A stretch of 64,000 nucleotides of DNA, taken from the NCBI RefSeq assembly GCF_055900595.2, contig NZ_CM148325.1; one strand, 5' to 3'. Positions 1 through 64,000 of the stretch are shown here, one piece after another (positions within the stretch are counted from its first letter, which is position 1; every line of letters starts with the position of its first letter). The notes under the pieces are model-generated. The model was not told where the DNA came from, ran no database searches, and saw only the letters and a program-made list of their open reading frames with translations. The position numbers and the translations under genes are program-made.

Positions 1-1
1 A

Positions 2-649
2 GTCCTCGGATTTTTTGGCCTGGTGGGGGCCGGGCGTTCCGATGTGATGAAGGCGCTATTTGGCCTCGTTTCGTATCACGGGACTGTGTTGATTGATGGT
101 AAGGAAGTCAGGATCGCTAATCCCAAACAGGCTATTGATCATGGCATTGCTTTTGTGACCGAAAACCGCAAGGAAGAAGGGTTAGTGCTGATGCACGACG
201 TCAATATGAACACGCACCATGTGGCGTTTCAATATAACGCTTCGCGGATGGGACTCATCAATCACCGACAAGAAGAGGCGAAGACGCTGCAATCTATTGC
301 CAGAATGAACACTAAAGTGAGTTCTGTACATCAGGCAGTGGGAGCGCTGAGCGGCGGTAATCAACAGAAAATCGTGTTATCCAAGTGGCTGGAGAAAACT
401 CCGCGTATTTTATTGCTCGATGAGCCAACGCGCGGAGTGGATGTCGGCGCAAAATTTGAAATCTATAACGTGATACGTCAACTGGCTGCGGCAGGGACAG
501 CAATTATTCTGGTGTCCTCTGAACTGCCAGAGGTCATGGCACTTAGCGATCGTCTGGTGGTAATGCGTAATAAAACGATTGCCGATATTTATTCATGTGA
601 AAATTTAACGCAGACACAGGTAATGACCGCTGCAACAGGAGTACGTTAA
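2..649 (+). CDS. Sugar ABC transporter ATP-binding protein, C-terminal (second) nucleotide-binding domain; 5' end lies upstream of the window
   Basis: The frame stays open back to position 2, giving ...GLVGAGRSD (Walker A-like). ABC signature LSGGNQQK and Walker B ILLLDEPTRGVD are present. Resembles the second domain of RbsA/MglA-type sugar ATPases. Confidence 0.8.
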   Translation, partial: VLGFFGLVGAGRSDVMKALFGLVSYHGTVLIDGKEVRIANPKQAIDHGIAFVTENRKEEGLVLMHDVNMNTHHVAFQYNASRMGLINHRQEEAKTLQSIARMNTKVSSVHQAVGALSGGNQQKIVLSKWLEKTPRILLLDEPTRGVDVGAKFEIYNVIRQLAAAGTAIILVSSELPEVMALSDRLVVMRNKTIADIYSCENLTQTQVMTAATGVR

Positions 650-1639
650 ATGACAGAGAAAACTCTTGCCAGTCCGAAACCTTCGGAAATTCCCATTGCA
701 AATAATTTTAAAAAAGTCTTCAGGCAATATGGCGGTATCCTCAGTGGAATGGTGGTGTTAATCATTCTGTTCAGTCTTATTAATGACAGTTTTTTTACTG
801 CCAATAACATTACTAATATTATTCTTCAGGTTTCGATAATTGCAATTACCGCCTATGGAATGACTTATGTACTTTTGCTTGGCGATATTGATTTATCAGT
901 CGGTTCAACCATTGCATTGATTGGCACATTTGCTGCGCTTGGGGCTTCATGGGGAATTCCATTTATTTTATTGGTCCCATTATCCATTATTGCAGCCCTG
1001 GCTCTGGGGATGATAAATGGTGGCTTGACGGCTATAGCGGGTATCCCTTCGTTTATTGTCACCGTTGCTACAATGGGGATCTTCCGTGGTATCGCTTATA
1101 TAGTGACCGATGGTATGCCCATCATGATTAAAGATGATGCCTTTCTGGCGCTGGGGAATGGAGAATTTCTCTATATACCTATTCCTATCTGGATATTAAT
1201 CATCTTATTGCTGATTAACCACTTCATTCTTACTAAAACAACCTTTGGACGAAAAATTTATATCACTGGTGGTAATAAAGAAGCGGCAGTTTATTCAGGG
1301 ATAAATGTCACCCGCTTGAAAATTAAAGTCTTTATGATTACTGCAGTGCTGGCAGGTATCAGCGGGATGATCCTCGCCTCACGCCTCTATTCCGGGCAAC
1401 CGAATTCCGCGTTGAGCTACGAACTGGATGCTATTGCCGCGGCTGTACTGGGAGGCACCAGCCTGAACGGCGGCTATGGAACGGTGGTGGGGACGGTAAT
1501 CGGGGCATTAACCATCGGCGTTATTAATAATGGCATGAACTTAATGAACGTTCCCTATTTCTATCAGATGGTGGTTAAAGGATTAGTCATTCTTGTAGCC
1601 GTTTATTTTGACGTAAGAAATAAAAGAAAACGTAGCTAA
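650..1639 (+). CDS. Sugar ABC transporter permease (RbsC-like, multi-pass membrane protein)
   Basis: 329-aa hydrophobic protein with multiple predicted transmembrane segments. Its ATG follows the upstream stop directly (TAA-ATG), with AGGAG about 10 nt upstream. The sequence is visibly AT-rich. Confidence 0.8.
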   Translation: MTEKTLASPKPSEIPIANNFKKVFRQYGGILSGMVVLIILFSLINDSFFTANNITNIILQVSIIAITAYGMTYVLLLGDIDLSVGSTIALIGTFAALGASWGIPFILLVPLSIIAALALGMINGGLTAIAGIPSFIVTVATMGIFRGIAYIVTDGMPIMIKDDAFLALGNGEFLYIPIPIWILIILLLINHFILTKTTFGRKIYITGGNKEAAVYSGINVTRLKIKVFMITAVLAGISGMILASRLYSGQPNSALSYELDAIAAAVLGGTSLNGGYGTVVGTVIGALTIGVINNGMNLMNVPYFYQMVVKGLVILVAVYFDVRNKRKRS

Positions 1640-1660
1640 TCATTTCAAGGAATTAATTAT

Positions 1661-2623
1661 ATGAGTAAGGTCTTCACAATTGGAGAAATTCTGGTTGAAA
1701 TTATGGCGAGTAAAATCGGCCAGCCATTTGATCAACCAGGTATCTGGAACGGCCCTTATCCCAGTGGTGCGCCCGCTATTTTTATCGACCAGGTGACACG
1801 TCTTGGTGTTCCGTGCGGCATCATTAGCTGTGTGGGGAATGATGGCTTTGGTGATATTAATATACATCGTCTGGCTGCTGATGGTGTGGATATCAGGGGG
1901 ATTTCAGTCTTACCTCTGGAAGCCACCGGGAGTGCCTTTGTTACTTATCATAACTCTGGCGATCGCGATTTTATTTTTAATATCAAGAATGCCGCTTGCG
2001 GTAAATTATCGGCGCAGCATGTTGATGAAAATATACTGAAAGACTGTACCCATTTTCATATTATGGGCTCATCCCTGTTTTCATTTCATATGGTAGACGC
2101 AGTAAAAAAAGCAGTAACCATCGTTAAAGCAAATGGTGGCGTTATTTCTTTCGACCCGAATATTCGTAAAGAGATGCTCGATATTCCAGAAATGCGTGAC
2201 GCCCTCCACTTTGTTCTTGAGTTAACAGATATCTATATGCCCAGCGAGGGAGAAGTGTTGCTCTTGTCGCCACACTCGACACCGGAGCGTGCAATCGCTG
2301 GTTTTCTTGAAGAAGGTGTTAAAGAGGTGATTGTGAAGCGCGGCAATCAAGGTGCCAGTTACTACTCCGCGAATGAGCAGTTTCATGTTGAGAGCTATCC
2401 GGTGGAAGAAGTTGACCCGACCGGTGCGGGAGACTGCTTTGGTGGCGCGTGGATTGCCTGCCGCCAGCTAGGGTTTGACGCCCATCGGGCATTACAATAT
2501 GCCAACGCCTGCGGTGCACTGGCGGTAACCCGACGTGGCCCAATGGAGGGAACGTCTCGCCTTGCGGAAATCGAAGCGTTCATCCAGCGCCATGACATGT
2601 CCATTCGGGAAGCAGCACAATGA
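1661..2623 (+). CDS. PfkB-family carbohydrate kinase (ribokinase/fructokinase/KdgK-like)
   Basis: 320 aa with an N-terminal FTIGEILVEI glycine-rich region and a C-terminal DPTGAGDCFGGAW anion-hole motif typical of PfkB kinases. A ribosome-binding site precedes the ATG. Confidence 0.8.
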   Translation: MSKVFTIGEILVEIMASKIGQPFDQPGIWNGPYPSGAPAIFIDQVTRLGVPCGIISCVGNDGFGDINIHRLAADGVDIRGISVLPLEATGSAFVTYHNSGDRDFIFNIKNAACGKLSAQHVDENILKDCTHFHIMGSSLFSFHMVDAVKKAVTIVKANGGVISFDPNIRKEMLDIPEMRDALHFVLELTDIYMPSEGEVLLLSPHSTPERAIAGFLEEGVKEVIVKRGNQGASYYSANEQFHVESYPVEEVDPTGAGDCFGGAWIACRQLGFDAHRALQYANACGALAVTRRGPMEGTSRLAEIEAFIQRHDMSIREAAQ

Positions 2624-3666
2624 AAAACGAAATTTGGTCGTGGATTGGCGATCTCTCGCAGGTTGCCGGAATTAAACACTATGAGTTACGCAGTGGCAGA
2701 TCAAAGGGGACAGAAGCGTTTGATGTCCGTACTGGTGCGGGATTGGCATTTACGGTGGTAAAAGATCGCGCGCTGGATATTGCATGGGCCAGCTACAAGG
2801 ACACTGCGCTCTCTTTTATCACCCCCAACGGCATTGTCGCCCCCGCTTTTTTTGAGTCTCAGGGCAACGGGTTTTTACGTAGCTTCTACGCGGGGTTACT
2901 GACTACCTGCGGACTTAGCTACATTGGCACGCCCTGTGAGGATAACGGAGAAACGCTGGGGTTACACGGGCGTTTGGCTGCGACTCCAGCAGAAGAGGTG
3001 GGGTATCGCACAGAACGGACCGACGACGGCATTGAATTTGTCATCAATGGCAAAGTACGGGAAACACGATTGTTCGGTGAAAATCTGACGCTGGAAAGGA
3101 CCATTCGCTGCCGTTATGGCGAAAATGTGCTGCGCATTGAAGACAAGGTGACTAATCATGGTTTCACCCGCCAGCCGCTGCAAATTCTTTATCACTTTAA
3201 TTACGGCTGGCCTTTATTATCGCCACAGGCAGAAATCTTGCTGTCGGCTAAAAGCGTAACGCCACGAACCCCGCATGCGGCGGAAGGGTTAACCAGTCAT
3301 CTGGAGATTTGTACCCCACAGCCCAGTTTTGACGAGCAGGTTTACTATCTCACGTTGAATAGCGACAGTCAGGGGATGAGTAAAGTTGCGCTGGTGAACG
3401 CCGAACTGGGGTGGGGAATTTACGAGAAATTCGACACCATGCAGCTACCCAACTTTATCCAGTGGAAAAATTTAGGCGCGGGTGAATATGTTATGGGGCT
3501 GGAGGTCAGCAATAGTTTTCCTGACGGTCGTGATAAAGAACGAGCGCAGGGGCGTCTGCCCTTTATAGAGCCAGGGGAAACAAAGACATACTGCTTTGAG
3601 CTGGGAATTGTTGATGGCGATGCTGAAATTAGCGCGTTGAAAGCGGAAATTGCAAGCTACCGTTAG
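2620..3666 (+). CDS. Aldose-1-epimerase-like (DUF4432-type) protein, function unknown
   Basis: 348-aa ORF whose start overlaps the kinase stop (ATGA), suggesting translational coupling. It is soluble-looking; family assignment is from overall resemblance only. Confidence 0.6.
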   Translation: MKNEIWSWIGDLSQVAGIKHYELRSGRSKGTEAFDVRTGAGLAFTVVKDRALDIAWASYKDTALSFITPNGIVAPAFFESQGNGFLRSFYAGLLTTCGLSYIGTPCEDNGETLGLHGRLAATPAEEVGYRTERTDDGIEFVINGKVRETRLFGENLTLERTIRCRYGENVLRIEDKVTNHGFTRQPLQILYHFNYGWPLLSPQAEILLSAKSVTPRTPHAAEGLTSHLEICTPQPSFDEQVYYLTLNSDSQGMSKVALVNAELGWGIYEKFDTMQLPNFIQWKNLGAGEYVMGLEVSNSFPDGRDKERAQGRLPFIEPGETKTYCFELGIVDGDAEISALKAEIASYR

Positions 3667-3681
3667 CTAACGGCAATAAAA

Positions 3682-3710
3682 ACGCCGGGCAGCGTTAACA
3701 GGCCCGGCGT
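3682..3710. terminator. Hairpin between the converging sugar operon (+) and accC (-); likely rho-independent terminator for accC
   Basis: Stem ACGCCGGGC / GCCCGGCGT with an 11-nt loop. An A-run on the + strand (T-run on the - strand) abuts the stem. Confidence 0.6.
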
Positions 3711-3757
3711 TGATTACGTTCTTTGCTAAGCGCGATGAAAACACCGCGCGTCACAAA

Positions 3758-5107
3758 TTATTTTTCCTGAAGACCGAGTTTTTTCTCCAGATAGTGGATG
3801 TTAGTGCCACCATGCTGGAAGTTCTCGTCATTCATGATGCGGATCTGCAGATCAACGTTGGTTTTGATACCGTCGATGATCAGCTCCTGCAGCGCATTCT
3901 TCATGCGGGCAATCGCCACGTCACGGTTTTCACCGTAGCAAATCAGCTTACCGATCATTGAGTCATAGTACGGCGGTACGGTGTAGCCCGCGTAGATATG
4001 AGACTCCCAACGCACGCCAAAACCGCCAGGTGCATGGAAACGGGTGATTTTGCCCGGGCTTGGCAGGAAGGTGTTAGGATCCTCGGCGTTAATACGGCAT
4101 TCCACCGCATGGCCGCGAACGTGAACTTCTTCTTGCTTGATCGACAGCGGCTGACCAGCAGCAATACGCAGTTGTTCTTTGATCAGGTCAACACCGGTGA
4201 TCATTTCAGTAACCGGGTGTTCTACCTGAATACGGGTGTTCATTTCGATGAAATAGAACTCGCCGTTTTCGAACAGAAACTCGAAAGTACCTGCACCGCG
4301 ATAGCCGATATCAACACACGCTTTAGCACAACGTTCACCGATGTAGCGACGCAGTTCCGGGGTAATGCCCGGTGCTGGCGCTTCTTCGACCACTTTCTGG
4401 TGACGACGCTGCATAGAGCAGTCACGTTCCGCCAGATAGATAGCGTTGCCCTGACCGTCCGCCAGTACCTGGATCTCGACGTGGCGAGGATTTTCCAGGT
4501 ATTTCTCCATGTAAACCATGTCGTTATTGAAAGCGGCTTTCGCTTCCGCACGGGTCATGGAGATGGATTGCGCCAGTTCAGCGTCGCCGCGTACTACACG
4601 CATACCACGACCGCCGCCGCCGCCGGAGGCTTTGATAATCACCGGGTAACCAATGCGTTTTGCAATGGCGCGGTTTTTATCCATATCGTCGCCCAGCGGG
4701 CCGTCAGAACCTGGTACGCAAGGAACGCCCGCTTTTTTCATCGCCGCGATTGCTGATACTTTATCGCCCATCAGGCGAATGGTTTCGGCTTTCGGGCCGA
4801 TGAAGATAAAGCCGGAGCGTTCAACCTGCTCGGCAAAATTGGCGTTCTCGGAGAGGAAGCCGTAACCCGGATGGATTGCTACTGCGCCGGTGATTTCAGC
4901 GGCGCTGATGATTGCCGGGATGTTCAGATAACTTTTTACTGACGGAGCAGGGCCGATACAGACCGTTTCGTCTGCCAGTAATACGTGTTTTAGATCGCGA
5001 TCCGCACTGGAGTGCACAGCGACAGTCTTGATGCCCAGTTCTTTACAGGCACGAAGAATACGCAATGCAATCTCGCCGCGGTTGGCAATAACAATTTTAT
5101 CCAGCAT
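3758..5107 (-). CDS. accC: Biotin carboxylase subunit of acetyl-CoA carboxylase
   Basis: Translation from [33 protein letters not shown]... gives 449 aa, matching E. coli AccC. The six-frame ORF extends 13 codons further upstream, which I treat as an artefact. Confidence 0.97.
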
Positions 5108-5117
5108 GTTCGCCTCG

Positions 5118-5588
5118 TTACTCGATGACGACCAGCGGCTCGTCAAATTCTACCGGTTGTCCACTTTCGACCAGAATTGCTTTCACGGTACCGGATTTGT
5201 CCGCTTCGATCTGGTTCATCATTTTCATGGCTTCAACGATGCACAGGGTATCGCCCACGTTGACTTTCTGACCCACTTCGATGAACGCTTTTGCGTCCGG
5301 GCTTGGGGTGCGGTAGAAAGTACCAACCATCGGGGAACGTACGATGTGACCACTGATTTCCGCTGCTGCTGGCGCTTCCATGGAAGGAACGGTCGCCGGA
5401 GCGGCTGCGTTAGATTGAGCTGGCTGCTGCATCATTGGTGCAGCGTAAGCTTGTTGCATCACAGGGAAACTTGCGGCAGGAGCTGCACGGCTGATGCGTA
5501 CTGACTCTTCGCCTTCGGAGATTTCCAGTTCGGAGATGCCTGATTCTTCAACCAGCTCGATCAGTTTTTTAATCTTACGAATATCCAT
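5118..5588 (-). CDS. accB: Biotin carboxyl carrier protein
   Basis: 156 aa starting [28 protein letters not shown]..., with the biotinylation motif [10 protein letters not shown]. It sits immediately upstream of accC. Confidence 0.97.
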
Positions 5589-6363
5589 GAGTGGGTTCCG
5601 TACTCTTTGTTTAGTGTGATTGTGACAGGCGTTTCACCGCCGTCTGTAAAGCGTATGCCCCGACAGCTGTATGCATAGCGATAAATTCCAGCAGGCCGGG
5701 ACGCCGGTCTATTTTGCCCCAGAGTGTCAATGTTTAGACTTGACGGACATTGTGCAGCGATCTGCTGCTATCCTCCGGCAAAAAACAAAATATACCTTCG
5801 TTGCGCCAATGTCACCTTTTCCGCAGCGCAAAAACTGCGTCAGGGAGGACGAGGTCGCACATTATAACGATTTCGTAGCAATTGGCAGCTAAATACTGGT
5901 CTTATCAGGGAAGATAATCAACAGCTAACATGTAAATAACCTTCAACACCGTGTAATTTGCAACAAGCCGCACAATTCACGAAATTAGCGCTATCGTCGA
6001 CGGAACTTCTTATAACGTAAGGCTAAAAGCTGTAAAGCCAGCTCTGCGAAGATGAGGGGCTGCAATGAGATGATCCTCACAGACCACAAATAATGTAGGG
6101 TTGCCAGGATCGCGACAAGATAGACGACATTACGCAGCGGTTGCTGGGGATTACTCAATTTTCACGGCATCGTCCGGATAGACGTCAATGCTAAAGCACG
6201 CAAAATCAACAAACTGACAATGCTCAGCATCAAATAGTTTTGAGTGGTTAATTTATAATCTAATAAAATCAGATTATTCACCCCTGGGATCAGAGTTAAG
6301 GTACAGATTAAGCGTAGCGTCACCCAGGCAAAGCGCCTTAAACCTAACAGACGACGGGACGTA

Positions 6364-6561
6364 TCAATAATGACTATTTAGTGGAGTATCAAGGGTGTTT
6401 TCCACCGTTTGGTGACCCGTATCAATGCGCATCAATTTATGGTCAGTCGAAATCATGACTTTCCAGTTTGGATTATGTTGTACAACTTTCTGACCAAGGT
6501 GTTCGACGAAAGCTGTCCGGCTAACCGCTTTTCCCGTTAATCGATGGAATAATGATTTCAA
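6364..6561 (-). CDS. Small hypothetical protein (65 aa)
   Basis: ORF with a GAGAGGG Shine-Dalgarno about 7 nt before the ATG, 36 bp downstream of acuI in AT-rich sequence. I do not recognise the protein. Confidence 0.35.
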   Translation of the reverse strand: MKSLFHRLTGKAVSRTAFVEHLGQKVVQHNPNWKVMISTDHKLMRIDTGHQTVENTLDTPLNSHY

Positions 6562-6597
6562 AATGAGTTCCCTCTCTTATTAATCCTTGCTAAATGG

Positions 6598-7572
6598 TTA
6601 ATTAATCTTCACCAGCGTGCGACCCTGGATCTGGTTATTAATGATGGCTTCGGCAAACTTTGGTGCTTCTGCCAGAGATATCTCTTTTGCTGCCTGGGTA
6701 TAGAATGATTCCGGTAAATCGGCGACCAGTCGCTGCCAGGCTTGTGCGCGGCGTGCTGGTGGCGTCATCACTGAATCCACCCCTTGTAAACGGACATTAC
6801 GCAGAATAAATGGCATGACCGTTGTTGGCAGAGTAAAACCACCCGCCAGACCACAAGCTGCCACGCAGCCTCCGTAATTCATTTGCGCCAGCACTTTCGC
6901 CAGCACTTTGTCGCCAACGGTGTCAATTGCCCCAGCCCAGAGTTGTTTTTCCAGAGGACGGGATTCGGCAAACTCATCGCGAGGGAGAATACGGCTGGCA
7001 CCTAAACTTTTCAGATATTCATGGGTACTTTCGCGACCGGAAACGGCAACGACCTGATAACCCAACTTATGCAGCAGCGCCACGGCGGTACTGCCGACGC
7101 CACCACTGGCACCCGTTACGACAATCTCGCCGTCCTGCGGGCGAACACCGGCATCTTCCAGCGCCATCACACACAGCATGGCGGTAAAACCGGCAGTACC
7201 GATAATCATTGCTTTACGCGCGTCCAGCCCTTGCGGCATGGCAACCAGCCAGTCACCTTTCACTCGCGCCTGCTCCGCCAGCCCACCCCAGTGGTTTTCA
7301 CCAACGCCCCAGCCAGTGAGTAATACGTCCTGACCGGCATGAAAACGCGGATCTTCGCTGGTGCGTACAGTTCCGGCAAAATCGATCCCAGGAATCATCG
7401 GAAAATTACGGATGATTTTTCCCTTACCGGTAATTGCCAGCGCATCTTTGTAGTTCAGGCTCGACCAGTGAACATCAACCGTGACATCGCCCTCCGGCAG
7501 GCGACTTTCGTCCAGAGTCTGTACCGATGCGAGAGTTTTGCCGTCCTGCTGTTCTAAAAGTAACGCCTGCAT
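6598..7572 (-). CDS. acuI: Acrylyl-CoA reductase AcuI (YhdH), MDR-family oxidoreductase
   Basis: 324 aa, MQALLLEQQDGKTLASVQTLDESRLPEGDV..., with a GASGGVG nucleotide-binding motif. Confidence 0.93.
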   Translation of the reverse strand: MQALLLEQQDGKTLASVQTLDESRLPEGDVTVDVHWSSLNYKDALAITGKGKIIRNFPMIPGIDFAGTVRTSEDPRFHAGQDVLLTGWGVGENHWGGLAEQARVKGDWLVAMPQGLDARKAMIIGTAGFTAMLCVMALEDAGVRPQDGEIVVTGASGGVGSTAVALLHKLGYQVVAVSGRESTHEYLKSLGASRILPRDEFAESRPLEKQLWAGAIDTVGDKVLAKVLAQMNYGGCVAACGLAGGFTLPTTVMPFILRNVRLQGVDSVMTPPARRAQAWQRLVADLPESFYTQAAKEISLAEAPKFAEAIINNQIQGRTLVKIN

Positions 7573-7723
7573 AAGTGGTCCTCATGTGCATGATGGATTG
7601 GAAAATAATTTCTGAAGACTATACTCGCTAATGGAAAAGCAAAGCCGATGAAGCGCAATAAATTGCGAGATAAATCTGATTTGCTAGTATGCCCGCTTCC
7701 TCACTATCGGAGTTAACACAAGG

Positions 7724-9664
7724 ATGAGATTAACGACGAAATTTTCGGCCTTTGTTACGCTGCTCACCGGGTTAACAATTTTTGTGACTTTGTTGGGCTG
7801 TTCGCTAAGTTTCTACAACGCCATTCAGTATAAGTTTAGTCATCGCGTTCAGGCGGTGGCGACGGCGATTGATACCCACCTTGTGTCGAATGACTTCAGC
7901 GCATTAAGGCCACAAATTACCGAATTAATGATGTCAGCAGATATCGTTCGTGTAGACCTGCTACATGGTGATAAACAGGTTTATACCCTCGCCAGAAATG
8001 GTAGTTATCGTCCGGTTGGCACCAGCGATCTGTTTCGCGAACTGAGCGTTCCGTTGATAAAGCATCCGGGGATGTCGCTGCGTCTGGTTTATCAGGATCC
8101 GATGGGCAACTATTTCCATTCGTTGATGACCACCGCGCCGCTCACGGGGGCGATTGGCTTTATCATTCTTATGCTCTTCCTGGCGGTACGCTGGTTACAA
8201 CGGCAACTTGCCGGGCAAGAATTGCTGGAAACCCGGGCTACTCGTATCTTAAACGGTGAGCGTGGCTCTAATGTGTTGGGAACCATCTATGAATGGCCGC
8301 CCAGAACCAGCAGTGCGCTGGATACGCTGCTTCGTGAAATTCAGAACGCACGCGAACAACACAGCCGTCTTGATACGCTGATCCGCTCTTATGCCGCCCA
8401 GGACATGAAAACCGGCCTCAATAACCGACTCTTCTTCGATAATCAGTTGGCAACGTTACTGGAAGATCAGGAGAAAGTAGGTACCCACGGGATCGTGATG
8501 ATGATTCGTCTACCGGATTTCAATATGTTGAGCGATACCTGGGGGCACAGCCAGGTTGAAGAACAGTTCTTCACTCTGACGAATCTGCTGTCGACATTTA
8601 TGATGCGCTACCCTGGCGCACTGCTGGCGCGTTACCACCGCAGTGATTTTGCTGCGCTGTTGCCGCACCGGACGTTAAAAGAGGCTGAGAGCATAGCCAG
8701 TCAGTTAATCAAAGCCGTCGATACCTTGCCGAACAATAAAATGCTCGATCGCGACGATATGATCCACATTGGTATCTGTGCCTGGCGTAGTGGTCAGGAT
8801 ACCGAGCAGGTAATGGAACATGCAGAGTCTGCCACGCGTAATGCGGGATTGCAGGGCGGCAATAGCTGGGCTATTTACGATGACTCGTTGCCTGAAAAAG
8901 GACGCGGTAATGTTCGCTGGCGTACGCTTATCGAGCAAATGCTCAGTCGCGGCGGCCCGCGCCTTTATCAAAAACCGGCGGTTACTCGCGAAGGTCAGGT
9001 TCATCATCGAGAACTCATGTGCCGCATCTTCGATGGTAATGAAGAGGTTAGCTCGGCGGAGTATATGCCGATGGTCTTGCAGTTTGGCTTATCGGAAGAG
9101 TATGACCGCCTGCAAATCAGCCGTCTGATTCCACTATTGCGTTACTGGCCGGAGGAAAATCTGGCGATTCAGGTTACCGTTGAGTCGCTGATTCGCCCGC
9201 GTTTTCAGCGTTGGCTGCGCGATACGTTAATGCAATGTGAAAGATCGCAACGAAAACGCATAATTATTGAACTTGCAGAGGCCGATGTAGGTCAACATAT
9301 CAGTCGTTTACAACCTGTTATTCGTTTAGTGAATGCTTTAGGGGTACGGGTAGCCGTCAACCAGGCTGGTTTGACGCTGGTAAGCACCAGTTGGATCAAA
9401 GAACTTAATGTTGAGTTACTCAAGCTCCATCCGGGGCTGGTCAGAAACATTGAGAAGCGAACGGAGAATCAGCTGCTGGTTCAAAGCCTGGTGGAAGCCT
9501 GCTCCGGGACCAGCACCCAGGTTTACGCCACCGGCGTGCGTTCGCGAAGCGAGTGGCAGACCCTGATTCAGCGCGGTGTTACAGGTGGGCAAGGGGATTT
9601 TTTCGCGTCCTCACAGCCACTTGATACTAACGTGAAAAAATATTCACAAAGATACTCGGTTTAA
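7724..9664 (+). CDS. csrD: CsrD, regulator of CsrB/CsrC sRNA decay (degenerate GGDEF-EAL protein)
   Basis: 646 aa with two N-terminal transmembrane segments. Length and position (divergent from acuI, upstream of mreB) match CsrD. Confidence 0.93.
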   Translation: MRLTTKFSAFVTLLTGLTIFVTLLGCSLSFYNAIQYKFSHRVQAVATAIDTHLVSNDFSALRPQITELMMSADIVRVDLLHGDKQVYTLARNGSYRPVGTSDLFRELSVPLIKHPGMSLRLVYQDPMGNYFHSLMTTAPLTGAIGFIILMLFLAVRWLQRQLAGQELLETRATRILNGERGSNVLGTIYEWPPRTSSALDTLLREIQNAREQHSRLDTLIRSYAAQDMKTGLNNRLFFDNQLATLLEDQEKVGTHGIVMMIRLPDFNMLSDTWGHSQVEEQFFTLTNLLSTFMMRYPGALLARYHRSDFAALLPHRTLKEAESIASQLIKAVDTLPNNKMLDRDDMIHIGICAWRSGQDTEQVMEHAESATRNAGLQGGNSWAIYDDSLPEKGRGNVRWRTLIEQMLSRGGPRLYQKPAVTREGQVHHRELMCRIFDGNEEVSSAEYMPMVLQFGLSEEYDRLQISRLIPLLRYWPEENLAIQVTVESLIRPRFQRWLRDTLMQCERSQRKRIIIELAEADVGQHISRLQPVIRLVNALGVRVAVNQAGLTLVSTSWIKELNVELLKLHPGLVRNIEKRTENQLLVQSLVEACSGTSTQVYATGVRSRSEWQTLIQRGVTGGQGDFFASSQPLDTNVKKYSQRYSV

Positions 9665-9842
9665 CCTGCCGTTTAATCCGTTTTCACGTAGAATAACGCG
9701 CGCTGCGTCTCATGGGAGTGTGCTTGTCTGCTCGCCAGATTGTTGCAGCACATATGCAGATGAATGACCTTACGCGGTTGCAAACAGGCGAGGAATGCTG
9801 CTGATGCATTAAGCCTTTCTGGACTCAGGCAGAGATTTGTAA

Positions 9843-11012
<1,170 letters not shown>

Positions 11013-11077
11013 TCGGATACAGGCAGGGGAAGCGTCTGTTTACCCTGCCTGGTCTGATACGAGAATACGCATAACTT

Positions 11078-12669
<1,592 letters not shown>

Positions 12670-12677
12670 AGGTTTCT

Positions 12678-13271
12678 ATGACTTCTCTGTATTTAGCTTC
12701 CGGTTCTCCGCGTCGTCACGAGTTACTTGCGCAACTTGGCGTGACCTTTGAACGTATTGTTACGGGCATTGAGGAGCAGCGTCAGCCGCAGGAGAGCGCG
12801 CAGCAATATGTTGTGCGTCTGGCGCGCGAGAAAGCACAGGCGGGTGTCACGCACACGGCGCAGGATCTCCCGGTGCTGGGTGCGGATACTATCGTTATCC
12901 TGAATGGAGAAGTGCTGGAGAAACCGCGCGACGCAGATCATGCGGCGCAGATGTTGCGCAAACTATCGGGTCAGACCCATCAGGTGATGACGGCAGTGGC
13001 GTTGGCCGACAGTCAGCACATTCTCGATTGCCTGGTGGTCACCGATGTGACGTTCAGAACGTTAACAGACGAAGACATCGCGGGCTATGTCGCCAGCGGA
13101 GAACCGTTAGATAAAGCAGGTGCATACGGTATTCAGGGGTTGGGTGGCTGTTTTGTCAGGAAGATAAATGGCAGCTATCACGCCGTAGTCGGCTTACCGC
13201 TGGTTGAAACGTATGAATTATTAAGTAATTTTAACGCACTGCGTGAGAAAAGGGATAAACATGACGGCTGA
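12678..13271 (+). CDS. yhdE: Maf-family nucleoside triphosphate pyrophosphatase YhdE
   Basis: 197 aa, [22 protein letters not shown]... Maf motif. Confidence 0.93.
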
Positions 13272-14730
13272 ATTGTTGGTAAACGTAACGCCTTCGGAAA
13301 CGCGAGTGGCGTATATTGATGGCGGTATTCTGCAGGAAATTCATATTGAACGTGAGGCGCGACGCGGAATAGTAGGCAATATCTACAAGGGTCGTGTAAG
13401 TCGTGTACTTCCGGGTATGCAGGCGGCTTTTGTAGATATTGGGCTGGATAAAGCCGCGTTTCTTCATGCATCCGACATCATGCCGCATACTGAGTGTGTG
13501 GCGGGTGAAGAGCAAAAGCAATTCACGGTGCGCGACATCTCGGAACTGGTCCGTCAGGGGCAAGATCTGATGGTGCAGGTGGTGAAAGATCCGCTTGGTA
13601 CTAAAGGTGCGCGCCTGACCACCGATATCACTCTGCCATCTCGCTATCTGGTTTTTATGCCAGGTGCTTCTCATGTTGGGGTTTCCCAACGTATCGAAAG
13701 CGAATCCGAACGTGAACGCCTGAAAAAAGTGGTCGCGGAGTATTGCGACGAGCAGGGCGGGTTTATCATCCGTACTGCAGCGGAAGGTGTTGGTGAGGCT
13801 GAACTGGCCTCCGATGCCGCTTATCTGAAACGTGTCTGGACCAAAGTCATGGAGCGTAAAAAGCGCCCGCAGACCCGTTATCAGCTATACGGCGAACTGG
13901 CGTTGGCGCAGCGTGTTCTGCGTGATTTCGCCGACGCCGAGCTGGACCGCATTCGCGTTGACTCGCGCCTGACTTACGAAGCATTGCTGGAGTTTACCTC
14001 GGAGTACATTCCCGAGATGACCAGCAAGCTGGAGCATTACACAGGCCGCCAACCGATTTTCGATCTCTTTGATGTTGAAAACGAAATCCAGCGGGCGCTG
14101 GAACGCAAAGTTGAACTAAAATCCGGTGGCTATCTGATTATCGACCAGACCGAAGCGATGACCACCGTGGACATCAATACCGGGGCGTTTGTCGGTCATC
14201 GCAATCTGGACGACACCATCTTCAATACCAATATTGAAGCGACGCAGGCTATTGCTCGCCAGTTACGGTTGCGTAACCTGGGCGGGATCATCATTATTGA
14301 TTTCATCGACATGAATAATGAAGATCACCGTCGCCGCGTGTTGCATTCGCTGGAGCAGGCGTTGAGCAAAGACCGGGTGAAAACCAGCGTTAATGGTTTT
14401 TCGGCGCTGGGGCTGGTGGAGATGACGCGTAAACGCACTCGCGAAAGCATTGAACACGTATTGTGTAACGAATGTCCGACTTGCCACGGTCGCGGAACGG
14501 TGAAAACTGTGGAAACCGTATGTTATGAAATCATGCGCGAGATTGTTCGTGTACACCATGCTTACGATTCCGACCGTTTCCTGGTCTATGCTTCTCCGGC
14601 AGTAGCCGAAGCCTTGAAAGGCGAAGAGTCACACTCGCTGGCGGAAGTGGAAATTTTCGTTGGCAAACAGGTTAAAGTACAAATTGAACCGCTCTATAAC
14701 CAGGAGCAGTTTGACGTCGTAATGATGTAA
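13261..14730 (+). CDS. rng: Ribonuclease G
   Basis: 489 aa from [31 protein letters not shown].... It overlaps the yhdE 3' end by 11 bp. Confidence 0.95.
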
Positions 14731-14797
14731 ACAGATGCTGGGCCGCCATCCGGCAAAGGGTTTTTGAGTCACATTTTTAGCAGACAAGGAGTGACGG

Positions 14798-17700
14798 GTG
14801 AGGCGATTGCCGGGGATTTTACTGCTTACTGGAGCCGCGCTCGTTGTGATAGCTGCCCTGCTGGTTAGCGGCCTGCGTATTGCTTTACCGCATCTTGACG
14901 CCTGGCGTCCGGAAATCCTCAACAAAATAGAATCCGCGACTGGCATGCCGGTTGAAGCCAGTCAGCTCTCAGCCAGCTGGCAGAATTTTGGCCCGACGCT
15001 TGAAGCGCACGACATCCGTGCAGAACTAAAAGATGGCGGCGAATTTTCGGTTAAACGCGTTACTCTGGCGCTGGATGTCTGGCAAAGCCTGTTACATATG
15101 CGCTGGCAGTTTCGTGACCTCACTTTCTGGCAGCTGCGCTTTCGCACCAACACTCCTATCACCAGCAGCGGTGGTAATGATAGCCTGGAAGCTAGTCACA
15201 TCAGCGATCTGTTTCTTCGTCAATTCGACCATTTCGATCTCCGCGACAGTGAAGTCAGTTTCCTGACGCCATCCGGTCAGCGCGCCGAGCTGGCGATCCC
15301 ACAACTCACCTGGCTGAACGATCCACGTCGACACCGTGCGGAAGGCCTGGTAAGCCTCTCCAGCCTTACCGGACAGCACGGCGTGATGCAGGTGCGCATG
15401 GATTTGCGCGATGATGAGGGGTTGTTAAGCAATGGTCGCGTCTGGCTCCAGGCGGATGACATCGACCTGAAGCCGTGGCTCGGTAAATGGATGCAGGACA
15501 ATATTGCGCTGGAAACGGCACAGTTCTCCCTTGAAGGCTGGATGACGATCGACAAAGGCGATGTAACCGGCGGTGACGTCTGGCTGAAACAGGGCGGTGC
15601 CAGCTGGTTGGGCGAGAAGCAAACGCATACGCTGTCGGTGGATAATCTGACCGCGCATATTACGCGTGAAAACCCGGGCTGGCAGTTCTCTATTCCCGAC
15701 ACACGGATCACGATGGACGGCAAACCCTGGCCGAGCGGAGCATTGACGCTGGCCTGGATACCGGAACAGAACGTCGGCGGCAAAGACAATAAACGCAGTG
15801 ACGAACTCCGGATTCGCGCCAGTAATCTGGAGCTGGCAGGCCTGGAGGGCGTACGCCCGCTGGCCGCGAAACTTTCACCTGCACTTGGTGATGTTTGGCG
15901 CTCCACACAACCGAGCGGCAAGATAAACACGCTGGCGCTGGATATCCCGCTTCAGGCGGCAGACAAGACCCGTTTTCAGGCATCGTGGAGCGATCTGGCC
16001 TGGAAGCAATGGAAATTATTACCGGGTGCGGAACACTTCTCCGGGACGCTTTCCGGCAGCGTAGAAAATGGTTTGCTTACCGCGTCGATGAAGCAGGCAA
16101 AGATGCCTTACGAAACGGTATTCCGTGCGCCACTGGAAATCGCCGACGGCCAGGCTACGATAAGCTGGCTGAACAATGACAAAGGTTTCCAGCTGGATGG
16201 GCGTAATATTGACGTTAAAGCTAAAGCCGTCCATGCGCGCGGCGGTTTTCGTTACCTGCAACCTGCTAACGATGAACCCTGGCTGGGTATTCTGGCTGGC
16301 ATCAGTACCGATGATGGTTCACAAGCCTGGCGCTATTTCCCGGAAAACCTGATGGGTAAAGACCTGGTTGATTACTTAAGTGGCGCGATTCAGGGCGGTG
16401 AAGCGGATAACGCGACGCTGGTTTATGGTGGCAATCCGCAACTCTTCCCCTATAAACACAACGAAGGTCAGTTTGAAGTGCTGGTGCCGCTACGCAACGC
16501 GAAGTTTGCCTTCCAGCCGGACTGGCCTGCATTAACTAACCTTGATATTGAACTGGATTTTATTAACGACGGTTTATGGATGAAAACCGATGGCGTTAAT
16601 CTGGGCGGCGTGCGCGCGAGTAATCTCACCGCAGTGATCCCTGACTACTCAAAAGAAAAACTGCTGATTGACGCTGACATTAAAGGTCCGGGTAAAGCCG
16701 TTGGCCCTTACTTTGATGAGACACCGCTGAAAGATTCCCTGGGTGCGACCCTGCAAGAACTCCAGCTCGACGGCGATGTGAATGCTCGCTTACATCTTGA
16801 TATCCCGCTGAACGGCGAGTTGGTAACCGCGAAAGGGGAAGTGACGCTGCGTAATAACAGTCTGTTTATCAAACCACTCGACAGCACCCTGAAAAATTTG
16901 AGCGGTAAATTCAGCTTTATCAATGGCGATCTGCAAAGTGAACCACTGACAGCAAGCTGGTTTAATCAGCCGTTGAACGTGGATTTCTCCACCAAAGAAG
17001 GGGCAAAAGCCTACCAGGTCGCGTTGAATCTCAACGGTAACTGGCAACCAGCGAAAACCGGCGTTCTGCCTGCAGCGGTGAACGAAGCATTAAGTGGCAG
17101 CGTGGCGTGGGATGGTAAAGTGGGCATTGAGCTGCCTTATCAAGCTGGCGCGACGTATAACGTAGAGCTAAACGGCGATTTGAAGAATGTGAGCAGTCAC
17201 TTACCTTCACCGTTAGCCAAACCTGCGGGTGAACCACTGCCGGTAAACGTTAAGGTTGATGGCAATCTCAACAGTTTTGATTTAACCGGACAGGCTGGTG
17301 CGGATAACCATTTCAATAGCCGCTGGTTGCTCGGTCAAAAGCTGACGCTCGATCGTGCTATTTGGGCGGCAGACAGTAAAACGCTCCCGCCGTTGCCGGA
17401 ACAAAGTGGCGTTGAACTCAATATGCCGCCGATGAATGGTGCCGAGTGGCTGGCCCTGTTCCAGAAAGGCGCGGCGGAGAGTGTCGGTGGTGCAGCGAGT
17501 TTCCCACAACACATAACGTTACGTACGCCTATGTTGTCGCTGGGAAATCAGCAATGGAATAACCTGAGTATTGTTTCGCAACCGACGGCAAATGGCTCCC
17601 AGGTTGAGGCGCAAGGGCGTGAAATCAACGCCACGCTGGCGATGCGTAATAACGCACCGTGGCTGGCGAATATCAAATATCTTTATTACAACCCAAGCGT

Positions 17701-18598
17701 GGCGAAAACTCGTGGTGATTCAACACAGTCATCATCTTTCCCGACAACGGAACGCATTAACTTCCGTGGCTGGCCAGACGCACAAATACGATGCGCAGAG
17801 TGCTGGTTTTGGGGGCAAAAATTCGGTCGCATTGACAGTGATATCACTATTTCTGGCGATACGTTAACACTGACTAATGGACTGATTGATACTGGCTTTT
17901 CGCGGCTCACTGCCGATGGTGAATGGGTTAACAATCCGGGAAATGAACGCACCTCGCTGAAAGGAAAACTGCGCGGGCAGAAAATTGATGCCGCCGCAGA
18001 GTTTTTTGGTGTCACGACGCCCATACGCCAGTCGTCATTTAATGTGGATTACGATTTACACTGGCGCAAAGCACCCTGGCAGCCAGATGAGGCGACGTTG
18101 AATGGCATCATTCATACTCAACTGGGCAAAGGCGAAATTACCGAAATCAACACCGGACATGCAGGGCAATTGCTGCGCCTACTGAGCGTTGATGCCCTGA
18201 TGCGTAAGCTGCGTTTTGATTTCAGAGACACCTTTGGCGAAGGGTTCTATTTTGACTCTATTCGCAGCACCGCGTGGATTAAAGACGGCGTTATGCACAC
18301 CGACGACACGCTGGTGGATGGCCTGGAGGCGGACATCGCTATGAAAGGGTCGGTAAATCTGGTACGTCGCGACCTGAATATGGAAGCGGTTGTCGCACCA
18401 GAGATTTCTGCGACGGTGGGTGTGGCTGCGGCCTTTGCGGTTAACCCCATTGTTGGCGCGGCAGTGTTTGCCGCCAGTAAAGTGCTGGGACCGTTGTGGA
18501 GCAAAGTCTCCATTTTGCGCTATCACATTTCGGGTCCGCTGGACGATCCGCAAATCAACGAAGTGTTGCGCCAACCGCGTAAAGAAAAAGCGCAATGA
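14798..18598 (+). CDS. yhdP: YhdP, AsmA-like inner-membrane-anchored envelope protein (phospholipid transport)
   Basis: 1266 aa with an N-terminal transmembrane segment. Size and position match YhdP. Confidence 0.93.
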   Translation: MRRLPGILLLTGAALVVIAALLVSGLRIALPHLDAWRPEILNKIESATGMPVEASQLSASWQNFGPTLEAHDIRAELKDGGEFSVKRVTLALDVWQSLLHMRWQFRDLTFWQLRFRTNTPITSSGGNDSLEASHISDLFLRQFDHFDLRDSEVSFLTPSGQRAELAIPQLTWLNDPRRHRAEGLVSLSSLTGQHGVMQVRMDLRDDEGLLSNGRVWLQADDIDLKPWLGKWMQDNIALETAQFSLEGWMTIDKGDVTGGDVWLKQGGASWLGEKQTHTLSVDNLTAHITRENPGWQFSIPDTRITMDGKPWPSGALTLAWIPEQNVGGKDNKRSDELRIRASNLELAGLEGVRPLAAKLSPALGDVWRSTQPSGKINTLALDIPLQAADKTRFQASWSDLAWKQWKLLPGAEHFSGTLSGSVENGLLTASMKQAKMPYETVFRAPLEIADGQATISWLNNDKGFQLDGRNIDVKAKAVHARGGFRYLQPANDEPWLGILAGISTDDGSQAWRYFPENLMGKDLVDYLSGAIQGGEADNATLVYGGNPQLFPYKHNEGQFEVLVPLRNAKFAFQPDWPALTNLDIELDFINDGLWMKTDGVNLGGVRASNLTAVIPDYSKEKLLIDADIKGPGKAVGPYFDETPLKDSLGATLQELQLDGDVNARLHLDIPLNGELVTAKGEVTLRNNSLFIKPLDSTLKNLSGKFSFINGDLQSEPLTASWFNQPLNVDFSTKEGAKAYQVALNLNGNWQPAKTGVLPAAVNEALSGSVAWDGKVGIELPYQAGATYNVELNGDLKNVSSHLPSPLAKPAGEPLPVNVKVDGNLNSFDLTGQAGADNHFNSRWLLGQKLTLDRAIWAADSKTLPPLPEQSGVELNMPPMNGAEWLALFQKGAAESVGGAASFPQHITLRTPMLSLGNQQWNNLSIVSQPTANGSQVEAQGREINATLAMRNNAPWLANIKYLYYNPSVAKTRGDSTQSSSFPTTERINFRGWPDAQIRCAECWFWGQKFGRIDSDITISGDTLTLTNGLIDTGFSRLTADGEWVNNPGNERTSLKGKLRGQKIDAAAEFFGVTTPIRQSSFNVDYDLHWRKAPWQPDEATLNGIIHTQLGKGEITEINTGHAGQLLRLLSVDALMRKLRFDFRDTFGEGFYFDSIRSTAWIKDGVMHTDDTLVDGLEADIAMKGSVNLVRRDLNMEAVVAPEISATVGVAAAFAVNPIVGAAVFAASKVLGPLWSKVSILRYHISGPLDDPQINEVLRQPRKEKAQ

Positions 18599-18672
18599 TT
18601 TGACGAGGGCGCGTAATTGCCCCAATCTCATATGATAATCGTTGCCAAAGGCCAACGAGCCGGAACATAACC

Positions 18673-18717
18673 GTAGGCCGGACAGGGCGTTCACGCCGCA
18701 TCCGGCAGCCGTAAAAA
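18673..18717. repeat. REP (repetitive extragenic palindromic) element
   Basis: GTAGGCCGGACAGGGCGTTCACGCCGCATCCGGCA matches the REP consensus (GCCGGATGCGGCGTGAACGCC...TCCGGCCTAC, reverse orientation). It lies in the yhdP-tldD intergenic region. Confidence 0.8.
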
Positions 18718-18738
18718 ATCCTCTACTGCAGTAACTAA

Positions 18739-20199
<1,461 letters not shown>

Positions 20200-20326
20200 T
20201 AATTTCAGTATTTTCAGAAGGATAATTAATCCTTCTCCGTGTACGAACGGTCCCCTTGCCCCTCTGTGGAGAAGGTTAGGGGAACCCGTTGGCACAGGTT
20301 TGTACAACGTAACAGTACAATATGAA

Positions 20327-21256
20327 TTACTTCTCTTTCCCGCGCCCGTGCATTTCCTGAAACAATTTACCGACCTCAACAAAATAATCCGTCAGTGAGT
20401 TGATCACGACCTGCACCTTCAGCGGCAGTTTATCTTTTTCAGTATACAACGCATAAACCGGGCGTGGATCTGACTGGTAACGCGGCAGCAGGATCTCAAG
20501 CTCACCTCGATTGATCTCGTTGATCACCCACATCAGCGGCACGTAGGCAATCCCGGCACCTGCCGTCAGCCAGCGCACCAGCGTCATCGGATCATTAGTC
20601 ACAAATCTCCCTTGCGGGATCAAGCGAGTCGAGATCCCTTCCGGTGCGATCAGTTCAAATTCATTGTCCGGACGCACGCTGTATTCAAGCCATGAATGGC
20701 TACTTAAATCGGCGGGTTTTTCCGGTATGCCGTATTGTGTGAGATAGCCTTTCGCGGCGCACACCACCATTGGCATCGCGCCCAGACGGCGGGAAAACAG
20801 GCTGGAATCCTGCAACGCGCCGACGCGGATCACCACATCCAGACCGTCGGCAATCAGGTCGGGGGCAGGAATTCCGGTAACCAGATTAACGCTCAAACCT
20901 GGGTATTCTTTCAGCATTTTGGCTGTTAGCCCGGCGAGAACATTTTGTGCCATAGTTGAAGAACAGCCAATGCGCAGCGTCCCGATGGGGGTGTTATTGA
21001 AGGCATACAGTTGCTCATGAACATCCTGCACTTCATGAAGCATCCGACGGCAGCCCTGGTAGTAAATTCTACCGGCTTCGGTCAGGCCAATGCTGCGTGT
21101 GCTACGGTTTAACAGCTTTACCTGCAACTCATCTTCCAATTTTGACACCGTCTGACTGATGGACGAAACGCTCATCTGTAGCTGTCTGGCGGCGGCGGTA
21201 AAAGAGCCAAATTCAACTACTTTGGCAAACACCGACATGCGTTTTAGTCGTTCCAT
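20327..21256 (-). CDS. aaeR: LysR-family transcriptional activator AaeR
   Basis: 309 aa with an N-terminal helix-turn-helix. It is divergent from aaeXAB. Confidence 0.93.
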   Translation of the reverse strand: MERLKRMSVFAKVVEFGSFTAAARQLQMSVSSISQTVSKLEDELQVKLLNRSTRSIGLTEAGRIYYQGCRRMLHEVQDVHEQLYAFNNTPIGTLRIGCSSTMAQNVLAGLTAKMLKEYPGLSVNLVTGIPAPDLIADGLDVVIRVGALQDSSLFSRRLGAMPMVVCAAKGYLTQYGIPEKPADLSSHSWLEYSVRPDNEFELIAPEGISTRLIPQGRFVTNDPMTLVRWLTAGAGIAYVPLMWVINEINRGELEILLPRYQSDPRPVYALYTEKDKLPLKVQVVINSLTDYFVEVGKLFQEMHGRGKEK

Positions 21257-21438
21257 TATTCACTCTGACTTAAAAGTGATTTAGATCACATAATATAGAT
21301 AACAGCATAACAGTTACGTTAATATATTAAATATCAATCTACAGCAATGTTGCTCTCGCCCGGCTTTCCATGCCCTTCTCTGCGGCGACAGATGCTGAAA
21401 ATAATAACGCCTGCTCTCTCTATACAACCAAGGTCAAC

Positions 21439-21642
21439 ATGAGTCTGTTTCCCGTTATCGTGGTGTTTGGGCTGTCCTTCCCACCGATATTTTTCGAATT
21501 GCTTTTATCACTGGCGATTTTCTGGCTGGTGCGCCGGGTACTTGTGCCAACAGGTATCTACGACTTTGTCTGGCATCCGGCGTTGTTCAACACCGCGCTC
21601 TATTGCTGCTTGTTTTATTTGATATCGCGACTGTTCGTTTGA
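21439..21642 (+). CDS. aaeX: Small membrane protein AaeX
   Basis: 67 aa, [31 protein letters not shown].... The six-frame ORF is extended at the N-terminus. Confidence 0.9.
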
Positions 21643-21649
21643 GGTTGAA

Positions 21650-22582
21650 GTGAAAACACTAATAAGAAAATTCTCCCGTACGGCCATCACGGTCGTATTA
21701 GTCATTCTGGCCTTCATCGCAATTTTTAATGCCTGGGTCTATTACACCGAATCCCCGTGGACGCGTGACGCGCGCTTTAGCGCTGACGTCGTTGCGATCG
21801 CGCCGGACGTTTCTGGACTCATTACCCAGGTGAATGTTCATGATAACCAGCTGGTGAAAAAAGGACAGGTACTGTTCACCATCGACCAGCCGCGTTATCA
21901 AAAGGCGCTTGAGGAAGCGCAAGCCGATGTTGCTTATTATCAGGTACTGGCACAGGAGAAACGCCAGGAGGCCGGACGTCGTAACCGTCTCGGTGTGCAG
22001 GCGATGTCTCGCGAAGAGATCGATCAGGCCAACAACGTACTACAAACGGTTCTGCATCAGTTAGCGAAAGCGCAGGCGACCCGCGATCTGGCAAAACTGG
22101 ATCTTGAACGCACGGTGATCCGCGCGCCAGCAGATGGCTGGGTGACCAACCTCAACGTCTATACCGGTGAGTTTATTACCCGTGGATCAACGGCGGTTGC
22201 GCTGGTGAAACAGAACTCCTTCTATGTACTGGCCTATATGGAAGAAACTAAGCTGGAAGGGGTGCGCCCTAGGTATCGTGCAGAGATCACGCCGCTTGGC
22301 AGTAACAAAGTGCTGAAAGGGACTGTTGATAGTGTTGCTGCTGGGGTCACCAACGCCAGCAGCACGCGTGACGACAAAGGGATGGCGACCATCGACTCTA
22401 ACCTTGAATGGGTGCGTTTGGCGCAACGTGTTCCGGTTCGTATTCGTCTCGACAACCAGCAAGAGAACATCTGGCCTGCGGGCACCACTGCTACAGTGGT
22501 GGTCACTGGCAAACAAGATCGCGACGAAAGCCAGGATTCGTTCTTCCGTAAAATGGCCCATCGCCTGCGTGAGTTTGGTTAA
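21650..22582 (+). CDS. aaeA: p-Hydroxybenzoic acid efflux pump subunit AaeA (membrane fusion protein)
   Basis: 310 aa with a GTG start, a signal-anchor and a membrane-fusion (HlyD-like) fold. Confidence 0.93.
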
Positions 22583-22587
22583 TCACG

Positions 22588-24555
22588 ATGGGTATTTTCT
22601 CCATTGCTAACCAACATATTCGCTTTGCGGTAAAACTGGCGACCGCCATTGTACTGGCGCTGTTTGTTGGCTTTCACTTCCAGCTGGAAACGCCACGCTG
22701 GGCGGTACTGACAGCGGCGATTGTTGCCGCCGGTCCGGCCTTTGCTGCGGGAGGTGAACCGTATTCTGGCGCTATTCGCTATCGTGGCTTTTTGCGCATC
22801 ATCGGCACATTTATTGGCTGTATTGCCGGACTGGTGATCATCATTGCGATGATCCGCGCACCATTATTGATGATTCTGGTGTGCTGTATCTGGGCCGGTT
22901 TTTGTACCTGGATATCCTCGCTGGTACGAATAGAAAACTCGTATGCGTGGGGGCTGGCTGGTTATACCGCGCTGATCATTGTGATTACCATTCAGCCGGA
23001 ACCGCTTCTTACGCCGCAGTTTGCCGTCGAACGTTGTAGCGAGATCGTTATCGGTATTGTGTGTGCAATTATGGCGGATTTGCTCTTTTCTCCGCAATCG
23101 ATCAAACAAGAAGTGGATCGAGAGCTGGAAAGTTTGCTGGTCGCGCAATATCAATTAATGCAACTCTGTATCAAGCATGGCGATGGTGAAGTTGTCGATA
23201 AAGCCTGGGGCGATCTTGTGCGACGCACCACGGCGTTACAAGGTATGCGCAGCAACCTGAATATGGAATCTTCCCGCTGGGCGCGGGCCAATCGACGTTT
23301 AAAAGCGATCAATACGCTATCGCTGACGCTGATTACCCAATCCTGCGAAACTTATCTTATTCAGAATACGCGCCCGGAATTGATCACTGATACTTTCCGC
23401 GAATTTTTTGACACGCCGGTAGAAACCGCGCAGGACGTCCACAAGCAGCTCAAACGCCTGCGGAGAGTTATCGCCTGGACCGGGGAACGGGAAACGCCTG
23501 TCACCATTTATAGCTGGGTCGCGGCGGCAACGCGTTATCAGCTTCTCAAGCGCGGCGTTATCAGTAACACAAAAATCAACGCTACTGAAGAAGAGATCCT
23601 GCAAGGCGAACCGGAAGTCAAAGTAGAGTCAGCCGAACGTCATCATGCGATGGTTAACTTCTGGCGAACCACACTTTCCTGCATTCTGGGGACGCTTTTC
23701 TGGCTGTGGACGGGCTGGACTTCCGGCAGTGGTGCAATGGTGATGATTGCGGTAGTGACGTCACTGGCAATGCGTTTGCCGAATCCACGCATGGTGGCGA
23801 TCGACTTTATTTATGGGACGCTGGCGGCGCTGCCGTTAGGGCTACTCTACTTTTTGGTGATTATCCCTAATACCCAACAAAGCATGTTATTGCTGTGTAT
23901 TAGCCTGGCAGTGCTGGGATTCTTCCTTGGCATTGAAGTACAGAAACGGCGATTGGGCTCGATGGGGGCGCTGGCCAGCACCATAAACATTATCGTGCTG
24001 GATAACCCGATGACTTTCCATTTCAGTCAGTTTCTCGACAGCGCATTAGGGCAAATCGTCGGCTGTGTGCTCGCGTTCACCGTTATTTTGCTGGTGCGGG
24101 ATAAATCGCGCGACAGGACTGGACGTGTACTGCTTAATCAGTTTGTTTCTGCCGCTGTTTCCGCGATGACTACCAATGTGGCACGTCGTAAAGAGAATCA
24201 CCTCCCGGCACTTTATCAGCAGCTGTTTTTGCTGATGAATAAGTTCCCAGGGGATTTGCCGAAATTTCGCCTGGCACTGACGATGATTATCGCGCACCAG
24301 CGCCTGCGTGATGCGCCGATCCCGGTTAACGAGGATTTATCGGCGTTTCACCGGCAAATGCGCCGCACAGCAGACCATGTGATATCTGCCCGTAGCGATG
24401 ATAAACGTCGTCGGTACTTTGGCCAGTTGCTGGAAGAACTGGAAATCTACCAGGAAAAGCTACGCATCTGGCAAGCGCCACCGCAGGTGACGGAACCAGT
24501 ACATCGGCTTACGGGTATGCTCCATAAGTATCAACATGCGTTGACCGATAGTTAA
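22588..24555 (+). CDS. aaeB: p-Hydroxybenzoic acid efflux pump subunit AaeB
   Basis: 655-aa polytopic membrane protein directly downstream of aaeA. Confidence 0.93.
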
Positions 24556-24558
24556 GTC

Positions 24559-24588
24559 AAAACCGACGCCAAAAGCGTCGGTTTTTTC
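24559..24588 (+). terminator. Rho-independent terminator after aaeB
   Basis: AAAACCGACGC-CAAAA-GCGTCGGTTTT followed by a T-run. Confidence 0.8.
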
Positions 24589-24646
24589 ATGGCTATACTT
24601 AGCAATGAACGGCAGAACTCGCCGCGAAACGTGACGGTGGCAACAG

Positions 24647-24919
24647 ATGAATATTTATACCTTTGATTTTGATGAGATTGAGAGTCAGGAGGATTTTTAT
24701 CGCGACTTTAGCCAAACCTTTGGTCTGGCAAAAGATAAAGTACGCGATCTCGACTCTCTATGGGATGTGTTAATGAACGATGTCCTGCCGCTACCACTTG
24801 AGATTGAATTTGTTCATCTGGGAGAGAAAACGCGTCGCCGTTTTGGCGCATTAATATTGCTGTTTGATGAGGCAGAGGAAGAGCTGGAAGGGCATTTGCG
24901 TTTTAATGTTCGTCATTAG
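24647..24919 (+). CDS. yhcO: YhcO, barstar-like protein
   Basis: 90 aa, [21 protein letters not shown].... Confidence 0.85.
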
Positions 24920-24920
24920 C

Positions 24921-24947
24921 GCAAAAAAAAGCCCCCGAACCGGGGGC
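24921..24947 (-). terminator. Rho-independent terminator for yhcN
   Basis: GCCCCCG-AAC-CGGGGGC stem with an A8 run on the + strand, which is a T-run on the - strand immediately after the stem. Confidence 0.75.
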
Positions 24948-24974
24948 AATATCGTCGGACAAGACGATGAGGGT

Positions 24975-25238
24975 TTATTTGTACAGTTCAGCCGTAGCGT
25001 GCCAGGTGTCACCGCTACGAGCTTCAGTAATCTGGTAGGCCGTTGCGCCTTTCTCTTCCGCTTTTTTGTTCAGCATTTCACGCATATCCATTGGCGAAGA
25101 CGCCACACCACTTACGGATACGGTCCCGATTGCTTCACGATTTTGTGCTTGTGCAGCATCAATGGAGTCGGCAGCGAATGCACCGAAAGAGAGAACAGAA
25201 AGTACGCTTAATGCAGCAACAGTGGTTTTGATTTTCAT
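24975..25238 (-). CDS. yhcN: Periplasmic stress-response protein YhcN (YdgH/BhsA family)
   Basis: 87 aa from MKIKTTVAALSVLSVLSFGAFA (signal peptide). Confidence 0.9.
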   Translation of the reverse strand: MKIKTTVAALSVLSVLSFGAFAADSIDAAQAQNREAIGTVSVSGVASSPMDMREMLNKKAEEKGATAYQITEARSGDTWHATAELYK

Positions 25239-25602
25239 GATTTTTACCTCGACATAATCTTTTAGCTGGGCCTTTGTTTCGTGACCCATATCACAAAATC
25301 AAGTATACACTAATTATTGAACTAATTAATACCACGCTAACTGTTTCAGTTGATACTAAGTGTTAAAAGTGTGAGTTTTAATAACAAAAAAGAATTAAAA
25401 ACACGGTTATTTATTATTAATTCCATTATTTTCAATTAGATAATGAATTTTGCATAATGTGCTTTTTTTAACTCATGTATTCATTATGTGAATGACATGT
25501 CGCGCTAAAACGCACTATTCGTTAAATTAATCGTAGGAGAAAGCAGGGGGATGAGAGGGAAAAGCAACATTTTCCCCGCCGCCAGAAGCGACGGGGCAGA
25601 GA

Positions 25603-26076
<474 letters not shown>

Positions 26077-26432
26077 TCACCCGATATGGTGGTTGATACA
26101 ACATTATTGTGCATACAGATGAATTTTTATGCAAACAGTCAGCCCTGAAGATGGCTGAAATAATGTTATGAAAGAGCGGGATTTTATCAAATTTCGTTAT
26201 TGAGAAACATGCCTGCGTCACGGCATGCAAATTCTGCTTAAAAGTAAATTAATTGTTATCAAATTGATGTTGTTTTGGCTGAACGGTAGGGTATATTGTC
26301 ACCACCTGTTGGAATGTTGCGCTAATGCATAAGCGACTGTTAATTACGTAAGTTAGGTTCCTGATTACGGCAATTAAATGCATAAACGCTAAACTTGCGT
26401 GACTACACATTCTTGAGATGTGGTCATTGTAA

Positions 26433-27446
<1,014 letters not shown>

Positions 27447-27461
27447 TTGATTAGCGGATAA

Positions 27462-27492
27462 TAAAAAACCGGAGCACAGACTCCGGTTTTTT
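27462..27492. terminator. Bidirectional rho-independent terminator between mdh (+) and degS (-)
   Basis: AAAAAACCGGAG-CACAGA-CTCCGGTTTTTT: a hairpin flanked by an A-run and a T-run. Confidence 0.85.
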
Positions 27493-27508
27493 GTCTTTCA
27501 CGTTGGCC

Positions 27509-28576
27509 TTAATTGGTTGCCGGATATTCCTGAATGGTGACCTGCAGCGTTAACTGCTTATCATCACGCATCACTACAACCGGGATCACCGAGCCAGGGC
27601 GAATTTCCGCCACCTGATCCATCGTCTCCAGAGCAGAGATGGCCGGTTTGTTATCCACCGAAATAATCAAATCATTGACCTGTATACCCGCATTCGCCGC
27701 CGGGCCGTCAGGCGACACTTCATTAACTACGATACCTTGCAGTTGATCTATGCCACCGCCCTGCGCATGCAGTGGTGCGATCTCACGTCCGCCGATACCA
27801 ATGTAGCCGCGGATCACGCGACCATCGCGGATCAGCTTATCCATAATTTTGGTTGCTAACTGGAAAGGAATCGCAAAGCCGATACCTTCCGGCGTTTCGC
27901 CATCGTTACTCTTATCAAACGACAGCGTGTTAATGCCCATCAGTTCGCCCAGCGAGTTCACCAGCGCGCCGCCAGAGTTACCGTGGTTAATGGAAGCATC
28001 GGTTTGCAGGAAGTTTTGCCGCCCGGTCGGATTAAGACCGATTCGACCCGTGGCACTAATAATCCCCTGGGTAATGGTCTGCCCGAGGTTGTACGGGTTA
28101 CCGATCGCCAGTACCACATCGCCGATGTGCGGTACGCGACGTGCATTGATTGGAATGGTAGGTAAACCGCCAGTGGCATTAATTTTAAGTACCGCCAGAT
28201 CGGTTAGAGAGTCAGATCCCACCAGTAATGCTTCAAATACACGTCCATCTTGTAAGGCGACGATGATCTGATCGGCGTCGTTGATGACGTGTTTATTGGT
28301 GATGATATAACCGCGTTGATCCATGATTACACCGGATCCCAGGGTGCGGATCTCAAGCTGGTTGTGAGAGTTGGTGTTCAAACCACGGTTGTAAACGTTA
28401 ACCACCGCTGGCGCGGCGCGGCGAACCGCCAGATTATAGCTGGCAGGCGTCTCATCGGTACTGTCAAATTGCGGAGTGGAAAGCGGGTTAAGGCTGCGCA
28501 GCGAAGGCATGGCAACCAGCAGAATAGCGCCGACAATTAATCCAATCGCAACGGAACGTAAGAGCTTCACAAACAT
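27509..28576 (-). CDS. degS: Serine endoprotease DegS (sigma-E pathway site-1 protease)
   Basis: 355 aa with an N-terminal transmembrane anchor, a trypsin-like domain and one PDZ domain. Confidence 0.95.
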   Translation of the reverse strand: MFVKLLRSVAIGLIVGAILLVAMPSLRSLNPLSTPQFDSTDETPASYNLAVRRAAPAVVNVYNRGLNTNSHNQLEIRTLGSGVIMDQRGYIITNKHVINDADQIIVALQDGRVFEALLVGSDSLTDLAVLKINATGGLPTIPINARRVPHIGDVVLAIGNPYNLGQTITQGIISATGRIGLNPTGRQNFLQTDASINHGNSGGALVNSLGELMGINTLSFDKSNDGETPEGIGFAIPFQLATKIMDKLIRDGRVIRGYIGIGGREIAPLHAQGGGIDQLQGIVVNEVSPDGPAANAGIQVNDLIISVDNKPAISALETMDQVAEIRPGSVIPVVVMRDDKQLTLQVTIQEYPATN

Positions 28577-28665
28577 GATGGAGGCGTCATTAAAAAAGGG
28601 AACGGCAGCAGCATACCACGAGTTAACCGGACATCACACGTCAGCCTGATGCCCGGTTTACGACA

Positions 28666-30033
28666 TTAACGCATCAGCAAATAGATGCTTTCATTGCCGC
28701 GTACAATTTGCAGGGCGATGATGGCCGGTTTTGCCGCCAGCACTTTACGCATTTCAGCAATCGAGTTCACCCGATCGCGGTTGACGCCAATGATCACATC
28801 GTCTTTTTGCAAGCCTGCCTGAGCAGCTGGGCTTCCTTTGACAACCTCATCGATCTTAATACCTTTGCCGCCATCTTTTAGCTGACCATCGCTCAACGTT
28901 GCACCTTCCAGCGCTGGCGTGATCATTTCAGCACTGGCCGACGAAGAGGTACTGGTATCGAGCGTCACTTCTACTTCCAGTGGTTTGCCATTACGCAGCA
29001 GGCCGAGCTTTACTTTCGTGCCCGGCTCGGTGGTTGCGATACGAGAGCGCAACTCAGCAAAGCTATTCAGCGGTTTGCCGTTGAGGCTGGTAATAATATC
29101 GCCCGCTTTGATGCCCGCTTTTGCCGAGCCAGAACCTGGCAACACTTCGCTGACAAACGCGCCACGCTGCACGTCAAGGTTGAAGGCTTTGGCGATATCG
29201 GCACTCATCTCGGTGCCTTTGATGCCTAACAGACCGCGTTTGATTTCACCAAAGTCGATAAGCTGCTGCGCCAGTGTTCGCGCCATATTACTGGGGATGG
29301 CAAATCCAATCCCGACGCTCCCACCGCCAGGCGCAAGGATTGCAGTGTTGATGCCAATTAACTCACCGTTAAGGTTTAACAGTGCACCGCCGGAGTTACC
29401 GCGGTTAATGGAAGCATCTGTCTGGATAAAGTTTTCAAGACCTTCAAGATTCAATCCGCTGCGGCCTAATGCGGAAACAATGCCAGAGGTGGCGGTTTGC
29501 CCAAGGCCAAATGGGTTACCGACTGCCACGGCAAAATCACCGACGCGCAGTTTGTCTGAGTCGGCAATGGCGATTTGCGTTAATTTACTCGGGTTTTGAA
29601 TTTGCAAAAGGGCGATATCGCTTTGGTCATCGCTACCAATCAGTTTTGCATCAAACTCGCGCCCATCATTGAGTTGAATACTGATTTTCTGTGCCTGATT
29701 AATCACATGGTTGTTGGTCAGAACATAGCCTTTACTGGCGTTGATGATGACACCGGAGCCTAAACCTTCGAAAGGTTGTGCAGGTTGATCCGGTAAATCA
29801 TCACCAAAAAACTTTTTGAATTCTTCCGGGATTTTCTGTCCCTGACTGGCCGTTCCTTCCACTCGTACGCTCACCACTGCCGGAAGCACTTTTTCCAGCA
29901 TTGGGGCCAGACTGGGGAGAGGGGCCTGATCGGCAACCTGGCCTGGAATCGACGCAACGGCCTGAAATGACGCCGAGAGAGTTAACCCGACACTTAACGC
30001 TAATGCACTCAACAGCTGGGTTTGTTTTTTCAT
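28666..30033 (-). CDS. degQ: Periplasmic serine endoprotease DegQ
   Basis: 455 aa from MKKQTQLLSALALSVGLTLSASFQAVA, with a trypsin-like domain and two PDZ domains. Confidence 0.95.
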   Translation of the reverse strand: MKKQTQLLSALALSVGLTLSASFQAVASIPGQVADQAPLPSLAPMLEKVLPAVVSVRVEGTASQGQKIPEEFKKFFGDDLPDQPAQPFEGLGSGVIINASKGYVLTNNHVINQAQKISIQLNDGREFDAKLIGSDDQSDIALLQIQNPSKLTQIAIADSDKLRVGDFAVAVGNPFGLGQTATSGIVSALGRSGLNLEGLENFIQTDASINRGNSGGALLNLNGELIGINTAILAPGGGSVGIGFAIPSNMARTLAQQLIDFGEIKRGLLGIKGTEMSADIAKAFNLDVQRGAFVSEVLPGSGSAKAGIKAGDIITSLNGKPLNSFAELRSRIATTEPGTKVKLGLLRNGKPLEVEVTLDTSTSSSASAEMITPALEGATLSDGQLKDGGKGIKIDEVVKGSPAAQAGLQKDDVIIGVNRDRVNSIAEMRKVLAAKPAIIALQIVRGNESIYLLMR

Positions 30034-30186
30034 TATTCCTGCTCTCGTACCTGAATGATAAGAAAAGAGATTCAAAACAGTTTGATGTTATTGAATTTTC
30101 AGACGGCTAACAATGAGACACCAGATTAAATGATAGTCGGGGAGGGAAAGAAGAGGAGGGCGCAATGGCTGCGCCCGAAAAATAAA

Positions 30187-30585
30187 TTAGTCGCGCTTCG
30201 CGCCAGTACGCAGCAGGCCTGACGCGCCTTCAGAATAGTCGCGTGGCATTTGCACCGGCGCCTGATCGTTGCTGGCTTCAGACTCTGCCAGACGATTACG
30301 GAACGGGTTTGCTTCAGCAGACAGTTCCGGCAGCAGGCTGCTGGAGCTTTTCGCCATGTGTTGATACAGCTGGCGATAGTCGTGCGCCATGGTATCCAGT
30401 AATTCCGCGCTGCGGGCAAAGTGGCTAACCAGCTCTTCGCGATACTCGTCCAGTTCAGCTTTATTCTTTTCCAGTTCGTACTGCAACGCCTGTTGCTGGC
30501 GTAGTTTACGATTACCAAAACGCATGGCCACAGCACCAATAATGATGCCGACGACTAACCCAATTAGCGCATATTCCCAGGTCAT
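30187..30585 (-). CDS. zapG: Z-ring-associated inner membrane protein ZapG (YhcB)
   Basis: 132 aa from MTWEYALIGLVVGIIIGAVAMRF.... Confidence 0.9.
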   Translation of the reverse strand: MTWEYALIGLVVGIIIGAVAMRFGNRKLRQQQALQYELEKNKAELDEYREELVSHFARSAELLDTMAHDYRQLYQHMAKSSSSLLPELSAEANPFRNRLAESEASNDQAPVQMPRDYSEGASGLLRTGAKRD

Positions 30586-30778
30586 GAACATCTCCCGTTG
30601 TCTTTTGTTTCCGTAGGGTGTTGGCTTCAGGCTCCATGCCTGCGGCTGATTATGCCACTATAACCGTTAATTCCACAGAAGTGGAATCCCGACTCCATAT
30701 CCCGTAGTGTAGAACGGCCTTTTTTTCGTCAACCGTGAACAACGGCGCACCGATTATTCAAGGAATAACAATAAGATC

Positions 30779-31906
30779 ATGCAAAGCGTTACCCCAACAT
30801 CGCAATACCTGAAGGCGCTCAATGAAGGCAGCCATCAACCCGACGACGTTCAAAAAGAGGCCGTCAGCCGCCTGGAAATTATTTATCAGGAACTCATCAA
30901 TAGCACGCCTCCAGCCCCCAGGACGAGTGGGCTAATGGCGCGGGTCGGTAAGCTGTGGGGTAAACGCGAAGACACACAGCATACGCCAGTGCGTGGCTTA
31001 TATATGTGGGGCGGGGTAGGACGCGGGAAAACCTGGCTGATGGACCTTTTCTATCAAAGCCTGCCGGGAGAGCGGAAACAGCGTCTGCACTTTCACCGTT
31101 TTATGCTGCGGGTACATGAAGAGCTAACTGCTTTGCAGGGGCAGACCGATCCGCTGGAAATTATTGCCGATCGCTTTAAAGCAGAAACTGACGTGCTCTG
31201 TTTTGACGAATTTTTTGTTTCTGATATTACCGATGCCATGCTACTTGGCGGCCTGATGAAAGCCCTGTTCGCCCGCGGTATTACCCTGGTAGCGACGTCA
31301 AATATTCCGCCGGACGAACTTTATCGAAATGGCCTGCAACGTGCGCGTTTTTTGCCTGCAATCGATGCCATTAAACAGCATTGTGATGTAATGAACGTGG
31401 ACGCCGGTGTTGATTATCGACTGCGTACGCTCACTCAGGCGCACCTGTGGCTTTCGCCACTCAACGATGAAACCCGGACGCAAATGGACAAACTATGGTT
31501 GGCGCTGGCGGGGGCGAAACGAGAAAATTCACCGACGTTAGAAATCAACCATCGGCCATTGGCGACAATGGGCGTCGAGAACCAGACGCTGGCGGTCTCT
31601 TTTACTACGCTGTGCGTCGACGCCCGTAGTCAGCATGACTATATTGCGCTCTCACGCCTCTTTCACACGGTCATGTTGTTTGATGTACCAGTTATGACGC
31701 GGTTGATGGAGAGCGAAGCGCGGCGCTTTATTGCGCTGGTGGATGAGTTTTACGAGCGCCATGTCAAATTAGTGGTGAGTGCAGAAGTGCCGCTGTATGA
31801 AATTTATCAGGGCGATCGGCTGAAGTTTGAGTTCCAGCGTTGCCTGTCACGTCTGCAAGAGATGCAAAGCGAAGAGTATCTGAAGCGCGAGCATTTAGCG
31901 GGTTAA
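30779..31906 (+). CDS. zapE: Cell division ATPase ZapE (YhcM)
   Basis: 375 aa with Walker A GGVGRGKT. Confidence 0.93.
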   Translation: MQSVTPTSQYLKALNEGSHQPDDVQKEAVSRLEIIYQELINSTPPAPRTSGLMARVGKLWGKREDTQHTPVRGLYMWGGVGRGKTWLMDLFYQSLPGERKQRLHFHRFMLRVHEELTALQGQTDPLEIIADRFKAETDVLCFDEFFVSDITDAMLLGGLMKALFARGITLVATSNIPPDELYRNGLQRARFLPAIDAIKQHCDVMNVDAGVDYRLRTLTQAHLWLSPLNDETRTQMDKLWLALAGAKRENSPTLEINHRPLATMGVENQTLAVSFTTLCVDARSQHDYIALSRLFHTVMLFDVPVMTRLMESEARRFIALVDEFYERHVKLVVSAEVPLYEIYQGDRLKFEFQRCLSRLQEMQSEEYLKREHLAG

Positions 31907-32037
31907 AACCTGCCACAAATCACAAAAAGGGGTCGATCTTTGACCCCGACTTCTCTATAATCCTGCGACCCCACGTTACAAGAAAGTTTTTTTCCCAAAA
32001 CTTTTTGTGTGCTGGCATAGGCTATTCGAAGGGGTAG

Positions 32038-32553
<516 letters not shown>

Positions 32554-32565
32554 TCGGGATTATAG

Positions 32566-32961
<396 letters not shown>

Positions 32962-32993
32962 TTGGCTTCTGCTCCGGCAGAAAACAATTTGCG

Positions 32994-33021
32994 AAAAAAC
33001 CCGCTTCGGCGGGTTTTTTTA
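32994..33021 (+). terminator. Rho-independent terminator of the rplM-rpsI operon
   Basis: AAAAAACCCGC-TTCG-GCGGGTTTTTTT. Confidence 0.9.
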
Positions 33022-33353
33022 TGGCTAAAATCTGAATCAGCGTAAAAAAAGGAATGTTGATTTTTGCTATCGCCTGACAGACAGAAAACAAAAACCACAT
33101 CGCCGATAAGGGACTAAGTCAACCATTTCAGACTAAAGCGCATCTCTTTTTCCCCATTTCCGGCATCGACTCACCACAAAGGTCACAAAATCTGGTAAAC
33201 TATCATCCAATTTTCTGCCCAAATGTCGGGTATTGCTCATTTTTTGTTTGATTTTCGAACAAAGAGAGTCGTTCCTTACTGGGTAACACAACTTCTGACT
33301 GGCCACCTGGTGGCTGGTAGCAGTAAAAATTCTGACTATACCTGGAGGTTTTC

Positions 33354-33992
33354 ATGGCTGTCGCTGCCAACAAACGTTCGGTAATGACGCTGTTTTCCGG
33401 TCCTACTGACATCTATAGCCATCAGGTCCGCATTGTGCTGGCTGAGAAAGGTGTAAGTTTCGAGATCGAACACGTGGAAAAGGACAATCCGCCTCAGGAT
33501 CTGATTGACCTCAACCCGAATCAGAGCGTTCCGACCCTGGTGGATCGTGAGCTGACCCTGTGGGAATCTCGCATCATTATGGAATATCTGGATGAGCGTT
33601 TCCCGCATCCGCCACTGATGCCTGTTTACCCGGTAGCTCGCGGTGAAAGCCGTCTGTACATGCATCGCATCGAAAAAGACTGGTACACGCTGATGAACAC
33701 CATCATCAACGGTTCAGCTTCTGAAGCAGATGCCGCACGTAAGCAACTGCGCGAAGAACTGCTGGCGATTGCGCCGGTCTTCGGTCAGAAGCCGTACTTC
33801 CTGAGCGATGAGTTCAGCCTGGTCGATTGCTACCTTGCTCCGCTGCTGTGGCGTCTGCCGCAACTGGGCATCGAGTTCAGCGGCCCGGGTGCGAAAGAGC
33901 TGAAAGGCTATATGACCCGCGTCTTTGAACGTGACTCTTTCCTTGCTTCTTTAACTGAAGCTGAACGTGAAATGCGTCTGGGCCGGAGTTAA
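33354..33992 (+). CDS. sspA: Stringent starvation protein A
   Basis: 212 aa with a GST-like fold, MAVAANKRSVMTLFSGPTDIYSHQVRIVL.... Confidence 0.96.
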   Translation: MAVAANKRSVMTLFSGPTDIYSHQVRIVLAEKGVSFEIEHVEKDNPPQDLIDLNPNQSVPTLVDRELTLWESRIIMEYLDERFPHPPLMPVYPVARGESRLYMHRIEKDWYTLMNTIINGSASEADAARKQLREELLAIAPVFGQKPYFLSDEFSLVDCYLAPLLWRLPQLGIEFSGPGAKELKGYMTRVFERDSFLASLTEAEREMRLGRS

Positions 33993-33997
33993 TCTGT

Positions 33998-34495
33998 ATG
34001 GATTTGTCACAGCTAACACCACGTCGTCCCTATCTGCTGCGTGCATTCTATGAGTGGTTGCTGGATAACCAGCTCACGCCGCACCTGGTGGTGGATGTGA
34101 CGCTCCCTGGCGTGCAGGTTCCTATGGAATATGCGCGTGACGGGCAAATCGTACTCAACATTGCGCCGCGTGCTGTCGGCAATCTGGAACTGGCGAATGA
34201 TGAGGTGCGCTTTAACGCGCGCTTTGGTGGCATTCCGCGTCAGGTTTCTGTGCCGCTGGCTGCCGTGCTGGCTATCTACGCCCGTGAAAATGGCGCAGGC
34301 ACGATGTTTGAACCTGAAGCTGCCTACGATGAAGATGCCAGCATCATGAATGATGAAGAGGCATCGGCAGACAACGAAACCGTTATGTCGGTTATTGATG
34401 GCGACAAGCCAGATCACGATGATGACACTCATCCTGACGATGAACCACCGCAGCCACCACGCGGTGGTCGACCGGCATTACGCGTTGTGAAGTAA
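33998..34495 (+). CDS. sspB: ClpXP adaptor SspB
   Basis: 165 aa with an acidic tail ending RGGRPALRVVK (ClpX-binding motif). Confidence 0.96.
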   Translation: MDLSQLTPRRPYLLRAFYEWLLDNQLTPHLVVDVTLPGVQVPMEYARDGQIVLNIAPRAVGNLELANDEVRFNARFGGIPRQVSVPLAAVLAIYARENGAGTMFEPEAAYDEDASIMNDEEASADNETVMSVIDGDKPDHDDDTHPDDEPPQPPRGGRPALRVVK

Positions 34496-34499
34496 AATG

Positions 34500-34528
34500 A
34501 AAACAGGCCCTGGCGGCCTGTTTTGTCT
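34500..34528. terminator. Bidirectional terminator between sspB (+) and dcuD (-)
   Basis: ACAGGCC-CTGGC-GGCCTGT hairpin followed by TTTTGTCTTC on the + strand and flanked by an A-rich run on the other side. Confidence 0.75.
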
Positions 34529-34538
34529 TCTTTATCGC

Positions 34539-35906
34539 TTAATAAAATAGCGTGATTGTGGCAATCATATTCACCACGAAACCGACTGCCATGGGGATCG
34601 CTGTCCGCTTCACCACTGCAAAAGGCGAAACACCTGCAATTCCTGATGTAACGACCACCACCGCAGTAATCGGCGAAACAGCGCGCGCTAGCGTCGTGGC
34701 AAAATGCATCGGCATAATCATTACAACCGCAGGTACATGTAGTCCGGCTGCGATATTCGGAATAAGACTGGCAAATGACATAAATGGCGCATTGCCTGAG
34801 CCCATCACAATGGCACAAATGGCAATGACCAGCGCCATAATAATCATCACGCCAATACCGCCCAGACCAGAATGCTCCGCACCCCTGATAACCGCATCGA
34901 CAGTGCCAATTGTCGTTAAGCCCTTCGCAAATATTTCACCCGCGACCACCAGCGTTACCACGTTGGCAAACTGCGTACCCATGCCGTCAAAAAACGCCTG
35001 CACATCGTCCATTGTTTCGCGCAAATTATGCTTGCGGAAAAACTCAACAAACATCGTCACCGTCAAACTCAGTAACATCACCACCACCAGATGCAGTTCT
35101 GACTGCATCAGTCCAGCGTGGGCGAGGAACAGCGAGCCGAGCATCAGGATTAACGGCATCACCGGTAAAATGGCGTAATAAAGCGGTGGGACATTATCGA
35201 GAGCTTTTTGCTCCGCCTGCTCGTGATTGATATTTTTATCTTTTTTGTCAAAAGCGCGTTGCACGAAAAAGTGAGAGATCGCTACCGAGATAATGACGCA
35301 AGAGGCGACCGGAAGCTGGTAGTGGAAGAAGTAAGTGGCAATTTTCATTCCTGCCACCTGGGCCGCAAAAATAGAGTTCGTTTCCAGAATCCCCCACTCA
35401 ATGGACATCGTGGTTGCGATAACTGCCACCGCAGAGAGTCGACTTACTCCCAGACTCACCAGTGTCGGAAATAAGGTGACCATCAGCAACATACCCAGAC
35501 CGGAGGCGCTGGTAATAAACTGCGCCATGATTTGGCCGATGACGTAAGTTGCCGACAGAATAATATACGGCGAGCGAATGAGTTTTAACGGGCGGCTTAA
35601 CAAGCTCACCATCGCCCGACTGGCTCCTATGCGCTCCATGTAGCGGGCATACCCGCCCACCGCCATAATCGACAACCCTAACCCGGCAATGCGGTTGGAC
35701 AGCATGCGCAGGATTTCATTATAAATATCGACGATCAAGTAGCCGCTGCTTTGGGTGGGATCGAGTACTCCACCGAACCCTAACCAGACACCGCACATCA
35801 TCAGGAAGATACCTGCGGCAGCCAGCACCACTTGAGGTTTGTAGTTTTTCAGGATCAAATAGCCCATCGTCATTAATACGATGACAGATATAATTATGCC
35901 GAACAT
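34539..35906 (-). CDS. dcuD: Anaerobic C4-dicarboxylate transporter DcuD (DcuC family)
   Basis: 455 aa from [37 protein letters not shown]...; polytopic membrane protein. Confidence 0.9.
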
Positions 35907-36284
35907 TGTTGAACTCCGTGTCAAAAGAAAACGGTCAATCCCATAAACGGCAGATTGAAAACAGTGATGTTATATTTTTTGCAAGGCTATTTATGGTGTT
36001 GGTGTCGTATTTTTTAATTCTGGATGAGGCAATTTTTCATTATAAAATATGCATTTATGATTATTTTGTAAGAACATATTCGTAATATTCATAATGCTTG
36101 TGAATAGTCTTATGAATAATTCATTCAGGATGTTTTATCGGCGTTACACTAATTTTCGCAATAGTTAATTATTACGTTAATTATGATAATAATGAGACAC
36201 AAAGAGAAAAAACCGCCATTTCCCCCTACTTTCAATCCTGTGATAGGATGTCACTGATGATGTTAATCACACTGACCTTACAGA

Positions 36285-37076
36285 ATGGGCCTTATGAACG
36301 CATTTGATTCGCAAACCGAAGATTCTTCACCTGCAATTGGTCGCAACTTGCGTAGCCGCCCGCTGGCGCGTAAGAAACTCTCCGAAATGGTGGAAGAAGA
36401 GCTGGAACAGATGATCCGCCGCCGTGAATTTGGCGAAGGTGAACAATTACCGTCTGAACGCGAACTGATGGCGTTCTTTAACGTCGGGCGTCCTTCTGTG
36501 CGCGAAGCGCTGGCAGCGTTAAAACGCAAAGGTCTGGTGCAAATAAACAACGGCGAACGTGCCCGCGTCTCGCGTCCTTCAGCGGACACCATCATCGGCG
36601 AGCTTTCCGGCATGGCGAAAGATTTCCTTTCTCATCCTGGCGGAATTGCCCATTTCGAACAATTACGTCTGTTCTTTGAATCCAGCCTGGTGCGCTATGC
36701 GGCTGAACACGCCACCGATGAGCAAATCGATTTGCTGGCAAAAGCACTGGAAATCAACAGTCAGTCGCTTGATAACAACGCGGCATTCATTCGTTCAGAC
36801 GTTGATTTCCACCGCGTGCTGGCGGAGATCCCCGGTAACCCAATCTTCATGGCGATCCATGTTGCCCTGCTCGATTGGCTGATCGCCGCGCGCCCAACGG
36901 TAGCTGATCAGGCTCTGCATGAGCATAACAACGTTAGCTATCAACAGCATATTGCGATCGTTGACGCGATCCGTCGTCATGATCCTGACGAAGCCGATCG
37001 CGCGTTGCAATCGCATCTCAACAGCGTCTCTGCTACCTGGCACGCCTTCGGTCAGACCACCAACAAAAAGAAATAA
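36285..37076 (+). CDS. nanR: Sialic acid regulon repressor NanR (GntR/FadR family)
   Basis: 263 aa with an N-terminal GntR helix-turn-helix. It lies immediately upstream of the nan operator and nanA. Confidence 0.93.
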
Positions 37077-37139
37077 TGCCACTTTAGTGAAGCAGATCGC
37101 ATTATAAGCTTTCTGTATGGGGTGTTGCTTAATTGATCT

Positions 37140-37162
37140 GGTATAACAGGTATAAAGGTATA
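37140..37162 (+). promoter_or_regulatory. NanR operator: three direct GGTATA repeats of the nanA promoter region
   Basis: GGTATAACAGGTATAAAGGTATA, i.e. GGTATA three times at 11-bp spacing, the known NanR binding repeat. Confidence 0.8.
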
Positions 37163-37176
37163 TCGTTTATCAGACA

Positions 37177-37185
37177 AGCATCACT
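37177..37185. repeat. IS10 target-site duplication, left copy
   Basis: AGCATCACT immediately outside the IS10 outside end; identical to the 9 bp at 38515-38523. Confidence 0.9.
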
Positions 37186-37230
37186 CTGATGAATCCCCTA
37201 ATGATTTTGGTAAAAATCATTAAGTTAAGG

Positions 37231-37300
37231 TGGATACACATCTTGTCATATGATCAAATGGTTTCGCCAAAAATCAATAATCAGACAACAAAATGTGCGA
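37231..37300 (-). ncRNA. IS10 antisense RNA-OUT (from pOUT); position inferred from the canonical IS10 map
   Basis: In canonical IS10, pOUT fires outward from about element position 115 and RNA-OUT ends near position 46. These are mapped onto the window by offset; no independent signal was checked. A dam GATC site at the pIN -10 region (CATATGATCAAATGG) is present. Confidence 0.45.
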
Positions 37301-38501
37301 ACTCGATATTTTACACGACTCTCTTTACCAATTCTGCCCCGAATTACACTTAAAACGACTCAACAGCTTAACGTTGGCTTGCCACGCCTTACTTGACTGT
37401 AAAACTCTCACTCTTACCGAACTTGGCCGTAACCTGCCAACCAAAGCGAGAACAAAACATAACATCAAACGAATCGACCGATTGTTAGGTAATCGTCACC
37501 TCCACAAAGAGCGACTCGCTGTATACCGTTGGCATGCTAGCTTTATCTGTTCGGGCAATACGATGCCCATTGTACTTGTTGACTGGTCTGATATCCGTGA
37601 GCAAAAACGGCTTATGGTATTGCGAGCTTCAGTCGCACTACACGGTCGTTCTGTTACTCTTTATGAGAAAGCGTTCCCGCTTTCAGAGCAATGTTCAAAG
37701 AAAGCTCATGACCAATTTCTAGCCGACCTTGCGAGCATTCTACCGAGTAACACCACACCGCTCATTGTCAGTGATGCTGGCTTTAAAGTGCCATGGTATA
37801 AATCCGTTGAGAAGCTGGGTTGGTACTGGTTAAGTCGAGTAAGAGGAAAAGTACAATATGCAGACCTAGGAGCGGAAAACTGGAAACCTATCAGCAACTT
37901 ACATGATATGTCATCTAGTCACTCAAAGACTTTAGGCTATAAGAGGCTGACTAAAAGCAATCCAATCTCATGCCAAATTCTATTGTATAAATCTCGCTCT
38001 AAAGGCCGAAAAAATCAGCGCTCGACACGGACTCATTGTCACCACCCGTCACCTAAAATCTACTCAGCGTCGGCAAAGGAGCCATGGATTCTAGCAACTA
38101 ACTTACCTGTTGAAATTCGAACACCCAAACAACTTGTTAATATCTATTCGAAGCGAATGCAGATTGAAGAAACCTTCCGAGACTTGAAAAGTCCTGCCTA
38201 CGGACTAGGCCTACGCCATAGCCGAACGAGCAGCTCAGAGCGTTTTGATATCATGCTGCTAATCGCCCTGATGCTTCAACTAACATGTTGGCTTGCGGGC
38301 GTTCATGCTCAGAAACAAGGTTGGGACAAGCACTTCCAGGCTAACACAGTCAGAAATCGAAACGTACTCTCAACAGTTCGCTTAGGCATGGAAGTTTTGC
38401 GGCATTCTGGCTACACAATAACAAGGGAAGACTCACTCGTGGCTGCAACCCTGCTTACTCAAAATCTATTCACACATGGTTACGTTTTGGGGAAATTATG
38501 A
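37293..38501 (+). CDS. IS10 transposase
   Basis: 402 aa, [151 protein letters not shown]..., recognised as the IS10/Tn10 transposase. Full length with no frameshift. Confidence 0.97.
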
Positions 38502-38514
38502 GGGGATCTCTCAG

Positions 38515-38523
38515 AGCATCACT
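38515..38523. repeat. IS10 target-site duplication, right copy
   Basis: AGCATCACT, identical to 37177-37185. Confidence 0.9.
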
Positions 38524-38535
38524 TCAGAGGTATTT

Positions 38536-39429
38536 ATGGCAACGAATTTACGTGGCGTAATGGCCGCACTCCTGACTCCTTTTGATCAACAACAAGCACT
38601 GGATAAAGCGAGTCTGCGTCGCCTGGTTCAGTTCAATATTCAGCAGGGCATCGACGGTTTATACGTGGGTGGTTCTACCGGCGAAGCCTTTGTACAAAGC
38701 CTTTCCGAGCGTGAACAGGTACTGGAAATCGTCGCCGAAGAGGCGAAAGGCAAGATTAAACTCATCGCCCACGTCGGTTGCGTCAGCACTGCTGAAAGCC
38801 AACAACTTGCGGCATCGGCTAAACGTTATGGCTTCGATGCCGTCTCCGCTGTCACGCCGTTCTACTATCCTTTCAGCTTTGAAGAACACTGCGATCACTA
38901 TCGGGCAATTATTGATTCGGCGGATGGTTTGCCGATGGTGGTGTACAACATTCCGGCGTTAAGCGGCGTTAAACTGACCCTGGATCAGATTAACACTCTG
39001 GTTAAGTTGCCTGGTGTCGGCGCGCTGAAACAGACCTCTGGCGATCTCTATCAGATGGAGCAGATCCGTCGTGAACATCCGGATCTGGTGCTCTATAACG
39101 GTTACGACGAAATCTTTGCTTCTGGTTTGTTGGCGGGCGCTGATGGTGGTATCGGCAGTACTTACAACATCATGGGCTGGCGTTATCAGGGTATCGTGAA
39201 GGCGCTGAAAGAAGGCGATATCCAGACCGCGCAGAAGCTGCAAACCGAATGTAATAAAGTCATTGATTTACTGATCAAAACGGGCGTATTCCGCGGCCTG
39301 AAAACGGTCCTGCACTATATGGATGTCGTTTCTGTGCCGCTGTGCCGCAAACCGTTTGGTCCGGTCGATGAAAAATATCTGCCAGAACTGAAGGCGCTAG
39401 CCCAGCAGTTGATGCAAGAGCGCGGGTGA
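38536..39429 (+). CDS. nanA: N-acetylneuraminate lyase
   Basis: 297 aa from [52 protein letters not shown].... The six-frame ORF's extra 20 N-terminal codons run into the IS10 inside end. Confidence 0.96.
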
Positions 39430-39537
39430 GTTGTTTCCCCTCGCTCGCCCCTACCGGGTGAGGGGAAATAAACGCATCTGTACCCTACAATTTTTATACC
39501 AAAGCGTGTGGGCATCGCCCACCGCGGGAGACTCACA

Positions 39538-41028
39538 ATGAGTACTACAACCCAGAATATCCCGTGGTATCGCCATCTCAACCGCGCACAATGGCGCGCA
39601 TTTTCCGCTGCCTGGTTGGGATATCTGCTTGACGGTTTTGATTTCGTTTTAATCGCCCTGGTACTCACCGAAGTACAAGGTGAATTCGGGCTGACGACGG
39701 TACAGGCGGCAAGTCTGATCTCCGCAGCCTTTATCTCTCGCTGGTTCGGCGGCCTGATGCTTGGCGCTATGGGCGACCGCTACGGGCGTCGTCTGGCAAT
39801 GGTTACCAGTATCGTTCTCTTCTCGGCCGGGACGCTGGCCTGCGGCTTTGCGCCAGGCTACATCACCATGTTTATTGCTCGTCTGGTCATCGGCATGGGG
39901 ATGGCGGGAGAATACGGCTCCAGCGCCACCTATGTCATTGAAAGCTGGCCAAAACATCTGCGTAACAAAGCCAGTGGCTTTCTGATTTCCGGCTTCTCGG
40001 TGGGTGCCGTCGTTGCCGCTCAGGTCTACAGCCTGGTGGTTCCGGTCTGGGGCTGGCGAGCGCTGTTCTTTATCGGCATTTTGCCAATCATCTTTGCTCT
40101 CTGGCTGCGTAAAAACATTCCGGAAGCGGAAGACTGGAAAGAGAAACACGCAGGTAAAGCACCAGTACGCACGATGGTAGACATTCTTTACCGTGGTGAA
40201 CATCGCATTGCCAATATCGTAATGACGCTGGCGGCGGCCACTGCGCTGTGGTTCTGCTTCGCTGGTAACCTGCAAAATGCCGCAATCGTCGCTGTTCTCG
40301 GGCTGTTATGTGCCGCAATCTTTATCAGCTTTATGGTTCAGAGTACGGGCAAACGCTGGCCAACGGGCGTAATGCTGATGGTGGTTGTGTTATTTGCTTT
40401 CCTCTACTCATGGCCGATTCAGGCACTGCTGCCAACGTATCTGAAAACCGATCTTGCTTATGACCCGCATACTGTCGCCAATGTGCTGTTCTTTAGTGGC
40501 TTTGGGGCGGCTGTGGGTTGCTGTGTCGGCGGCTTCCTCGGTGACTGGCTGGGAACCCGCAAAGCGTACGTTTGTAGCCTGCTGGCCTCGCAACTGCTGA
40601 TTATTCCGGTATTTGCGATTGGTGGCGCAAACGTCTGGGTGCTCGGTTTGTTACTGTTCTTCCAGCAAATGCTTGGACAAGGGATCGCCGGGATCTTACC
40701 GAAACTGATTGGCGGTTATTTCGATACCGACCAGCGTGCAGCGGGCCTGGGCTTTACCTACAACGTTGGCGCATTGGGCGGCGCACTGGCCCCAATCCTC
40801 GGCGCGTTGATCGCTCAACGTCTGGATCTGGGTACTGCGCTGGCATCGCTTTCGTTTAGCCTGACGTTCGTGGTGATCCTGCTGATTGGGCTGGATATGC
40901 CTTCTCGCGTTCAGCGTTGGTTGCGCCCGGAAGCGTTGCGTACTCATGACGCTATCGACGGCAAACCATTTAGCGGTGCCGTGCCGTTTGGCAGCGCTAA
41001 AAACGATTTAGTCAAAACCAAAAGTTAA
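39538..41028 (+). CDS. nanT: Sialic acid:H+ symporter NanT (MFS)
   Basis: 496 aa from [36 protein letters not shown].... Confidence 0.95.
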
Positions 41029-41074
41029 TCCTGTTGCCCGGTCTTCTACCGGGCCTTTCGCTAAGGGAAGATGT

Positions 41075-41760
41075 ATGTCGTTACTTGCACAACTGGATCA
41101 AAAAATCGCTGCTAACGGTGGCCTGATTGTCTCCTGCCAGCCGGTTCCGGACAGCCCACTCGATAAACCTGAAATCGTCGCCGCCATGGCATTAGCGGCA
41201 GAGCAGGCGGGAGCGGTTGCCATTCGTATTGAAGGTGTGGCAAATCTGCAAGCCACGCGTGCGGTGGTGAGCGTGCCAATTATCGGGATTGTCAAACGCG
41301 ATCTGGAGGATTCTCCGGTACGCATCACGGCATATATTGAAGATGTCGATGCGCTGGCGCAGGCAGGCGCGGATATCATCGCGATTGACGGCACCGACCG
41401 ACCGCGTCCGGTGCCTGTTGAAACGCTACTGGCACGTATCCACCATCACGGTTTACTGGCGATGACCGACTGCTCAACGCCGGAAGACGGCCTGGCATGC
41501 CAAAAGCTGGGAGCCGAAATTATTGGCACTACGCTTTCTGGCTATACCACACCTGAAACGCCAGAAGAGCCGGATCTGGCGCTGGTGAAAACGTTGAGCG
41601 ACGCCGGATGTCGGGTGATTGCCGAAGGGCGTTACAACACGCCTGCTCAGGCGGCGGATGCGATGCGCCACGGCGCATGGGCGGTGACGGTCGGTTCTGC
41701 TATCACACGTCTTGAACACATTTGCCAGTGGTACAACACAGCGATGAAAAAGGCGGTGCT

Positions 41761-41764
<4 letters not shown>
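41075..41764 (+). CDS. nanE: N-acetylmannosamine-6-phosphate 2-epimerase
   Basis: 229 aa, [30 protein letters not shown].... Confidence 0.95.
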
Positions 41765-43097
<1,333 letters not shown>

Positions 43098-43116
43098 AAC
43101 TTAGTTCGTTTTAAAG

Positions 43117-43141
43117 ATTCTGCAGACACTGTCTGCAGAAT
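43117..43141. repeat. Perfect palindrome ATTCTGCAGAC-ACT-GTCTGCAGAAT between the converging yhcH and yhcG; probable bidirectional terminator hairpin
   Basis: 11-bp perfect arms with a 3-nt loop. Same core (CAGAC-N3-GTCTG) as the three palindromes inside yhcG. Confidence 0.7.
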
Positions 43142-43156
43142 TCGAAACCGCTGAAA

Positions 43157-44284
43157 TTAACGGCGTCTATAGCCTTCCTCTAGCACCGCCTGTGTTCGAA
43201 CGAGTTCATCCGCGAGTCGTTTTTCATCAGGTAGTTGCATCTTATATTCGCTCGCCAGAACGGTGTTAGGCAAACCAGCCAGTGCATAATGCGCTTCGCC
43301 GGCTCCTTTCTCTGCACAGAGAACCAGACCGATGGGCGGATTTTCATCCGGTAGTGTCCAGTGCTCTTTGGCGTAGTTGAGATACATATTCATCTGTCCG
43401 GCATCGCTATAGCTGAATTTGCCCACTTTTAGATCGACGATTAGCAGGCAGCGTAAACGGCGGTGGAAAAACAGCAGATCGACACGAAACCAGTTGTCAT
43501 CAATGCGTAACCTTCGCTGCCGACCAACAAAGGCAAAATCATCCCCAAGTTCCAGCATGAAATCCATCAGGTGGTTGATCAGCGCCTCCTCAAAATCGGA
43601 TTCTGAGTATTCATCTTTCAATTCCAAAAATTCGAGCACAAAGGGATCGCGTATCGCCTGTTGCGGAAGAATATGCGTCTCGGCAGGGGCGTGTTGTTGC
43701 AGCATGGCTGATTTGTCATATGACAGTAGTGTCCGCTCATAAAATTGGGTCGCAATTTGCCGCTCTAGCTGGCGGACAGACCAACCACAGCGGAGCGCCT
43801 CTTTTTCATAAAAGCTGCGGGCGTCAGCGTTTTTAACGGAAAGTAGACGGACGTAGGTGGACCAGGGCAGTGGGAAGGATTTGGCAGACAGCGTCTGCCA
43901 AATCTTTGCCGATGGGAATTCTGCAGACGGTGTCTGCGGAATTCCCAATGGTGTTAATTCGCCAGACACTGTCTGGCGAATTTCAACATGTTGAAAAAAG
44001 AGGTAAAAAAGCCTCATTTGGCGTAAGTTTTTTGCAGAGAACCCACGCTTATACCTTAGACTTAAATCCTTTGATAGTCGCTTGATTAGCTGCGCACCAT
44101 ACGCAGCTCTGGCCTCACCACCTTGTTCAAATTCGACAATCCGTCGGCCAATTTCCCAGTATGTCGCGGTCATCAGCGCGTTAACGCTACGTACCGTTTC
44201 CGTTCGGGCGCTATCGACCAGATGAATAATGCCGTCGTGGATTTGCTGGTAGCCTGCTGTGGTTCCTTCTGAGAGCGATTCCAT
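43157..44284 (-). CDS. yhcG: YhcG, DUF1016/PD-(D/E)XK nuclease-family protein
   Basis: 375 aa. A C-terminal PD-(D/E)XK-like region (..VDLLFFHRRLRCLLIVDLKVGKF..) is present. Confidence 0.85.
   Translation of the reverse strand: MESLSEGTTAGYQQIHDGIIHLVDSARTETVRSVNALMTATYWEIGRRIVEFEQGGEARAAYGAQLIKRLSKDLSLRYKRGFSAKNLRQMRLFYLFFQHVEIRQTVSGELTPLGIPQTPSAEFPSAKIWQTLSAKSFPLPWSTYVRLLSVKNADARSFYEKEALRCGWSVRQLERQIATQFYERTLLSYDKSAMLQQHAPAETHILPQQAIRDPFVLEFLELKDEYSESDFEEALINHLMDFMLELGDDFAFVGRQRRLRIDDNWFRVDLLFFHRRLRCLLIVDLKVGKFSYSDAGQMNMYLNYAKEHWTLPDENPPIGLVLCAEKGAGEAHYALAGLPNTVLASEYKMQLPDEKRLADELVRTQAVLEEGYRRR
43878..43904. repeat. Intragenic palindrome A inside yhcG (GATTTGGCAGAC-AGC-GTCTGCCAAATC)
   Basis: Perfect 12-bp inverted arms around a 3-nt loop. 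Confidence 0.8.
43914..43946. repeat. Intragenic palindrome B inside yhcG (GGGAATTCTGCAGAC-GGT-GTCTGCGGAATTCCC)
   Basis: 15-bp inverted arms with one mismatch. Confidence 0.8.
43956..43982. repeat. Intragenic palindrome C inside yhcG (AATTCGCCAGAC-ACT-GTCTGGCGAATT)
   Basis: Perfect 12-bp inverted arms. Confidence 0.8.
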
Positions 44285-44467
44285 TATCTTTCCCTTTATA
44301 TGGCGCAGTGTTGAATAATGGAATCAGCTATACGCCGGGCATCTGCCGGTAACAATCCAGATGTGCGTATTACATTGGTTTTCTTAAGATTATGCGAGGC
44401 GCTTTCCAGAAAGAAAGGAGAATTTCAGCGCCGACTCTTTTCTGAGGAGGCGGCGCTGGGACAGAGC

Positions 44468-45898
<1,431 letters not shown>

Positions 45899-48800
45899 TT
45901 ACTGCGCCTGCACGCGCAACTCTGCTGCGCTACGACTACGGTGACCCAGCAGTGCTTTTACATCACTGGACTTCGGTTTAACCAGCGCAAATTTCGTGGC
46001 GAAGGTTGACCAGTTAGCCAGAATCTCTTCACCACGCTGGGAACCGGTATGCTGAACATGCTCGGTGATAAGACCACGCAGATGCTCTTCATGGATCGCC
46101 AGGGAGTCAACGCTTAAGACCTCGACCAGTTCCGGGTTAACGCGTTTGCGGAAATCGCCGCTTTCATCGAGAACGTAAGCGAAGCCGCCGGTCATGCCCG
46201 CGCCGAAGTTAACGCCGGTTTTACCCAGAATACAGACAATACCGCCCGTCATATATTCACAGCCGTTGTCGCCAATGCCTTCTACCACGGTGATAGCACC
46301 GGAATTACGCACGCCGAAACGTTCACCCGCGCGGCCTGCGGCATACAGACGACCACCGGTCGCGCCATACAGGCAGGTATTGCCGATAATGCTTGCTTCA
46401 TGGCTGCGGAAGGCTGAGCCAACCGGAGGACGAATGGCGATTAAGCCGCCCGCCATGCCTTTACCGACATAGTCGTTGGCATCACCGGTCAGGTACAGTT
46501 CCACGCCGCCCGCGTTCCACACGCCGAAGCTCTGGCCTGCGGTGCCGTTGAAGTACGCTTTAATCGGATCGGCTGCCAGCCTCTGATCGCCGTGCGTCTG
46601 GGCGATATAGCCCGAAAGCGATGCACCCACGGAACGGTCGGTGTTGCGAATATCGAACCAGAAGGTTTTGCTCTGACGCTCATCGACAAACGGTTTCGCC
46701 TGTTGCAGCAACTGCGCGTTTAGCAGGCCATTATCAAACGGCGGGTTGTTTTCGGTGCAGTAGAGCGCCTTACCTGGATGCGGCTCAGCGGTCTCCAGCA
46801 GGCGAGACAGTTCCAGCTTCTGCTGTTTGGCGGTGAAACCGTCCAGCTCTTTGAGCAGGTCGGTACGGCCAATCAGGTCAACCAGACGGGTCACGCCCAG
46901 TTGCGCCATCAGCTCACGGGTTTCGCGGGCGATAAATTCAAAGTAGTTGGTCACTTTGAACGGCAAACCGTGATAGTGGTTCTTACGCAGTTTGTCATCC
47001 TGAGTTGCCACGCCCGTCGCGCAGTTGTTCAGGTGGCAAATACGCAGATATTTACAGCCCAGCGCCACCATCGGGCCAGTACCGAAGCCGAAGCTTTCTG
47101 CGCCGAGAATCGCCGCTTTGATGATATCGACACCTGTTTTCAGGCCGCCATCAACCTGCAAACGAATTTTATGACGTAAACCGTTGGCAACCAGCGCCTG
47201 TTGGGTTTCCACCAGGCCGAGTTCCCACGGACAGCCTGCGTATTTCACCGATGAAAGCGGACTTGCGCCGGTGCCGCCGTCATAGCCTGCGATGGTGATT
47301 AAATCGGCATAAGCTTTCGCTACACCTGTGGCGATGGTACCAACGCCCGGTTCGGACACCAGCTTCACGGAGATCATCGCTTTCGGGTTAACCTGCTTGA
47401 GGTCGAAAATGAGCTGCGCTAAGTCCTCGATAGAGTAGATATCGTGGTGCGGCGGCGGGGAGATCAGCGTCACTCCGGGCACCGAATAGCGCAGTTTGGC
47501 AATGTAAGGAGTGACTTTATCACCCGGCAACTGACCGCCTTCGCCCGGCTTCGCGCCCTGGGCGACTTTAATCTGAATGACGTCAGCATTGACCAGATAC
47601 GCCGGAGTAACACCGAAGCGACCGGACGCCACCTGCTTGATGCGTGAGACTTTGTTGGTACCGTAGCGCGCCGGATCTTCACCCCCTTCACCGGAGTTCG
47701 AGTTACCGCCGATGCTGTTCATCGCTTCCGCCAGCGCCTCGTGGGCTTCCGGGCTTAATGCGCCGATAGACATCGCAGCAGTATCGAAGCGTTTAAACAG
47801 TTCGCTTGCCGGTTCAACATCAGCAATGTTGACCGCGTTTTCACCCGGCGTAATCGCCAGCAGATCGCGCAGCGTGGTTGCCGGACGTTCATTAACCAGC
47901 TTCGCGTATTCCTGATAGTCGCTATACTCGCCGCTCTGTACCGCCTGTTGCAGCGTGCGCACCACGTCCGGGTTGTAGGCGTGGTATTCGCCACCGTGCA
48001 CATATTTCAACAGGCCGCCCTGGCTGATGGGCTTGCGCGCCAGCCAGGCACGTTTCGACAGATTCAGCAGATCCTGCTGGAAGTCTTCAAAGCTTGCCCC
48101 ACCAATGCGGCTGACCGCCCCCTGGAAGCACAGGCCCACTACATCATCGTGCAGACCGACCGCTTCGAACAGTTTCGAGCAGCGGTAAGACGCGATGGTG
48201 GAGATGCCCATTTTGGACATGATTTTGTACAAGCCTTTGTTGATGCCGTTACGGTAGTTGAGCATCACGGTACGATAATCTTTGGCAATCGCGTGGGTGT
48301 CTACCAGGCGGCCCAGCGTTTCATAGGCCAGGTACGGATAAATAGCCGTCGCGCCGAAGCCCAGCAACACGGCGAAGTGGTGCGGGTCGCGGGCGCTGGC
48401 GGTTTCGACGATGATATTGGCATCGCAACGCAGGCTTTGATCGACCAGACGAGTCTGGATCGCGCCAACCGCCATCGGAGCCGGAACCGGCAGGCGATCT
48501 TTAGCGATATTCCGGTCAGAAAGCACCAGCAGCACGGTGCCGCTACGCACCATCTGTTCTGCTTTGTCGCACAGCTCTTTGACCGTCGCTTCGAGCGTGG
48601 TTTTAGTGACGTCAAAGGTGATATCCAGTGTATTTGCGCGGTAGTGCTCCTCTTTCATCGTCGTGAGCTGTTTGAAATCGGAGTAGAGCAGAATCGGCGA
48701 TTTAAAGCTTAAACGGTGCGCCTGGCCTTCTGCTTCACAGAAGACGTTCATTTCACGCCCGATGCTGGTGGCGAGCGACATAACATGCGCTTCACGCAGT

Positions 48801-50452
48801 GGGTCGATTGGCGGGTTGGTGACCTGCGCAAACTGCTGGCGGAAGTAGTCGTAAATAATGCGCGGCTGGCTGGAGAGCACGGCGAATGGGGTATCATCGC
48901 CCATCGAACCGACGGCTTCCTGACCGTTTTCACCCAGTACGCGAATTACGGAGTCCAGCTCTTCCGCGCTGTAGTTAAACTGTTTCTGGTAGCTGGCAAG
49001 TGTGTCGTCGTCCAGTTCGCGGCTACCCACTTCTTCATCGGGCAGATCTTCAAACGGTACCAGACGGCGGACGTTTTTCTCCATCCACTCTTTATATGGA
49101 TGGCGGCTTTTCAGATCGTCATCGGTTTCTGCCGAGTGCAGAATACGCCCACTGCGGGTGTCGATAACCATCAGTTCGCCTGGCCCCACTCGGCCTTTTT
49201 CGACCACTTCGTCAGGCTGATAATCCCAGATGCCCACTTCAGAGGCGCAGGTGATGAGCTTATCTTTGGTGATGACGTAGCGCGCCGGACGCAGACCGTT
49301 ACGGTCGAGGTTACAGGCGGCAAAACGACCATCGGACATCACGATCCCCGCCGGGCCATCCCACGGCTCCATATGCATGGAGTTAAAGTCAAAGAAGGCA
49401 CGCAGTTCCGGGTCCATATCCGGGTTGTTCTGCCAGGCGGGTGGTACTAACAGACGCATGGCGCGGATGATATCCATCCCGCCCGCCAGCAGCAGTTCCA
49501 GCATGTTATCCATGGAACTGGAGTCAGAGCCGGTTTCGTTGACGAACGGCGCGGCGTCGTGCAGGTCAGGGATCAGCGGTGTCTGGAATTTATAAGTACG
49601 GGCGCGCGCCCATTGGCGGTTACCGGTGATGGTGTTGATTTCACCGTTATGCGCCAGGTAGCGGAACGGCTGCGCCAGCGGCCAGCGCGGTACGGTGTTA
49701 GTGGAGAAGCGCTGGTGGAACAGGCAGATGGCCGATTCCAGACGCAGGTCCGCGAGGTCCAGGTAGAAGCGCGGCAGATCCGCCGGCATACACAGACCTT
49801 TATAGATGTTCACCAGATTCGACAGGCTACAGACGTAGAAGTCTTTGTCAGCTTCGAGACGCTTTTCAATGCGGCGGCGGGCGATAAACAGACGGCGCTC
49901 CATATCGCGCGGACGCCAACCTGCCGGGGCGTTCACAAAAATTTGCTCAATGCGTGGCAGAGAGGAGAGGGCGATTTCACCCAGCACGCCTTCGTTAGTG
50001 GGGACATCACGCCAGCCGACAATCGACAACGTTTCGCGTTGCAGCTCTTCTTCAACGATGCGGCGTGCGGTCGCGGCGAGTTCAGGATCTTTATTCAGGA
50101 AAAGCATCCCGACGGCGTAGTTTTTCGCTAAACGCCAGCCTCGCTCCTGCGCAACAATGCGAAAAAAGCGATCCGGTTTTTGTAACAGCAAGCCGCAACC
50201 GTCACCGGTTTTACCATCGGCGAGAATCGCGCCACGGTGCTGCATGCGGGCCAGTGCGTGTATTGCAGTACGCACTACCTTGTGGCTAGGTTCGCCTTCT
50301 ATGTGGGCGATCAGGCCGAAACCACAGTTATCCCTCTCAAGGGATTTATCGTACAACATATCGTGAACCTCCCCCAGGCTCTGCGGGAACCCCACTTCCG
50401 AACCGCTGCGCACGGGCACAGAAAGAGCGTGGCGACGGGGTTTGCGTTTCAT
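45899..50452 (-). CDS. gltB: Glutamate synthase (NADPH) large subunit
   Basis: 1517 aa from MKRKPRRHALSVPVRSGSEVGFPQSLGEVHDMLYDKSLERDNCGFGLIAHIEG.... Start chosen to match the K-12 precursor length as I recall it. Confidence 0.95.
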   Translation of the reverse strand: MKRKPRRHALSVPVRSGSEVGFPQSLGEVHDMLYDKSLERDNCGFGLIAHIEGEPSHKVVRTAIHALARMQHRGAILADGKTGDGCGLLLQKPDRFFRIVAQERGWRLAKNYAVGMLFLNKDPELAATARRIVEEELQRETLSIVGWRDVPTNEGVLGEIALSSLPRIEQIFVNAPAGWRPRDMERRLFIARRRIEKRLEADKDFYVCSLSNLVNIYKGLCMPADLPRFYLDLADLRLESAICLFHQRFSTNTVPRWPLAQPFRYLAHNGEINTITGNRQWARARTYKFQTPLIPDLHDAAPFVNETGSDSSSMDNMLELLLAGGMDIIRAMRLLVPPAWQNNPDMDPELRAFFDFNSMHMEPWDGPAGIVMSDGRFAACNLDRNGLRPARYVITKDKLITCASEVGIWDYQPDEVVEKGRVGPGELMVIDTRSGRILHSAETDDDLKSRHPYKEWMEKNVRRLVPFEDLPDEEVGSRELDDDTLASYQKQFNYSAEELDSVIRVLGENGQEAVGSMGDDTPFAVLSSQPRIIYDYFRQQFAQVTNPPIDPLREAHVMSLATSIGREMNVFCEAEGQAHRLSFKSPILLYSDFKQLTTMKEEHYRANTLDITFDVTKTTLEATVKELCDKAEQMVRSGTVLLVLSDRNIAKDRLPVPAPMAVGAIQTRLVDQSLRCDANIIVETASARDPHHFAVLLGFGATAIYPYLAYETLGRLVDTHAIAKDYRTVMLNYRNGINKGLYKIMSKMGISTIASYRCSKLFEAVGLHDDVVGLCFQGAVSRIGGASFEDFQQDLLNLSKRAWLARKPISQGGLLKYVHGGEYHAYNPDVVRTLQQAVQSGEYSDYQEYAKLVNERPATTLRDLLAITPGENAVNIADVEPASELFKRFDTAAMSIGALSPEAHEALAEAMNSIGGNSNSGEGGEDPARYGTNKVSRIKQVASGRFGVTPAYLVNADVIQIKVAQGAKPGEGGQLPGDKVTPYIAKLRYSVPGVTLISPPPHHDIYSIEDLAQLIFDLKQVNPKAMISVKLVSEPGVGTIATGVAKAYADLITIAGYDGGTGASPLSSVKYAGCPWELGLVETQQALVANGLRHKIRLQVDGGLKTGVDIIKAAILGAESFGFGTGPMVALGCKYLRICHLNNCATGVATQDDKLRKNHYHGLPFKVTNYFEFIARETRELMAQLGVTRLVDLIGRTDLLKELDGFTAKQQKLELSRLLETAEPHPGKALYCTENNPPFDNGLLNAQLLQQAKPFVDERQSKTFWFDIRNTDRSVGASLSGYIAQTHGDQRLAADPIKAYFNGTAGQSFGVWNAGGVELYLTGDANDYVGKGMAGGLIAIRPPVGSAFRSHEASIIGNTCLYGATGGRLYAAGRAGERFGVRNSGAITVVEGIGDNGCEYMTGGIVCILGKTGVNFGAGMTGGFAYVLDESGDFRKRVNPELVEVLSVDSLAIHEEHLRGLITEHVQHTGSQRGEEILANWSTFATKFALVKPKSSDVKALLGHRSRSAAELRVQAQ

Positions 50453-51033
50453 ACGCGCGCCTCGCATTCGCCCCCTTGTTGTCCTTTTCGCATCGATTAA
50501 TACGGTGAAGAGGGGATCTCAATTACTGCATAAATATGATGAGCAGGCTGCTCATCCAGAAAGCTTCCAGCGGATTTCCAACTTATCGGGAAAGCTGATA
50601 CAGGTCAAATGGCAAGCTTATTGGTACAGAAATGTGCTTTAGCGCAAAATTCTTTATTAATTTATTGAAATTAAAAAGGATTTGTTAATTAAGTTGAAAA
50701 GAGGCGTCGTTAGGGAAACAGTCAATTCCTGACTGTCATAAAGGCGTGTTAACCCTTATCCTGCCTTGAACTGACGAGAAAGGCAGTATTTTATACTGCA
50801 TTAATTGGTAATGACGTTTCATGCTACTGTTTTTGCCTAAAATCCATAAGGAGATAAAAAAATCTGACACAAGATAAGCAAAAGTGATTTATGTGATTAT
50901 GAATGAAATTTCGGTAATTTTGATTGATTATGCAATTGATAAAAGCAGGCTGGGACGATTGATCCAGGTCATCGCCGAATTGAGCTAAAAATGGCAGGCT
51001 TTGGCCTCTTTTCAAGGCGCGGTCTATCAGATT

Positions 51034-51963
51034 ATGCAGTTACAGAAATTAGTCAATATGTTTGGTGGTGATCTCACCCGTCGTTATGGGCAAAAGGTGC
51101 ATAAGCTGACGCTGCACGGCGGTTTTAGCTGCCCTAACCGTGACGGAACCATCGGGCGAGGTGGCTGCACATTCTGTAATGTTGCCTCGTTTGCCGATGA
51201 AGCGCAGCAGCATCATTCCATTGCCGAGCAACTGGCGCACCAGGCGAATTTAGTTAACCGCGCTAAACGCTATCTGGCCTACTTTCAGGCGTATACCAGC
51301 ACCTTTGCCGAAGTTCAGGTGCTGCGTTCTATGTATCAGCAGGCGGTGAGCCAGGCCAATATTGTCGGTTTGTGTGTTGGTACCCGCCCGGACTGCGTGC
51401 CGGATGCGGTGCTGGATCTGCTTTGCGAATATAAGGACCAGGGCTACGAAGTGTGGCTGGAGCTGGGGCTACAAACCGCCCACGACAAAACGCTGCATCG
51501 CATCAATCGCGGTCATGATTTTGCCTGCTATCAGCGCACGACGCAGCTGGCGCGTGAGCGCGGGCTGAAGGTGTGTTCTCACTTAATTGTCGGCCTGCCT
51601 GGCGAAGGGCAGGCTGAATGTTTGCAAACGCTGGAGCGAGTGGTTGAAACCGGCGTGGACGGCATAAAGCTGCATCCGCTACATATAGTAAAAGGCAGCA
51701 TTATGGCGAAAGCCTGGGAAGCGGGGCGTTTGAACGGTATTGAACTGGACGATTACACGCTCACTGCCGGAGAAATGATTCGCCATACGCCACCGGAAGT
51801 GATCTACCACCGCATTTCCGCCAGCGCCCGTCGCCCGACGCTGCTTGCTCCGCTGTGGTGCGAAAATCGATGGACGGGAATGGTCGAGCTGGATCGCTAT
51901 CTGAATGAACATGGCGTACAGGGATCGGCGCTGGGACGTCCGTGGCTACCTCCAACGGCGTAG
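51034..51963 (+). CDS. yhcC: Radical SAM protein YhcC
   Basis: 309 aa from MQLQKLVNMFGGDLTRRYGQK..., with Cys-rich motifs (CPNRDGTIGRGGCTFC). Confidence 0.88.
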   Translation: MQLQKLVNMFGGDLTRRYGQKVHKLTLHGGFSCPNRDGTIGRGGCTFCNVASFADEAQQHHSIAEQLAHQANLVNRAKRYLAYFQAYTSTFAEVQVLRSMYQQAVSQANIVGLCVGTRPDCVPDAVLDLLCEYKDQGYEVWLELGLQTAHDKTLHRINRGHDFACYQRTTQLARERGLKVCSHLIVGLPGEGQAECLQTLERVVETGVDGIKLHPLHIVKGSIMAKAWEAGRLNGIELDDYTLTAGEMIRHTPPEVIYHRISASARRPTLLAPLWCENRWTGMVELDRYLNEHGVQGSALGRPWLPPTA

Positions 51964-52058
51964 GCCATTGAGGGGAATTCCGCATTTCTCACACAATTTA
52001 TAACGTAACTGTCAGAATTGGGTATTATTGGGGCAGGTTGTCGTGAAGGAATTCCCTA

Positions 52059-54395
52059 ATGAAGCAAATTCGTCTGCTGGCGCAGTATTATGTTGACCTG
52101 ATGATGAAGTTAGGTCTGGTGCGCTTCTCAATGTTGCTGGCGCTGGCCCTCGTCGTTCTTGCCATTGTTGTACAAATGGCAGTGACCATGGTGCTGCATG
52201 GTCAGGTCGAAAGCATTGATGTTATTCGTTCTATCTTCTTTGGTTTGCTGATTACGCCGTGGGCGGTCTACTTTCTATCGGTGGTCGTCGAGCAACTGGA
52301 GGAGTCACGACAACGTCTGTCACGGCTGGTGCAAAAACTGGAGGAGATGCGCGAGCGCGATTTGAGCCTCAACGTTCAGTTAAAAGATAATATTGCCCAG
52401 CTAAATCAGGAAATTGCCGTTCGTGAAAAAGCGGAAGCAGAACTGCAGGAAACCTTCGGCCAACTGAAAATTGAAATTAAAGAGCGCGAAGAGACACAAA
52501 TTCAGCTCGAGCAGCAATCCTCATTCTTACGTTCCTTCCTTGATGCTTCACCCGACCTGGTTTTTTATCGTAACGAAGATAAAGAGTTTTCCGGCTGTAA
52601 CCGCGCGATGGAGCTGCTGACCGGAAAAAGCGAAAAACAACTGGTTCACCTGAAACCTGCTGATGTTTACTCACCGGAAGCCGCTGCGAAAGTCATTGAA
52701 ACCGATGAAAAAGTGTTCCGTCATAATGTGTCACTGACCTATGAGCAGTGGCTGGATTATCCCGACGGACGCAAAGCCTGCTTTGAAATCCGTAAAGTGC
52801 CGTACTACGACCGCGTGGGTAAACGTCACGGTTTGATGGGCTTTGGTCGTGACATTACCGAGCGTAAGCGGTATCAGGATGCACTTGAACGCGCCAGCCG
52901 CGACAAAACGACGTTTATTTCCACCATCAGTCACGAATTGCGTACACCGCTGAACGGTATCGTCGGCCTGAGTCGCATTCTGCTGGATACCGAACTCACC
53001 GCCGAGCAGGAAAAATATCTCAAAACCATCCATGTTTCTGCCGTCACGCTGGGGAATATCTTCAACGATATTATCGACATGGATAAGATGGAACGGCGCA
53101 AGGTCCAGCTTGATAATCAGCCGGTTGATTTCACCAGCTTCCTTGCCGATCTGGAAAATCTCTCCGCATTGCAGGCGCAACAGAAAGGATTGCGCTTTAA
53201 TCTGGAGCCGACGCTGCCATTACCGCATCAGGTCATTACCGACGGGACGCGTTTACGGCAGATCCTGTGGAATCTCATCAGTAACGCCGTCAAATTCACC
53301 CAGCAAGGCCAGGTTACCGTGCGCGTGCGCTACGATGAAGGCGATATGCTGCATTTTGAAGTGGAAGACTCTGGTATCGGCATTCCGCAGGATGAGCTGG
53401 ATAAAATCTTCGCCATGTATTACCAGGTGAAAGACAGTCACGGCGGTAAGCCCGCCACTGGCACCGGTATTGGTCTGGCCGTTTCTCGTCGTCTGGCGAA
53501 AAATATGGGCGGCGATATTACGGTTACCAGCGAACAGGGCAAAGGTTCCACCTTTACGTTGACGATCCACGCACCGTCGGTAGCAGAAGAGGTTGATGAT
53601 GCGTTTGATGAAGACGATATGCCTTTACCGGCGCTGAATGTGCTGCTGGTGGAAGACATTGAACTGAACGTGATTGTCGCACGCTCTGTGCTGGAAAAAT
53701 TAGGTAACAGCGTTGATGTCGCCATGACCGGCAAGACGGCGCTGGAGATGTTTAAACCGGGCGAATACGACCTGGTGTTGCTGGATATTCAGTTGCCAGA
53801 TATGACCGGGCTGGATATCTCTCGTGAACTGACGAAGCGATATCCGCGCGAGGATTTACCACCGCTGGTAGCCTTAACCGCTAACGTGCTGAAAGACAAA
53901 CAAGAGTACCTCAATGCTGGAATGGATGATGTGCTGAGTAAGCCGCTTTCTGTTCCAGCGCTAACCGCGATGATCAAGAAATTCTGGGATACCCAGGATG
54001 ATGAGGAGAGCACGGTGACGACAGAAGAGAACAGTAAATCAGAAGCATTGCTCGATATTCCCATGCTGGAACAGTATCTCGAACTTGTAGGACCGAAGCT
54101 GATTACCGACGGGTTAGCGGTGTTTGAGAAGATGATGCCGGGCTATGTGAGTGTACTGGAGTCGAACCTGACGGCGCAGGATAAAAAAGGCATCGTCGAG
54201 GAAGGGCATAAAATTAAAGGCGCGGCGGGTTCAGTGGGGTTACGCCATCTGCAACAGCTGGGTCAGCAAATTCAGTCTCCTGACCTTCCTGCGTGGGAAG
54301 ATAACGTCGGTGAATGGATTGAAGAGATGAAAGAAGAGTGGCGTCACGACGTAGACGTGTTGAAAGCGTGGGTGGCAAAAGCCACAAAAAAATGA
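52059..54395 (+). CDS. arcB: Aerobic respiration control sensor kinase ArcB (hybrid histidine kinase)
   Basis: 778 aa with transmembrane segments, PAS, HisKA (SHELRTPLN), HATPase, receiver and HPt domains. Confidence 0.96.
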   Translation: MKQIRLLAQYYVDLMMKLGLVRFSMLLALALVVLAIVVQMAVTMVLHGQVESIDVIRSIFFGLLITPWAVYFLSVVVEQLEESRQRLSRLVQKLEEMRERDLSLNVQLKDNIAQLNQEIAVREKAEAELQETFGQLKIEIKEREETQIQLEQQSSFLRSFLDASPDLVFYRNEDKEFSGCNRAMELLTGKSEKQLVHLKPADVYSPEAAAKVIETDEKVFRHNVSLTYEQWLDYPDGRKACFEIRKVPYYDRVGKRHGLMGFGRDITERKRYQDALERASRDKTTFISTISHELRTPLNGIVGLSRILLDTELTAEQEKYLKTIHVSAVTLGNIFNDIIDMDKMERRKVQLDNQPVDFTSFLADLENLSALQAQQKGLRFNLEPTLPLPHQVITDGTRLRQILWNLISNAVKFTQQGQVTVRVRYDEGDMLHFEVEDSGIGIPQDELDKIFAMYYQVKDSHGGKPATGTGIGLAVSRRLAKNMGGDITVTSEQGKGSTFTLTIHAPSVAEEVDDAFDEDDMPLPALNVLLVEDIELNVIVARSVLEKLGNSVDVAMTGKTALEMFKPGEYDLVLLDIQLPDMTGLDISRELTKRYPREDLPPLVALTANVLKDKQEYLNAGMDDVLSKPLSVPALTAMIKKFWDTQDDEESTVTTEENSKSEALLDIPMLEQYLELVGPKLITDGLAVFEKMMPGYVSVLESNLTAQDKKGIVEEGHKIKGAAGSVGLRHLQQLGQQIQSPDLPAWEDNVGEWIEEMKEEWRHDVDVLKAWVAKATKK

Positions 54396-54507
54396 CCCCG
54401 GCTAGACCGGGGTGCGCGAATACTGCGCCAACACCAGGGAAATCTTGGCTGCGCCGTAAATTTTTATGATGAGTTACAAGGGCACAGCACTTTTTTTCAG
54501 GCCGCAC
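54386..54507 (-). ncRNA. arcZ: sRNA ArcZ (RyhA/SraH), convergent with and overlapping the arcB 3' end
   Basis: The minus strand reads GTGCGGCCTGAAAAAAAGTGCTGTGCCCTTGTAACTCATCAT...GGCGCAGTATTCGCGCACCCCGGTCTAGCCGGGGTCATTTTTTT, matching the ArcZ sequence and its terminator as I recall them. Confidence 0.85.
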
Positions 54508-54624
54508 GCAGTTAAGATAGCAAAACTTAAATGATTTGTTACATGAATCAGTTAAATGTGTGATGCGTAGCATTTTTATTAAAAAAATTAATGTGTTTCA
54601 GTCAATTGCGAAAGGATGATCACA

Positions 54625-55278
54625 ATGAAGAAAATTGGCGTAATTCTGAGCGGATGCGGCGTCTATGACGGTTCTGAAATTCATGAAGCGGTGTTGACGT
54701 TGTTAGCTATTTCACGCAGTGGTGCGCAGGCGGTCTGCTTTGCACCGGATAAGCAGCAGGTTGATGTAATCAATCATTTAACTGGCGAAGCGATGCCGGA
54801 AACGCGCAATGTGCTGATTGAAGCGGCACGAATAACGCGCGGTGAAATCCGTCCTCTGGCTCAGGCCGATGCCGCTGAACTGGATGCGTTGATTGTGCCG
54901 GGGGGGTTTGGTGCGGCGAAGAATTTAAGCAACTTTGCCCGTCTGGGGAGTGAATGCACCGTTGAGCGTGAATTACAGGCGCTGGCGCAAGCGATGCATC
55001 AGGCCGGAAAACCGCTTGGTTTTATGTGTATTGCCCCGGCGATGCTGCCGAAAATTTTCGATTTCCCGCTGCGTTTGACCATCGGTACTGATATCGATAC
55101 CGCAGAAGTGCTGGAGGAGATGGGCGCGGAGCATGTGCCGTGTCCTGTCGATGATATCGTGGTTGATGAAGACAATAAGATTGTCACCACCCCGGCATAT
55201 ATGCTGGCGCAGAACATTGCAGAAGCGGCGAGCGGCATTGATAAGCTGGTTTCCCGCGTGCTGGTTCTGACTGAATGA
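54625..55278 (+). CDS. elbB: ElbB, DJ-1/PfpI-family glyoxalase-like protein
   Basis: 217 aa from [24 protein letters not shown].... Confidence 0.9.
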
Positions 55279-56003
55279 GTAAAAGCCGCTTAACGGTGTT
55301 TAGTTTCGTTCGCCGTTTTCTTCTACGGTTAATGGTTGTCCTCGCCGTTTTCTGGGGCGGGGGCATCGCGTTGTTTAGCGTTGCGCCTGTTCCTTTCTCA
55401 GCGGTAATGGCCGAGCGACAAGTCAGCGCCTGGCTGCATGGCAATTTTCGTTACGTGGCACATTCTGACTGGGTCAGTATGGATCAAATCTCGCCGTGGA
55501 TGGGACTGGCGGTGATTGCCGCAGAAGATCAGAAGTTTCCTGAGCACTGGGGCTTTGATGTCGCTTCCATTGAGCAAGCCCTGGCGCACAACGAGCGCAA
55601 TGAAAACCGTATTCGCGGTGCTTCAACGATTTCTCAGCAGACAGCCAAAAATCTCTTTTTATGGGATGGGCGTAGCTGGGTTCGAAAAGGGCTGGAAGCT
55701 GGATTAACGCTGGGGATAGAAACAGTCTGGAGCAAAAAGCGTATCCTGACGGTTTACCTGAATATCGCCGAATTTGGCGACGGTGTGTTTGGCGTCGAAG
55801 CTGCGGCACAACGTTATTTCCACAAACCCGCGAGCAAACTTACCCGGTCGGAAGCTGCGTTACTGGCTGCCGTATTACCTAATCCACTGCGTTTCAAAGT
55901 CTCCGCGCCATCGGGCTATGTGCGTAGCCGTCAGGCGTGGATTTTACGGCAGATGTATCAGTTAGGCGGTGAGTCGTTTATGCAACAACACCAGCTGAAT
56001 TAA
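55275..56003 (+). CDS. mtgA: Monofunctional peptidoglycan glycosyltransferase
   Basis: 242 aa with a transglycosylase motif (..[12 protein letters not shown]..). Start overlaps the elbB stop. Confidence 0.93.
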
Positions 56004-56632
56004 GCTTCGCGCGAAGTGAGGGCCAGCGTTTTGCTCTCACGTGGTTGCAGATCTTTCTGTAGGGCAATAGCCAGTGCCGGCTGGGCGATAAACCGTTTCC
56101 ATAACCGCTCTTGCTTTCGCTGACAACACCACTTTGACCAGGTCGCCAGTGGAATCAACGTGCTTTCACCAATGTTGTCGCAGACGACGGGGATAACCTC
56201 TGACTCACTGATGCGGTGACAGAGGATATTCTGCGGCTTCAACGACATCGTCACGATATGGTTATCCTGCAAATAACGTTTCAGCTGTTTCAGTAACTGG
56301 CGCAGCTGTGCAACGTCTTCTTCGTAACGGCATTGTTCTGCAAATTCGGTCAGCGTAACGGAGGGCTTACCGTCGAAATCGGCAATCACATCGTAGACAT
56401 AACCCGTTCCGCAATCCGTCTCCACGGTACCGTGATAGCGCGGTATTCCACTCCAGTCTTTTAACCGGCGACCAAGATGCGCGTAATACTTTAACTCACG
56501 GCGGATCTCTTTATCACCACCATCACCACGGTTGTAGACAATCTTGATACAGCGTTGGGCATCTTCCGGATGCGCATAACATTTCCGATGTCTTCCGGTG
56601 CCCAGGGGATTTTGTTCAGATAAGCGAATCAT
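56000..56632 (-). CDS. yrbL: YrbL (PhoP-regulon protein, kinase-like fold)
   Basis: 210 aa from [33 protein letters not shown].... The six-frame ORF is extended at the N-terminus. Confidence 0.85.
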
Positions 56633-56844
56633 ACCATCTCCTGGAAATATTTTCTGACGATCTCCAGTATGGTCAAATAACTTAAACAAAACCTAAACAA
56701 TGCCTCTTAAGGTTTTCTTAAGGTTCTTCTGAAAGTGAAAAGCGCACAAAATGTACAATTTCCGTCATTAATAACGATTTCAGTACGCGCTTTTTTTATT
56801 GTCGGGGGGAGCTTGAAGGGATTTGTATGTCAAAGTGATGAAAA

Positions 56845-57117
56845 TTAATCTTCATCAAAACCAGAGTTAAAGAGGGCGATAACGGCGGCCAGTGCTTCCT
56901 CTTCCTGTGGACCGGTCGCTTCGACTTCAATCTGCCGTCCTTTGGCAGAATCCAGCATCAGCAGCGCAATAACGCTGTTGGCTTCAGCTTCAGTGCCTTC
57001 ATCGTTACGTAACAGCACTTCAGCGTCAAAACCCTGCATTAATTCAAACAGCTTCATTGCAGGCCGGGCATGCATGCCCAGCTTGTTTGTGATTTCAACC
57101 GTTTGCTTGACGGTCAT
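56845..57117 (-). CDS. npr: Phosphocarrier protein NPr (PtsO) of the nitrogen PTS
   Basis: 90 aa, [30 protein letters not shown]... (HPr-like). Confidence 0.95.
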
Positions 57118-57968
57118 GGTTTACGTTTTTCCAGCGTACGATGGCGTGACTGGACGTTTTTACCGCGTGAACGGAAGTAGTCTGCCAACTGCTCTGCAAT
57201 ATACACCGAACGGTGCTTCCCGCCAGTACAACCAATGGCGACCGTCAGGTAGCTACGGTTGTTGGTTTCCAGCATAGGTAACCATAGCTCAAGATAGCTT
57301 CGCGTCTGGTAAATAAAATTGTGTACTTCTGTGTGGCGGTCGAGGAATGCGGCGACAGGCTTATCAAGACCTGTCATCGGACGCAGTTTTGGATCCCAGT
57401 GCGGGTTCGGCAAGAAGCGCACGTCAAAGACGTAATCTGCATCGATAGGGATACCGTGTTTGAAGCCGAAAGACTCAAAGACCATGGTCAGTTCGCGTTC
57501 ACGTTTACCCAGTAAACGGGTACGCAACATTTCTGCCAGCTCGTGAACGGACATTTCTGAGGTATCGACAATCAGATCCGCTCGCGAACGCAGTGGTTCC
57601 AGTAGATCGCTTTCTTTGTCGATAGCACTTTCCAGCGACAGGTTTTTGCTGGAAAGCGGATGCAGGCGGCGCGTGTCACTGTAACGACGAATTAAGGTAT
57701 TACGGTCGGCATCCAGGAACAGGAGTTGCGGTGAGAAAGCGTCAGGTAGGTTACTCATCGCCTGTTCGAATATTTCTGGTGACTCCGGCATATTACGAAC
57801 ATCAATGCTGACGGCGGCAGAAATCTCGCGATCGGCCAGAGTTCGAGCCAGATCGGGTAACAACACTACGGGGAGGTTATCCACGCAGTAAAAACCCATA
57901 TCTTCCAGCGCACGAAGGGCGACAGATTTACCTGAACCTGAACGTCCGCTGACGATCATCAGTACCAT
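57114..57968 (-). CDS. rapZ: RNase adaptor protein RapZ (YhbJ)
   Basis: 284 aa with Walker A GRSGSGKS. Confidence 0.95.
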
Positions 57969-58013
57969 GTACTGTTTCTCCTCACAACGTCTAAAAGAGA
58001 CATTACCGAATAA

Positions 58014-58505
58014 CTACGCTTCATCCGGAGTACCTTCGGTATCCGTAATGATTTGATACAGCTCTTCATCGCTCTGGGCTGCGCGTAAACGGCGGCAGAT
58101 GGTTTTATCCGCCAGACGTTTCGCCACCAGCGACAGAGTATGCAGGTGCGTTTTGGTTTGGTCAGCCGGAACCAGCAACGCAAACAGTAAATCTACCGGT
58201 TGGTTGTCAATGGCATCGAAAGCTATGGGCGTTTCGAGCTGAACGAAAACACCAACGGCGCGCAGAGTATCTTCTTCCAGTTTGCCATGCGGAATGGCTA
58301 TACCATTGCCGATACCGGTACTGCCCATTTTTTCCCGCGTCAGGATAGCTTCAAAAACCACCTGAGGCGGCAGGCTAAGTTGTTTCGCCGCCAGCTCGCT
58401 GATGATTTCCAGGGCGCGTTTTTTGCTCTGACAGTGGACGCGGCTTCGCGTACATTCCCTGTTAAGAACAGTGCTAAGCTGTAGAGTTGTATCATTATTT
58501 GTCAT
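58014..58505 (-). CDS. ptsN: Nitrogen-PTS EIIA (PtsN, EIIA-Ntr)
   Basis: 163 aa from MTNNDTTLQLSTVLNRECTRSRVHCQSKKRALEIISE.... Confidence 0.95.
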   Translation of the reverse strand: MTNNDTTLQLSTVLNRECTRSRVHCQSKKRALEIISELAAKQLSLPPQVVFEAILTREKMGSTGIGNGIAIPHGKLEEDTLRAVGVFVQLETPIAFDAIDNQPVDLLFALLVPADQTKTHLHTLSLVAKRLADKTICRRLRAAQSDEELYQIITDTEGTPDEA

Positions 58506-58622
58506 AATTTCACCTAAGAACCTGCTCACTCAAACGGTGGAACAGGTTCGGAGCATTAACTGTACAAATGGCCCGTTGTGCCGCACAACAGGCCGCCATG
58601 CACATGCTAATTGCCCGGACAA

Positions 58623-58910
58623 TTAGTGTTGTTTCAGTTTATCTTTATGTTTGGTCAACTGGCGTGCCAGCTTATCAATTAAGCCATCAATGGCAGCGTA
58701 CATGTCCTGACCTTCCGCGCTGGCATGAATTTCACCACCGTTTACATGCAGTGTTGCATCTGAGGTATGGGTGACTTTCTCCACTTTCAGAACAACATAG
58801 ACCTGGTTGATTCGGTCAAAATATTGCTCAAGTTTGGCAAATTTAGCAGTAACAAATTCGCGCAGTGCCTCGGTGATCTCGACGTTATTTCCGGTAATGT
58901 TGAGCTGCAT
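58623..58910 (-). CDS. hpf: Ribosome hibernation promoting factor
   Basis: 95 aa from MQLNITGNNVEITEALREFVTAKFAKLEQYF.... Confidence 0.95.
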   Translation of the reverse strand: MQLNITGNNVEITEALREFVTAKFAKLEQYFDRINQVYVVLKVEKVTHTSDATLHVNGGEIHASAEGQDMYAAIDGLIDKLARQLTKHKDKLKQH

Positions 58911-58932
58911 AGTGTCTTCCTTATCGGTTGGG

Positions 58933-60366
58933 TCAAACGAGCTGTTTACGCTGGTTTGACGGCGGAATGGATAAAGACTCTCGGTACTTCGCAACAGTGC
59001 GGCGTGCCACCATGATACCTTGTTCTGACAGCAAAGAGGTTAACTTGCTGTCGCTTAGCGGTTTCGCTGGGTTTTCCGCCGCGATTAATTTCTTCACCAG
59101 CGCACGAATTGCCGTTGAGGAAGCTTCGCCGCCGCCCTCGGTATTGACGTGACTGGAAAAGAAATACTTCAGTTCAAAAATGCCTCGTGGACTATGCAGG
59201 TATTTTTGCGTGGTCACGCGAGATATCGTCGATTCATGCATTTCGACAGCCTGGGCGATATCGGCCAGTACCATCGGTTTCATATATTCTTCGCCTTGCT
59301 CAAAGAAGGCTTGCTGCTGTTCAACGATACAGCGACTCACGCGTAGTAGCGTATCGTTACGGCTTTCCAGACTCTTGATCAACCATTTGGCATCCTGCAG
59401 ATTGCTGCGGATAAACTGGCTGTCACCGTCGTTGCGCGCGTTATTGCACATCGAGGCGTAGTGCTGGTTGATTTGCAGACGCGGAATGCTGTCGCTGTTG
59501 AGTTCTACTGTCCAGTGACCGTTATGCTTACGCACCAGTACATCTGGAATAACATACTCCGGTTCACCAGTCTGGATCGACTGTCCGGGGCGTGGATCGA
59601 GCGACTGGATCAGATTGACGGCTTCTTTCAGCACATCTTCTTTCAGTCGCGTGACGCGCATCAAGGTGCGGAAGTCGTGATTGGCTAACAGATCGAGATG
59701 ATCGCTAATGATCAGTCTCGCCTCTTCCAGCCACGGCGTAGTTTTATCGAATTGGGAGAGTTGGATCAGCAGGCAGTCACGCAGATCTTTCGCCGCTACG
59801 CCGACCGGATCAAACCGTTGGATCCGCTTCAGGACGGCTTCAACTTCATCGATGTCGATTTCTTCATCGCCCATACTTTCGAGAATATCTTCCAGCGGAA
59901 CAGTCAGATAACCGGTGTCATCAACGGCATCGACGATAGAGGTAGCAATAGCGCGGTCTGTGTCGGAAAACGGTGTCAGCTCGACTTGCCACATCAGGTA
60001 ATCTTGCAAGGTCTGCGTTGTTTCGCCCTGATAGACCGGCAGCTCGTCGTCAATGTAGTCACCGCTGGTGCCGGAGGGTGTACCAGCGGTGTAAATGGTG
60101 TCCCAACTGGCATCGAGCGGCAGCTCTTCCGGCATCTCTTTTTGTTCGAGTGCGTCGGCGGTGTCCAGTGTTTCACTGTCTTGCGTTTCGCGGGTGTCGA
60201 TTTCTTCATGAGTGTCGATTTGCTCAAGCAGCGGATTACTCTCCAGCGCCTGCTGTAGCTCCTGCTGAAGTTCCAGCGTCGACAACTGCAACAGACGAAT
60301 AGCCTGTTGGAGCTGTGGCGTCATCGCCAGTTGTTGGCTAAGCCTGAGTTGCAAACCTTGCTTCAT
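58933..60366 (-). CDS. rpoN: RNA polymerase sigma-54 factor
   Basis: 477 aa, [49 protein letters not shown]..., with the C-terminal RpoN box [10 protein letters not shown]. Confidence 0.97.
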
Positions 60367-60413
60367 GTTCAGAATCGTACTCTCCTGATAAAACGTCGCA
60401 AACTTCTACCCTA

Positions 60414-61139
60414 TCAGAGTCTGAAGTCTTCCCCAAGGTATACACGCTTAACATGTTCGTCTTGTAAGATTTCTGTAGGCGTGCCGTGGGCGATCAAATG
60501 CCCCTGACTGACGATATAAGCGCGTTCACAAACCGCCAGCGTTTCACGCACGTTATGGTCGGTGATCAGCACGCCCAGGCCGCTGTCGCGCAAGTGCTCA
60601 ATGATGCGTTTGATGTCGATAACCGAGATCGGGTCAACCCCGGCAAACGGTTCATCAAGCAGAATAAATTTCGGATTCGCAGCCAGTGCACGGGCAATTT
60701 CTACACGGCGACGTTCACCCCCGGAGAGTGACTGCCCCATGCTGTCACGCAGGTGTTCGATGTGAAACTCTTCCATCAGCTCGTTCGCGCGGTCTTCACG
60801 TTGTTCAGCAGACAAGTCGTCACGAATTTGCAGTACCGCCATCAGGTTATCGTAAACGCTGAGGCGACGAAAAATGGAGGCTTCCTGCGGCAGATAGCCG
60901 ATACCGCGGCGCGCGCGCGCATGCAGAGGCAGCAGACTGATATCGTCATCATCAATAATGATATTGCCCGCATCGCGCGGCACAATGCCAACAACCATGT
61001 AGAAAGTGGTGGTCTTACCGGCACCGTTTGGCCCCAGCAGACCGACAATTTCCCCGGAGTTGACGGTCAGGCTAACGTCTTCTACCACGCGGCGGCCTTT
61101 ATAGGCTTTTGCAAGGTTCTTTGCAGTTAATGTTGCCAT
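60414..61139 (-). CDS. lptB: LPS export ABC transporter ATPase LptB
   Basis: 241 aa, [44 protein letters not shown].... Confidence 0.97.
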
Positions 61140-61145
61140 AACGAA

Positions 61146-61703
61146 TTAATTACCCTTCTTCTGTGCCGGGGTCTGGCCTTTGTTGTTTTTGTCCTGCAGC
61201 TGCGACGGCACCAGAACGGTGGTTACGCGCTTGCCTTTGTCGCTGAACGCCTGCATTTTCTGCTCTTTCACCAGGTAAGTGATCTTATCACCCTTAATGT
61301 TGCTATCGACCTGCTGCAGATAAGCATTACCCGTCAGAACGACAAAATCTTTTGCCAATTCGTAGTGCATCTGGGAAGCGTGACCTTCAACGGGTTTACC
61401 GTTGTCCTGCATCTGGTAGAACGTTGCCGGTTTACCGTAGCCGTCAATCACTTCTTTACCTTGTTCGCCGCCCGGACGGGTAACGACCACTTTGTCGGCA
61501 TTAATTTTGATGGTGCCCTGGGTGACGATGACATTACCGGTAAAGGTAACCACGTTGCCTTGCATATCAAGAGATTGCTGGTCCGATTCAATGTGGATCG
61601 GCTGATCAGTGTCTCCGGTTACGGCAAATGCCGGAATGGTGGCGGCCAGAAGTGAGCTGGCAAGCACAAGATTAAGGCTGAGTTTGTTTGTTTTGAATTT
61701 CAT
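61146..61703 (-). CDS. lptA: Periplasmic LPS transport protein LptA
   Basis: 185 aa from MKFKTNKLSLNLVLASSLLAA... (signal peptide). Confidence 0.95.
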   Translation of the reverse strand: MKFKTNKLSLNLVLASSLLAATIPAFAVTGDTDQPIHIESDQQSLDMQGNVVTFTGNVIVTQGTIKINADKVVVTRPGGEQGKEVIDGYGKPATFYQMQDNGKPVEGHASQMHYELAKDFVVLTGNAYLQQVDSNIKGDKITYLVKEQKMQAFSDKGKRVTTVLVPSQLQDKNNKGQTPAQKKGN

Positions 61704-62247
61704 AGGATGTTCTAACCTTTTCAATCAGCTCGGCGTTCTTGCTGCGTAAGTTGCCGCGCATTTTCAGACCGCTGGAGTTAAATGTTGTTCCGTATAACGT
61801 GACAAGGTCTTCAGAGGTAACATCCTGCGTCACCAGATTGATCTGCGCGTTATCCGTCGTGATTCTGCGAAGTTGAGAGTCCGGCACGAGTGCGTTGACT
61901 TCAACGTGTCCATATAAATAGAGCATCCGGTCATTGGTCAGCTTGGCTTTATCTGCTTTTACGGACCATGTCGGGATTTTATCCTTATCAAACGTGGTAA
62001 GTACCGGCTGCGTAAACCACGAAACGGCCTGATCGGAATAATATTCAACGTGTTGAGCAATCAATCGATAGCTTAGTGCCCCTTCTGGGTTATAGACGAG
62101 CGTGTCCGTATGCTCGCTTTTATAGGTGGGATCATTATTGTTGATGACCACCTGGGCGGTATCGTCTTTTTCGGCCATATTAATGCCGATCATCACCAGA
62201 ACCGCCAGTGATAGCACAATGATAACCCAACGTCTGGCTTTACTCAT
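61672..62247 (-). CDS. lptC: LPS export protein LptC
   Basis: 191 aa with an N-terminal membrane anchor. Its 3' end overlaps the lptA start by 32 bp. Confidence 0.95.
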   Translation of the reverse strand: MSKARRWVIIVLSLAVLVMIGINMAEKDDTAQVVINNNDPTYKSEHTDTLVYNPEGALSYRLIAQHVEYYSDQAVSWFTQPVLTTFDKDKIPTWSVKADKAKLTNDRMLYLYGHVEVNALVPDSQLRRITTDNAQINLVTQDVTSEDLVTLYGTTFNSSGLKMRGNLRSKNAELIEKVRTSYEIQNKQTQP

Positions 62248-62810
62248 ATCGATTGCCCTTTGGCTTCATCCAGTTTGCCCTGCGCCAGGAGTAATAAGTC
62301 GCAAACTTCTCGCACTGCGCCACGACCGCCAGCAATGCGCGTCACGTAATCGGCGCGCGGGAGCAACAGTGGATGCGCATCGGCCACGGCGATGCTTAAA
62401 CCCACTTTTTCCATTACCGGCCAGTCAATGAGATCATCGCCGACATAAGCCACATTTTCCGGGGCAATTGCCAGTTTTTCCAGCAGATCGCTAAAGGCGA
62501 TCAGTTTGTTTGACTGCCCCTGATACAAGTGAGTGATCCCCAATGTGGCACAACGATCTTCTACCAGTTTAGCCTTTCGCCCGGTAATGATAGCGACTTC
62601 AATATCAGAGGTGAGCGCACAACGAATGCCATAACCGTCACGAACGTTGAACGCTTTCAGCTCTTCGCCATTATTGCCCATATAAATCAGGCCATCTGAC
62701 AGTACGCCATCAACGTCGAGGATCAGCAGACGAATGTTCTCTGCTTTTGCCATAACGTCGGCGCTGACAGGGCCGTAACAGGTCGCAAGCGACGCACCTG
62801 CTTTGCTCAT
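62244..62810 (-). CDS. kdsC: 3-deoxy-D-manno-octulosonate 8-phosphate phosphatase
   Basis: 188 aa, HAD-family, with the catalytic motif ILDVDGVLSDG. Confidence 0.95.
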   Translation of the reverse strand: MSKAGASLATCYGPVSADVMAKAENIRLLILDVDGVLSDGLIYMGNNGEELKAFNVRDGYGIRCALTSDIEVAIITGRKAKLVEDRCATLGITHLYQGQSNKLIAFSDLLEKLAIAPENVAYVGDDLIDWPVMEKVGLSIAVADAHPLLLPRADYVTRIAGGRGAVREVCDLLLLAQGKLDEAKGQSI

Positions 62811-62830
62811 TGTTGTTTATCCTTGAATCT

Positions 62831-63817
62831 TTACACTACGCCTGCACGCAGTAAATCATGCATATGTAACACACCGAGTAAATGGTCGCCATCGGCAACC
62901 ATCACGGAGGTGATATGGCGGGACTGCATTAAGTTCAGTGCCTCAACGGCCAGAATGCCAGGGCGTACACGTATTCCCCCCGGCGTCATCACATCGGCAA
63001 TACTTAACTGACGAACATCCACACCCATATCGAAGACACGGCGTAAATCACCGTCGGTAAAGATGCCTTCAATCATCATATTGTCATCGCAAATGACCGT
63101 CATACCAAGATTTTTGCGGGTAACTTCCAGCAACGCGTCGCGCAGGCTGGCCGTTTTCTTAACATGCGGGATCTCATCGCCCGTATGCATAATATCGTTT
63201 ACGCGCAGCAGAAGTTTACGACCCAGTGCGCCGCCGGGGTGTGAGAGCGCAAAATCTTCAGCAGTAAAGCCGCGTGCTTTTAACAGCGCGACAGCGAGCG
63301 CATCGCCCATAACCAGCGTGGCGGTCGTGCTGCTGGTCGGTGCCAGCCCTAACGGACAGGCTTCTTTCGCTACTTTAACACACAGATGCACATCTGCGGC
63401 GCGCGCCATGCTGCTCTCCGGGCGACCGGTGATGCAGATTAACGGCACGTGAAGACGCTTAAGCACTGGAATTAAGGCCGTGATTTCGCTGGATTCACCG
63501 GAGTTAGAGATAGCAATCACCACGTCCTGCGGGGTGACCATACCCAAATCACCATGAGCAGCTTCACCTGGATGGACGAAAAATGAAGGTGTACCAGTGC
63601 TGGCAAACGTTGCCGCCATTTTGCGCCCAATATGCCCCGATTTCCCCATCCCCATGACGACAACTTTCCCTTTACACCAGAACATCTTTTCACAGGCAAG
63701 CGTGAAATTCTGATTGATGTATTGATCAAGCTCCGCCAGGCAGTCACGTTCAATCGCCAGGACTTCTTTACCTGCTTGCTGAAAGTCAAAACCCGGTTGT
63801 AACTCTACGTGCGACAT
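62831..63817 (-). CDS. kdsD: D-arabinose 5-phosphate isomerase
   Basis: 328 aa from MSHVELQPGFDFQQAGKEVLAIERD..., with a SIS domain and tandem CBS domains. Confidence 0.95.
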   Translation of the reverse strand: MSHVELQPGFDFQQAGKEVLAIERDCLAELDQYINQNFTLACEKMFWCKGKVVVMGMGKSGHIGRKMAATFASTGTPSFFVHPGEAAHGDLGMVTPQDVVIAISNSGESSEITALIPVLKRLHVPLICITGRPESSMARAADVHLCVKVAKEACPLGLAPTSSTTATLVMGDALAVALLKARGFTAEDFALSHPGGALGRKLLLRVNDIMHTGDEIPHVKKTASLRDALLEVTRKNLGMTVICDDNMMIEGIFTDGDLRRVFDMGVDVRQLSIADVMTPGGIRVRPGILAVEALNLMQSRHITSVMVADGDHLLGVLHMHDLLRAGVV

Positions 63818-63834
63818 AATGCGTTTCCAGTTAT

Positions 63835-64000
63835 TCAACGAGTATTGGCGATAACCAGTACAACATCGCCAGCCATACGATAAATCCGCCAGTTAATAAT
63901 ACCCCTACACCACGGCCCGGTTGCGGGGAGCGCCGCCAGCACAGCAACGCAAAAATAATGCTCACCAGCAACATCACGCTGTAGTCACGACTGTACGCCA
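63835..64000 (-). CDS. yrbG: 3' end of yrbG (putative Ca2+/Na+ antiporter family membrane protein); 5' part lies beyond the window
   Basis: The minus-strand frame is open to the window edge and gives a hydrophobic C-terminus, ...AYSRDYSVMLLVSHYFCVAVLAALPATGPWCRGIINWRIYRMAGDVVLVIANTR*. Assigned by position upstream of kdsD. Confidence 0.55.

Follow-up and report, generated by a model that had tools for sequence, protein, structure and literature searches.

The first 3,757 nucleotides of the DNA analyzed here most probably (roughly 0.93) hold the 3' part of tagB together with tagC, tagD, and tagE, the promoter-distal part of the Escherichia coli D-tagatose island. The window, meaning the whole stretch of 64,000 nucleotides under analysis, comes from contig NZ_CM148325.1. 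Judged by sequence, the locus is already known: it is the published "tag" island of E. coli Nissle 1917 (EcN), an eight-gene, 8.5-kb D-tagatose island lying between accC and yhdT (Ha et al. 2022, PMC9720028), the regulation of which has been analyzed in EcN (Park et al. 2025, PMC12226905). A preliminary description of the window had proposed that the genes import and phosphorylate a specific but unidentified sugar. The import and phosphorylation of a specific sugar stand; the sugar itself has a name, D-tagatose, by virtue of the work on the same accC/yhdT site (PMC9720028). Because the window genes are those of the published island, the original observation is real but already explained, and amounts to a correct rediscovery of a characterized locus. 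A literature search for DUF4432, or for the island under another name, returned only the two tag papers and one genome paper, which enters the island as "GR 23 accC..yhdT".

The tag genes and their setting

Four tightly packed tag genes run along the + strand toward accC and accB, which face them on the - strand. ORF coordinates and profile matches agree with the preliminary description regarding the four reading frames, their families, their strand, their convergence on accC, and their TAA-ATG and ATGA junctions. The first gene, tagB (1..649, +), is cut by the window start, where its ORF is open in frame 2; what remains is the last 215 codons and the stop of a 499-aa gene, which in the near-identical genome NZ_CP098223.1 is complete at 1500 nt (11150-12649 of the extracted locus). 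This part encodes the second nucleotide-binding domain of a CUT2-type sugar ABC transporter ATPase, with XylG, AraG, and RbsA as its best NCBIfam matches (profile positions about 284-503). tagC (650..1639, +), joined to tagB by a TAAATG junction at 647-652, encodes a 329-aa RbsC/AraH-like ABC permease, assigned from NCBIfam and from identity to EcN. It scores 282.6 bits against AraH and 278.6 bits against the ribose ABC permease PRK09512, both below the equivalog cut-offs. These ATPase and permease matches, along with that of the kinase below, bear out the earlier call of a CUT2-type importer paired with a sugar kinase. Citrobacter farmeri orthologs of the importer, 87-92% identical, are recorded with Pfam domains PF00005 (twice), PF02653, and PF13407, the CUT2 makeup of a fused two-domain ATPase, a BPD_transp_2-type permease, and a Peripla_BP_4-type binding protein.

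The third gene, tagD (1661..2623, +), specifies a 320-aa D-tagatose kinase of the PfkB family. Its match to NCBIfam NF049991, "tagatose kinase" (414.2 bits, E=2.6e-124), is the best of any family, the next reaching 143 bits, yet it falls 6 bits short of the curated equivalog cut-off of 420 bits. The kinase function rests instead on a deletion phenotype: an in-frame deletion of EcN tagD (ECOLIN_RS18675) eliminates growth on D-tagatose (PMC9720028). tagE (2620..3666, +), the last gene of the operon, overlaps tagD through ATGA at 2620-2623 and encodes a 348-aa DUF4432 protein with a galactose-mutarotase-like fold, as judged from Pfam and predicted structure.

Between the tagE and accC stops lies a 91-bp island-specific spacer containing a 10-bp perfect inverted repeat, AACGCCGGGC ... 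GCCCGGCGTT (3681..3711). Its folding energy is -22.5 kcal/mol on the + strand and -24.2 kcal/mol on the - strand, and a terminator scan places a - strand site at 3696-3681, with a T-run next on that strand. The repeat is probably the terminator of the convergent accBC transcript, and possibly it also terminates tagYABCDE. accC (3758..5107, -), the biotin carboxylase gene, is a core gene flanking the island, assigned by K-12 alignment and by the annotation of near-identical genomes; accB follows at 5118..5588 (-) in the ORF list. Alignment with the empty K-12 site puts the right-hand island junction at 3757/3758, directly after the accC stop. An Rfam scan of 1-3757 returned no RNA families. In 1-6700, a promoter scan called 14 sites where 9.9 +/- 3.5 would be expected; the count is uninformative and agrees with the published absence of an internal transcription start (PMC12226905).

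In K-12, a 108-bp spacer separates accC from yhdT-panF-prmA, the order that had been given earlier; compared with K-12, this stretch of the window is therefore an insertion. The upstream half of the island, comprising tagY, tagA, tagR, tagK, and the promoter, lies beyond the window and was read from NZ_CP098223.1, a complete genome with 3 mismatches to window positions 1-5600. There, tagK and tagR, followed by tagY, tagA, and tagB, precede the position of the window start, and all eight genes are annotated as intact. We infer that the source strain likewise carries tagY, tagA, tagR, tagK, and the promoter upstream, and the earlier supposition that a binding protein and a regulator lie there accords with the presence of tagA and tagR in NZ_CP098223.1. 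What had been taken for a four-gene operon is, in that genome, part of tagYABCDE, an operon of six genes, beside which tagR and tagK form a divergent pair. Nor does the cluster replace yhdT-panF, as had been thought: the island, about 8.5-8.7 kb long, takes the place of the 108-bp spacer, and yhdT-panF-prmA is retained intact beyond it, displaced by 8.7 kb, with yhdT at the left junction. A blast identity of 99.3% to NZ_CP098223.1 over 1-6388 raised the suspicion of a recombination breakpoint where the island meets accC. The suspicion was rejected because only those 3 mismatches fall in 1-5600; the differences lie in the accB-acuI pseudogene spacer.

The match to the EcN locus extends to every dimension compared. 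The NZ_CP098223.1 locus reproduces the published 8.5 kb, the 341-bp divergent spacer, and the 284-aa aldolase, and the kinase genes, at 963 bp and 936 bp, have the published lengths (PMC9720028). The EcN locus (ECOLIN_RS18670-18705 = HW372_RS02435-02470 in the order tagK-tagR / tagY-tagA-tagB-tagC-tagD-tagE; NZ_CP058217) shares site, gene order, gene lengths, overlaps, and junctions with the window. Amino acid identities for TagB, TagC, TagD, and TagE are 99.5, 99.1, 99.4, and 96.9%, TagE being the most diverged of the four. The two copies differ only by allelic divergence of about 2-2.6% at the nucleotide level, similar to that of the flanking core genes. It is very improbable that the source strain carries a decaying, nonfunctional remnant. 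Some strains do have pseudogenized tag members (PMC9720028), and an IS4-family element lies under the cluster match in one complete genome, but the window ORFs are full length, equal to those of EcN in length, and 96.9-99.5% identical to them in amino acid sequence, and in the near-identical NZ_CP098223.1 the annotation shows eight intact genes.

The D-tagatose pathway and the DUF4432 protein TagE

In EcN, D-tagatose induces tagYABCDE from >40-fold to >1000-fold (PMC9720028, PMC12226905), and TagR is the tagatose-responsive repressor of the operon, transcription of which starts at a single site upstream of tagY, with no start inside the cluster (PMC12226905). For growth on D-tagatose the operon is both necessary and sufficient; neither TagD nor host PfkA can be dispensed with, and cloning the operon into K-12, B, and W strains lets them grow on the sugar (PMC9720028). 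On these results and the protein families, the published pathway begins with uptake of free D-tagatose through the CUT2 importer TagB (ATPase)/TagC (permease) and its periplasmic binding protein, TagA. TagD then phosphorylates O6 to give tagatose-6-P, host PfkA adds the 1-phosphate to give tagatose-1,6-bisphosphate, and the class II aldolase TagY cleaves the latter into DHAP and glyceraldehyde-3-P. Consistent with these assignments, TagY passes tagatose-bisphosphate aldolase family models and TagR is of DeoR type, with AgaR as its best NCBIfam match. A second kinase, TagK, is paralogous to TagD and scores 343.4 bits against NF049991. Given intact ORFs and 97-99.5% protein identity, the source strain would be expected to grow on D-tagatose.

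Since D-tagatose seldom occurs in nature, the cluster may act physiologically on a broader range of sugars. A more radical proposal is that it evolved for a different sugar altogether, for instance another rare ketohexose, or a sugar released from mucin or diet, with D-tagatose merely accepted in the laboratory. The transporter components lie below every substrate-specific NCBIfam cut-off, TagD lies slightly below the tagatose kinase cut-off, and both TagE and TagK, the latter lacking an assigned role, are left unexplained. We nonetheless consider this proposal improbable: D-tagatose induces the operon >1000-fold via TagR, growth on this sugar, which tag-carrying EcN consumes to completion, both requires the cluster and is conferred by it (PMC9720028, PMC12226905), and the dedicated tagatose-bisphosphate aldolase TagY exceeds its family cut-offs.

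TagE can be assigned a candidate function. TagE matches Pfam DUF4432 at E=5.1e-104, and an NCBIfam search yields no family. A PDB profile search reached PDB 3ty1, a "hypothetical aldose 1-epimerase" (E=1.3e-32), and got no further. The AlphaFold model (pLDDT 93.6) aligns structurally with 3ty1 at a TMq of 0.90 and with GalM structures at 0.6-0.67 (Foldseek probability 1.00). Residues H116, H192, and E295 are invariant in 39 homologs with identity down to 43%; they resemble mutarotase catalytic residues in motif only, since aligning the TagE profile to the E. coli GalM sequence (hhalign) gave a probability of 0.1, with no significant alignment and no residue-level mapping. Distant DUF4432 homologs adjoin PfkB/FGGY sugar kinases, class II aldolases, polyol dehydrogenases, and CUT2 importers, and DUF4432 genes beside sugar kinases and aldolases recur in Firmicutes and Proteobacteria. 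The notion is that TagE, a mutarotase-fold enzyme, interconverts sugar ring forms for the TagD kinase. The pyranose form of a ketohexose has O6 as its ring oxygen, which leaves a 6-kinase only the minor furanose or open-chain form to act on. TagE could thus play a role for TagD comparable to that of RbsD for ribokinase. If true, ring-form isomerization would be the first function for DUF4432.

Base composition, distribution, and residence of the island

Of 5426 complete E. coli genomes, 1421 (26%) contain the island, and in 4004 the site is empty, as in K-12. These are the only two states of the accC/yhdT site in all but one of the 5426. At least 80% of 1-3757 is covered in 1420 of the 1421 matching genomes. 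With this distribution, and its absence from K-12, the island is accessory, as had been proposed. The window carries a minority allele, identical at >=99% in 10 of the 1421 records; IAI39 and CE10 come next at 98.9%. The island was found in about 93% of genomes from phylogroup B2 and 73% of those from F (PMC9720028), making it a lineage marker. Such strains, among them ExPEC, AIEC, and Nissle 1917, a probiotic, gain a carbon source of their own, one that is also sold as a sweetener, and the island is relevant to gut colonization and to tagatose-inducible expression tools.

The permease and kinase genes are indeed more AT-rich than the core, as the preliminary description held: GC is 41.9% for tagC and 48.5% for tagD versus 52.8% for accC, GC3 is 42.7 and 45.5 versus 57.3, and positions 1-3757 have 47.4% GC versus 51.6% for the remaining window. 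Composition alone is a weak signal, because tagE (50.7%) is not AT-rich and equal or greater AT richness recurs in 15 of the 226 segments of the same size taken from the rest of the 64 kb. A recently acquired horizontal insert, or mobile genomic island, has been proposed for this locus (PMC9720028), and horizontal acquisition was proposed again from the window. Such a recent history appeals to composition (island GC 46.1% versus 49-52% in the flanks, GC3 40-50% versus 53-65%) and to a patchy spread concentrated in B2 and F. We regard recent acquisition as unlikely, albeit less so than the alternatives weighed above. In NZ_CP098223.1, no integrase, transposase, or tRNA is annotated at the island, and a search of its ends for direct or inverted repeats, integrase, and tRNA found just short, chance-level repeats. 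The two-state site likewise speaks against recent insertion, as does comparison with the EcN copy, in which island identity (97.4-98.9% nt) parallels that of accC and accB (96.9-98.9%). Moreover, the complete island occupies the same accC/yhdT site in C. farmeri and in a Superficieibacter-like contig, and its third-codon-position identity to E. coli in these other genera, 45-55%, falls among the values for panF, acuI, csrD, and mreC (42-59%).

Occupancy of the same site in other genera, combined with flank-like divergence, argues for old residence over recent transfer. These data would fit either long residence followed by loss or an ancient transfer in which homologous recombination used the conserved flanks. 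Two readings would extend the published picture: TagE would be a dedicated ketohexose ring isomerase (a pyranase or mutarotase) that gives the 6-kinase furanose D-tagatose, and the island would be an old Enterobacteriaceae resident of the accC/yhdT site, since lost from most E. coli lineages. We offer both tentatively, at clearly less than even odds.

Relationship to known sugar systems

Sinorhizobium meliloti and Agrobacterium tumefaciens possess a TagABC importer, a TagD kinase, and a tagatose-6-P epimerase (PMC9720028). Analogous to the E. coli island, the rhizobial pathway uses a CUT2 ABC importer and a PfkB tagatose kinase to arrive at tagatose-6-P. There, however, tagatose-6-P is epimerized to fructose-6-P, whereas the E. 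coli island is without such an epimerase (PMC9720028). The DUF4432 mutarotase-fold gene occupies the corresponding position in the E. coli island, which relies on PfkA and its own aldolase, TagY.

The lower pathway, from tagatose-6-P via tagatose-1,6-bisphosphate to DHAP and G3P, is shared with the K-12 gat and aga/kba systems. TagY is about 64% identical to GatY (PMC9720028), and the tag repressor is DeoR-type with AgaR as the best NCBIfam match. Uptake differs: gat and aga/kba couple PTS transport to phosphorylation, whereas the tag island imports the free sugar through an ABC transporter and phosphorylates it with a separate kinase. In addition, the gat and aga/kba aldolases work with GatZ/KbaZ partners, whereas the tag island encodes no Z-type subunit.

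Finally, the rbsDACBK operon offers a functional analogy only: it, too, pairs a CUT2 importer with a PfkB kinase, and its small accessory enzyme, the pyranase RbsD, converts sugar ring forms for ribokinase, the role proposed here for TagE. The fold of RbsD is unrelated to the galactose-mutarotase fold of TagE.

Four genes of a D-tagatose island beside accC

The first 3,757 nucleotides of the window carry four plus-strand ORFs that converge on minus-strand accC (3758-5107) and accB (5118-5588). The first ORF, the 3' part of tagB, runs off the window start, ends at 649, and specifies the second nucleotide-binding domain of a CUT2-type sugar ABC ATPase. It is followed by tagC (650-1639, 329 aa), encoding an AraH/RbsC-like permease, tagD (1661-2623, 320 aa), encoding a PfkB kinase, and tagE (2620-3666, 348 aa), encoding a DUF4432 protein (Pfam, E=5e-104). 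NCBIfam and Pfam matches bear out all four family assignments of the preliminary description, and the tight junctions it listed are precisely right, with TAAATG at 647-652 and ATGA at 2620-2623. A perfect 10-bp inverted repeat (3681-3711) occupies the 91-bp island-specific spacer that separates tagE from accC. The repeat is a probable terminator of the convergent accBC transcript, and perhaps also of the tag transcript; K-12 has a different hairpin at this place.

The system is already known: it is the D-tagatose island of E. coli Nissle 1917 (EcN). The preliminary description proposed import and phosphorylation of a sugar it could not name, which stands in substance, and the sugar, D-tagatose, had been published (PMC9720028). 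Specifically, by comparing EcN with K-12, Ha et al. (2022) defined an 8.5-kb, eight-gene accC/yhdT region of the same organization, with two operons 341 bp apart, kinase genes of 963 bp and 936 bp, and a 284-aa aldolase (PMC9720028). D-tagatose induces the six-gene operon from >40-fold to >1000-fold, deletion of that operon abolishes growth on D-tagatose, and K-12, B, and W strains given the cloned operon gain such growth (PMC9720028). Loss of just the 963-bp kinase gene, by in-frame deletion, yields a Tag- phenotype, and growth requires host pfkA, not pfkB (PMC9720028). The names tagK, tagR, tagY, tagA, tagB, tagC, tagD, and tagE come from Park et al. (2025), who placed one transcription start 64 nt upstream of tagY and another upstream of tagR, detected none within the cluster, and showed TagR to behave as a tagatose-responsive repressor under catabolite repression (PMC12226905).

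Direct comparison of the window genes with the EcN locus (NZ_CP058217) gives protein identities of 99.5% for the C-terminal half of TagB, 99.1% for TagC, 99.4% for TagD, and 96.9% for TagE. Gene lengths are identical. At the nucleotide level, these genes are 97.4-98.9% identical to EcN, compared with 96.9% for accC and 98.9% for accB, so the island has diverged from EcN as much as its core neighbors have. The top family for TagD, by a wide margin, is the NCBIfam tagatose kinase NF049991 (414.2 bits; runner-up family, 143 bits). The curated cut-off is 420 bits, and a shortfall of 6 bits may be why RefSeq labels an experimentally supported tagatose kinase merely "sugar kinase."

From the intact ORFs and their near-identity to EcN, we infer the same pathway in the window's strain. 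As shown for the EcN orthologues, the TagA/TagB/TagC ABC system would import D-tagatose as the free sugar, TagD would produce tagatose-6-P, PfkA would convert it to tagatose-1,6-bisphosphate, and TagY would split the latter into DHAP and G3P. When tagatose is absent, TagR would repress the operon. The second PfkB kinase gene, tagK, lies upstream of the window start (7170-8105 in the corresponding locus of the near-identical genome NZ_CP098223.1) and is transcribed together with tagR. TagK scores 343 bits against the tagatose-kinase model; it shares 51% identity with TagD and is dispensable for function of the cloned six-gene operon (PMC9720028). TagK might phosphorylate tagatose-6-P or be a kinase that forms an inducer.

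Site and origin of the island

A megablast search with 1-3757 located the segment in 1421 of 5426 complete E. coli genomes, in single copy and at 95-100% identity; the genes are annotated in every case as sugar ABC ATPase, permease, sugar kinase, and a member of the aldose 1-epimerase family. One of the 1422 matching places is on a plasmid. In NZ_CP048107.1 (559947-565039), the match is in two pieces, with an IS4-like ISVsa5-family transposase annotated beneath, and one genome matched only over 2570-3757, at the query's tagE end. The window allele is a minority type: 10 of the 1421 records reach at least 99% identity, followed by IAI39 and CE10 at 98.9%.

In the closest match, NZ_CP098223.1 (3 mismatches within window 1-5600), the order is prmA-panF-yhdT, a sugar kinase and a DeoR regulator (both minus strand), a 341-bp spacer, six plus-strand genes (tagatose-bisphosphate class II aldolase, binding protein, ATPase, permease, kinase, and DUF4432), and accC-accB. 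The insert spans 8.7 kb and eight genes, and the window start therefore falls within the fifth of them. The expectation that yhdT-panF should follow accC is correct for K-12, but yhdT-panF-prmA is displaced rather than lost. The accC-yhdT spacer of K-12 MG1655 is 108 bp and lacks the island; aligned with both island junctions, the common sequence ends at the accC stop codon and beside the yhdT start codon. The site has two states only, the K-12-type empty junction (4004 genomes) and the island (1421), accounting for 5425 of the 5426 genomes.

Horizontal acquisition had been suggested from AT-richness, an argument also made from low GC in the 2022 paper (PMC9720028). The composition itself is confirmed for the permease (41.9% GC) and the kinase (48.5% GC), with GC3 of 43-46%, but not for tagE, which at 50.7% GC is not AT-rich; accC has 52.8% GC and 57% GC3. 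The island has 46.1% GC versus 49-52% in its flanks; of 226 windows of equal size taken from the rest of the 64 kb, 15 match or exceed 1-3757 in AT content. A recent event is opposed by several observations. Annotation and a repeat search of the ends found no integrase, transposase, tRNA, or terminal repeats in the island, and the site is the same in two other genera. Specifically, Citrobacter farmeri (2551-11047 of its extracted locus) and a contig carrying a protein that NCBI assigns to Superficieibacter electus (2554-11047) hold the complete eight-gene island between prmA-panF-yhdT and accC-accB. Their island proteins are 79-93% identical to those of E. coli, and all three genera share a low island GC3. 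At third codon positions, island genes are 45-55% identical to E. coli, similar to the neighboring panF, acuI, csrD, and mreC at 42-59%, and the highly expressed accC, accB, and mreB reach 65-83%; with third positions near saturation, these values are only suggestive of origin. Together, the evidence suggests that the island is an old allele of this locus that has undergone losses, not a recent transfer; it fits either long residence with repeated loss or old homologous recombination via the conserved flanks.

Other features of the window

The accB-acuI (yhdH) spacer (5589-6597, ~1 kb, AT-rich) corresponds to the yrdF/yrdE pseudogene remnant of K-12, which the EcN annotation calls a YedZ/MsrQ-like pseudogene, and contains what is left of msrP/msrQ-like genes. 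C. farmeri and the Superficieibacter-like contig carry intact Oxidored_molyb and Ferric_reduct (MsrP/MsrQ-like) genes at this position. The window's spacer includes a 33-bp segment missing from K-12 and EcN, and most of the window's differences from NZ_CP098223.1 gather in this spacer.

A 1329-bp IS10-type (IS4-family) element (37186-38514) lies in the interval from nanR (36285-37076) to nanA, 21 bp ahead of the nanA start codon (ATG, 38536). It carries a 402-aa transposase ORF (37293-38501, plus strand), an Rfam RNA-OUT match (37231-37300, minus strand, 97.3 bits), and a 9-bp target duplication, AGCATCACT. The insertion cuts nanATEK off from its promoter and should alter expression of the sialic-acid operon. 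The junction occurs in 0 of the 5426 complete genomes of E. coli, and NZ_CP098223.1 lacks the element. Full-length ArcZ sRNA (54400-54507, minus strand; Rfam RF00081, 118.7 bits) is an ordinary core feature, in a part of the window where the NZ_CP098223.1 annotation places arcB.

A candidate role for TagE

Our literature search found no characterization of tagE after the tag papers and no paper characterizing DUF4432. The sole solved relative of TagE by sequence is 3ty1, a Klebsiella structural-genomics "hypothetical aldose 1-epimerase" (E=1.3e-32; with a profile, 1.3e-56). A confident AlphaFold model built with 39 homologues (pLDDT 93.6) matches 3ty1 with TMq 0.90, and matches bona fide galactose mutarotases and a hexose-6-P mutarotase with TMq ~0.6 and Foldseek probability 1.00. 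H116, H192, and E295 are invariant in homologues down to 43% identity and recall the mutarotase His/His/Glu, but profile-sequence comparison with E. coli GalM produced no alignment, so they are only its candidate counterpart. Distant homologues adjoin PfkB or FGGY sugar kinases, class II aldolases, polyol dehydrogenases, and CUT2 importers.

In a ketohexopyranose, the ring oxygen is O6, so a 6-kinase requires the minor furanose or open-chain form. Our notion is that TagE interconverts ring forms, and could thereby supply the furanose or open-chain form to the 6-kinase. Alternatively, TagE may act as an anomerase on tagatose-6-P, serving PfkA. Ring-form supply to the 6-kinase would have a parallel in RbsD, which likewise supplies a sugar form to ribokinase.

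Follow-up and report, generated by a model that had tools for sequence, protein, structure and literature searches.

Described tagatose operons and ring-form enzymes

The accC/yhdT island of Escherichia coli Nissle carries the 'tag' operon (Ha et al. 2022, PMC9720028), and the name tagE for the Nissle copy of its last gene dates from 2025 (Microb Cell Fact, PMC12226905). Both papers (PMC9720028, PMC12226905) describe tagE as a putative aldose 1-epimerase and draw no link to DUF4432, DeoM or ring-form chemistry, which agrees with an earlier note made from the present DNA alone, where the gene was called the least characterised component of its locus. Deletion of the Nissle kinase orthologue abolishes growth on tagatose, tagatose induces tagE more than 40-fold, and dRNA-seq in E. 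coli Nissle detected one transcription start site, 5' of tagY, and none within the cluster. PfkA, which converts tagatose 6-phosphate (Tag-6-P) to the 1,6-bisphosphate, is essential to the pathway. Within E. coli, the operon is a marker of phylogroup B2/F, to which ExPEC, AIEC and the probiotic Nissle belong, and it enables growth on the sweetener D-tagatose, so that each of its steps is relevant to diet-microbiota questions and to the tagatose-inducible expression systems that now derive from the locus.

Homologous tagatose clusters of alpha- and betaproteobacteria lack tagE and have a Tag-6-P epimerase at its position, so a mutarotase is not universally needed for tagatose use. TagE of Sinorhizobium meliloti, a tagatose-6-phosphate 4-epimerase, shares its name with the E. 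coli protein and occupies the same post-kinase position in a homologous ABC/kinase cluster, but it is not homologous to E. coli TagE ('highly divergent', PMC9720028) and it has a different chemistry, forming Fru-6-P from Tag-6-P. Having one name for both proteins is a trap for annotation transfer.

Several other sugar operons encode proteins that act on ring forms. The E. coli deoQKPX operon comprises genes for a DeoR regulator, a ribokinase-type kinase, a permease and, in last place, a 337-aa DUF4432 protein (DeoX/DeoM). In work ascribed to Assairi et al. from 2004, Salmonella DeoM was reportedly a deoxyribose-specific mutarotase, and mutation of its His183 is said to have nearly inactivated the enzyme. 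RbsD (D-ribose pyranase) and FucU, which are likewise operon-encoded, turn an imported pyranose into the furanose required by a PfkB kinase; they are functional analogues of the role proposed here for TagE, although their fold and family are unrelated. The N-acetylneuraminate anomerase NanQ/YhcH is the product of a terminal sugar-operon gene and provides the enzyme that begins catabolism with the sugar in its reactive form (PMC8141875), but it has an unrelated metalloprotein fold and acts on a different sugar. Its gene, nanQ/yhcH (42633-43097), lies in the same window, that is, the whole 64,000-nt stretch of DNA analysed here.

The tag locus and the position of tagE

The locus at the start of the window is the already published E. 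coli D-tagatose operon tagYABCDE. Its last gene is the 348-aa DUF4432 ORF at 2620-3666 (plus strand), tagE, a known gene whose biochemistry is putative and whose product, with a galactose-mutarotase-like fold, is proposed below to be a D-tagatose mutarotase. Orthology with tagE of Nissle 1917 (HW372_RS02470 = ECOLIN_RS18670) is indicated by the same accC/yhdT island, the same gene order and a protein identity of 97% (337/348, 11 substitutions). The window opens partway through the gene for the ABC ATPase and so leaves out two and a half genes at the head of the operon. The operon is therefore entered in the 3' part of tagB (1-649, plus strand), a sugar ABC transporter ATP-binding gene cut by the window start, which measures 1500 bp in a complete copy of the locus and whose remnant matches, in NCBIfam, the C-terminal halves of xylose/ribose-type ATPases. 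It is followed on the plus strand by tagC (650-1639), an ABC transporter permease gene of the ribose/arabinose type named in PMC12226905, and by tagD (1661-2623), which encodes a PfkB-family D-tagatose kinase of 320 aa that scores 414 bits against the NCBIfam model TagKinase (NF049991), whose cut-off is 420.

The overlap with the kinase stop that the earlier note had read from the sequence is borne out: the tagE start codon (ATG, 2620-2622) overlaps the tagD stop codon (TGA, 2621-2623) in a plus-strand ATGA at 2620-2623, and the sequence across the junction reads ...CACAATGAAAA. A Shine-Dalgarno-like GGGAAG (2607-2612, plus strand) lies within the tagD coding sequence, 7 nt 5' of the tagE ATG. 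The kinase-then-DUF4432 adjacency recurs in Superficieibacter with the same ATGA overlap, and in Superficieibacter electus both the overlap and the GGGAAG motif are kept at identical spacing at a nucleotide identity of 74.5%. The Nissle annotation has the same kinase/tagE overlap (9992/9989 in its record).

The claim that tagE ends the operon likewise holds, given the hairpin and then the convergent accC found 3' of it. A perfect, GC-rich inverted repeat of 10 bp (3681-3711, strand unassigned) between the convergent tagE and accC genes folds into a hairpin with a dG of -25.8 kcal/mol (z -2.5). Read on the minus strand, it is the accC terminator, with a T-run behind it, and the same hairpin probably also ends the tag transcript. 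The terminator scan returned just a shorter minus-strand stem-loop (3696-3681, 6 pairs, with a T-run) and missed the 10-bp stem itself, and an Rfam search over positions 1-9000 gave no match. The convergent core gene accC (3758-5107, minus strand) forms the island edge, with boundaries as given in PMC9720028, and is a flank outside the system.

Among 5426 complete E. coli genomes, tagE is present in 1421 and the remaining operon in 1422. Comparison with Superficieibacter indicates purifying selection on tagE (pN 0.10, pS 0.76), with a pN/pS of 0.13 for tagE against 0.09 for the kinase and 0.08 for the permease, values that are uncorrected proportions because saturation of synonymous sites makes dN/dS not computable.

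Family, fold and catalytic residues

TagE matches Pfam DUF4432 (PF14486) with an E-value of 5.1e-104 and 347.8 bits over model positions 2-303/304 and query residues 29-329. DUF4432 is its sole Pfam match: PF01263 (Aldose_epim) gave none at E <= 10, and the Pfam search returned neither an RbsD_FucU domain, which places TagE outside the RbsD/FucU family, nor a nucleotide-binding, metal or aldolase-type domain. NCBIfam holds no family for TagE, and phmmer against the PDB matched 3TY1 alone. Neither by HMM nor by direct sequence similarity does TagE belong to the Aldose_epim family proper (GalM/YeaD/YphB/YihR). A full-text literature search found no characterisation of DUF4432 or DeoM.

The AlphaFold (AF2) model of TagE (pLDDT 93.7) adopts a predicted galactose-mutarotase beta-sandwich fold. 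Foldseek matches it to 3TY1 (TM 0.91, rmsd 1.7 A, 27% identity), the only solved DUF4432 structure, and also to GalM from B. subtilis, L. lactis and human and to the hexose-6-P mutarotase of yeast (E 1e-9 to 1e-13, TM 0.56-0.67); the yeast entries 2CIR/2CIQ match at E about 2e-9, and weaker matches include glycoside hydrolases and YidC. The beta-sandwich is thus shared with GalM/Aldose_epim proteins (PF01263; L. lactis 1L7K, B. subtilis 4BZE, E. coli GalM), in which equivalent His/His/Glu positions occur, whereas the identity between GalM and TagE is 10-16%, TagE has no PF01263 match and the known GalM substrates are aldoses.

Three candidate active-site residues, all encoded on the plus strand, stand out in the family profiles. 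His116 (codon 2965-2967, motif GLHGR) would be the first active-site His, His192 (codon 3193-3195, motif LYHFNYG) the proposed catalytic acid and Glu295 (codon 3502-3504, motif GLEVSN) the proposed catalytic base. H116, H192 and E295 are invariant among the 51 relatives of the close-homologue profile, and in a broad profile, composed of the close homologues together with DeoM-like, 3TY1-like and plasmid-borne distant members, both His residues remain invariant and the Glu is conserved in at least 90%. In the alignments, H116 falls on the 'iHG' in 3OS7, a mutarotase-like structure, and on His111 in DeoX/DeoM of E. coli. The counterparts of H192 are the YH in both 3OS7 and B. subtilis GalM, His175 in E. 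coli GalM and His183 in DeoX/DeoM, and those of E295 are the EP motif in both 3OS7 and B. subtilis GalM and Glu309 in E. coli GalM. On this alignment evidence, the catalytic His acid, the Glu base and a second active-site His all appear to be in place in TagE.

The link to GalM emerged only after the DeoM-like, 3TY1-like and plasmid-borne distant members had joined the profile. Against PDB sequences, the broad profile matched 3OS7 (E 6.6e-5) and B. subtilis GalM (E 0.013), and hhalign aligned it with E. coli GalM (E 0.019), placing H192 on H175 and E295 on E309. The close-homologue profile found nothing in E. coli GalM alone by hhalign and nothing beyond 3TY1 in the PDB by hmmsearch, and against four E. 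coli Aldose_epim paralogues its match was confined to a short stretch near the catalytic Glu and fell short of significance. When these four paralogues served as seeds for a database search, only close GalM orthologues came back, and no diverse profile resulted. Taken singly, the sequence links between TagE and GalM are weak (E 0.013-0.07). The earlier note had placed the protein only loosely in an aldose-1-epimerase-like/DUF4432 group and had pointed to profile searches, structure comparison and conserved His/Glu residues as ways to examine this. The placement is now firmer on all three counts, with DUF4432 matched (E 5e-104) and PF01263 not, the predicted model resembling galactose mutarotases (TM 0.56-0.67), and an invariant H116, H192 and E295 that align with GalM-type sites.

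DeoX/DeoM and other relatives of TagE

As judged by profile comparison, DeoX/DeoM is a distant member of DUF4432, a link that is new in this analysis. It matches Pfam DUF4432 at E 7e-7 and 4e-6, and hhalign of DeoX/DeoM against the TagE family gives a probability of 94.8% and E 5e-8, with YMCH(183)MNY over ILYH(192)FNY. A published Azospirillum gene named deoM also encodes a DUF4432 protein (E 4e-22) and is flanked by ABC transporter and ribokinase genes. Like TagE, DeoX/DeoM ends a small sugar operon with a PfkB kinase that acts on a terminal OH, and its His111 and His183 match H116 and H192 of TagE. The two differ in that they share only about 20% identity, that the deoQKPX transporter is FucP-like whereas that of the tag operon is of the ABC type, that deoX does not adjoin its kinase gene whereas tagE overlaps tagD, and that the sugar of DeoX/DeoM is an aldopentose whereas that proposed for TagE is a ketohexose. 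Moreover, the DeoX/DeoM residue at the Glu295 position is not Glu, and the catalytic Glu has no aligned counterpart in DeoM-like proteins. Assignment of tagE itself to a deoK/deoP operon was rejected, its neighbours being a tagatose kinase, an ABC transporter and a class II aldolase.

Relatives of TagE are found in many free-sugar catabolic clusters, often beside PfkB kinases, an association also new in this analysis. In a Clostridiales MAG, a DUF4432 gene follows a tagK-like kinase gene in a cluster with a class II aldolase, while other relatives lie after transporters and before a free-sugar dehydrogenase plus lactonase, isomerases or kinases, settings that point to unphosphorylated sugars as substrates. 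The contexts of relatives with 40-50% identity are of the mannoside/fructose, fucose-isomerase-like, dehydrogenase/lactonase and DHDPS types, and since these sugar clusters are very different, specificity is not transferable by homology. A context census placed PfkB kinases at no fewer than 14 of 80 loci and FGGY kinases at no fewer than 10 of 80, counts that are lower bounds and not frequencies, as the census used single-sequence phmmer queries for 35 neighbour types only and consequently left many loci with no recognised neighbour.

Proposed role of TagE and alternative explanations

TagE is probably a D-tagatose mutarotase, a reading put at roughly 60%, which would open the dominant pyranose and furnish TagD, a C6 kinase, with the furanose, in which O6 is free. 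Tagatose at equilibrium is mostly pyranose, in which O6 is the ring oxygen; because TagD phosphorylates O6, only the furanose or the open-chain form is usable by the kinase. A literature search for tagatose tautomer percentages found none. PfkB ketohexose 6-kinases take their substrate as the minor beta-furanose, as seen in the structure of V. cholerae fructokinase (PMC6240065). The gene, its place in the operon, the fold, the conserved residues, the published induction by tagatose and the homology to DeoX/DeoM are established; which sugar TagE acts on, how ring forms come into play and what the kinase gains are inferred as follows. Tagatose delivered by the ABC transporter would be acted upon, as free cytoplasmic D-tagatose, by TagE as a cofactor-independent mutarotase. 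Glu295 would take the proton of the anomeric OH and His192 would protonate the ring oxygen, as in the GalM-type pair, so that the hemiketal ring opens, while His116 would position the sugar. Faster pyranose/furanose and alpha/beta exchange could then free the kinase from limitation by spontaneous mutarotation, and the ATGA overlap may ensure that TagE is co-produced with the kinase. Spontaneous ring exchange of the ketose may, however, be fast enough to leave the benefit of TagE small. Control by TagE over which anomer or ring form of the sugar reaches the kinase, much as the earlier note had supposed, is the best-supported interpretation, whereas the truly 'epimeric' role that it had also allowed is unlikely for a mutarotase fold.

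The main alternatives are a Tag-6-P anomerase and a non-specific or dispensable mutarotase. TagE could have a broad or different specificity and be dispensable for tagatose growth, either as a hitch-hiker or in the service of another ABC-carried sugar. This seems rather unlikely: the varied sugar contexts of the 40-50%-identity relatives, the tagatose clusters that do without tagE and the slightly lower constraint on tagE than on the kinase and permease would fit it, but the gene is kept with the operon in essentially all of the ~1420 E. coli genomes, is co-transcribed and tagatose-induced, has a kinase overlap conserved across genera, and is echoed by the kinase-DUF4432 pair with a class II aldolase in the Clostridiales MAG. 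There is also only a small chance that TagE acts after the kinase, giving PfkA its accepted Tag-6-P anomer in the manner of YeaD/YMR099c with glucose 6-phosphate. The structural match to the yeast hexose-6-P mutarotase is consistent with such a function, as is the need for PfkA, a foreign and anomer-selective enzyme. R50, R160 and R304, invariant in the close subfamily, could bind phosphate, yet the same arginines are invariant in free-sugar clusters with no upstream kinase (ABC-DUF4432-SDR-lactonase) and are not conserved across the wider family. Furthermore, DeoM, said to be the sole characterised relative, reportedly acts on a free sugar, and Tag-6-P can form no pyranose, so that alpha/beta furanose exchange, which is fast, would be the only reaction left.

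Two further possibilities were rejected. That TagE is a true epimerase or isomerase, replacing the Tag-6-P 4-epimerase or making tagatose from another sugar, is very improbable, even though its annotation reads 'epimerase' and its gene sits at the position of S. meliloti tagE, as noted by Ha et al. (PMC9720028). The lack of any Pfam domain besides DUF4432 argues against a C4-epimerase, and the operon's own tagatose-bisphosphate aldolase and the need for PfkA fit a bisphosphate route. To our knowledge, the mutarotase fold is also restricted to ring opening at the anomeric centre. It is still harder to credit that TagE is a non-catalytic sugar binder (a sensor, chaperone or kinase partner) using the beta-sandwich as a carbohydrate-binding module. 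Glycoside hydrolases and YidC, both among the weaker fold matches, do contain mutarotase-like domains as modules without catalytic function, but TagE has the invariant His/His/Glu aligned with catalytic residues and is a stand-alone single-domain protein, as are GalM and DeoM.

Implications for the DUF4432 family

Should TagE indeed be a tagatose mutarotase, a 'domain of unknown function' family of some 3,000 clusters would gain a function and be tied to the forgotten DeoM result, and engineered strains would gain a simple handle on the kinetics of tagatose uptake and sensing. The scientific surprise would be small because the fold-based label 'aldose 1-epimerase family' already suggests as much. 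As a tentative extension that may well not hold, TagE could be the first ketohexose mutarotase, and DUF4432 members, including TagE, DeoM and the fructokinase-linked proteins of Bacteroidota and Firmicutes, could be 'pyranases', a non-homologous counterpart of RbsD. Such proteins would free a terminal OH locked as the pyranose ring oxygen and would thereby gate the entry of sugars both rare and common (tagatose, fructose, deoxyribose) into PfkB-kinase pathways.

The DUF4432 family comprises about 3,000 sequence clusters. Its solved member 3TY1, KPN_04629 of Klebsiella pneumoniae, is a structural-genomics 'putative aldose 1-epimerase' whose gene is not part of a tagatose operon and instead stands alone near the ytfQRT-yjfF galactofuranose transporter genes and fbp.

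The tag operon and its terminal gene

In the window, whose DNA is that of E. coli, csrD, yhdH/acuI, accB, and accC lie in reverse orientation, and a sugar operon situated upstream of accC converges on it, with its last three and a half genes inside the window. The final gene, tagE (2620-3666, plus strand), encodes a 348-aa protein, and its ATG overlaps the TGA of the 320-aa PfkB-family kinase ORF (tagD) in an ATGA (2620-2623, plus strand), with a GGGAAG motif 7 nt 5' of the start codon. Overlap and motif are both kept in Superficieibacter electus, where the gene is only 74.5% nucleotide-identical. Downstream, before the 3' end of accC, lies a perfect 10-bp GC-rich hairpin (3681-3711; dG -25.8 kcal/mol, z -2.5); because the T-run that follows it sits on the minus strand, it is above all the terminator of accC and plausibly acts bidirectionally. 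The sequence, together with this hairpin and the convergent accC, confirms every particular of the ORF in the earlier note, which had described it as overlapping the kinase and terminating the operon.

With 414 bits, the kinase falls just short of the 420-bit cut-off of the NCBIfam equivalog 'tagatose kinase'. In E. coli Nissle 1917, accC and yhdT are separated by an 8.5-kb island that is missing from K-12 and whose genes include a second kinase and a DeoR regulator in divergent orientation (Ha et al. 2022, iScience, PMC9720028). A genome that matches the window at 100% identity has the same eight genes around the ORF, and so does Nissle, whose product is 97% identical to the window TagE (337/348). 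Six island genes confer growth on D-tagatose, for which the kinase is essential and host PfkA is needed, and tagatose induces all six more than 40-fold (PMC9720028). The PfkA requirement indicates a route from tagatose through Tag-6-P and Tag-1,6-BP to trioses; the role of the epimerase-like gene, in the authors' words, 'warrants further investigation' (PMC9720028). A 2025 follow-up introduced the names tagY, A, B, C, D, and E and mapped a single start of transcription, which lies upstream of tagY, with none within the cluster (PMC12226905), so that the ORF is tagE, the last gene of a single transcript. Among 5426 complete E. coli genomes, tagE occurs in 1421 and the five upstream genes in 1422; tagE is therefore kept wherever the operon is.

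The gene, the operon, and the label 'putative aldose 1-epimerase' are already in the literature, and the finding is to this extent known; the present analysis contributes the placement in DUF4432, for which the active site is mapped, a connection to DeoX/DeoM, and a specific hypothesis on ring forms. None of this would surprise a specialist, and long-standing questions do not hinge on the biochemistry of TagE.

Several further observations concern the locus and its variants. Two divergent genes fall outside the window, past its start, at 3551-5348 of the identical genome (L001): tagR, for the DeoR regulator, and tagK, for the second PfkB kinase, whose reported identity to TagD is 51%. The G+C content is 0.472 in the tag segment (window 1-3666) versus 0.516 in the rest (3667-64000), with 0.507 for tagE alone, and the lower tag-segment value fits the proposal of Ha et al. 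that the island was acquired horizontally (PMC9720028). An NCBI E. coli protein record outside the window (P0017) has 493 aa, combines a PfkB with a DUF4432 domain, and shows 97% identity to TagE over the shared part; kinase and TagE were probably fused in one assembly by read-through or a frameshift at the ATGA junction. Several truncated TagE variants (P0011, P0012, and P0019) have many member sequences, and the plasmid-sized E. coli record NZ_CP173438.1 holds a 54-bp kinase/tagE junction fragment annotated under 'aldose 1-epimerase family protein'. In the tagE search, one copy was on a plasmid, and a single genome had two. An unrelated Sinorhizobium tagatose-6-phosphate 4-epimerase goes by the name tagE as well (PMC9720028), which invites wrong annotation transfer.

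Fold and putative active site of TagE

Pfam returned a single, near full-length DUF4432 match (E 5e-104), and no NCBIfam model matched TagE. The family comprises 3190 clusters at 50% identity with E <= 1e-3, and its only solved relative is 3TY1 (E 1e-32), a Klebsiella 'hypothetical aldose 1-epimerase' from structural genomics. An AlphaFold model built from 51 homologues (pLDDT 93.7, pTM 0.92) was compared with the PDB by Foldseek, which matched it to 3TY1 at TM 0.91 and to galactose mutarotases of B. subtilis, L. lactis, and human (E 1e-9 to 1e-13, TM 0.56-0.67), with yeast hexose-6-phosphate mutarotase within the same score range. In the 51-sequence alignment, H116 (GLHGR), H192 (LYHFNYG), and E295 (GLEVSN) are invariant. 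The loose placement in DUF4432 offered by the earlier note is thus borne out by the Pfam match, and the mutarotase-superfamily similarity, whose absence it had named as refuting, by the predicted structure; the conserved catalytic-type His and Glu residues it looked for are present.

Direct profile comparison of the TagE family with E. coli GalM gave no match, and comparison with four E. coli Aldose_epim paralogues was marginal. A DUF4432 profile broadened with distant members reached the galactose-mutarotase-like 3OS7 (E 6.6e-5) and B. subtilis GalM (E 0.013) in an hmmsearch of the PDB, with H116, H192, and E295 falling on the iHG, YH, and EP motifs of the former, and H192 and E295 on YH and EP of the latter. 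With hhalign against the E. coli paralogues, the same profile placed H192 on His175 and E295 on Glu309 of E. coli GalM (E 0.019), in GalM enzymology the acid protonating the ring oxygen and the base deprotonating the anomeric hydroxyl, respectively. Each sequence link is weak singly; in combination with the fold match and residue invariance, they make a GalM-type active site a reasonable reading.

A weak tblastn match of TagE among plasmid records fell in Azospirillum lipoferum 4B, on a gene that the genome paper names deoM, 'deoxyribose mutarotase'; an ABC transporter and a ribokinase flank this gene, deoC is close by, and its product matches DUF4432 at E 4e-22. Used as a query, it retrieved an E. 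coli record of classical deoQKPX layout, with a DeoR regulator, a ribokinase-type kinase, a FucP-like permease, and a 337-aa 'aldose 1-epimerase family / DUF4432' protein. The match of this DeoX/DeoM protein to DUF4432 is weak (E 7e-7 and 4e-6); it aligns to the TagE profile at 94.8% hhalign probability, its His111 and His183 falling on H116 and H192. The 337-residue Salmonella DeoM was reportedly shown by Assairi et al. in 2004 to be a deoxyribose-specific mutarotase, and mutation of its His183 reportedly nearly abolishes activity. The length and His183 position of the E. coli sequence match this account; if it is right, DUF4432 has one proven mutarotase, the catalytic His of which is conserved in TagE.

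Genomic context of DUF4432 relatives

Thirteen loci were viewed singly, and 80 more, from a scan of species-representative genomes, were annotated crudely with 35 reference neighbours. Every recognisable context belongs to carbohydrate catabolism, but the contexts are diverse. Superficieibacter carries the same tag island, and a Clostridiales MAG shows the order ABC, ROK, class II aldolase, tagK-like PfkB kinase, and DUF4432. A recurrent Bacteroidota cluster (MAG loci L035, L039, L041, L042, L047, L050, and L057) combines GH38/GH2 mannosidases, DUF4432, an MFS transporter, a lyxose/mannose-isomerase-like cupin, a PfkB kinase of ~390 aa, and a mannitol-dehydrogenase-like gene; its PfkB/isomerase-like/dehydrogenase-like core recurs in metagenome contigs L002, L018, and L020 at 49-56% identity. 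This cluster apparently encodes a route from mannosides through mannose and fructose to fructose-6-P, and its DUF4432 protein could act on mannose or fructose. Other arrangements are fucose-isomerase-like/DUF4432/class II aldolase/FGGY kinase, ABC/DUF4432/SDR/lactonase, Zn-ADH/SDR/DUF4432, and DHDPS-like/DUF4432. Because DUF4432 in several clusters directly follows a transporter and precedes a sugar dehydrogenase and lactonase, with a kinase absent upstream, we conclude from gene context that the substrates are free sugars. Sugar specificity differs among relatives at 40-50% identity, so that homology does not suffice to assign 'tagatose', for which the operon is the basis. A PfkB kinase, an enzyme that phosphorylates a terminal hydroxyl, is a recurring partner, found in at least 14 of the 80 loci with the 35 reference neighbours and, by contig look-up, near DUF4432 in four of eight metagenome or MAG homologues.

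In Klebsiella pneumoniae, the probable 3TY1 orthologue (6845-8053 of locus L007) is a solitary gene flanked by yjgA and a GNAT gene, with fbp and the galactofuranose ABC transporter ytfQRT-yjfF nearby, a setting compatible with a putative role in furanose/pyranose interconversion; the record, a 5.4-Mb 'plasmid' in PLSDB, is a chromosome under the wrong label. On pTiC58, a NUDIX hydrolase and a DUF4432 protein 29% identical to TagE (6624-7984 of locus L008) exemplify a pair found on nopaline-type Ti plasmids after an ABC transporter, a glycerophosphodiester phosphodiesterase, and an inositol-monophosphatase-family gene, which presumably resembles the agrocinopine (acc) operon. Of the 278 plasmid records in which a homologue occurs, 126 come from Agrobacterium, all plasmid types counted together.

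A proposed role in tagatose ring opening

Ketohexoses in water are mostly pyranoses, tagatose being predominantly the alpha-pyranose with minor furanoses, and the ring oxygen of a ketohexopyranose is O6. With O6 locked in this ring, a 6-kinase therefore needs the furanose or the open chain. Deoxyribose with DeoK (O5) and ribose with RbsK follow the same logic, the latter case being served in E. coli by the unrelated pyranase RbsD. The structure of the V. cholerae PfkB fructokinase bears out this need of a 6-kinase, for it is the minor beta-furanose that is bound (PMC6240065). Given this need of a 6-kinase and the logic shared with DeoK and RbsK/RbsD, we propose that TagE would open the hemiketal ring of tagatose by GalM-type acid/base catalysis and speed pyranose-to-furanose and anomer exchange, whereby the supply of substrate to TagD would keep pace with uptake; through the start/stop overlap, both proteins would be produced together. 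To the established gene, operon, fold, residues, homology, and induction, this proposal adds a substrate, a ring-form logic, and a physiological benefit that we infer, and we assign it as a whole a probability of about 0.6. Its extension, in which DUF4432 is a 'pyranase' family for PfkB kinases and TagE the first ketohexose mutarotase, is tentative and less likely than not.

The diversity of contexts among relatives, together with the existence of alpha- and beta-proteobacterial tagatose clusters that lack a tagE-type gene (PMC9720028), would suit a non-specific or dispensable mutarotase, yet strict co-retention with the operon, co-induction, and the conserved kinase/tagE overlap make this unlikely. 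TagE might instead act one step later, as a Tag-6-P anomerase feeding PfkA: hexose-6-P mutarotases share its fold, and three arginines are invariant within the close subfamily. These arginines, however, are likewise present in relatives that belong to non-phosphorylating pathways, and the wider family does not keep them, and we consider such a role quite unlikely. Both a true C4-epimerase or isomerase and a non-catalytic binding protein are highly improbable in view of the chemistry of the fold, the aldolase that the operon itself encodes, and the invariance of the catalytic residues.

Other features of the window

Like the proposed tag case, a second sugar operon in the same 64 kb closes with a supplier of a reactive sugar form: the nan operon, located by blastn against the Nissle annotation, includes nanA (38536-39429) and ends with nanQ/yhcH (42633-43097, plus strand), encoding N-acetylneuraminate anomerase. 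In the gap of ~1 kb between accB and yhdH/acuI, an Rfam search gave no match. The stretch at 5994-6379 (minus strand) within it is 89% identical to a Nissle segment annotated as a partial pseudogene of a YedZ/MsrQ-like sulfoxide reductase heme-binding subunit, which explains why the gap is otherwise free of genes.

Follow-up and report, generated by a model that had tools for sequence, protein, structure and literature searches.

A short open reading frame downstream of acuI is a rare and slightly extended allele of the yrdF pseudogene

Introduction

In the methionine sulfoxide reductase MsrPQ, MsrQ is the subunit that binds heme. The functional msrPQ genes of Escherichia coli lie beside hiuH and hprRS, away from the locus described here. 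A decayed paralogue of msrQ/yedZ, the pseudogene yrdE (b4646, 3404638–3405031), is annotated in K-12 MG1655, together with a short pseudogene, yrdF (b4697, NC_000913.3 3404495–3404637), which begins at a TTG codon 36 nt past the stop codon of acuI/yhdH. Both yrdF and yrdE were termed pseudogenes in a 2020 J. Bacteriol. paper (PMC7648144).

A comparable gene order is found in Citrobacter and Pseudescherichia-like genomes, which read mreB-csrD-acuI-msrP-msrQ-accB-accC-yhdT-panF-prmA. Their flanking genes, and a near-invariant promoter block upstream of accB, match those of the 64,000-nucleotide stretch of DNA analysed here (the window). In these genomes msrP and msrQ are intact, as is aroQ on the Pseudescherichia-like contig L014, and there is no yrdF, whereas in the window all of these genes are deleted or decayed. 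The decayed second msrQ of E. coli sits where the Citrobacter and Pseudescherichia-like genomes keep their sole visible msrPQ.

The spacer between acuI and accB in the window had been singled out from the sequence as an AT-rich region holding an unrecognised 65-aa open reading frame (ORF) behind a strong Shine–Dalgarno motif, and had been read as possibly a genuine small protein, possibly spurious. Here we compare this spacer with K-12 and with other E. coli and related genomes. The ORF is the already known yrdF pseudogene, in a rare and slightly longer allele.

Results

The acuI–accB spacer contains a 65-aa ORF

The spacer lies within an E. coli-type gene order (Table 1) and was present in 5,425 of 5,426 complete E. 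coli genomes. Its measured length of 1009 bp agrees with the separation of about 1 kb noted earlier. The claim of AT richness held in a weaker form: the GC content was 44.7% (39–44% over positions 6100–6600), compared with 51.3% for the whole window and 50–58% for the flanking genes, so that the spacer is moderately AT-rich. The ORF and its ribosome-binding site were both found where the original prediction had placed them, although the distance of 36 nt from the acuI stop codon belongs to the TTG start codon and not, as had been written, to the Shine–Dalgarno motif.

Table 1. Positions of genes, remnants and sequence signals at the acuI–accB spacer in the window, and of comparison sequences on other contigs
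Feature	Sequence	Positions	Strand	Remarks
accC	Window	3758–5106	−	
accB	Window	5118–5588	−	Start at 5588
acuI–accB spacer	Window	5589–6597		
accBC promoter and leader of about 265 nt (ancestral msrQ–accB intergenic region)	Window	5589–5990	−	Assigned by conservation and synteny
aroQ remnant, C-terminal 15 codons and stop	Window	5611–5658	−	13 of 15 residues match the AroQ C terminus
aroQ remnant, start-codon region	Window	5727–5750	−	From comparison with L014
Core accBC promoter block, 66 nt	Window	5854–5919	−	Predicted −35-like CTGCCA, 5883–5888; predicted −10 TATAAT, 5861–5866
yrdE', msrQ/yedZ paralogue remnant, from about codon 66 to the stop	Window	5991–6387	−	TAG stop 5991–5993; in-frame TGA 6162–6164
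65-aa ORF	Window	6364–6561	−	TTG start 6559–6561
Seven foreign codons (TPLNSHY) and TGA stop	Window	6364–6387	−	Chimeric 3' end of the 65-aa ORF
Direct repeats TTGATAC, 7 bp (coding strand)	Window	6386–6392, 6419–6425	−	33 bp from repeat to repeat deleted in K-12-type alleles
yrdF' stump, TTG and codons 1–58 of the ancestral 276-aa DUF1444-like gene	Window	6388–6561	−	From homology, tblastn and K-12 annotation
Shine–Dalgarno motif GAGAGGG	Window	6570–6576	−	8 nt upstream of TTG; ribosome-binding site inherited from the 276-aa ancestor
acuI (yhdH)	Window	6598–7572	−	Gene upstream of the stump; TAA stop 6598–6600
csrD	Window	7724–9664	+	Beyond acuI
Full-length yrdF or homologue	L002	2366–3196	−	
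Full-length yrdF or homologue	L008	6001–6816		
Full-length yrdF or homologue	L012	1005–1835		
Full-length yrdF or homologue	L010	3898–4731		
Further spacer variants (23AR0998, HS-02, MINF_1D)	L006; L017; L021	3803–4500; 2244–2669; 300–560		
Intact aroQ, Pseudescherichia-like genome	L014	5846–6298		

The length of the ORF is within what chance would give, as other ORFs of 73, 55 and 53 aa occur in the same 1 kb. It nevertheless stands above chance because BLASTP aligned it to the N terminus of a real 276-aa gene. Residues 1–58 were identical at 53 of 58 positions (91%; E=1e-36) to the intact protein of E. coli XPF_3. Beyond codon 58 the similarity stopped entirely, in the alignment and in BLASTP, and tblastn placed amino acids 1–58 of the parent on the stump interval; 58 of the 276 residues are present and codons 59–276 are gone. 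The bases under the remaining codons, TPLNSHY, extend an MsrQ-like translation, IVIIDTSRRLLGL, when read in another frame. The motif GAGAGGGAACTCATTTTGA at the Shine–Dalgarno site was identical before the intact gene in XPF_3, in E. albertii and on the Logan contig L012; the signals in front of the ORF look convincing because they are the parent gene's own translation start.

The ORF is very probably a pseudogene remnant, consisting of the first 58 codons of a 276-aa yrdF that once lay between acuI and msrP. Both readings offered earlier, that of a genuine small protein and that of a spurious ORF, give way to a 5' stump of a truncated gene that keeps its native Shine–Dalgarno motif and start codon. 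Nor is the ORF unrecognised, since K-12 RefSeq carries the yrdF pseudogene from the same TTG.

Consistent with orthology, the stump and K-12 yrdF occupy the same locus, share the Shine–Dalgarno motif as well as the start codon, and are collinear and 94.5% identical apart from one 33-bp indel. Their first 47 codons are common, with three amino-acid differences. When the window was aligned with K-12, N96 and XPF_3, its allele proved to retain 33 bp (11 codons, GHQTVENTLD...) lost from K-12 yrdF between the TTGATAC repeats, and the ORF is therefore 65 aa long rather than the 54 aa of K-12. The 65-aa peptide had no match in Pfam or NCBIfam, and two neighbouring ORF fragments had none in Pfam. PGAP labels the 65-aa form a hypothetical protein, and the exact peptide is present in public databases under that name.

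The parent is an intact gene under purifying selection

At the same site, downstream of acuI and with the same Shine–Dalgarno motif and TTG, E. coli XPF_3 has an 831-nt gene that encodes a protein of 276 aa. Across 5,426 complete E. coli genomes, the body of yrdF occupied this locus in 669 (~12%). An intact yrdF is also present in the E. albertii type strain, and an orthologue with 78% identity lies downstream of acuI on L012. The intact E. coli proteins (for example, WP_121835273.1 and WP_000838295.1) share position and translation signals with the stump, and are labelled "DUF1444 domain-containing" or "hypothetical". In comparison with E. albertii the dN/dS of intact yrdF was 0.11, and with the 78% orthologue it was 0.12; these values indicate purifying selection and hence a real gene. 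We considered whether the 276-aa form might be a recent fusion and not the ancestral state, but E. albertii and L012 contradict this idea.

Family assignment of the parent fell short of the thresholds. It scored 16.9 bits against DUF1444/UPF0354 (PF07285; cut-off 23.8) and 22 bits against NCBIfam PRK13668 (cut-off 221), although the alignment spans residues 29–270. A PDB sequence search with the parent returned nothing meaningful (best E=0.21), and PADLOC gave no match for the protein. Very few homologues were found among 5.8 billion proteins, making the parent a near-orphan. A scan of GTDB representative genomes with peptide patterns recovered E. albertii alone; distant orthologues such as that on L012 differ at every pattern. 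An AlphaFold2 model of the parent, built from a seven-sequence alignment, was too poor to use (mean pLDDT 53.7, pTM 0.35). A homologue with 62% identity to yrdF was seen on a plasmid-like contig, together with genes for KfrA (KfrA_N) and Aca2.

The adjoining DNA is a remnant of msrQ

Downstream of the stump, the translation of yrdE' was 61% identical to amino acids 77–195 of K-12 MsrQ (119 aa, E=1e-36), and tblastn agreed. Its best database matches were MsrQ proteins that carry PF01794 (Ferric_reduct). The reading frame lacks about 65–75 N-terminal codons and is not a complete, uninterrupted coding sequence; with these codons gone and a TGA in frame, yrdE' is a pseudogene. PGAP likewise calls the interval a "cytochrome b family / YedZ" pseudogene. 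It is the same remnant as K-12 yrdE, although the window copy stays in one frame with one TGA, whereas the K-12 and CMZE027 copies have extra 1-nt indels. In a comparison that included L009 (1984–2619), yrdE' shared about 60% identity with the MsrQ of E. coli and likewise with that of Citrobacter.

Independent deletions produced several alleles

On L012 the gene order is acuI-yrdF-msrP. E. coli genomes with an intact yrdF, and E. albertii, retain about 40 decayed 5' codons of msrP (KLTEADFATKSAFLL...), which are fused to msrQ at about codon 101. Taken together with the Citrobacter and Pseudescherichia-like orders, these leftovers and the order on L012 indicate that the ancestral Escherichia arrangement was acuI-yrdF-msrP-msrQ-accB.

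Three main alleles were distinguished at this site. Allele I, that of the 669 genomes with the yrdF body, combines intact yrdF with a deletion from about codon 40 of msrP to about codon 101 of msrQ. Allele II, which is that of the window, has a deletion from codon 58 of yrdF to about codon 66 of msrQ and encodes 65 aa; it was found in 5 of the 5,426 genomes, including N96 and RMDEC465. The K-12 type, allele III, is allele II with the additional 33-bp deletion, encodes 54 aa and occurs in roughly 4,750 genomes. The idea that a single deletion turned the intact-yrdF allele into the 65-aa allele was rejected, as the window retains msrQ codons ~66–100, which allele I lacks. Alleles I and II each keep sequence that is missing in the other and therefore go back to independent deletions from a fuller ancestor. 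The sequence comparisons show directly the homology, the junctions of the deletions, the series of alleles and the ancestral order of the genes.

A deletion from codon 58 of yrdF to about codon 66 of the neighbouring msrQ took out the remainder of yrdF, the whole of msrP and the beginning of msrQ. Cut short in this way, the yrdF frame now reads seven codons of msrQ-derived DNA out of frame and stops. Small deletions that came later, of 33 bp in the K-12 type and of 31 nt in MINF_1D, fit neutral decay, as do the relaxed substitution patterns.

Rarer variants were also found. In MINF_1D, the 31-nt deletion differs from that of the K-12 type, shifts the frame and changes the tail, giving an ORF of 86 aa. 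HS-02 carries a full-length yrdF with a frameshift, which leaves an ORF of 55 aa. In 23AR0998, an IS1 element (IS1A) is inserted between yrdF and the msrQ remnant. Disruption of the frame in close relatives, which the original prediction had named as counting against it, was thus seen in part: the 3' ends vary, giving 54, 65 or 86 aa with differing tails.

The accBC promoter and leader are strongly conserved

The accB-proximal part of the spacer had been read earlier as the accB promoter and leader, and this reading was borne out. A promoter scan predicted CTGCCA-N16-TATAAT, with 10 of 12 consensus matches, between positions 5888 and 5861, and in each of five E. coli strains set against the window the 399–402 nt upstream of accB agreed with it at 99.5–100% identity. 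The adjoining pseudogene DNA differed from the window by ~10–11% in the three K-12-type strains. High conservation runs from the stop codon of the msrQ remnant (5991) to accB, and only 4 of the 66 positions of the promoter block vary among Escherichia, E. albertii, Citrobacter and the Pseudescherichia-like genome.

Between the same promoter and accB, the Pseudescherichia-like genome has an intact aroQ, which encodes a type II 3-dehydroquinase. Along with the two aroQ remnants in the window (Table 1), this gene makes the unusually long accBC leader of E. coli appear to be an internally deleted aroQ. The aroQ remnant is unannotated in K-12, and no relevant paper on a remnant of this kind turned up in the literature library searched. 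The Rfam family Ysr190 matched the accB promoter block, and not the ORF, below threshold (25 bits against a gathering score of 66). This match suggests that the Yersinia "sRNA" Ysr190 may be a transcript of the aroQ/accB promoter and leader.

Related genera have acuI-msrP-msrQ-(aroQ)-accB at this position, and for this reason we read the whole spacer as the remains of yrdF, msrP, msrQ and aroQ together with the strongly conserved accBC promoter and leader.

Constraint on the stump appears relaxed

In codons 1–47 of eight stump-bearing strains, there were 10 nonsynonymous and 3 synonymous distinct changes (pN/pS 0.58), compared with a pN/pS of 0.15–0.18 for the same codons in intact genes. The contrast between stump and intact genes gave a Fisher p of 0.13 with E. 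coli and E. albertii, and of 0.045 when L012 was added, in tests that involve few substitutions and non-independent pairs. Constraint on the stump thus appears relaxed relative to the intact gene, on small counts. Between the window and K-12, the stump differed by 5.5%, the msrQ remnant by 11.2%, which is close to the neutral rate, the synonymous sites of acuI by 8.7% (pS 0.087) and the 399 nt upstream of accB by 0%. Because the divergence of the stump is below that of the msrQ wreck and of the acuI synonymous sites, the first 47 codons, or else the DNA or RNA, may still be under some constraint.

A terminator scan predicted no terminator-like site on the minus strand from acuI to accB, including the interval between acuI and the stump. 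Transcripts of acuI therefore probably read into the stump, so that the 65-aa peptide may be made, and nothing suggests that it has a function.

Alternative explanations for the ORF

One alternative is that the stump persists as a genuine gene for a small protein, with a product of 54–65 aa that is translated from the retained Shine–Dalgarno motif and TTG, has a function of its own and consists of an N-terminal helix and a three-strand beta element. We consider this unlikely. The first 47 codons are open in all 10 stump alleles examined, behind the same motif and start codon; the 5' 165 nt of the stump, including both signals, are kept in 5,425 of 5,426 genomes; the stump is less diverged than the neighbouring pseudogene; and the scan predicted no terminator on the way from acuI into the ORF. 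In the poor AlphaFold2 model of the parent, the N-terminal 90 residues also come out best (pLDDT 65–76). However, neither length nor frame is conserved: the tails of the 54-, 65- and 86-aa forms are unrelated, and the MINF_1D deletion shifts the frame. The substitution pattern in the shared codons appears relaxed, the exact 65-aa form is confined to 5 of the 5,426 complete genomes, and PGAP called the 54-aa form in none of the K-12-type genomes examined. Text-searchable supplements of ribosome-profiling and N-terminomics studies held no yrdF entry and no coordinate 3404495, which is a weak negative, and the curators of K-12 class the stump as a pseudogene. A related possibility is that the stump is translated, given that its signals and first 47 codons are near-universal in E. 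coli and less diverged than the msrQ wreck, and that read-through from acuI yields a co-opted peptide of 54–86 aa or that translation affects the fate of the acuI mRNA. To us, this seems very unlikely.

The near-universal presence of the 5' stump DNA in E. coli, and its somewhat lower divergence than the adjacent wreck, could also reflect a non-coding role, for example, that of an acuI 3' UTR or of an element for stability or termination; the ORF would then be incidental. Such a role is highly improbable: Rfam gave no match within 5996–6597, no terminator-like hairpin was predicted on the minus strand, and the region tolerates deletions of 31–33 nt and, nearby, an IS1 insertion. Finally, a chance ORF behind a chance Shine–Dalgarno-like motif in AT-rich non-coding DNA would fit the ORFs of 53–73 aa that arise elsewhere in the spacer and the absence of any Pfam or NCBIfam match for the peptide. 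The E value of 1e-36 to the N terminus of the conserved 276-aa protein, whose gene shares genomic position, Shine–Dalgarno motif and start codon with the ORF, leaves this reading with a negligible probability; homology and synteny refute a random ORF. A remnant of yrdF is the reading we retain.

Discussion

The ORF should carry the label of a yrdF pseudogene fragment rather than that of a new small protein. The case carries a caution for the reading of bacterial intergenic regions, in that a strong Shine–Dalgarno motif before a short orphan ORF can be the inheritance of a dead gene. If the stump were translated and co-opted after all, it would be a small protein born from a pseudogene remnant.

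The putative deletion of aroQ suggests why accBC has an unusually long and highly conserved leader. More broadly, this single intergenic kilobase records how up to four genes, yrdF, msrP, msrQ and aroQ, were lost through several independent deletions, which still segregate as alleles in E. coli; as such, the locus is of modest value for the study of E. coli genome evolution.

Follow-up and report, generated by a model that had tools for sequence, protein, structure and literature searches.

A conserved stem-loop between mreB and mreC marks the mapped 3' end of the mreB-only mRNA in Escherichia coli

A stable hairpin directly downstream of Escherichia coli mreB is real, is evolutionarily maintained, and marks the mapped end of an mreB-only mRNA within the mreBCD operon. 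With moderate confidence, we read it as the 3'-end-defining, exonuclease-blocking stem-loop of the monocistronic mreB message, with Rho and subsequent trimming producing the end that is seen in vivo. Both the site and the kind of element were already known: the 3' end is present in a public Term-seq catalogue, and the element class has been described and is an ordinary one.

Results

Genomic context

The window, a 64,000-nt stretch of E. coli DNA, carries csrD, mreB, mreC, mreD and yhdE in that order. A 301-nt query around the hairpin matched 5425 of 5426 complete E. coli genomes, once per genome and at 95-100% identity. The flanking genes are mreB and mreC, as the sequence-only reading had named them (Table 1), and the 65-nt spacer between them (11013-11077) has no RefSeq annotation. 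The mreB promoter is reported to drive mreCD (PMC8510551), and a consensus promoter scan of 9500-13500 gave no sigma-70-like match; a stop after mreB must therefore be partial.

Table 1. Features of the mreB-mreC region, in window coordinates
Feature	Position	Strand	Remarks
mreB CDS	9969..11012	+	347 aa plus UAA stop at 11010-11012; from the ORF list and RefSeq K-12 annotation via the 301-nt match
Full stem-loop	11012..11058	+	Outer helix, 1-nt bulge, core helix; 7 bp + 9 bp
Outer 7-bp helix	11012-11018 with 11052-11058	+	Stacks on the core across bulged A11019
GC-rich core hairpin, 9 bp	11020..11051 (arms 11020-11028/11043-11051)	+	-21 kcal/mol, z -5.35
Apical region	11029-11042	+	Extra 3-bp helix possible in this strain
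Single-stranded block with mreC ribosome-binding region	11059..11077	+	19 nt, ACGAGAAUACGCAUAACUU; putative weak GAGAA Shine-Dalgarno 12 nt before the AUG
Position homologous to the K-12 mreB RNA 3' end	11060 (C)	+	MG1655 3399996(-), steady-state end
mreC CDS	11078..12181	+	Read-through past the hairpin required; from the ORF list and RefSeq K-12 annotation
C-rich/G-poor patch in early mreC, candidate rut region	11160..11257	+	C/G 1.47-1.57 in 78-nt windows

Some features of the surrounding sequence are recorded here in their own right. The ORF list begins mreB at a TTG codon (9894) upstream of the annotated ATG (9969). The end of mreC and the GTG start of mreD overlap by one base (12181), a tight coupling that contrasts with the hairpin-bearing spacer between mreB and mreC. 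For the E. coli mreB leader (approximately 9700-9968), a structured attenuator or riboswitch-like element has been proposed together with RNase E processing (PMC2773258), and a Salmonella RNase E map contains an annotated 'mreB-leader' ncRNA with three sites, plus one site in the 5' UTR.

Structure and stability of the hairpin

Folding confirmed the stable GC-rich stem-loop that had been read from the letters right after mreB, and enlarged it. The 32-mer quoted in that reading, CAGGCAGGGGAAGCGTCTGTTTACCCTGCCTG, lies at 11020-11051 and is the core only, with seven G-C pairs among its nine; the interval that it gave for the hairpin, 11013-11077, is instead the whole spacer, and the true structure is larger than described, its 5' edge being the third base of the mreB stop codon and its 3' edge lying 19 nt before the mreC AUG. 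The complete structure has a minimum free energy (MFE) of -30 kcal/mol (z = -5.67), which none of 200 dinucleotide shuffles equalled. Over both strands of the 64 kb, 6 of 127,908 windows of 47 nt are equally stable, and these come from two loci, the present one and 43907; the mreB hairpin is the second most stable 47-nt fold of the whole stretch.

The base of the full stem is followed by ACGAGAAUAC, with one U in eight nucleotides and no U-run, and the core stem by GUCUGAUAC, with three U in nine. A canonical intrinsic terminator joins a GC-rich stem-loop to a U-rich tract of ~7-8 nt directly after the stem; the first of these is present and the second is absent, so the E. coli hairpin is not a canonical intrinsic terminator. 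A consensus terminator scan made no call at the mreB-mreC spacer, and Rfam 15 gave no covariance-model match at E <= 10 on either strand of 9500-12500. The MFE fold leaves the presumed mreC Shine-Dalgarno sequence and the AUG unsequestered by the hairpin.

Two other roles for the palindrome were considered and rejected. A function on the minus strand was set aside because there is no convergent gene there, and the reverse-complement hairpin is followed by UACUCUUC (four U in eight), which the scan does not call. Membership in the REP/BIME family was rejected because the hairpin occupies a single place per genome across the 5425 E. coli genomes and its stem sequence varies between genera.

Other strong hairpins occur elsewhere in the window. 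On the plus strand at 43866-43990, three tandem perfect palindromes with CAGAC...GTCTG cores (tttGGCAGACagcGTCTGCCaaa; gggaattcTGCAGACggtGTCTGCGgaattccc; aattcGCCAGACactGTCTGGCgaatt) sit inside a 375-aa minus-strand ORF (43157-44284), and the first two (-27.5 and -32.3 kcal/mol) are among the three most stable 47-nt fold loci. A further strong hairpin at 39426-39472 on the plus strand, UUUCCCCUCGCUCGCCCCUACCGGGUGAGGGGAAA, is followed by UAAA and ranks fifth among the hairpin loci of the window (-26.8 kcal/mol).

Conservation and covariation

We compared 80 mreB loci from species-representative genomes, 62 metagenomic stretches recovered via the conserved flanks, and 10 contigs encoding an identical MreB. 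The length of the mreB-mreC spacer ranges from -1 nt (Pseudoalteromonas) through 3-8 nt (Idiomarina, Pseudidiomarina) and 62-69 nt (Enterobacteriaceae) to more than 200 nt (Yersinia thracica, Colwellia), and most spacers longer than ~25 nt contain a strong hairpin soon after the stop codon. In the Enterobacteriaceae, all 55 distinct spacer variants, folded individually, give a single hairpin starting from the stop codon (-20 to -33.5 kcal/mol; median z -5.0), with at least one of 200 shuffles equally stable in 7 of the 55. The position of the hairpin is kept while the stem sequences differ between lineages of the family.

Pairing is maintained out to the base of the stem. When partners were anchored on the fixed flanks, 251 of the 275 cells for the five outermost pairs were paired, and only 52-107 once the register was slid; the closing pair follows the stop codon, being A-U with UAA and G-C with UAG among the Enterobacteriaceae variants. 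When the alignment was read through the E. coli structure, pairing was found in 76.7% of cells (32-45% when slid), 12 of the 16 pairs change on both sides, and none of 500 shuffles reaches the covariation score; the imposed structure came from one of the aligned sequences, and because the lineages are related, independent compensatory events are fewer than these cell counts suggest. Among the seven Escherichia-type variants, five of the six variable hairpin positions are unpaired and the sixth is a G-C to G-U change (Fisher p = 0.009). Together, the anchored outer-pair counts, the covariation and the placement of Escherichia SNPs argue that the hairpin is under selection down to the base of its stem. 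RNAalifold returned no consensus structure from a MAFFT alignment of the 55 variants, which we attribute to arms that are out of register (the stems vary in length and sequence) rather than to missing structure.

The hairpin lies 19 nt from the mreC AUG in most Enterobacteriaceae variants and 1 to more than 40 nt from it in other lineages. The intervening 19-nt block is nearly invariant in the Enterobacteriaceae and is largely kept in Yersinia and Serratia as CGAGGAAUACGCAUAAUUUAUG; being conserved beyond what its weak Shine-Dalgarno sequence would seem to need, it may hold another signal.

Spacers at the two extremes of length differ from this pattern. Those of Yersinia thracica, Hafnia, Rahnella and four Thalassotalea/Colwellia loci are expanded to 150-275 nt and fold into long, very stable structures (down to -102 kcal/mol). 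A conserved core, …GUACUCAUUGACUAnCGUCAACUCCGUGC…, is shared by the expanded spacers of Colwellia and Thalassotalea, which suggests an inserted structured element or small RNA instead of a simple terminator. At the short end, mreB and mreC overlap (ATGA) in six Pseudoalteromonas loci and are 3-8 nt apart in four others (Idiomarina, Pseudidiomarina and a gammaproteobacterial MAG). These spacers have no room for a hairpin, so the MreB:MreC ratio must be set otherwise in such lineages, presumably by translation.

U-tracts in orthologous spacers

Tails were scored in the manner of TransTermHP, which gives more negative values to U-tract-bearing orthologues. The Escherichia tail scores -1.52 with the full hairpin and -2.66 at best with the truncated core. 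Scores of -4.3 to -5.7 were found in Yersinia, Serratia, Acerihabitans, Erwinia, Pectobacterium, Budvicia, Glaciecola and some others, and these orthologues, at the same place in the operon, are canonical intrinsic terminators built from a hairpin and a U-tract. Enterobacter, Pseudocitrobacter and Pluralibacter are intermediate (-3.5 to -4.3), with a U-rich 3' flank that pairs with a purine-rich 5' flank. Seen against this series, the E. coli hairpin resembles a terminator whose U-tract has disappeared.

The mapped 3' end and a downstream Rho-sensitive region

In E. coli MG1655, Term-seq places a curated 3' end, classed as 'primary' for mreB, at 3399996(-) (Adams et al. 2021, PMC7815308, Supplementary file 1). 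This is C11060 in the window, 2 nt past the base of the full stem and 9 nt past the core stem; 3' ends after mreB in such data were the check that the sequence-only reading had named beforehand. The catalogue row format (50 nt, the 3'-end nucleotide and 10 nt) was checked on SgrS, and the end was transferred by homology, as two hairpin positions, unpaired or apical, are not the same in the window strain and in K-12. The mreB end appears in two sheets, for two growth conditions, with average counts of 60098.8 and 36548.1 (PMC7815308); from their position in the file, we infer that these are LB OD 0.4 and M63 and that the end is absent from LB OD 2.0. The lowest minus-strand count listed appears to be 23469, so that the mreB peak, at ~2.6 times that value, is mid-range and not outstanding. 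Term-seq records ends made by termination and by processing alike, and the text of Adams et al. 2021 (PMC7815308) does not discuss mreB.

In the bicyclomycin (BCM) experiment of the same study, a Rho-termination region is reported at 3399848(-), inside mreC, with a score of 1.75 and p = 2.2e-5 (PMC7815308, Supplementary file 2). It maps to ~11208 in the window, 148 nt downstream of the mapped 3' end. The score is among the weakest in a table where most entries lie at 2-30, and it comes from one experiment with 800-nt windows (PMC7815308); because that experiment sequences native 3' ends, its counts are not coverage. The reported position coincides with the candidate rut region in early mreC (Table 1), the only patch with C>G within ~500 nt and at about the 95th percentile of the window. 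The maximum C/G of this patch is 1.64-2.08 in Enterobacteriaceae versus 1.33-1.69 in U-tract-bearing relatives, a comparison confounded by phylogeny and by the encoded peptide.

Other published material touches the locus only in part. Wachi and co-workers are said to have described, in 2006, a predominant ~1.1-kb mreB-only transcript in addition to mreBCD. Papers citing Wachi et al. 2006 either deal only with the mreB promoters or leader or refer to it briefly; mreB is absent from the SMRT-Cappable-seq supplements, those of Moffitt 2016 contain mreD reporter constructs only, and in the elongasome papers we found only the MreC:MreD ratio.

Discussion

In the sequence-only reading, the hairpin was suggested to act as a partial terminator or as a processing site and thereby to set the mreB:mreCD ratio. 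That proposal gains support from the K-12 3' end at C11060, the required read-through into mreC, the covariation and the terminator-like orthologues. In the route that we favour, RNA polymerase would pass through the hairpin; a fraction would continue and yield the mreBCD message, supplying the essential but much less needed MreC and MreD, and the remaining polymerases would stop soon after, most likely through the action of Rho on the poorly translated, C-rich start of mreC, ~100-200 nt downstream. PNPase or RNase II would then trim the exposed tail in the 3'-to-5' direction until stalling at the hairpin, so that the RNA would end at C11060 with a 2-nt overhang. The resulting stable mreB-only RNA would build up, raising mreB expression above that of mreCD. 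What is observed is the hairpin itself, its maintenance and covariation in evolution, an RNA 3' end close to its base and, further on, a weak BCM-sensitive region; that Rho does most of the terminating, that the tail is trimmed, and how strongly the mreB:mreCD ratio is affected are inferred. An exonuclease blocker must leave almost no single-stranded tail, so selection reaching the base of the stem is what would be expected of one.

This route resembles one already described for E. coli. Dar & Sorek (NAR 2018) described stem-loops that match terminator hairpins in stability yet carry no U tail; once PNPase/RNase II has trimmed a Rho-terminated transcript, such a stem-loop fixes its steady-state 3' end, and rut sites lie just downstream. 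They also proposed that terminators switch type in evolution through change or loss of U content (PMC6061677). The mreB hairpin is likewise stable, lacks a U-rich tail and has its 3' end immediately after the stem, and C>G sequence and a BCM-sensitive region follow downstream. Unlike those protective stem-loops, however, it is embedded in an operon with the next start codon only 19 nt away, which would require Rho to act within a translated gene, and the measured Rho effect is weak. Further evidence against the Rho route is the mapped end exactly 9 nt past a 9-bp core, which is the usual distance of intrinsic release, and the fairly U-rich 3' flank kept by the Enterobacter, Pseudocitrobacter and Pluralibacter orthologues.

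The main rival, which we regard as a serious but clearly less probable explanation, is that the site is a weak, leaky intrinsic terminator: the core hairpin and a degenerate U-tract (GUCUGAUAC) would release some polymerases at C11060, possibly with help from NusA or NusG, and the outer helix would form after release and stabilise the end. Leaky intrinsic termination fits the 9-nt distance from the core equally well, since polymerase acting alone typically releases RNA 7-9 nt past the stem, and the canonical orthologues of Yersinia, Serratia, Erwinia, Pectobacterium, Acerihabitans, Budvicia and Glaciecola, together with the Enterobacter-type intermediates, make the E. coli version look decayed. 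Dar & Sorek also considered that stem-loops of low U content may terminate intrinsically, though inefficiently, with Rho as a back-up (PMC6061677). Against this, the nine nucleotides that follow the core include only three U, the best score of the tail (-2.66) is at or below the usual cut-off and that with the full hairpin is -1.52, and the consensus scan makes no call at the site; moreover, the covarying outermost pairs would be unneeded for termination itself, and a Rho-sensitive signal is present downstream.

Comparison with known operons bears on the same question. The rplL-rpoB attenuator and the T1 terminator of rpsU-dnaG-rpoD in E. coli are partial intra-operon terminators, made of a hairpin and a U-tract, that set stoichiometry. 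Like them, the mreB hairpin is intercistronic and partial passage would leave proximal expression above distal; unlike them, it has no U-tract in E. coli, although its orthologues in Yersinia, Serratia, Erwinia and Pectobacterium can be placed among such terminators. Legionella pneumophila also has mreB ahead of mreCD; its annotation places a terminator immediately downstream of mreB, and Northern blots show a monocistronic mreB mRNA of ~1100 nt (Juan et al. 2015, PMC4630621), observations that add to the case for termination at this place. Legionella belongs to another order of Gammaproteobacteria, its spacer has no sequence similarity to that of E. coli, and its terminator is known from annotation. 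A stop signal right after mreB is thus widespread.

Alternatively, the 3' end could result from differential decay, as in malEFG: an endonuclease would cut downstream of the hairpin, the mreCD part would be degraded fast, and the mreB part would be trimmed back to the hairpin and persist. This would yield an identical 3' end at the stem base, it belongs to a class well documented in E. coli operons with protective 3' structures (PMC5927463), and the RNA after the hairpin, from the rest of the spacer into the start of mreC, is single-stranded and rich in A and U. The malE-malF REP stabiliser (PMC5927463) is, like the proposed mreB element, an intercistronic block to PNPase/RNase II that stabilises the upstream cistron; it differs in being a REP sequence, whereas the mreB hairpin is single-copy and has no known endonuclease site downstream. 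Furthermore, mreD-mreC-mreB is in the list of operons analysed for differential decay and falls outside the 47 found to show it (PMC5927463), although the argument is weak, since filters applied to gene pairs could have taken the operon out. The Salmonella RNase E map gives sites for mreB in the 5' UTR and leader only, with no mreC entry in the tables searched, and in the sequence directly following the mapped end, C|GAGAAU, the U at +2 of the RNase E motif (motif from PMC5927463) is missing. We consider decay after endonucleolytic cleavage less likely than either kind of termination and, in itself, unlikely.

It is also rather improbable that the role of the hairpin is mainly translational, that is, that a structure 19 nt before the mreC AUG uncouples translation of mreC from that of mreB and limits 30S loading, so that little MreC is made, with the 3' end as a by-product. 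The 19-nt distance is fixed in most Enterobacteriaceae variants, beside a weak and distant Shine-Dalgarno sequence that the MFE fold leaves accessible together with the AUG; however, conservation of the 19-nt ribosome-binding block explains the fixed distance equally well, the distance varies from 1 to more than 40 nt in other lineages, and the discrete 3' end would be left unexplained. Such a role is compatible with the other explanations and does not replace them; it may add to any of them.

A more speculative possibility, to which we give little credence, is that the hairpin is a ribosome-gated attenuator that couples MreB synthesis to mreCD read-through and to the stability of mreB mRNA. 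Since the 5' arm begins in the mreB stop codon, with whose third base the closing pair covaries, a terminating ribosome must melt the outer helix and part of the core, and the frequency of mreB translation could then set how often the hairpin folds behind RNA polymerase or protects the 3' end. If true, this would be a device for stoichiometry or feedback, possibly tied to the unexplained feedback on mreB expression (PMC8510551). In a milder version of this reading, the locus is a clean natural series in which an orthologous terminator switches from U-tract-dependent to U-tract-free 3'-end formation.

Finally, an RNase III processing site or a functionless structure is very improbable: typical RNase III substrates span about two helical turns (~20 bp or more of near-continuous duplex), and the stem here, albeit a long and mostly perfect duplex, is shorter (16 bp with a bulge) and has the mapped end outside it, while a repeat element does not fit a single-copy hairpin with no Rfam match and a chance palindrome is excluded by the z-scores, rank, conservation, covariation and Escherichia SNP placement.

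Of these explanations, the protective stem-loop at which Rho termination and trimming would leave the 3' end is the one that we favour. The cell requires far more MreB than MreC or MreD, and one promoter region serves all three genes; ending and stabilising an mreB-only mRNA at a hairpin between the genes is a simple way to produce the first protein in excess. Since the site is catalogued and the class well described, the finding mainly confirms a textbook operon design. Its small additions are comparative: the position of the hairpin is kept across Gammaproteobacteria while stem sequences and U-tracts come and go, the Escherichia lineage appears to have lost its U-tract, and in the Enterobacteriaceae the closing pair goes with the stop codon. 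These details are not surprising, and they are useful as an example of how terminators evolve.

Follow-up and report, generated by a model that had tools for sequence, protein, structure and literature searches.

In one Escherichia coli strain, an ordinary intact copy of the insertion sequence IS10 has jumped into the leader between the nan promoter and nanA. The stretch of DNA analysed here (64,000 nucleotides, called the window in the following) is that of E. coli, with accBC, mreBCD, the nan operon, gltBD, arcB and rpoN. The insertion probably acts as a polar mutation with partial loss of function: the nan operon is expected to be strongly down-regulated, with a residual expression which is low and mostly constitutive, and the regulated use of sialic acid would probably be crippled. 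The insertion site is previously unrecorded, and no link between IS10 and the E. coli nanA promoter was found in the literature searched. The element and the class of effect are both well known, and the mutation is of a routine kind.

The insertion and the nan locus

The element and the repeats which enclose it occupy the following positions.

37177–37185: left copy of the target duplication, AGCATCACT, 9 bp (from the sequence; 5408 genomes have one copy of the target in their empty site)
37186–38514, plus strand: IS10, 1329 bp, outside end at left and inside end at right, collinear with the Tn10 copies of plasmid R100
38515–38523: right copy of the target duplication, AGCATCACT, 9 bp (from the sequence)

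As read from the window sequence, the two repeats are identical, and the end motifs of IS10, CTGATGAATCCCC and CTGAGAGATCCCC, occur once each in the 64-kb window. An earlier note on this DNA had described an intact IS10 with a perfect 9-bp duplication, produced by a recent and unrearranged transposition. The repeats and the exact termini agree with this description, as do the intact state of the element and an ancestral target which is present once. The size of 1329 bp and the full-length transposase of 402 residues are likewise confirmed by the window sequence and by the open reading frame.

For the empty site, IS10 and one copy of the repeat were deleted in silico and the resulting 600-bp product was searched against 5426 complete E. 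coli genomes. It is found with at least 80% coverage in 5408 of them and at 100% identity in eight, where nanR and nanA are annotated directly across it. Since the empty site carries a single copy of the target in these 5408 genomes, the two AGCATCACT repeats represent the duplication of one ancestral target, as the earlier note had held. Both 300-bp junctions of IS10, searched with the same coverage threshold, are found in none of the 5426 genomes. Furthermore, the right junction was detected neither among GTDB species-representative contigs nor among JGI metagenome contigs. The exact NanA protein occurs in 851 blocks of the assembly index, and nanR is directly adjacent to nanA in all of the 24 contigs examined. 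Within the collections searched, the insertion is private to this genome.

E600003, isolated from human stool in Bangladesh, and its relatives are collinear with the window, in which IS10 is the only insertion. Only 3 SNPs separate the flanks (36010–37185 and 38515–62999) from E600003; IS10 is therefore located in clonal-frame DNA and arose in situ. On this evidence, the event is a genuine and recent transposition. A recent date fits with the full length of all nan genes and with the identity of nanA, nanT, nanE and nanK to the DNA of the relative. In addition, the eight closest chromosomes yield essentially no extra IS10 places with an IS10-containing query, and IS10 seems to have reached this lineage only recently. 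Two other origins were considered and ruled out. An import of IS10 by recombination together with foreign flanks is contradicted by the DNA on either side, which is clonal with the relatives; a Shigella-like, IS-rich background is contradicted by the absence of any other IS from the window and by its collinearity with E600003 elsewhere.

The target is a poor one. AGCATCACT matches the preferred target NGCTNAGCN at three of the six specified positions and departs once, in either orientation, from the relaxed consensus NRCNNNGYN. The window also contains 10 perfect GCTNAGC sites, all of which are unoccupied. A target resembling NGCTNAGCN is a preference of IS10 and no requirement. Off-consensus insertions are well documented (PMC4574204, PMC2744996) and common, so a weak target chosen while perfect sites are empty hints at selection only faintly, if at all.

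The surrounding locus comprises these features.

36285–37076, plus strand: nanR, 263 aa, intact (NCBIfam NF003011 NanR, 408.9 bits against a cut-off of 260)
37086–37101, plus strand: candidate CRP-like site, AGTGA-N6-TCGCA, read from the sequence
37140–37162, plus strand: NanR operator, GGTATA-ACA-GGTATA-AA-GGTATA (from the sequence; definition in PMC8012715 and PMC3658417)
37142–37147, plus strand: candidate −10-like element, TATAAC, read from the sequence
38526–38530, plus strand: nanA Shine-Dalgarno sequence, AGAGG, untouched and identical to the empty-site genomes
38536–39429, plus strand: nanA, 297 aa, intact (TIGR00683, 571.8 bits against a cut-off of 382)
39538–41028, plus strand: nanT, 496 aa, intact (NF003024, 948.9 bits), no difference from E600003
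41075–41764, plus strand: nanE, 229 aa, intact (NF002231, 340.5 bits)
41761–42636, plus strand: nanK, 291 aa, intact (NF047821, 509.7 bits)
42633–43097, plus strand: yhcH/nanQ, 154 aa, intact (NF040884, 235.5 bits), one SNP against E600003 at 42864

The order nanA-nanT-nanE-nanK-yhcH is kept, and all five genes are full length and score above the NCBIfam cut-offs. The DNA is identical to that of the annotated relative E600003 over 36010–37185, which includes nanR, and over 38515–42863, which includes nanA, nanT, nanE and nanK. The hallmark of the NanR regulon is present, with the (GGTATA)3 operator by the promoter and nanR immediately upstream. Normally, the spacer between nanR and nanA measures 121 bp and holds the promoter and the operator contiguous to nanA. 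This contiguity is broken here: IS10 and the duplicated target push the native promoter region and the operator 1338 bp further from nanA, in accordance with the separation of about 1.3 kb between promoter and nanATEK-yhcH given in the earlier note. That note had also placed the element between the NanR operator (37140–37162) and the Shine-Dalgarno sequence and ATG of nanA, which is correct. IS10 lies on the downstream side of the operator, 23 bp away from it. On the other side, the ATG of nanA (38536, where PGAP also starts nanA in the closest relative) follows 21 nt after the inside end of IS10 and 12 nt after the right repeat; the previously stated distance of 12 bp upstream of the start codon holds when measured from the repeat.

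If the CRP-like site is centred at −61.5 and TATAAC serves as the −10 element, transcription would start at about 37154–37155. IS10 would then be inserted at about +31 (about 30 nt past the predicted start) of a leader of about 43 nt, which would place it within the transcribed leader. The NanR operator is located downstream of the RNA polymerase site (PMC8012715), and the position of IS10 inside the leader follows from this published arrangement and from our own reading of the sequence.

A mechanically derived open reading frame of 317 aa (38476–39429) begins at an ATG in the inside end of IS10 and continues in frame through the repeat and the leader into nanA, to which it adds a 20-residue extension. 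A real NanA fusion was ruled out because no Shine-Dalgarno sequence precedes this ATG, and the frame is probably unused.

Identity of the IS10 copy

Within the element, the following features are recognized.

37231–37300, minus strand: RNA-OUT (Rfam RF00240, 97.3 bits against a gathering score of 41, full length 1–70), IS10 nt 46–115, on the opposite strand
37252–37255: dam site GATC, IS10 nt 67, in the pIN −10 region
37293–38501, plus strand: IS10 transposase gene, 402 aa (NCBIfam NF033591, IS4 family transposase, 402.4 bits against a cut-off of 152)
38505–38508: dam site GATC, IS10 nt 1320, in the inside end

The copy starts at its left with the outside end CTGATGAATCCCC and finishes at its right with the reverse complement of the inside end CTGAGAGATCCCC. 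These terminal inverted repeats are imperfect, with 17 of the first 23 positions matching between the two ends. Alignment to both IS10 copies of Tn10 in plasmid R100 is collinear and free of indels, and the first 23 and the last 29 nucleotides are the same as in both. Four substitutions (nt 24, 25, 27 and 47) distinguish the window element from the gltS-proximal R100 copy and 11 from the tetD-proximal one. The word canonical, used in the earlier note for the ends, is slightly loose for the element as a whole, whose transposase is the common natural allele and not that of the tetD-proximal copy.

The distribution of the differences gives the copy a mosaic appearance: nt 24–47, at the outside end, agree with the tetD-proximal R100 copy and all the rest agrees with the gltS-proximal copy. 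Positions 83 and 107, in the region of the start codon where RNA-IN and RNA-OUT pair, differ from the tetD-proximal copy. We take the latter to be the textbook IS10-Right; if so, the window element joins the commoner natural transposase allele to an outside end of the IS10-Right type.

The transposase is identical to that of the gltS-proximal R100 copy and differs by 4 residues from that of the tetD-proximal copy. It corresponds to WP_001352368.1 / UniRef100 Q6Q515 ‘IS10 transposase’ (n=793), the most frequent IS10 allele in nature; the second one, with n=189, also occurs as a contaminant in human clones. The catalytic residues D97, D161 and E292 are present, as are the Y-R-E-K residues (Y285, R288 and K299), in the residue numbering of the Tn10 transposase. 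GATC is found in IS10 only at nt 67 and nt 1320, both of them expected places of dam control, and the part which these sites play in IS10 has been described (PMC5006887). All the defining IS10 features tested are thus present, namely collinearity, ends, 9-bp duplication, DDE transposase, RNA-OUT and dam sites.

Many IS10/ISVsa5 copies in plasmids and E. coli genomes share 99.7–100% identity with the window copy. A 100% identical copy is found in only 2 E. coli records, and neither R100 copy is identical to it. With at least 80% coverage, IS10 is present in 1173 of the 5426 complete E. coli genomes (~22%), in up to ~45 places per genome. The occurrence of the same transposase allele in genomes with up to ~45 copies suggests that the element is able to transpose.

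Orientation of IS10 and predicted effect on nan expression

The orientation of the element, which the earlier reading left out of account, is central to its likely effect. The outside end faces nanR. Since RNA-OUT is encoded on the minus strand, pOUT, which is the strong outward promoter, is directed toward nanR and away from nanA. In the documented activating IS10 insertions, pOUT faces the activated gene (PMC2744996, PMC4574204), and it reads into the gene in 20 of the 20 activating insertions of PMC2744996. This hallmark of activation, with pOUT and the outside end toward the gene, is absent here, as the strand of RNA-OUT indicates.

Toward nanA, only weak IS10 promoters and read-through from the native promoter appear able to reach the gene. 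Two such promoters, pIII and OUTIIp, are reported to be weak, to read toward the inside end and to lie within IS10 nt 1000–1230, according to PMC11481808 (which cites Simons 1983 and Martinez-Garcia 2003) and PMC4574204. The corresponding segment of the window is the following.

38185–38415, plus strand: IS10 nt 1000–1230, reported pIII/OUTIIp segment toward the inside end and nanA (location from PMC11481808)

Its sequence is identical to that of both R100 copies. Transcription of nanA from within IS10 is more likely to originate from pIII/OUTIIp than from pIN. A strict promoter scan of IS10 returned no promoter-like site and also missed the known promoters pIN and pOUT; with such strictness, its negative result does not argue for absence. 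A relaxed consensus scan gave no strong hexamers and a single poor candidate, TTCACA-19-AATTAT, near the inside end, which is evidence neither way. The plus strand of IS10 contains no convincing intrinsic terminator: there is one weak hairpin, fewer than expected by chance from shuffled sequence. This sole terminator-like structure (37553–37568, with a 5-bp stem) is probably meaningless.

We propose the following course of events. In this lineage alone, a single IS10 of the active type has recently moved to a non-preferred AGCATCACT target in the leader of nanATEK-yhcH. Neu5Ac-inducible transcripts of the native promoter would then have to traverse 1.3 kb of IS10 before reaching nanA. In a modelled read-through RNA (37155–37330), the AUG region of the transposase pairs with IS10 nt ~50–63 (dG −35.9, z −2.3). 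Davis, Simons and Kleckner reportedly described such a fold-back protection of IS10 in 1985, and the modelled pairing matches it. Together with RNA-OUT and Hfq, whose control of the IS10 transposase has been described (PMC5006887), this fold-back would keep the transposase frame untranslated. Rho-dependent polarity would cause the loss of most native-promoter transcripts within this untranslated frame of ~1.2 kb. As pOUT would fire the wrong way, toward nanR, weak pIII/OUTIIp alone would feed nanA, beyond the reach of NanR.

The main rival to this reading, and a credible one, is that the insertion is incompletely polar. The native NanR/CRP promoter would read through IS10, and the operon would remain inducible and the strain Nan+, with a lower maximum. 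We consider this outcome unlikely, on the grounds that Rho classically acts on RNA such as this, ~1.2 kb long and essentially untranslated, that fold-back pairing and RNA-OUT/Hfq (PMC5006887) hold the transposase frame untranslated, and that transcription from pOUT converges on the native promoter. Its credibility comes from the absence of a convincing or significant terminator-like structure on the plus strand of IS10 and from the strength of the promoter, which is induced up to ~1000-fold (PMC3658417); with such an induction, even a few percent of read-through could support growth on sialic acid. Moreover, the stop codon of the transposase is located only 35 nt before the ATG of nanA, the Shine-Dalgarno sequence is intact and so is every nan gene. 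Incomplete polarity of Tn10/IS10 insertions has a precedent (Morgan 1980, as cited in PMC11481808), and these reports, the lack of a convincing terminator and the strong induction all weaken the loss-of-function reading. The silencing of sialic acid catabolism, or its dependence on read-through from IS10, which the earlier note had expected, is plausible. Native-promoter transcripts which read through IS10 would still be controlled by NanR and CRP, so the uncoupling from NanR expected in the same note is not guaranteed.

It is improbable that the insertion was selected as a regulatory rewiring, in which pIII/OUTIIp would give useful, constitutive and NanR-independent nan expression as an activation or derepression allele. 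Outward promoters are reported at both ends of IS10 (PMC4574204, refs 24 and 25; PMC11481808), and the use of a target matching at 3 of 6 positions while 10 perfect GCTNAGC sites stayed empty is compatible with selection. However, the promoter behind the documented IS10 activations (PMC2744996, PMC4574204), pOUT, faces away from nanA, the relaxed scan offers one poor candidate near the inside end, and the insertion is private to one genome. The wild-type operon is also strongly inducible already, and a weak constitutive level would bring little obvious gain. We give an equally small chance to a broader form of this idea, a regulatory allele selected in an enteric E. coli lineage either for low constitutive expression from the inside end or for a deliberate shut-off of sialic acid catabolism. 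If this were true, a Neu5Ac-inducible nan promoter would fire into the outside end of IS10, and the regulation of IS10, along with convergent pOUT and antisense transcription over nanR, would be coupled to a host-derived sugar signal. Least probable of all, and very much so, is an artefact: IS10 misplaced by the assembler, or an insertion which arose during laboratory passage and is absent from the natural population. IS10 transposes readily in culture (PMC4574204, PMC2744996), and no other genome of the collections searched shares the insertion. Yet exact termini and a perfect 9-bp duplication of a target which is single-copy in thousands of genomes mark a real transposition as opposed to a mis-assembly, and an origin in laboratory passage would leave the nature of the allele unchanged. 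A polar, partial loss of function thus remains the reading which we prefer.

Related insertions and genomic surroundings

The closest analogue is PJ23116::IS10 on a mevalonate-pathway plasmid (PMC11481808), where IS10 has the same orientation: it is inserted in or just after the promoter, with the inside end toward the downstream operon. Expression was reduced in this case and not abolished, and the residue was attributed to pIII or OUTIIp in IS10 nt 1000–1230, a segment which is identical in the window IS10. The two systems differ in that PJ23116 is synthetic, constitutive and plasmid-borne, in a laboratory strain, whereas the present case concerns a chromosomal catabolic operon under repressor and CRP control in a natural-type E. 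coli. Use of an IS10 promoter other than pOUT by a downstream gene, as proposed here, is also reported for IS10R upstream of rpoS, the source of OUTIIp (Martinez-Garcia et al. 2003, J Bacteriol 185:2046, as cited in PMC4574204 and PMC11481808).

Two further insertions share the position of the present one and differ in orientation. PotsBA::IS10 arose in evolved rpoS-null E. coli at +12/+13 of otsBA, in the leader or promoter (PMC2744996), and the IS10 upstream of cat in pSU vectors lies between the −10 element and the cat reading frame (PMC4574204). As here, both are in non-optimal targets with 9-bp duplications and cut the gene off from its native regulation. In contrast to the window, where RNA-OUT and pOUT face away from nanA, pOUT faces and activates the gene in both.

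The dcuC gene of E. coli SX23 is interrupted by the same element (4 nt different), with a 9-bp duplication, 2.6 kb from nanA. This SX23 copy is exactly the gltS-proximal R100 copy. Unlike the nanA insertion, it occupies a perfect hot-spot, TGCTCAGCA, within a coding sequence and represents a simple knockout. SX23 had seemed to share an IS10 within a 25-kb region with the window; its copy proved to stem from a separate event, in dcuC.

Mucus supplies gut E. coli with sialic acid, which serves as a major nutrient and as a signal. The breakdown of sialic acid and of N-acetylglucosamine in EHEC acts back, via NagC, on the expression of virulence genes (PMC5401889). With its nan operon severed from the promoter, a strain may differ in colonisation or in competition. 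Furthermore, the allele could be a convenient natural test of IS10 polarity, of the little-studied inside-end promoters and of the protection of IS10 against strong external transcription. Otherwise it is one more private IS insertion, unsurprising to a specialist and worth an annotation line in the record of the strain.

Relatedness to E600003 changes sharply along the window, from the 3 SNPs of the segments 36010–37185 and 38515–62999 to ~250 (~1%) in 12000–35220. Over 14000–35300, the best match among complete E. coli genomes does not exceed 99.1%. The pattern resembles a recombination boundary, located in dcuC or in the dcuC-nanR spacer, 1.2–2 kb to the left of IS10. In the window, dcuC (34539–35924, minus strand) is intact, with an open reading frame of 461 aa (NF007317, 1023 bits), and is without a GCTNAGC site. 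Other strains have a damaged dcuC: in E600003 an internal stop makes it a pseudogene, in a metagenome contig it is split, in E200086 (L009) an IS3-family transposase takes its place or lies beside it, and in SX23 IS10 interrupts it at TGCTCAGCA.

No tRNA genes were found in the window. The comparison with E600003 shows a break between two BLAST segments at ~6388–6419, in the accB-acuI spacer, and, at 27495–27500, a 1-nt deletion and a 1-nt insertion which compensate each other at a distance of 5 nt. The only Rfam match in the window other than RNA-OUT is the small RNA ArcZ, located by arcB (54400–54507, minus strand; RF00081, 118.7 bits).

Follow-up and report, generated by a model that had tools for sequence, protein, structure and literature searches.

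The 64,000-nucleotide stretch of DNA analysed here (the window) carries a complete IS10 element between the sialic acid repressor gene nanR and the N-acetylneuraminate lyase gene nanA. We consider it probable that this copy represents a recent, strain-private hop into the nanA leader, whose effect on nanR is small and whose main effect is the uncoupling of nanATEK. The order of the locus is nanR, (GGTATA)3 operator, IS10 and nanA (Table 1). Both the insertion and the antisense mechanism considered below are of known kinds, and read-through from the outward-facing IS10 promoter pOUT has been known since 1982–83.

By all the defining features tested, namely size, ends, duplication, transposase, RNA-OUT and promoters, the element is an ordinary IS10. 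It shares with the IS10 of Tn10 the length of 1,329 bp, the terminal repeats, the 9-bp duplication, the 402-residue transposase, pIN with its Dam site, pOUT and RNA-OUT. The terminal repeats begin with CTGATGAATCCCC at the outside end and close with GGGGATCTCTCAG at the inside end, and the two ends form distinct imperfect repeats, CTGATGAATCCCCTAATGATTTT outside and, read as the reverse complement, CTGAGAGATCCCCTCATAATTTC inside. The duplicated 9-mer fits the relaxed IS10 target consensus NPuCNN-NGPyN, as quoted in PMC4574204, at three of its four specified positions. The transposase is encoded as a single intact protein of the IS4-family DDE type, as assigned by the NCBIfam model. The element was compared base by base with the IS10-Left and IS10-Right copies of Tn10 on plasmid R100. 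It differs from IS10-Left at 4 of 1,329 positions, all located in nt 24–47, and from IS10-Right at 11 of 1,329, located at nt 83, at nt 107 and from nt 410 onward to nt 1300. Unlike the IS10 of Tn10, the window copy is a mosaic, with Right-type alleles in nt 1–47 and Left-type alleles in nt 83–1300, and its position in the nanA leader was seen nowhere else in the collections searched. The segments nt 48–82, containing pIN, and nt 108–409, including pOUT, have the same bases as R100 IS10-Right. The same mosaic variant occurs with 100% identity in enteroaggregative (EAEC) E. coli 55989 and in one other human isolate, plasmid-borne IS10 copies are 99.9% identical to it, and near-full-length IS10 copies are present in 1,173 of 5,426 complete E. 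coli genomes. The combination of an IS10-Left-like body with a Right-like outside end seems to circulate naturally.

Table 1. Features of the IS10-interrupted nan regulatory region (window coordinates; IS nt, nucleotide position within IS10)
Feature	Position	Strand	Remarks
nanR, GntR-family sialic acid repressor, intact	36285..37076	+	NanR model 408.9 bits, cut-off 260
A/U-rich inverted repeat, arms 37073-79 / 37099-105, 19-nt loop	37073..37105	-	-13.9 kcal/mol, z = -2.8
C-rich, G-poor stretch of the putative read-through RNA	37086..37163	-	20 C, 8 G in 78 nt
NanR operator, (GGTATA)3 at 37140, 37149 and 37157	37140..37162	+	between IS10 outside end and nanR
9-bp target-site duplication, left copy, AGCATCACT	37177..37185		flanks IS10
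IS10-type insertion sequence, complete	37186..38514	+	1,329 bp; PGAP name ISVsa5 family
Outside-end terminal inverted repeat, IS nt 1-23	37186..37208	+	same as IS10-Right
IHF-consensus-like AATCATTAAGTTA, IS nt 30-42	37215..37227	+	sequence match
pIN region	37231..37266	+	-35-like TGGATA 37231-37236, -10 TCAAAT 37254-37259, RNA-IN +1 37266
RNA-OUT, 69 nt, IS nt 115 to 47	37232..37300	-	+1 at 37300, 3' end 37232
Dam site GATC	37252-37255		overlaps pIN -10 TCAAAT
IS10 transposase gene, intact, 402 aa	37293..38501	+	NF033591 402.4 bits, cut-off 152
pOUT -10 hexamer TAAAAT	37308..37313	-	7 nt upstream of RNA-OUT start
IS nt 1000-1230, reported pIII + OUTIIp segment	38185..38415	+	identical to IS10-Right and IS10-Left
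9-bp target-site duplication, right copy, AGCATCACT	38515..38523		flanks IS10
nanA, N-acetylneuraminate lyase, intact	38536..39429	+	571.8 bits, cut-off 382

The insertion is private to this lineage or genome. The nanR/IS10 junction is absent from the 5,426 complete E. coli genomes, and the exact 28-mer spanning it is absent from the GTDB species representatives and the metagenome contigs. The empty site was rebuilt in silico by deleting IS10 together with one copy of the repeat, and the resulting 800-bp sequence was searched. This sequence is 100% identical to annotated nanR–nanA loci, occurs with 100% identity in eight genomes and is uninterrupted in 5,408 of the 5,426 E. coli genomes. Rightward of IS10, 25 kb match the same eight empty-site genomes with 100.0% identity. 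In strain 100117, the counterpart of 36010–63523 is identical except for IS10, and a position-by-position comparison revealed no difference from 36010 to IS10 or in the 3 kb after it. The complete identity of the flanks to eight genomes with an empty site indicates that the insertion is very recent. An allele seen nowhere else, whether among E. coli genomes, GTDB representatives or metagenome contigs, would also be expected if the insertion were not natural, that is, if IS10 had hopped during laboratory passage or cloning or if the assembly were wrong. IS10 does jump in laboratory hosts and in cloned DNA (PMC4574204, PMC11481808), and a hop may have taken place during laboratory culture of the isolate itself. 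However, the variant corresponds to neither Tn10 copy of R100 and is 100% identical to natural copies such as that of EAEC 55989, in a species in which near-full-length elements are common. Furthermore, the perfect 9-bp duplication around a full-length element marks the event as a true transposition rather than a misassembly. With a natural circulating variant and a perfect duplication, a cloning-host or assembly artefact was rejected as unlikely, and we regard a non-natural origin in general as extremely improbable.

The sequence to the left of the nan locus has a different relationship to these genomes. Between 12186 and 36010, the window differs by about 1% (252 substitutions) from strain 100117 and seven sister genomes. 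The sharp shift from this level of difference to the identity that extends, IS10 excepted, to 63523 suggests a recombination breakpoint at about 36010, in the dcuD–nanR intergenic region beside nanR. The adjacent gene for a DcuD-like C4-dicarboxylate transporter (34539–35924, minus strand) is an intact open reading frame of 461 codons in the window; in the closely related strain 100117, its counterpart carries an internal stop and is annotated as a pseudogene.

IS10 sits in the 5′ leader of nanA, downstream of an intact promoter and operator, where the transcription start of nanA is taken from secondary descriptions. The operator, defined as in PMC8012715 and PMC3658417, lies about 23 bp from the outside end of IS10, with the element on its downstream side. 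The stop codon of nanR (TAA, 37074–37076) is 109 bp from the outside end. On the other side, nanA starts 21 nt past the inside end and keeps its own Shine-Dalgarno motif GAGG. nanR has the same sequence as in strain 100117, and nanR, the operator, nanA and the rest of the nan operon all read as wild-type; the change consists of 1,338 bp added between the nanA promoter/operator and nanA. The first-pass annotation had placed the transposase in the left-to-right direction with the outside end towards a nanR stop about 110 bp away, and the open reading frame, the end repeats, the minus-strand RNA-OUT and the measured distance all agree with this layout. Its description of the nanA promoter as disrupted is imprecise. 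With the operator located outside the end of IS10, between pOUT and nanR, the insertion leaves both promoter and operator intact and uncouples them from nanA. For annotation, the appropriate entry is a nan regulatory region interrupted by IS10 in which nanR, operator and nanA are intact; the locus should not be entered as a novel regulatory element. The nanA regulatory spacer also contains Dam GATC sites at 37095 and 37135, near the Dam site of the pIN −10 element at 37252.

The control module at the outside end is complete. The interval 37186–37300, which corresponds exactly to IS10 nt 1–115, had been described as holding both pIN and pOUT; pIN and RNA-OUT do lie within it, whereas the −10 hexamer of pOUT is found just to its right. 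A motif resembling the IHF consensus, AATCATTAAGTTA, is also present as a putative IHF site of the element. RNA-OUT is matched by Rfam RF00240 from 37300 to 37231 on the minus strand over model positions 1–70 of 70, with a score of 97.3 bits against a gathering score of 41 (E = 4.9e-19), far beyond chance. The start codon of the transposase, at 37293, falls within the RNA-OUT span. The arrangement of pIN agrees with Fig. 1 of PMC5006887, in which the 3′ end of RNA-OUT is IS nt 47 and the 69-nt RNA-OUT is the main product of pOUT. Because of the mosaic make-up of the element, RNA-OUT carries G33 and U9. Its predicted fold is the canonical stem-loop at −21.3 kcal/mol, compared with −23.9 kcal/mol for IS10-Right, the weaker value resulting from U at nt 9, which converts a C-G stem pair into a U.G pair. 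This pair could alter the stability of RNA-OUT and might thereby raise or lower read-through. The two Left-type changes are located within the overlap of RNA-IN and RNA-OUT, and the two RNAs stay perfectly complementary. The core of pOUT is the same as in IS10-Right, and the determinants of activity of the textbook promoter are thus present unchanged. The promoters were recognized by identity to the reference IS10 and not by a consensus scan. Such a scan of 36800–38700 returned zero sigma-70-like sites and was dropped as a test of presence, since it missed the real pIN and pOUT; this failure marks the promoter and terminator scans as insensitive. Neither a scan nor visual inspection revealed a hybrid outward promoter where the outside end joins the flanking DNA. 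By analogy with the literature on the identical sequence, pOUT would be active, and some of its transcripts would leave the element.

To reach the stop codon of nanR, an antisense RNA from pOUT would have to extend over at least 225 nt, from 37300 to 37076. The scans, with the insensitivity noted above, called no canonical intrinsic terminator on the minus strand from 37231 to 36567. The outside end does contain a 12-bp A/U hairpin on this strand (37196–37225, −10.4 kcal/mol, z = −3.1). This hairpin, together with the description of RNA-OUT as ending at nt 47 (PMC5006887), would fit a situation in which all pOUT RNA stops near IS nt 47 or at the hairpin, no antisense RNA leaves IS10 and nanR is unaffected. 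However, a U-run is missing after both the RNA-OUT stem and the outside-end hairpin. Moreover, activation of adjacent genes by pOUT is long established, from Ciampi 1982 and Simons 1983, as relayed by citing papers, to acrEF in Olliver 2005, as given in PMC9330008. In the same source, Simons 1983 is cited for pOUT transcripts that run into neighbouring DNA at about 10% of the level of lacUV5, and PMC11774165 describes IS10 pOUT as lacking a strong terminator and yielding read-through products of several lengths. We consider a complete stop inside the element unlikely.

Outside IS10, several features of the path may reduce read-through. One is the NanR operator. Three NanR dimers bind it cooperatively with nanomolar affinity (PMC8012715), and it is plausible that this complex forms a roadblock to transcription from pOUT. 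Another is the nanA promoter, which converges on pOUT and whose activity rises up to 1000-fold with sialic acid (PMC3658417). There is also the C-rich stretch between 37163 and 37086, whose C/G ratio of 2.5 places it among the highest 0.43% of all 78-nt segments of the 64-kb window. It contains no open reading frame with a ribosome-binding site, and its composition suggests a candidate Rho loading site. A further one is the inverted repeat that spans the nanR stop codon, followed on the minus strand by UUCUUUUUGUU (37072–37062). We rejected it as a terminator capable of blocking the antisense RNA, given its 7-bp A/U stem, its 19-nt loop and the lack of a call by the scans; from its predicted fold it would terminate read-through weakly at most. 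On the plus strand, it folds no better than shuffled sequence (z = −0.42), and a convincing intrinsic terminator is lacking for nanR itself. The segment 37062–37105 is native E. coli sequence; its minus strand holds a T-run and its plus strand a less pronounced T-rich stretch, and it may act as a weak bidirectional terminator.

These features lead to the mechanism that we favour. pOUT would fire constitutively leftward, with the stable 69-nt RNA-OUT ending at 37232 as most of its product. A minority of the transcripts would exit IS10, cross the nanA promoter and operator in the antisense direction and reach the last ~100–200 nt of nanR. The exited RNA would be untranslated, and because it is untranslated and includes a C-rich, G-poor segment, Rho would probably terminate it within roughly the last 100–200 nt of nanR. 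Operator-bound NanR and polymerase from the convergent nanA promoter would cut the antisense RNA further. Owing to Rho, bound NanR and the convergent promoter, the expected net effect on NanR is small. Low-level antisense RNA at the 3′ end of nanR is plausible in view of the intact pOUT, the lack of a convincing terminator and the published exit of pOUT transcripts, and on balance some antisense RNA would be expected over the extreme 3′ end. The proposal in the first-pass annotation, that read-through of RNA-OUT would run antisense into this end, thus finds partial support. The orientation, the complete RNA-OUT, the pOUT identical to that of IS10-Right and the absence of a canonical terminator in the scanned path speak for it, whereas the operator, the convergent promoter, the C-rich stretch and the weak hairpin in the path speak against it.

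Comparison with known cases helps to place this layout. The published examples of pOUT activation involve the same promoter sequence, the same end facing outward and no strong terminator in the path. In the classic examples, a co-directional neighbour is switched on, whereas nanR is convergent to pOUT, so that any read-through is antisense. An IS10 copy located between a promoter and its open reading frame has been described in cat vectors (PMC4574204); there the outside end and pOUT face the gene, the opposite of the orientation in the nanA leader. A closer counterpart is Rfi2, an antisense RNA driven by Pout of IS481 that represses fim2 in Bordetella pertussis (PMC11774165); an IS481 transcriptome study relates to the same IS-borne antisense repression of convergent neighbours (PMC6161684). 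The two layouts share an outward antisense-control promoter inside the insertion sequence and a convergent neighbour, here with pOUT (minus strand, start 37300) facing nanR (plus strand, stop 37076). The Rfi2 layout lacks a terminator; between pOUT and nanR, the insensitive scans called no canonical one, and the path holds the weak hairpin with its U-run and the rut-like stretch. Rfi2 belongs to another IS family and another host and was demonstrated by northern blotting and dRNA-seq with its effect measured; the IS10–nanR case is a prediction from sequence. In addition, Rfi2 overlaps its target directly, whereas the nanR stop lies 224 nt from the pOUT start, with the repressor-bound operator and the convergent promoter in between. 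If true, antisense transcription into nanR would add one more member to the known class of outward IS promoters acting antisense to their neighbours, and it would raise no new question.

A larger effect would result if antisense RNA from pOUT lowered NanR, either because polymerases collide or because RNase III cleaves the sense/antisense duplex, rewiring both arms of nan regulation and partly derepressing nanCMS, yjhBC/nanXY and fimB. The intact pOUT without a strong terminator, the published read-through at about 10% of lacUV5 (PMC9330008) and the direct precedent of Rfi2 acting on fim2 (PMC11774165) are all consistent with this outcome. NanR regulation is lost on multicopy reporters, suggesting that the repressor is limiting (bioRxiv 10.1101/2024.10.23.619804), in which case modest drops in NanR could matter. 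Against it, the overlap with nanR would not begin until 224 nt from the pOUT start, and the path holds an operator occupied by NanR, the convergent nanA promoter, a rut-like stretch and a weak hairpin with a U-run. The bulk of the pOUT product is the 69-nt RNA-OUT (PMC5006887), and the locus bears no sign of selection, with a private allele and a nanR identical to that of its relatives. We judge NanR-lowering antisense with rewiring of both arms to be quite unlikely. Any physiologically meaningful change in NanR is likewise improbable, with a probability that is not negligible given that NanR seems to be limiting. A more elaborate possibility is a loop gated by NanR itself, in which bound NanR blocks pOUT, low or sialic-acid-released NanR permits more antisense RNA and hence still less NanR, and nanATEK is expressed constitutively, without regard to NanR, from the inside-end promoters of IS10. 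Such a loop would constitute a positive-feedback switch with a rewired sialoregulon (nanCMS, nanXY and fimB altered) and a natural E. coli case in which an antisense promoter carried by an insertion sequence regulates a transcription factor; we consider it very improbable.

Under the favoured reading, a recent hop with a small effect on nanR, the consequences fall mainly on the nanA side. The main predicted consequence of the insertion is the separation of nanATEK-yhcH from its NanR/CRP-controlled promoter. Two promoters reading out of the inside end, pIII and OUTIIp, have been reported in IS nt 1000–1230 (PMC11481808), and this segment now points at nanA. nanATEK-yhcH would be left with the weak pIII/OUTIIp and with any transcription that persists through the 1.3 kb of IS10. 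RNAs started at the nanA promoter would enter IS10 at the outside end, where fold-back pairing would sequester the start of the transposase gene. In the predicted folds of such read-in RNAs (start at 37150 or 37165), IS nt ~52–63 pair with the region around the transposase start; native RNA-IN, which begins at 37266, is predicted to leave this start open. This pairing agrees, at the level of structure prediction, with the fold-back protection of IS10 from external promoters reported by Davis, Simons and Kleckner in 1985, as cited in PMC13181058. In the present case, the external promoter is the strongly inducible nanA promoter, ~25–45 bp outside IS10. With the 1.2-kb transposase frame untranslated on the read-in RNAs, strong polarity on nanA is predicted. 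The most likely phenotype, as far as the sequence permits a prediction, is a loss of NanR/CRP-controlled induction combined with low constitutive expression of nanATEK-yhcH. The insertion would most likely explain any altered use of sialic acid by the strain; sialic acid use bears on gut colonisation.

Two further features of the window were observed. An ATG at 38476 in the inside end of IS10 is in frame with nanA, with no stop codon between them (38476–38538); NanA with a 20-residue N-terminal extension is formally encoded from this ATG, which no ribosome-binding site precedes. Farther to the right, the small RNA ArcZ is encoded at 54400–54507 on the minus strand, with a full-length Rfam match of 118.7 bits against a gathering score of 66.
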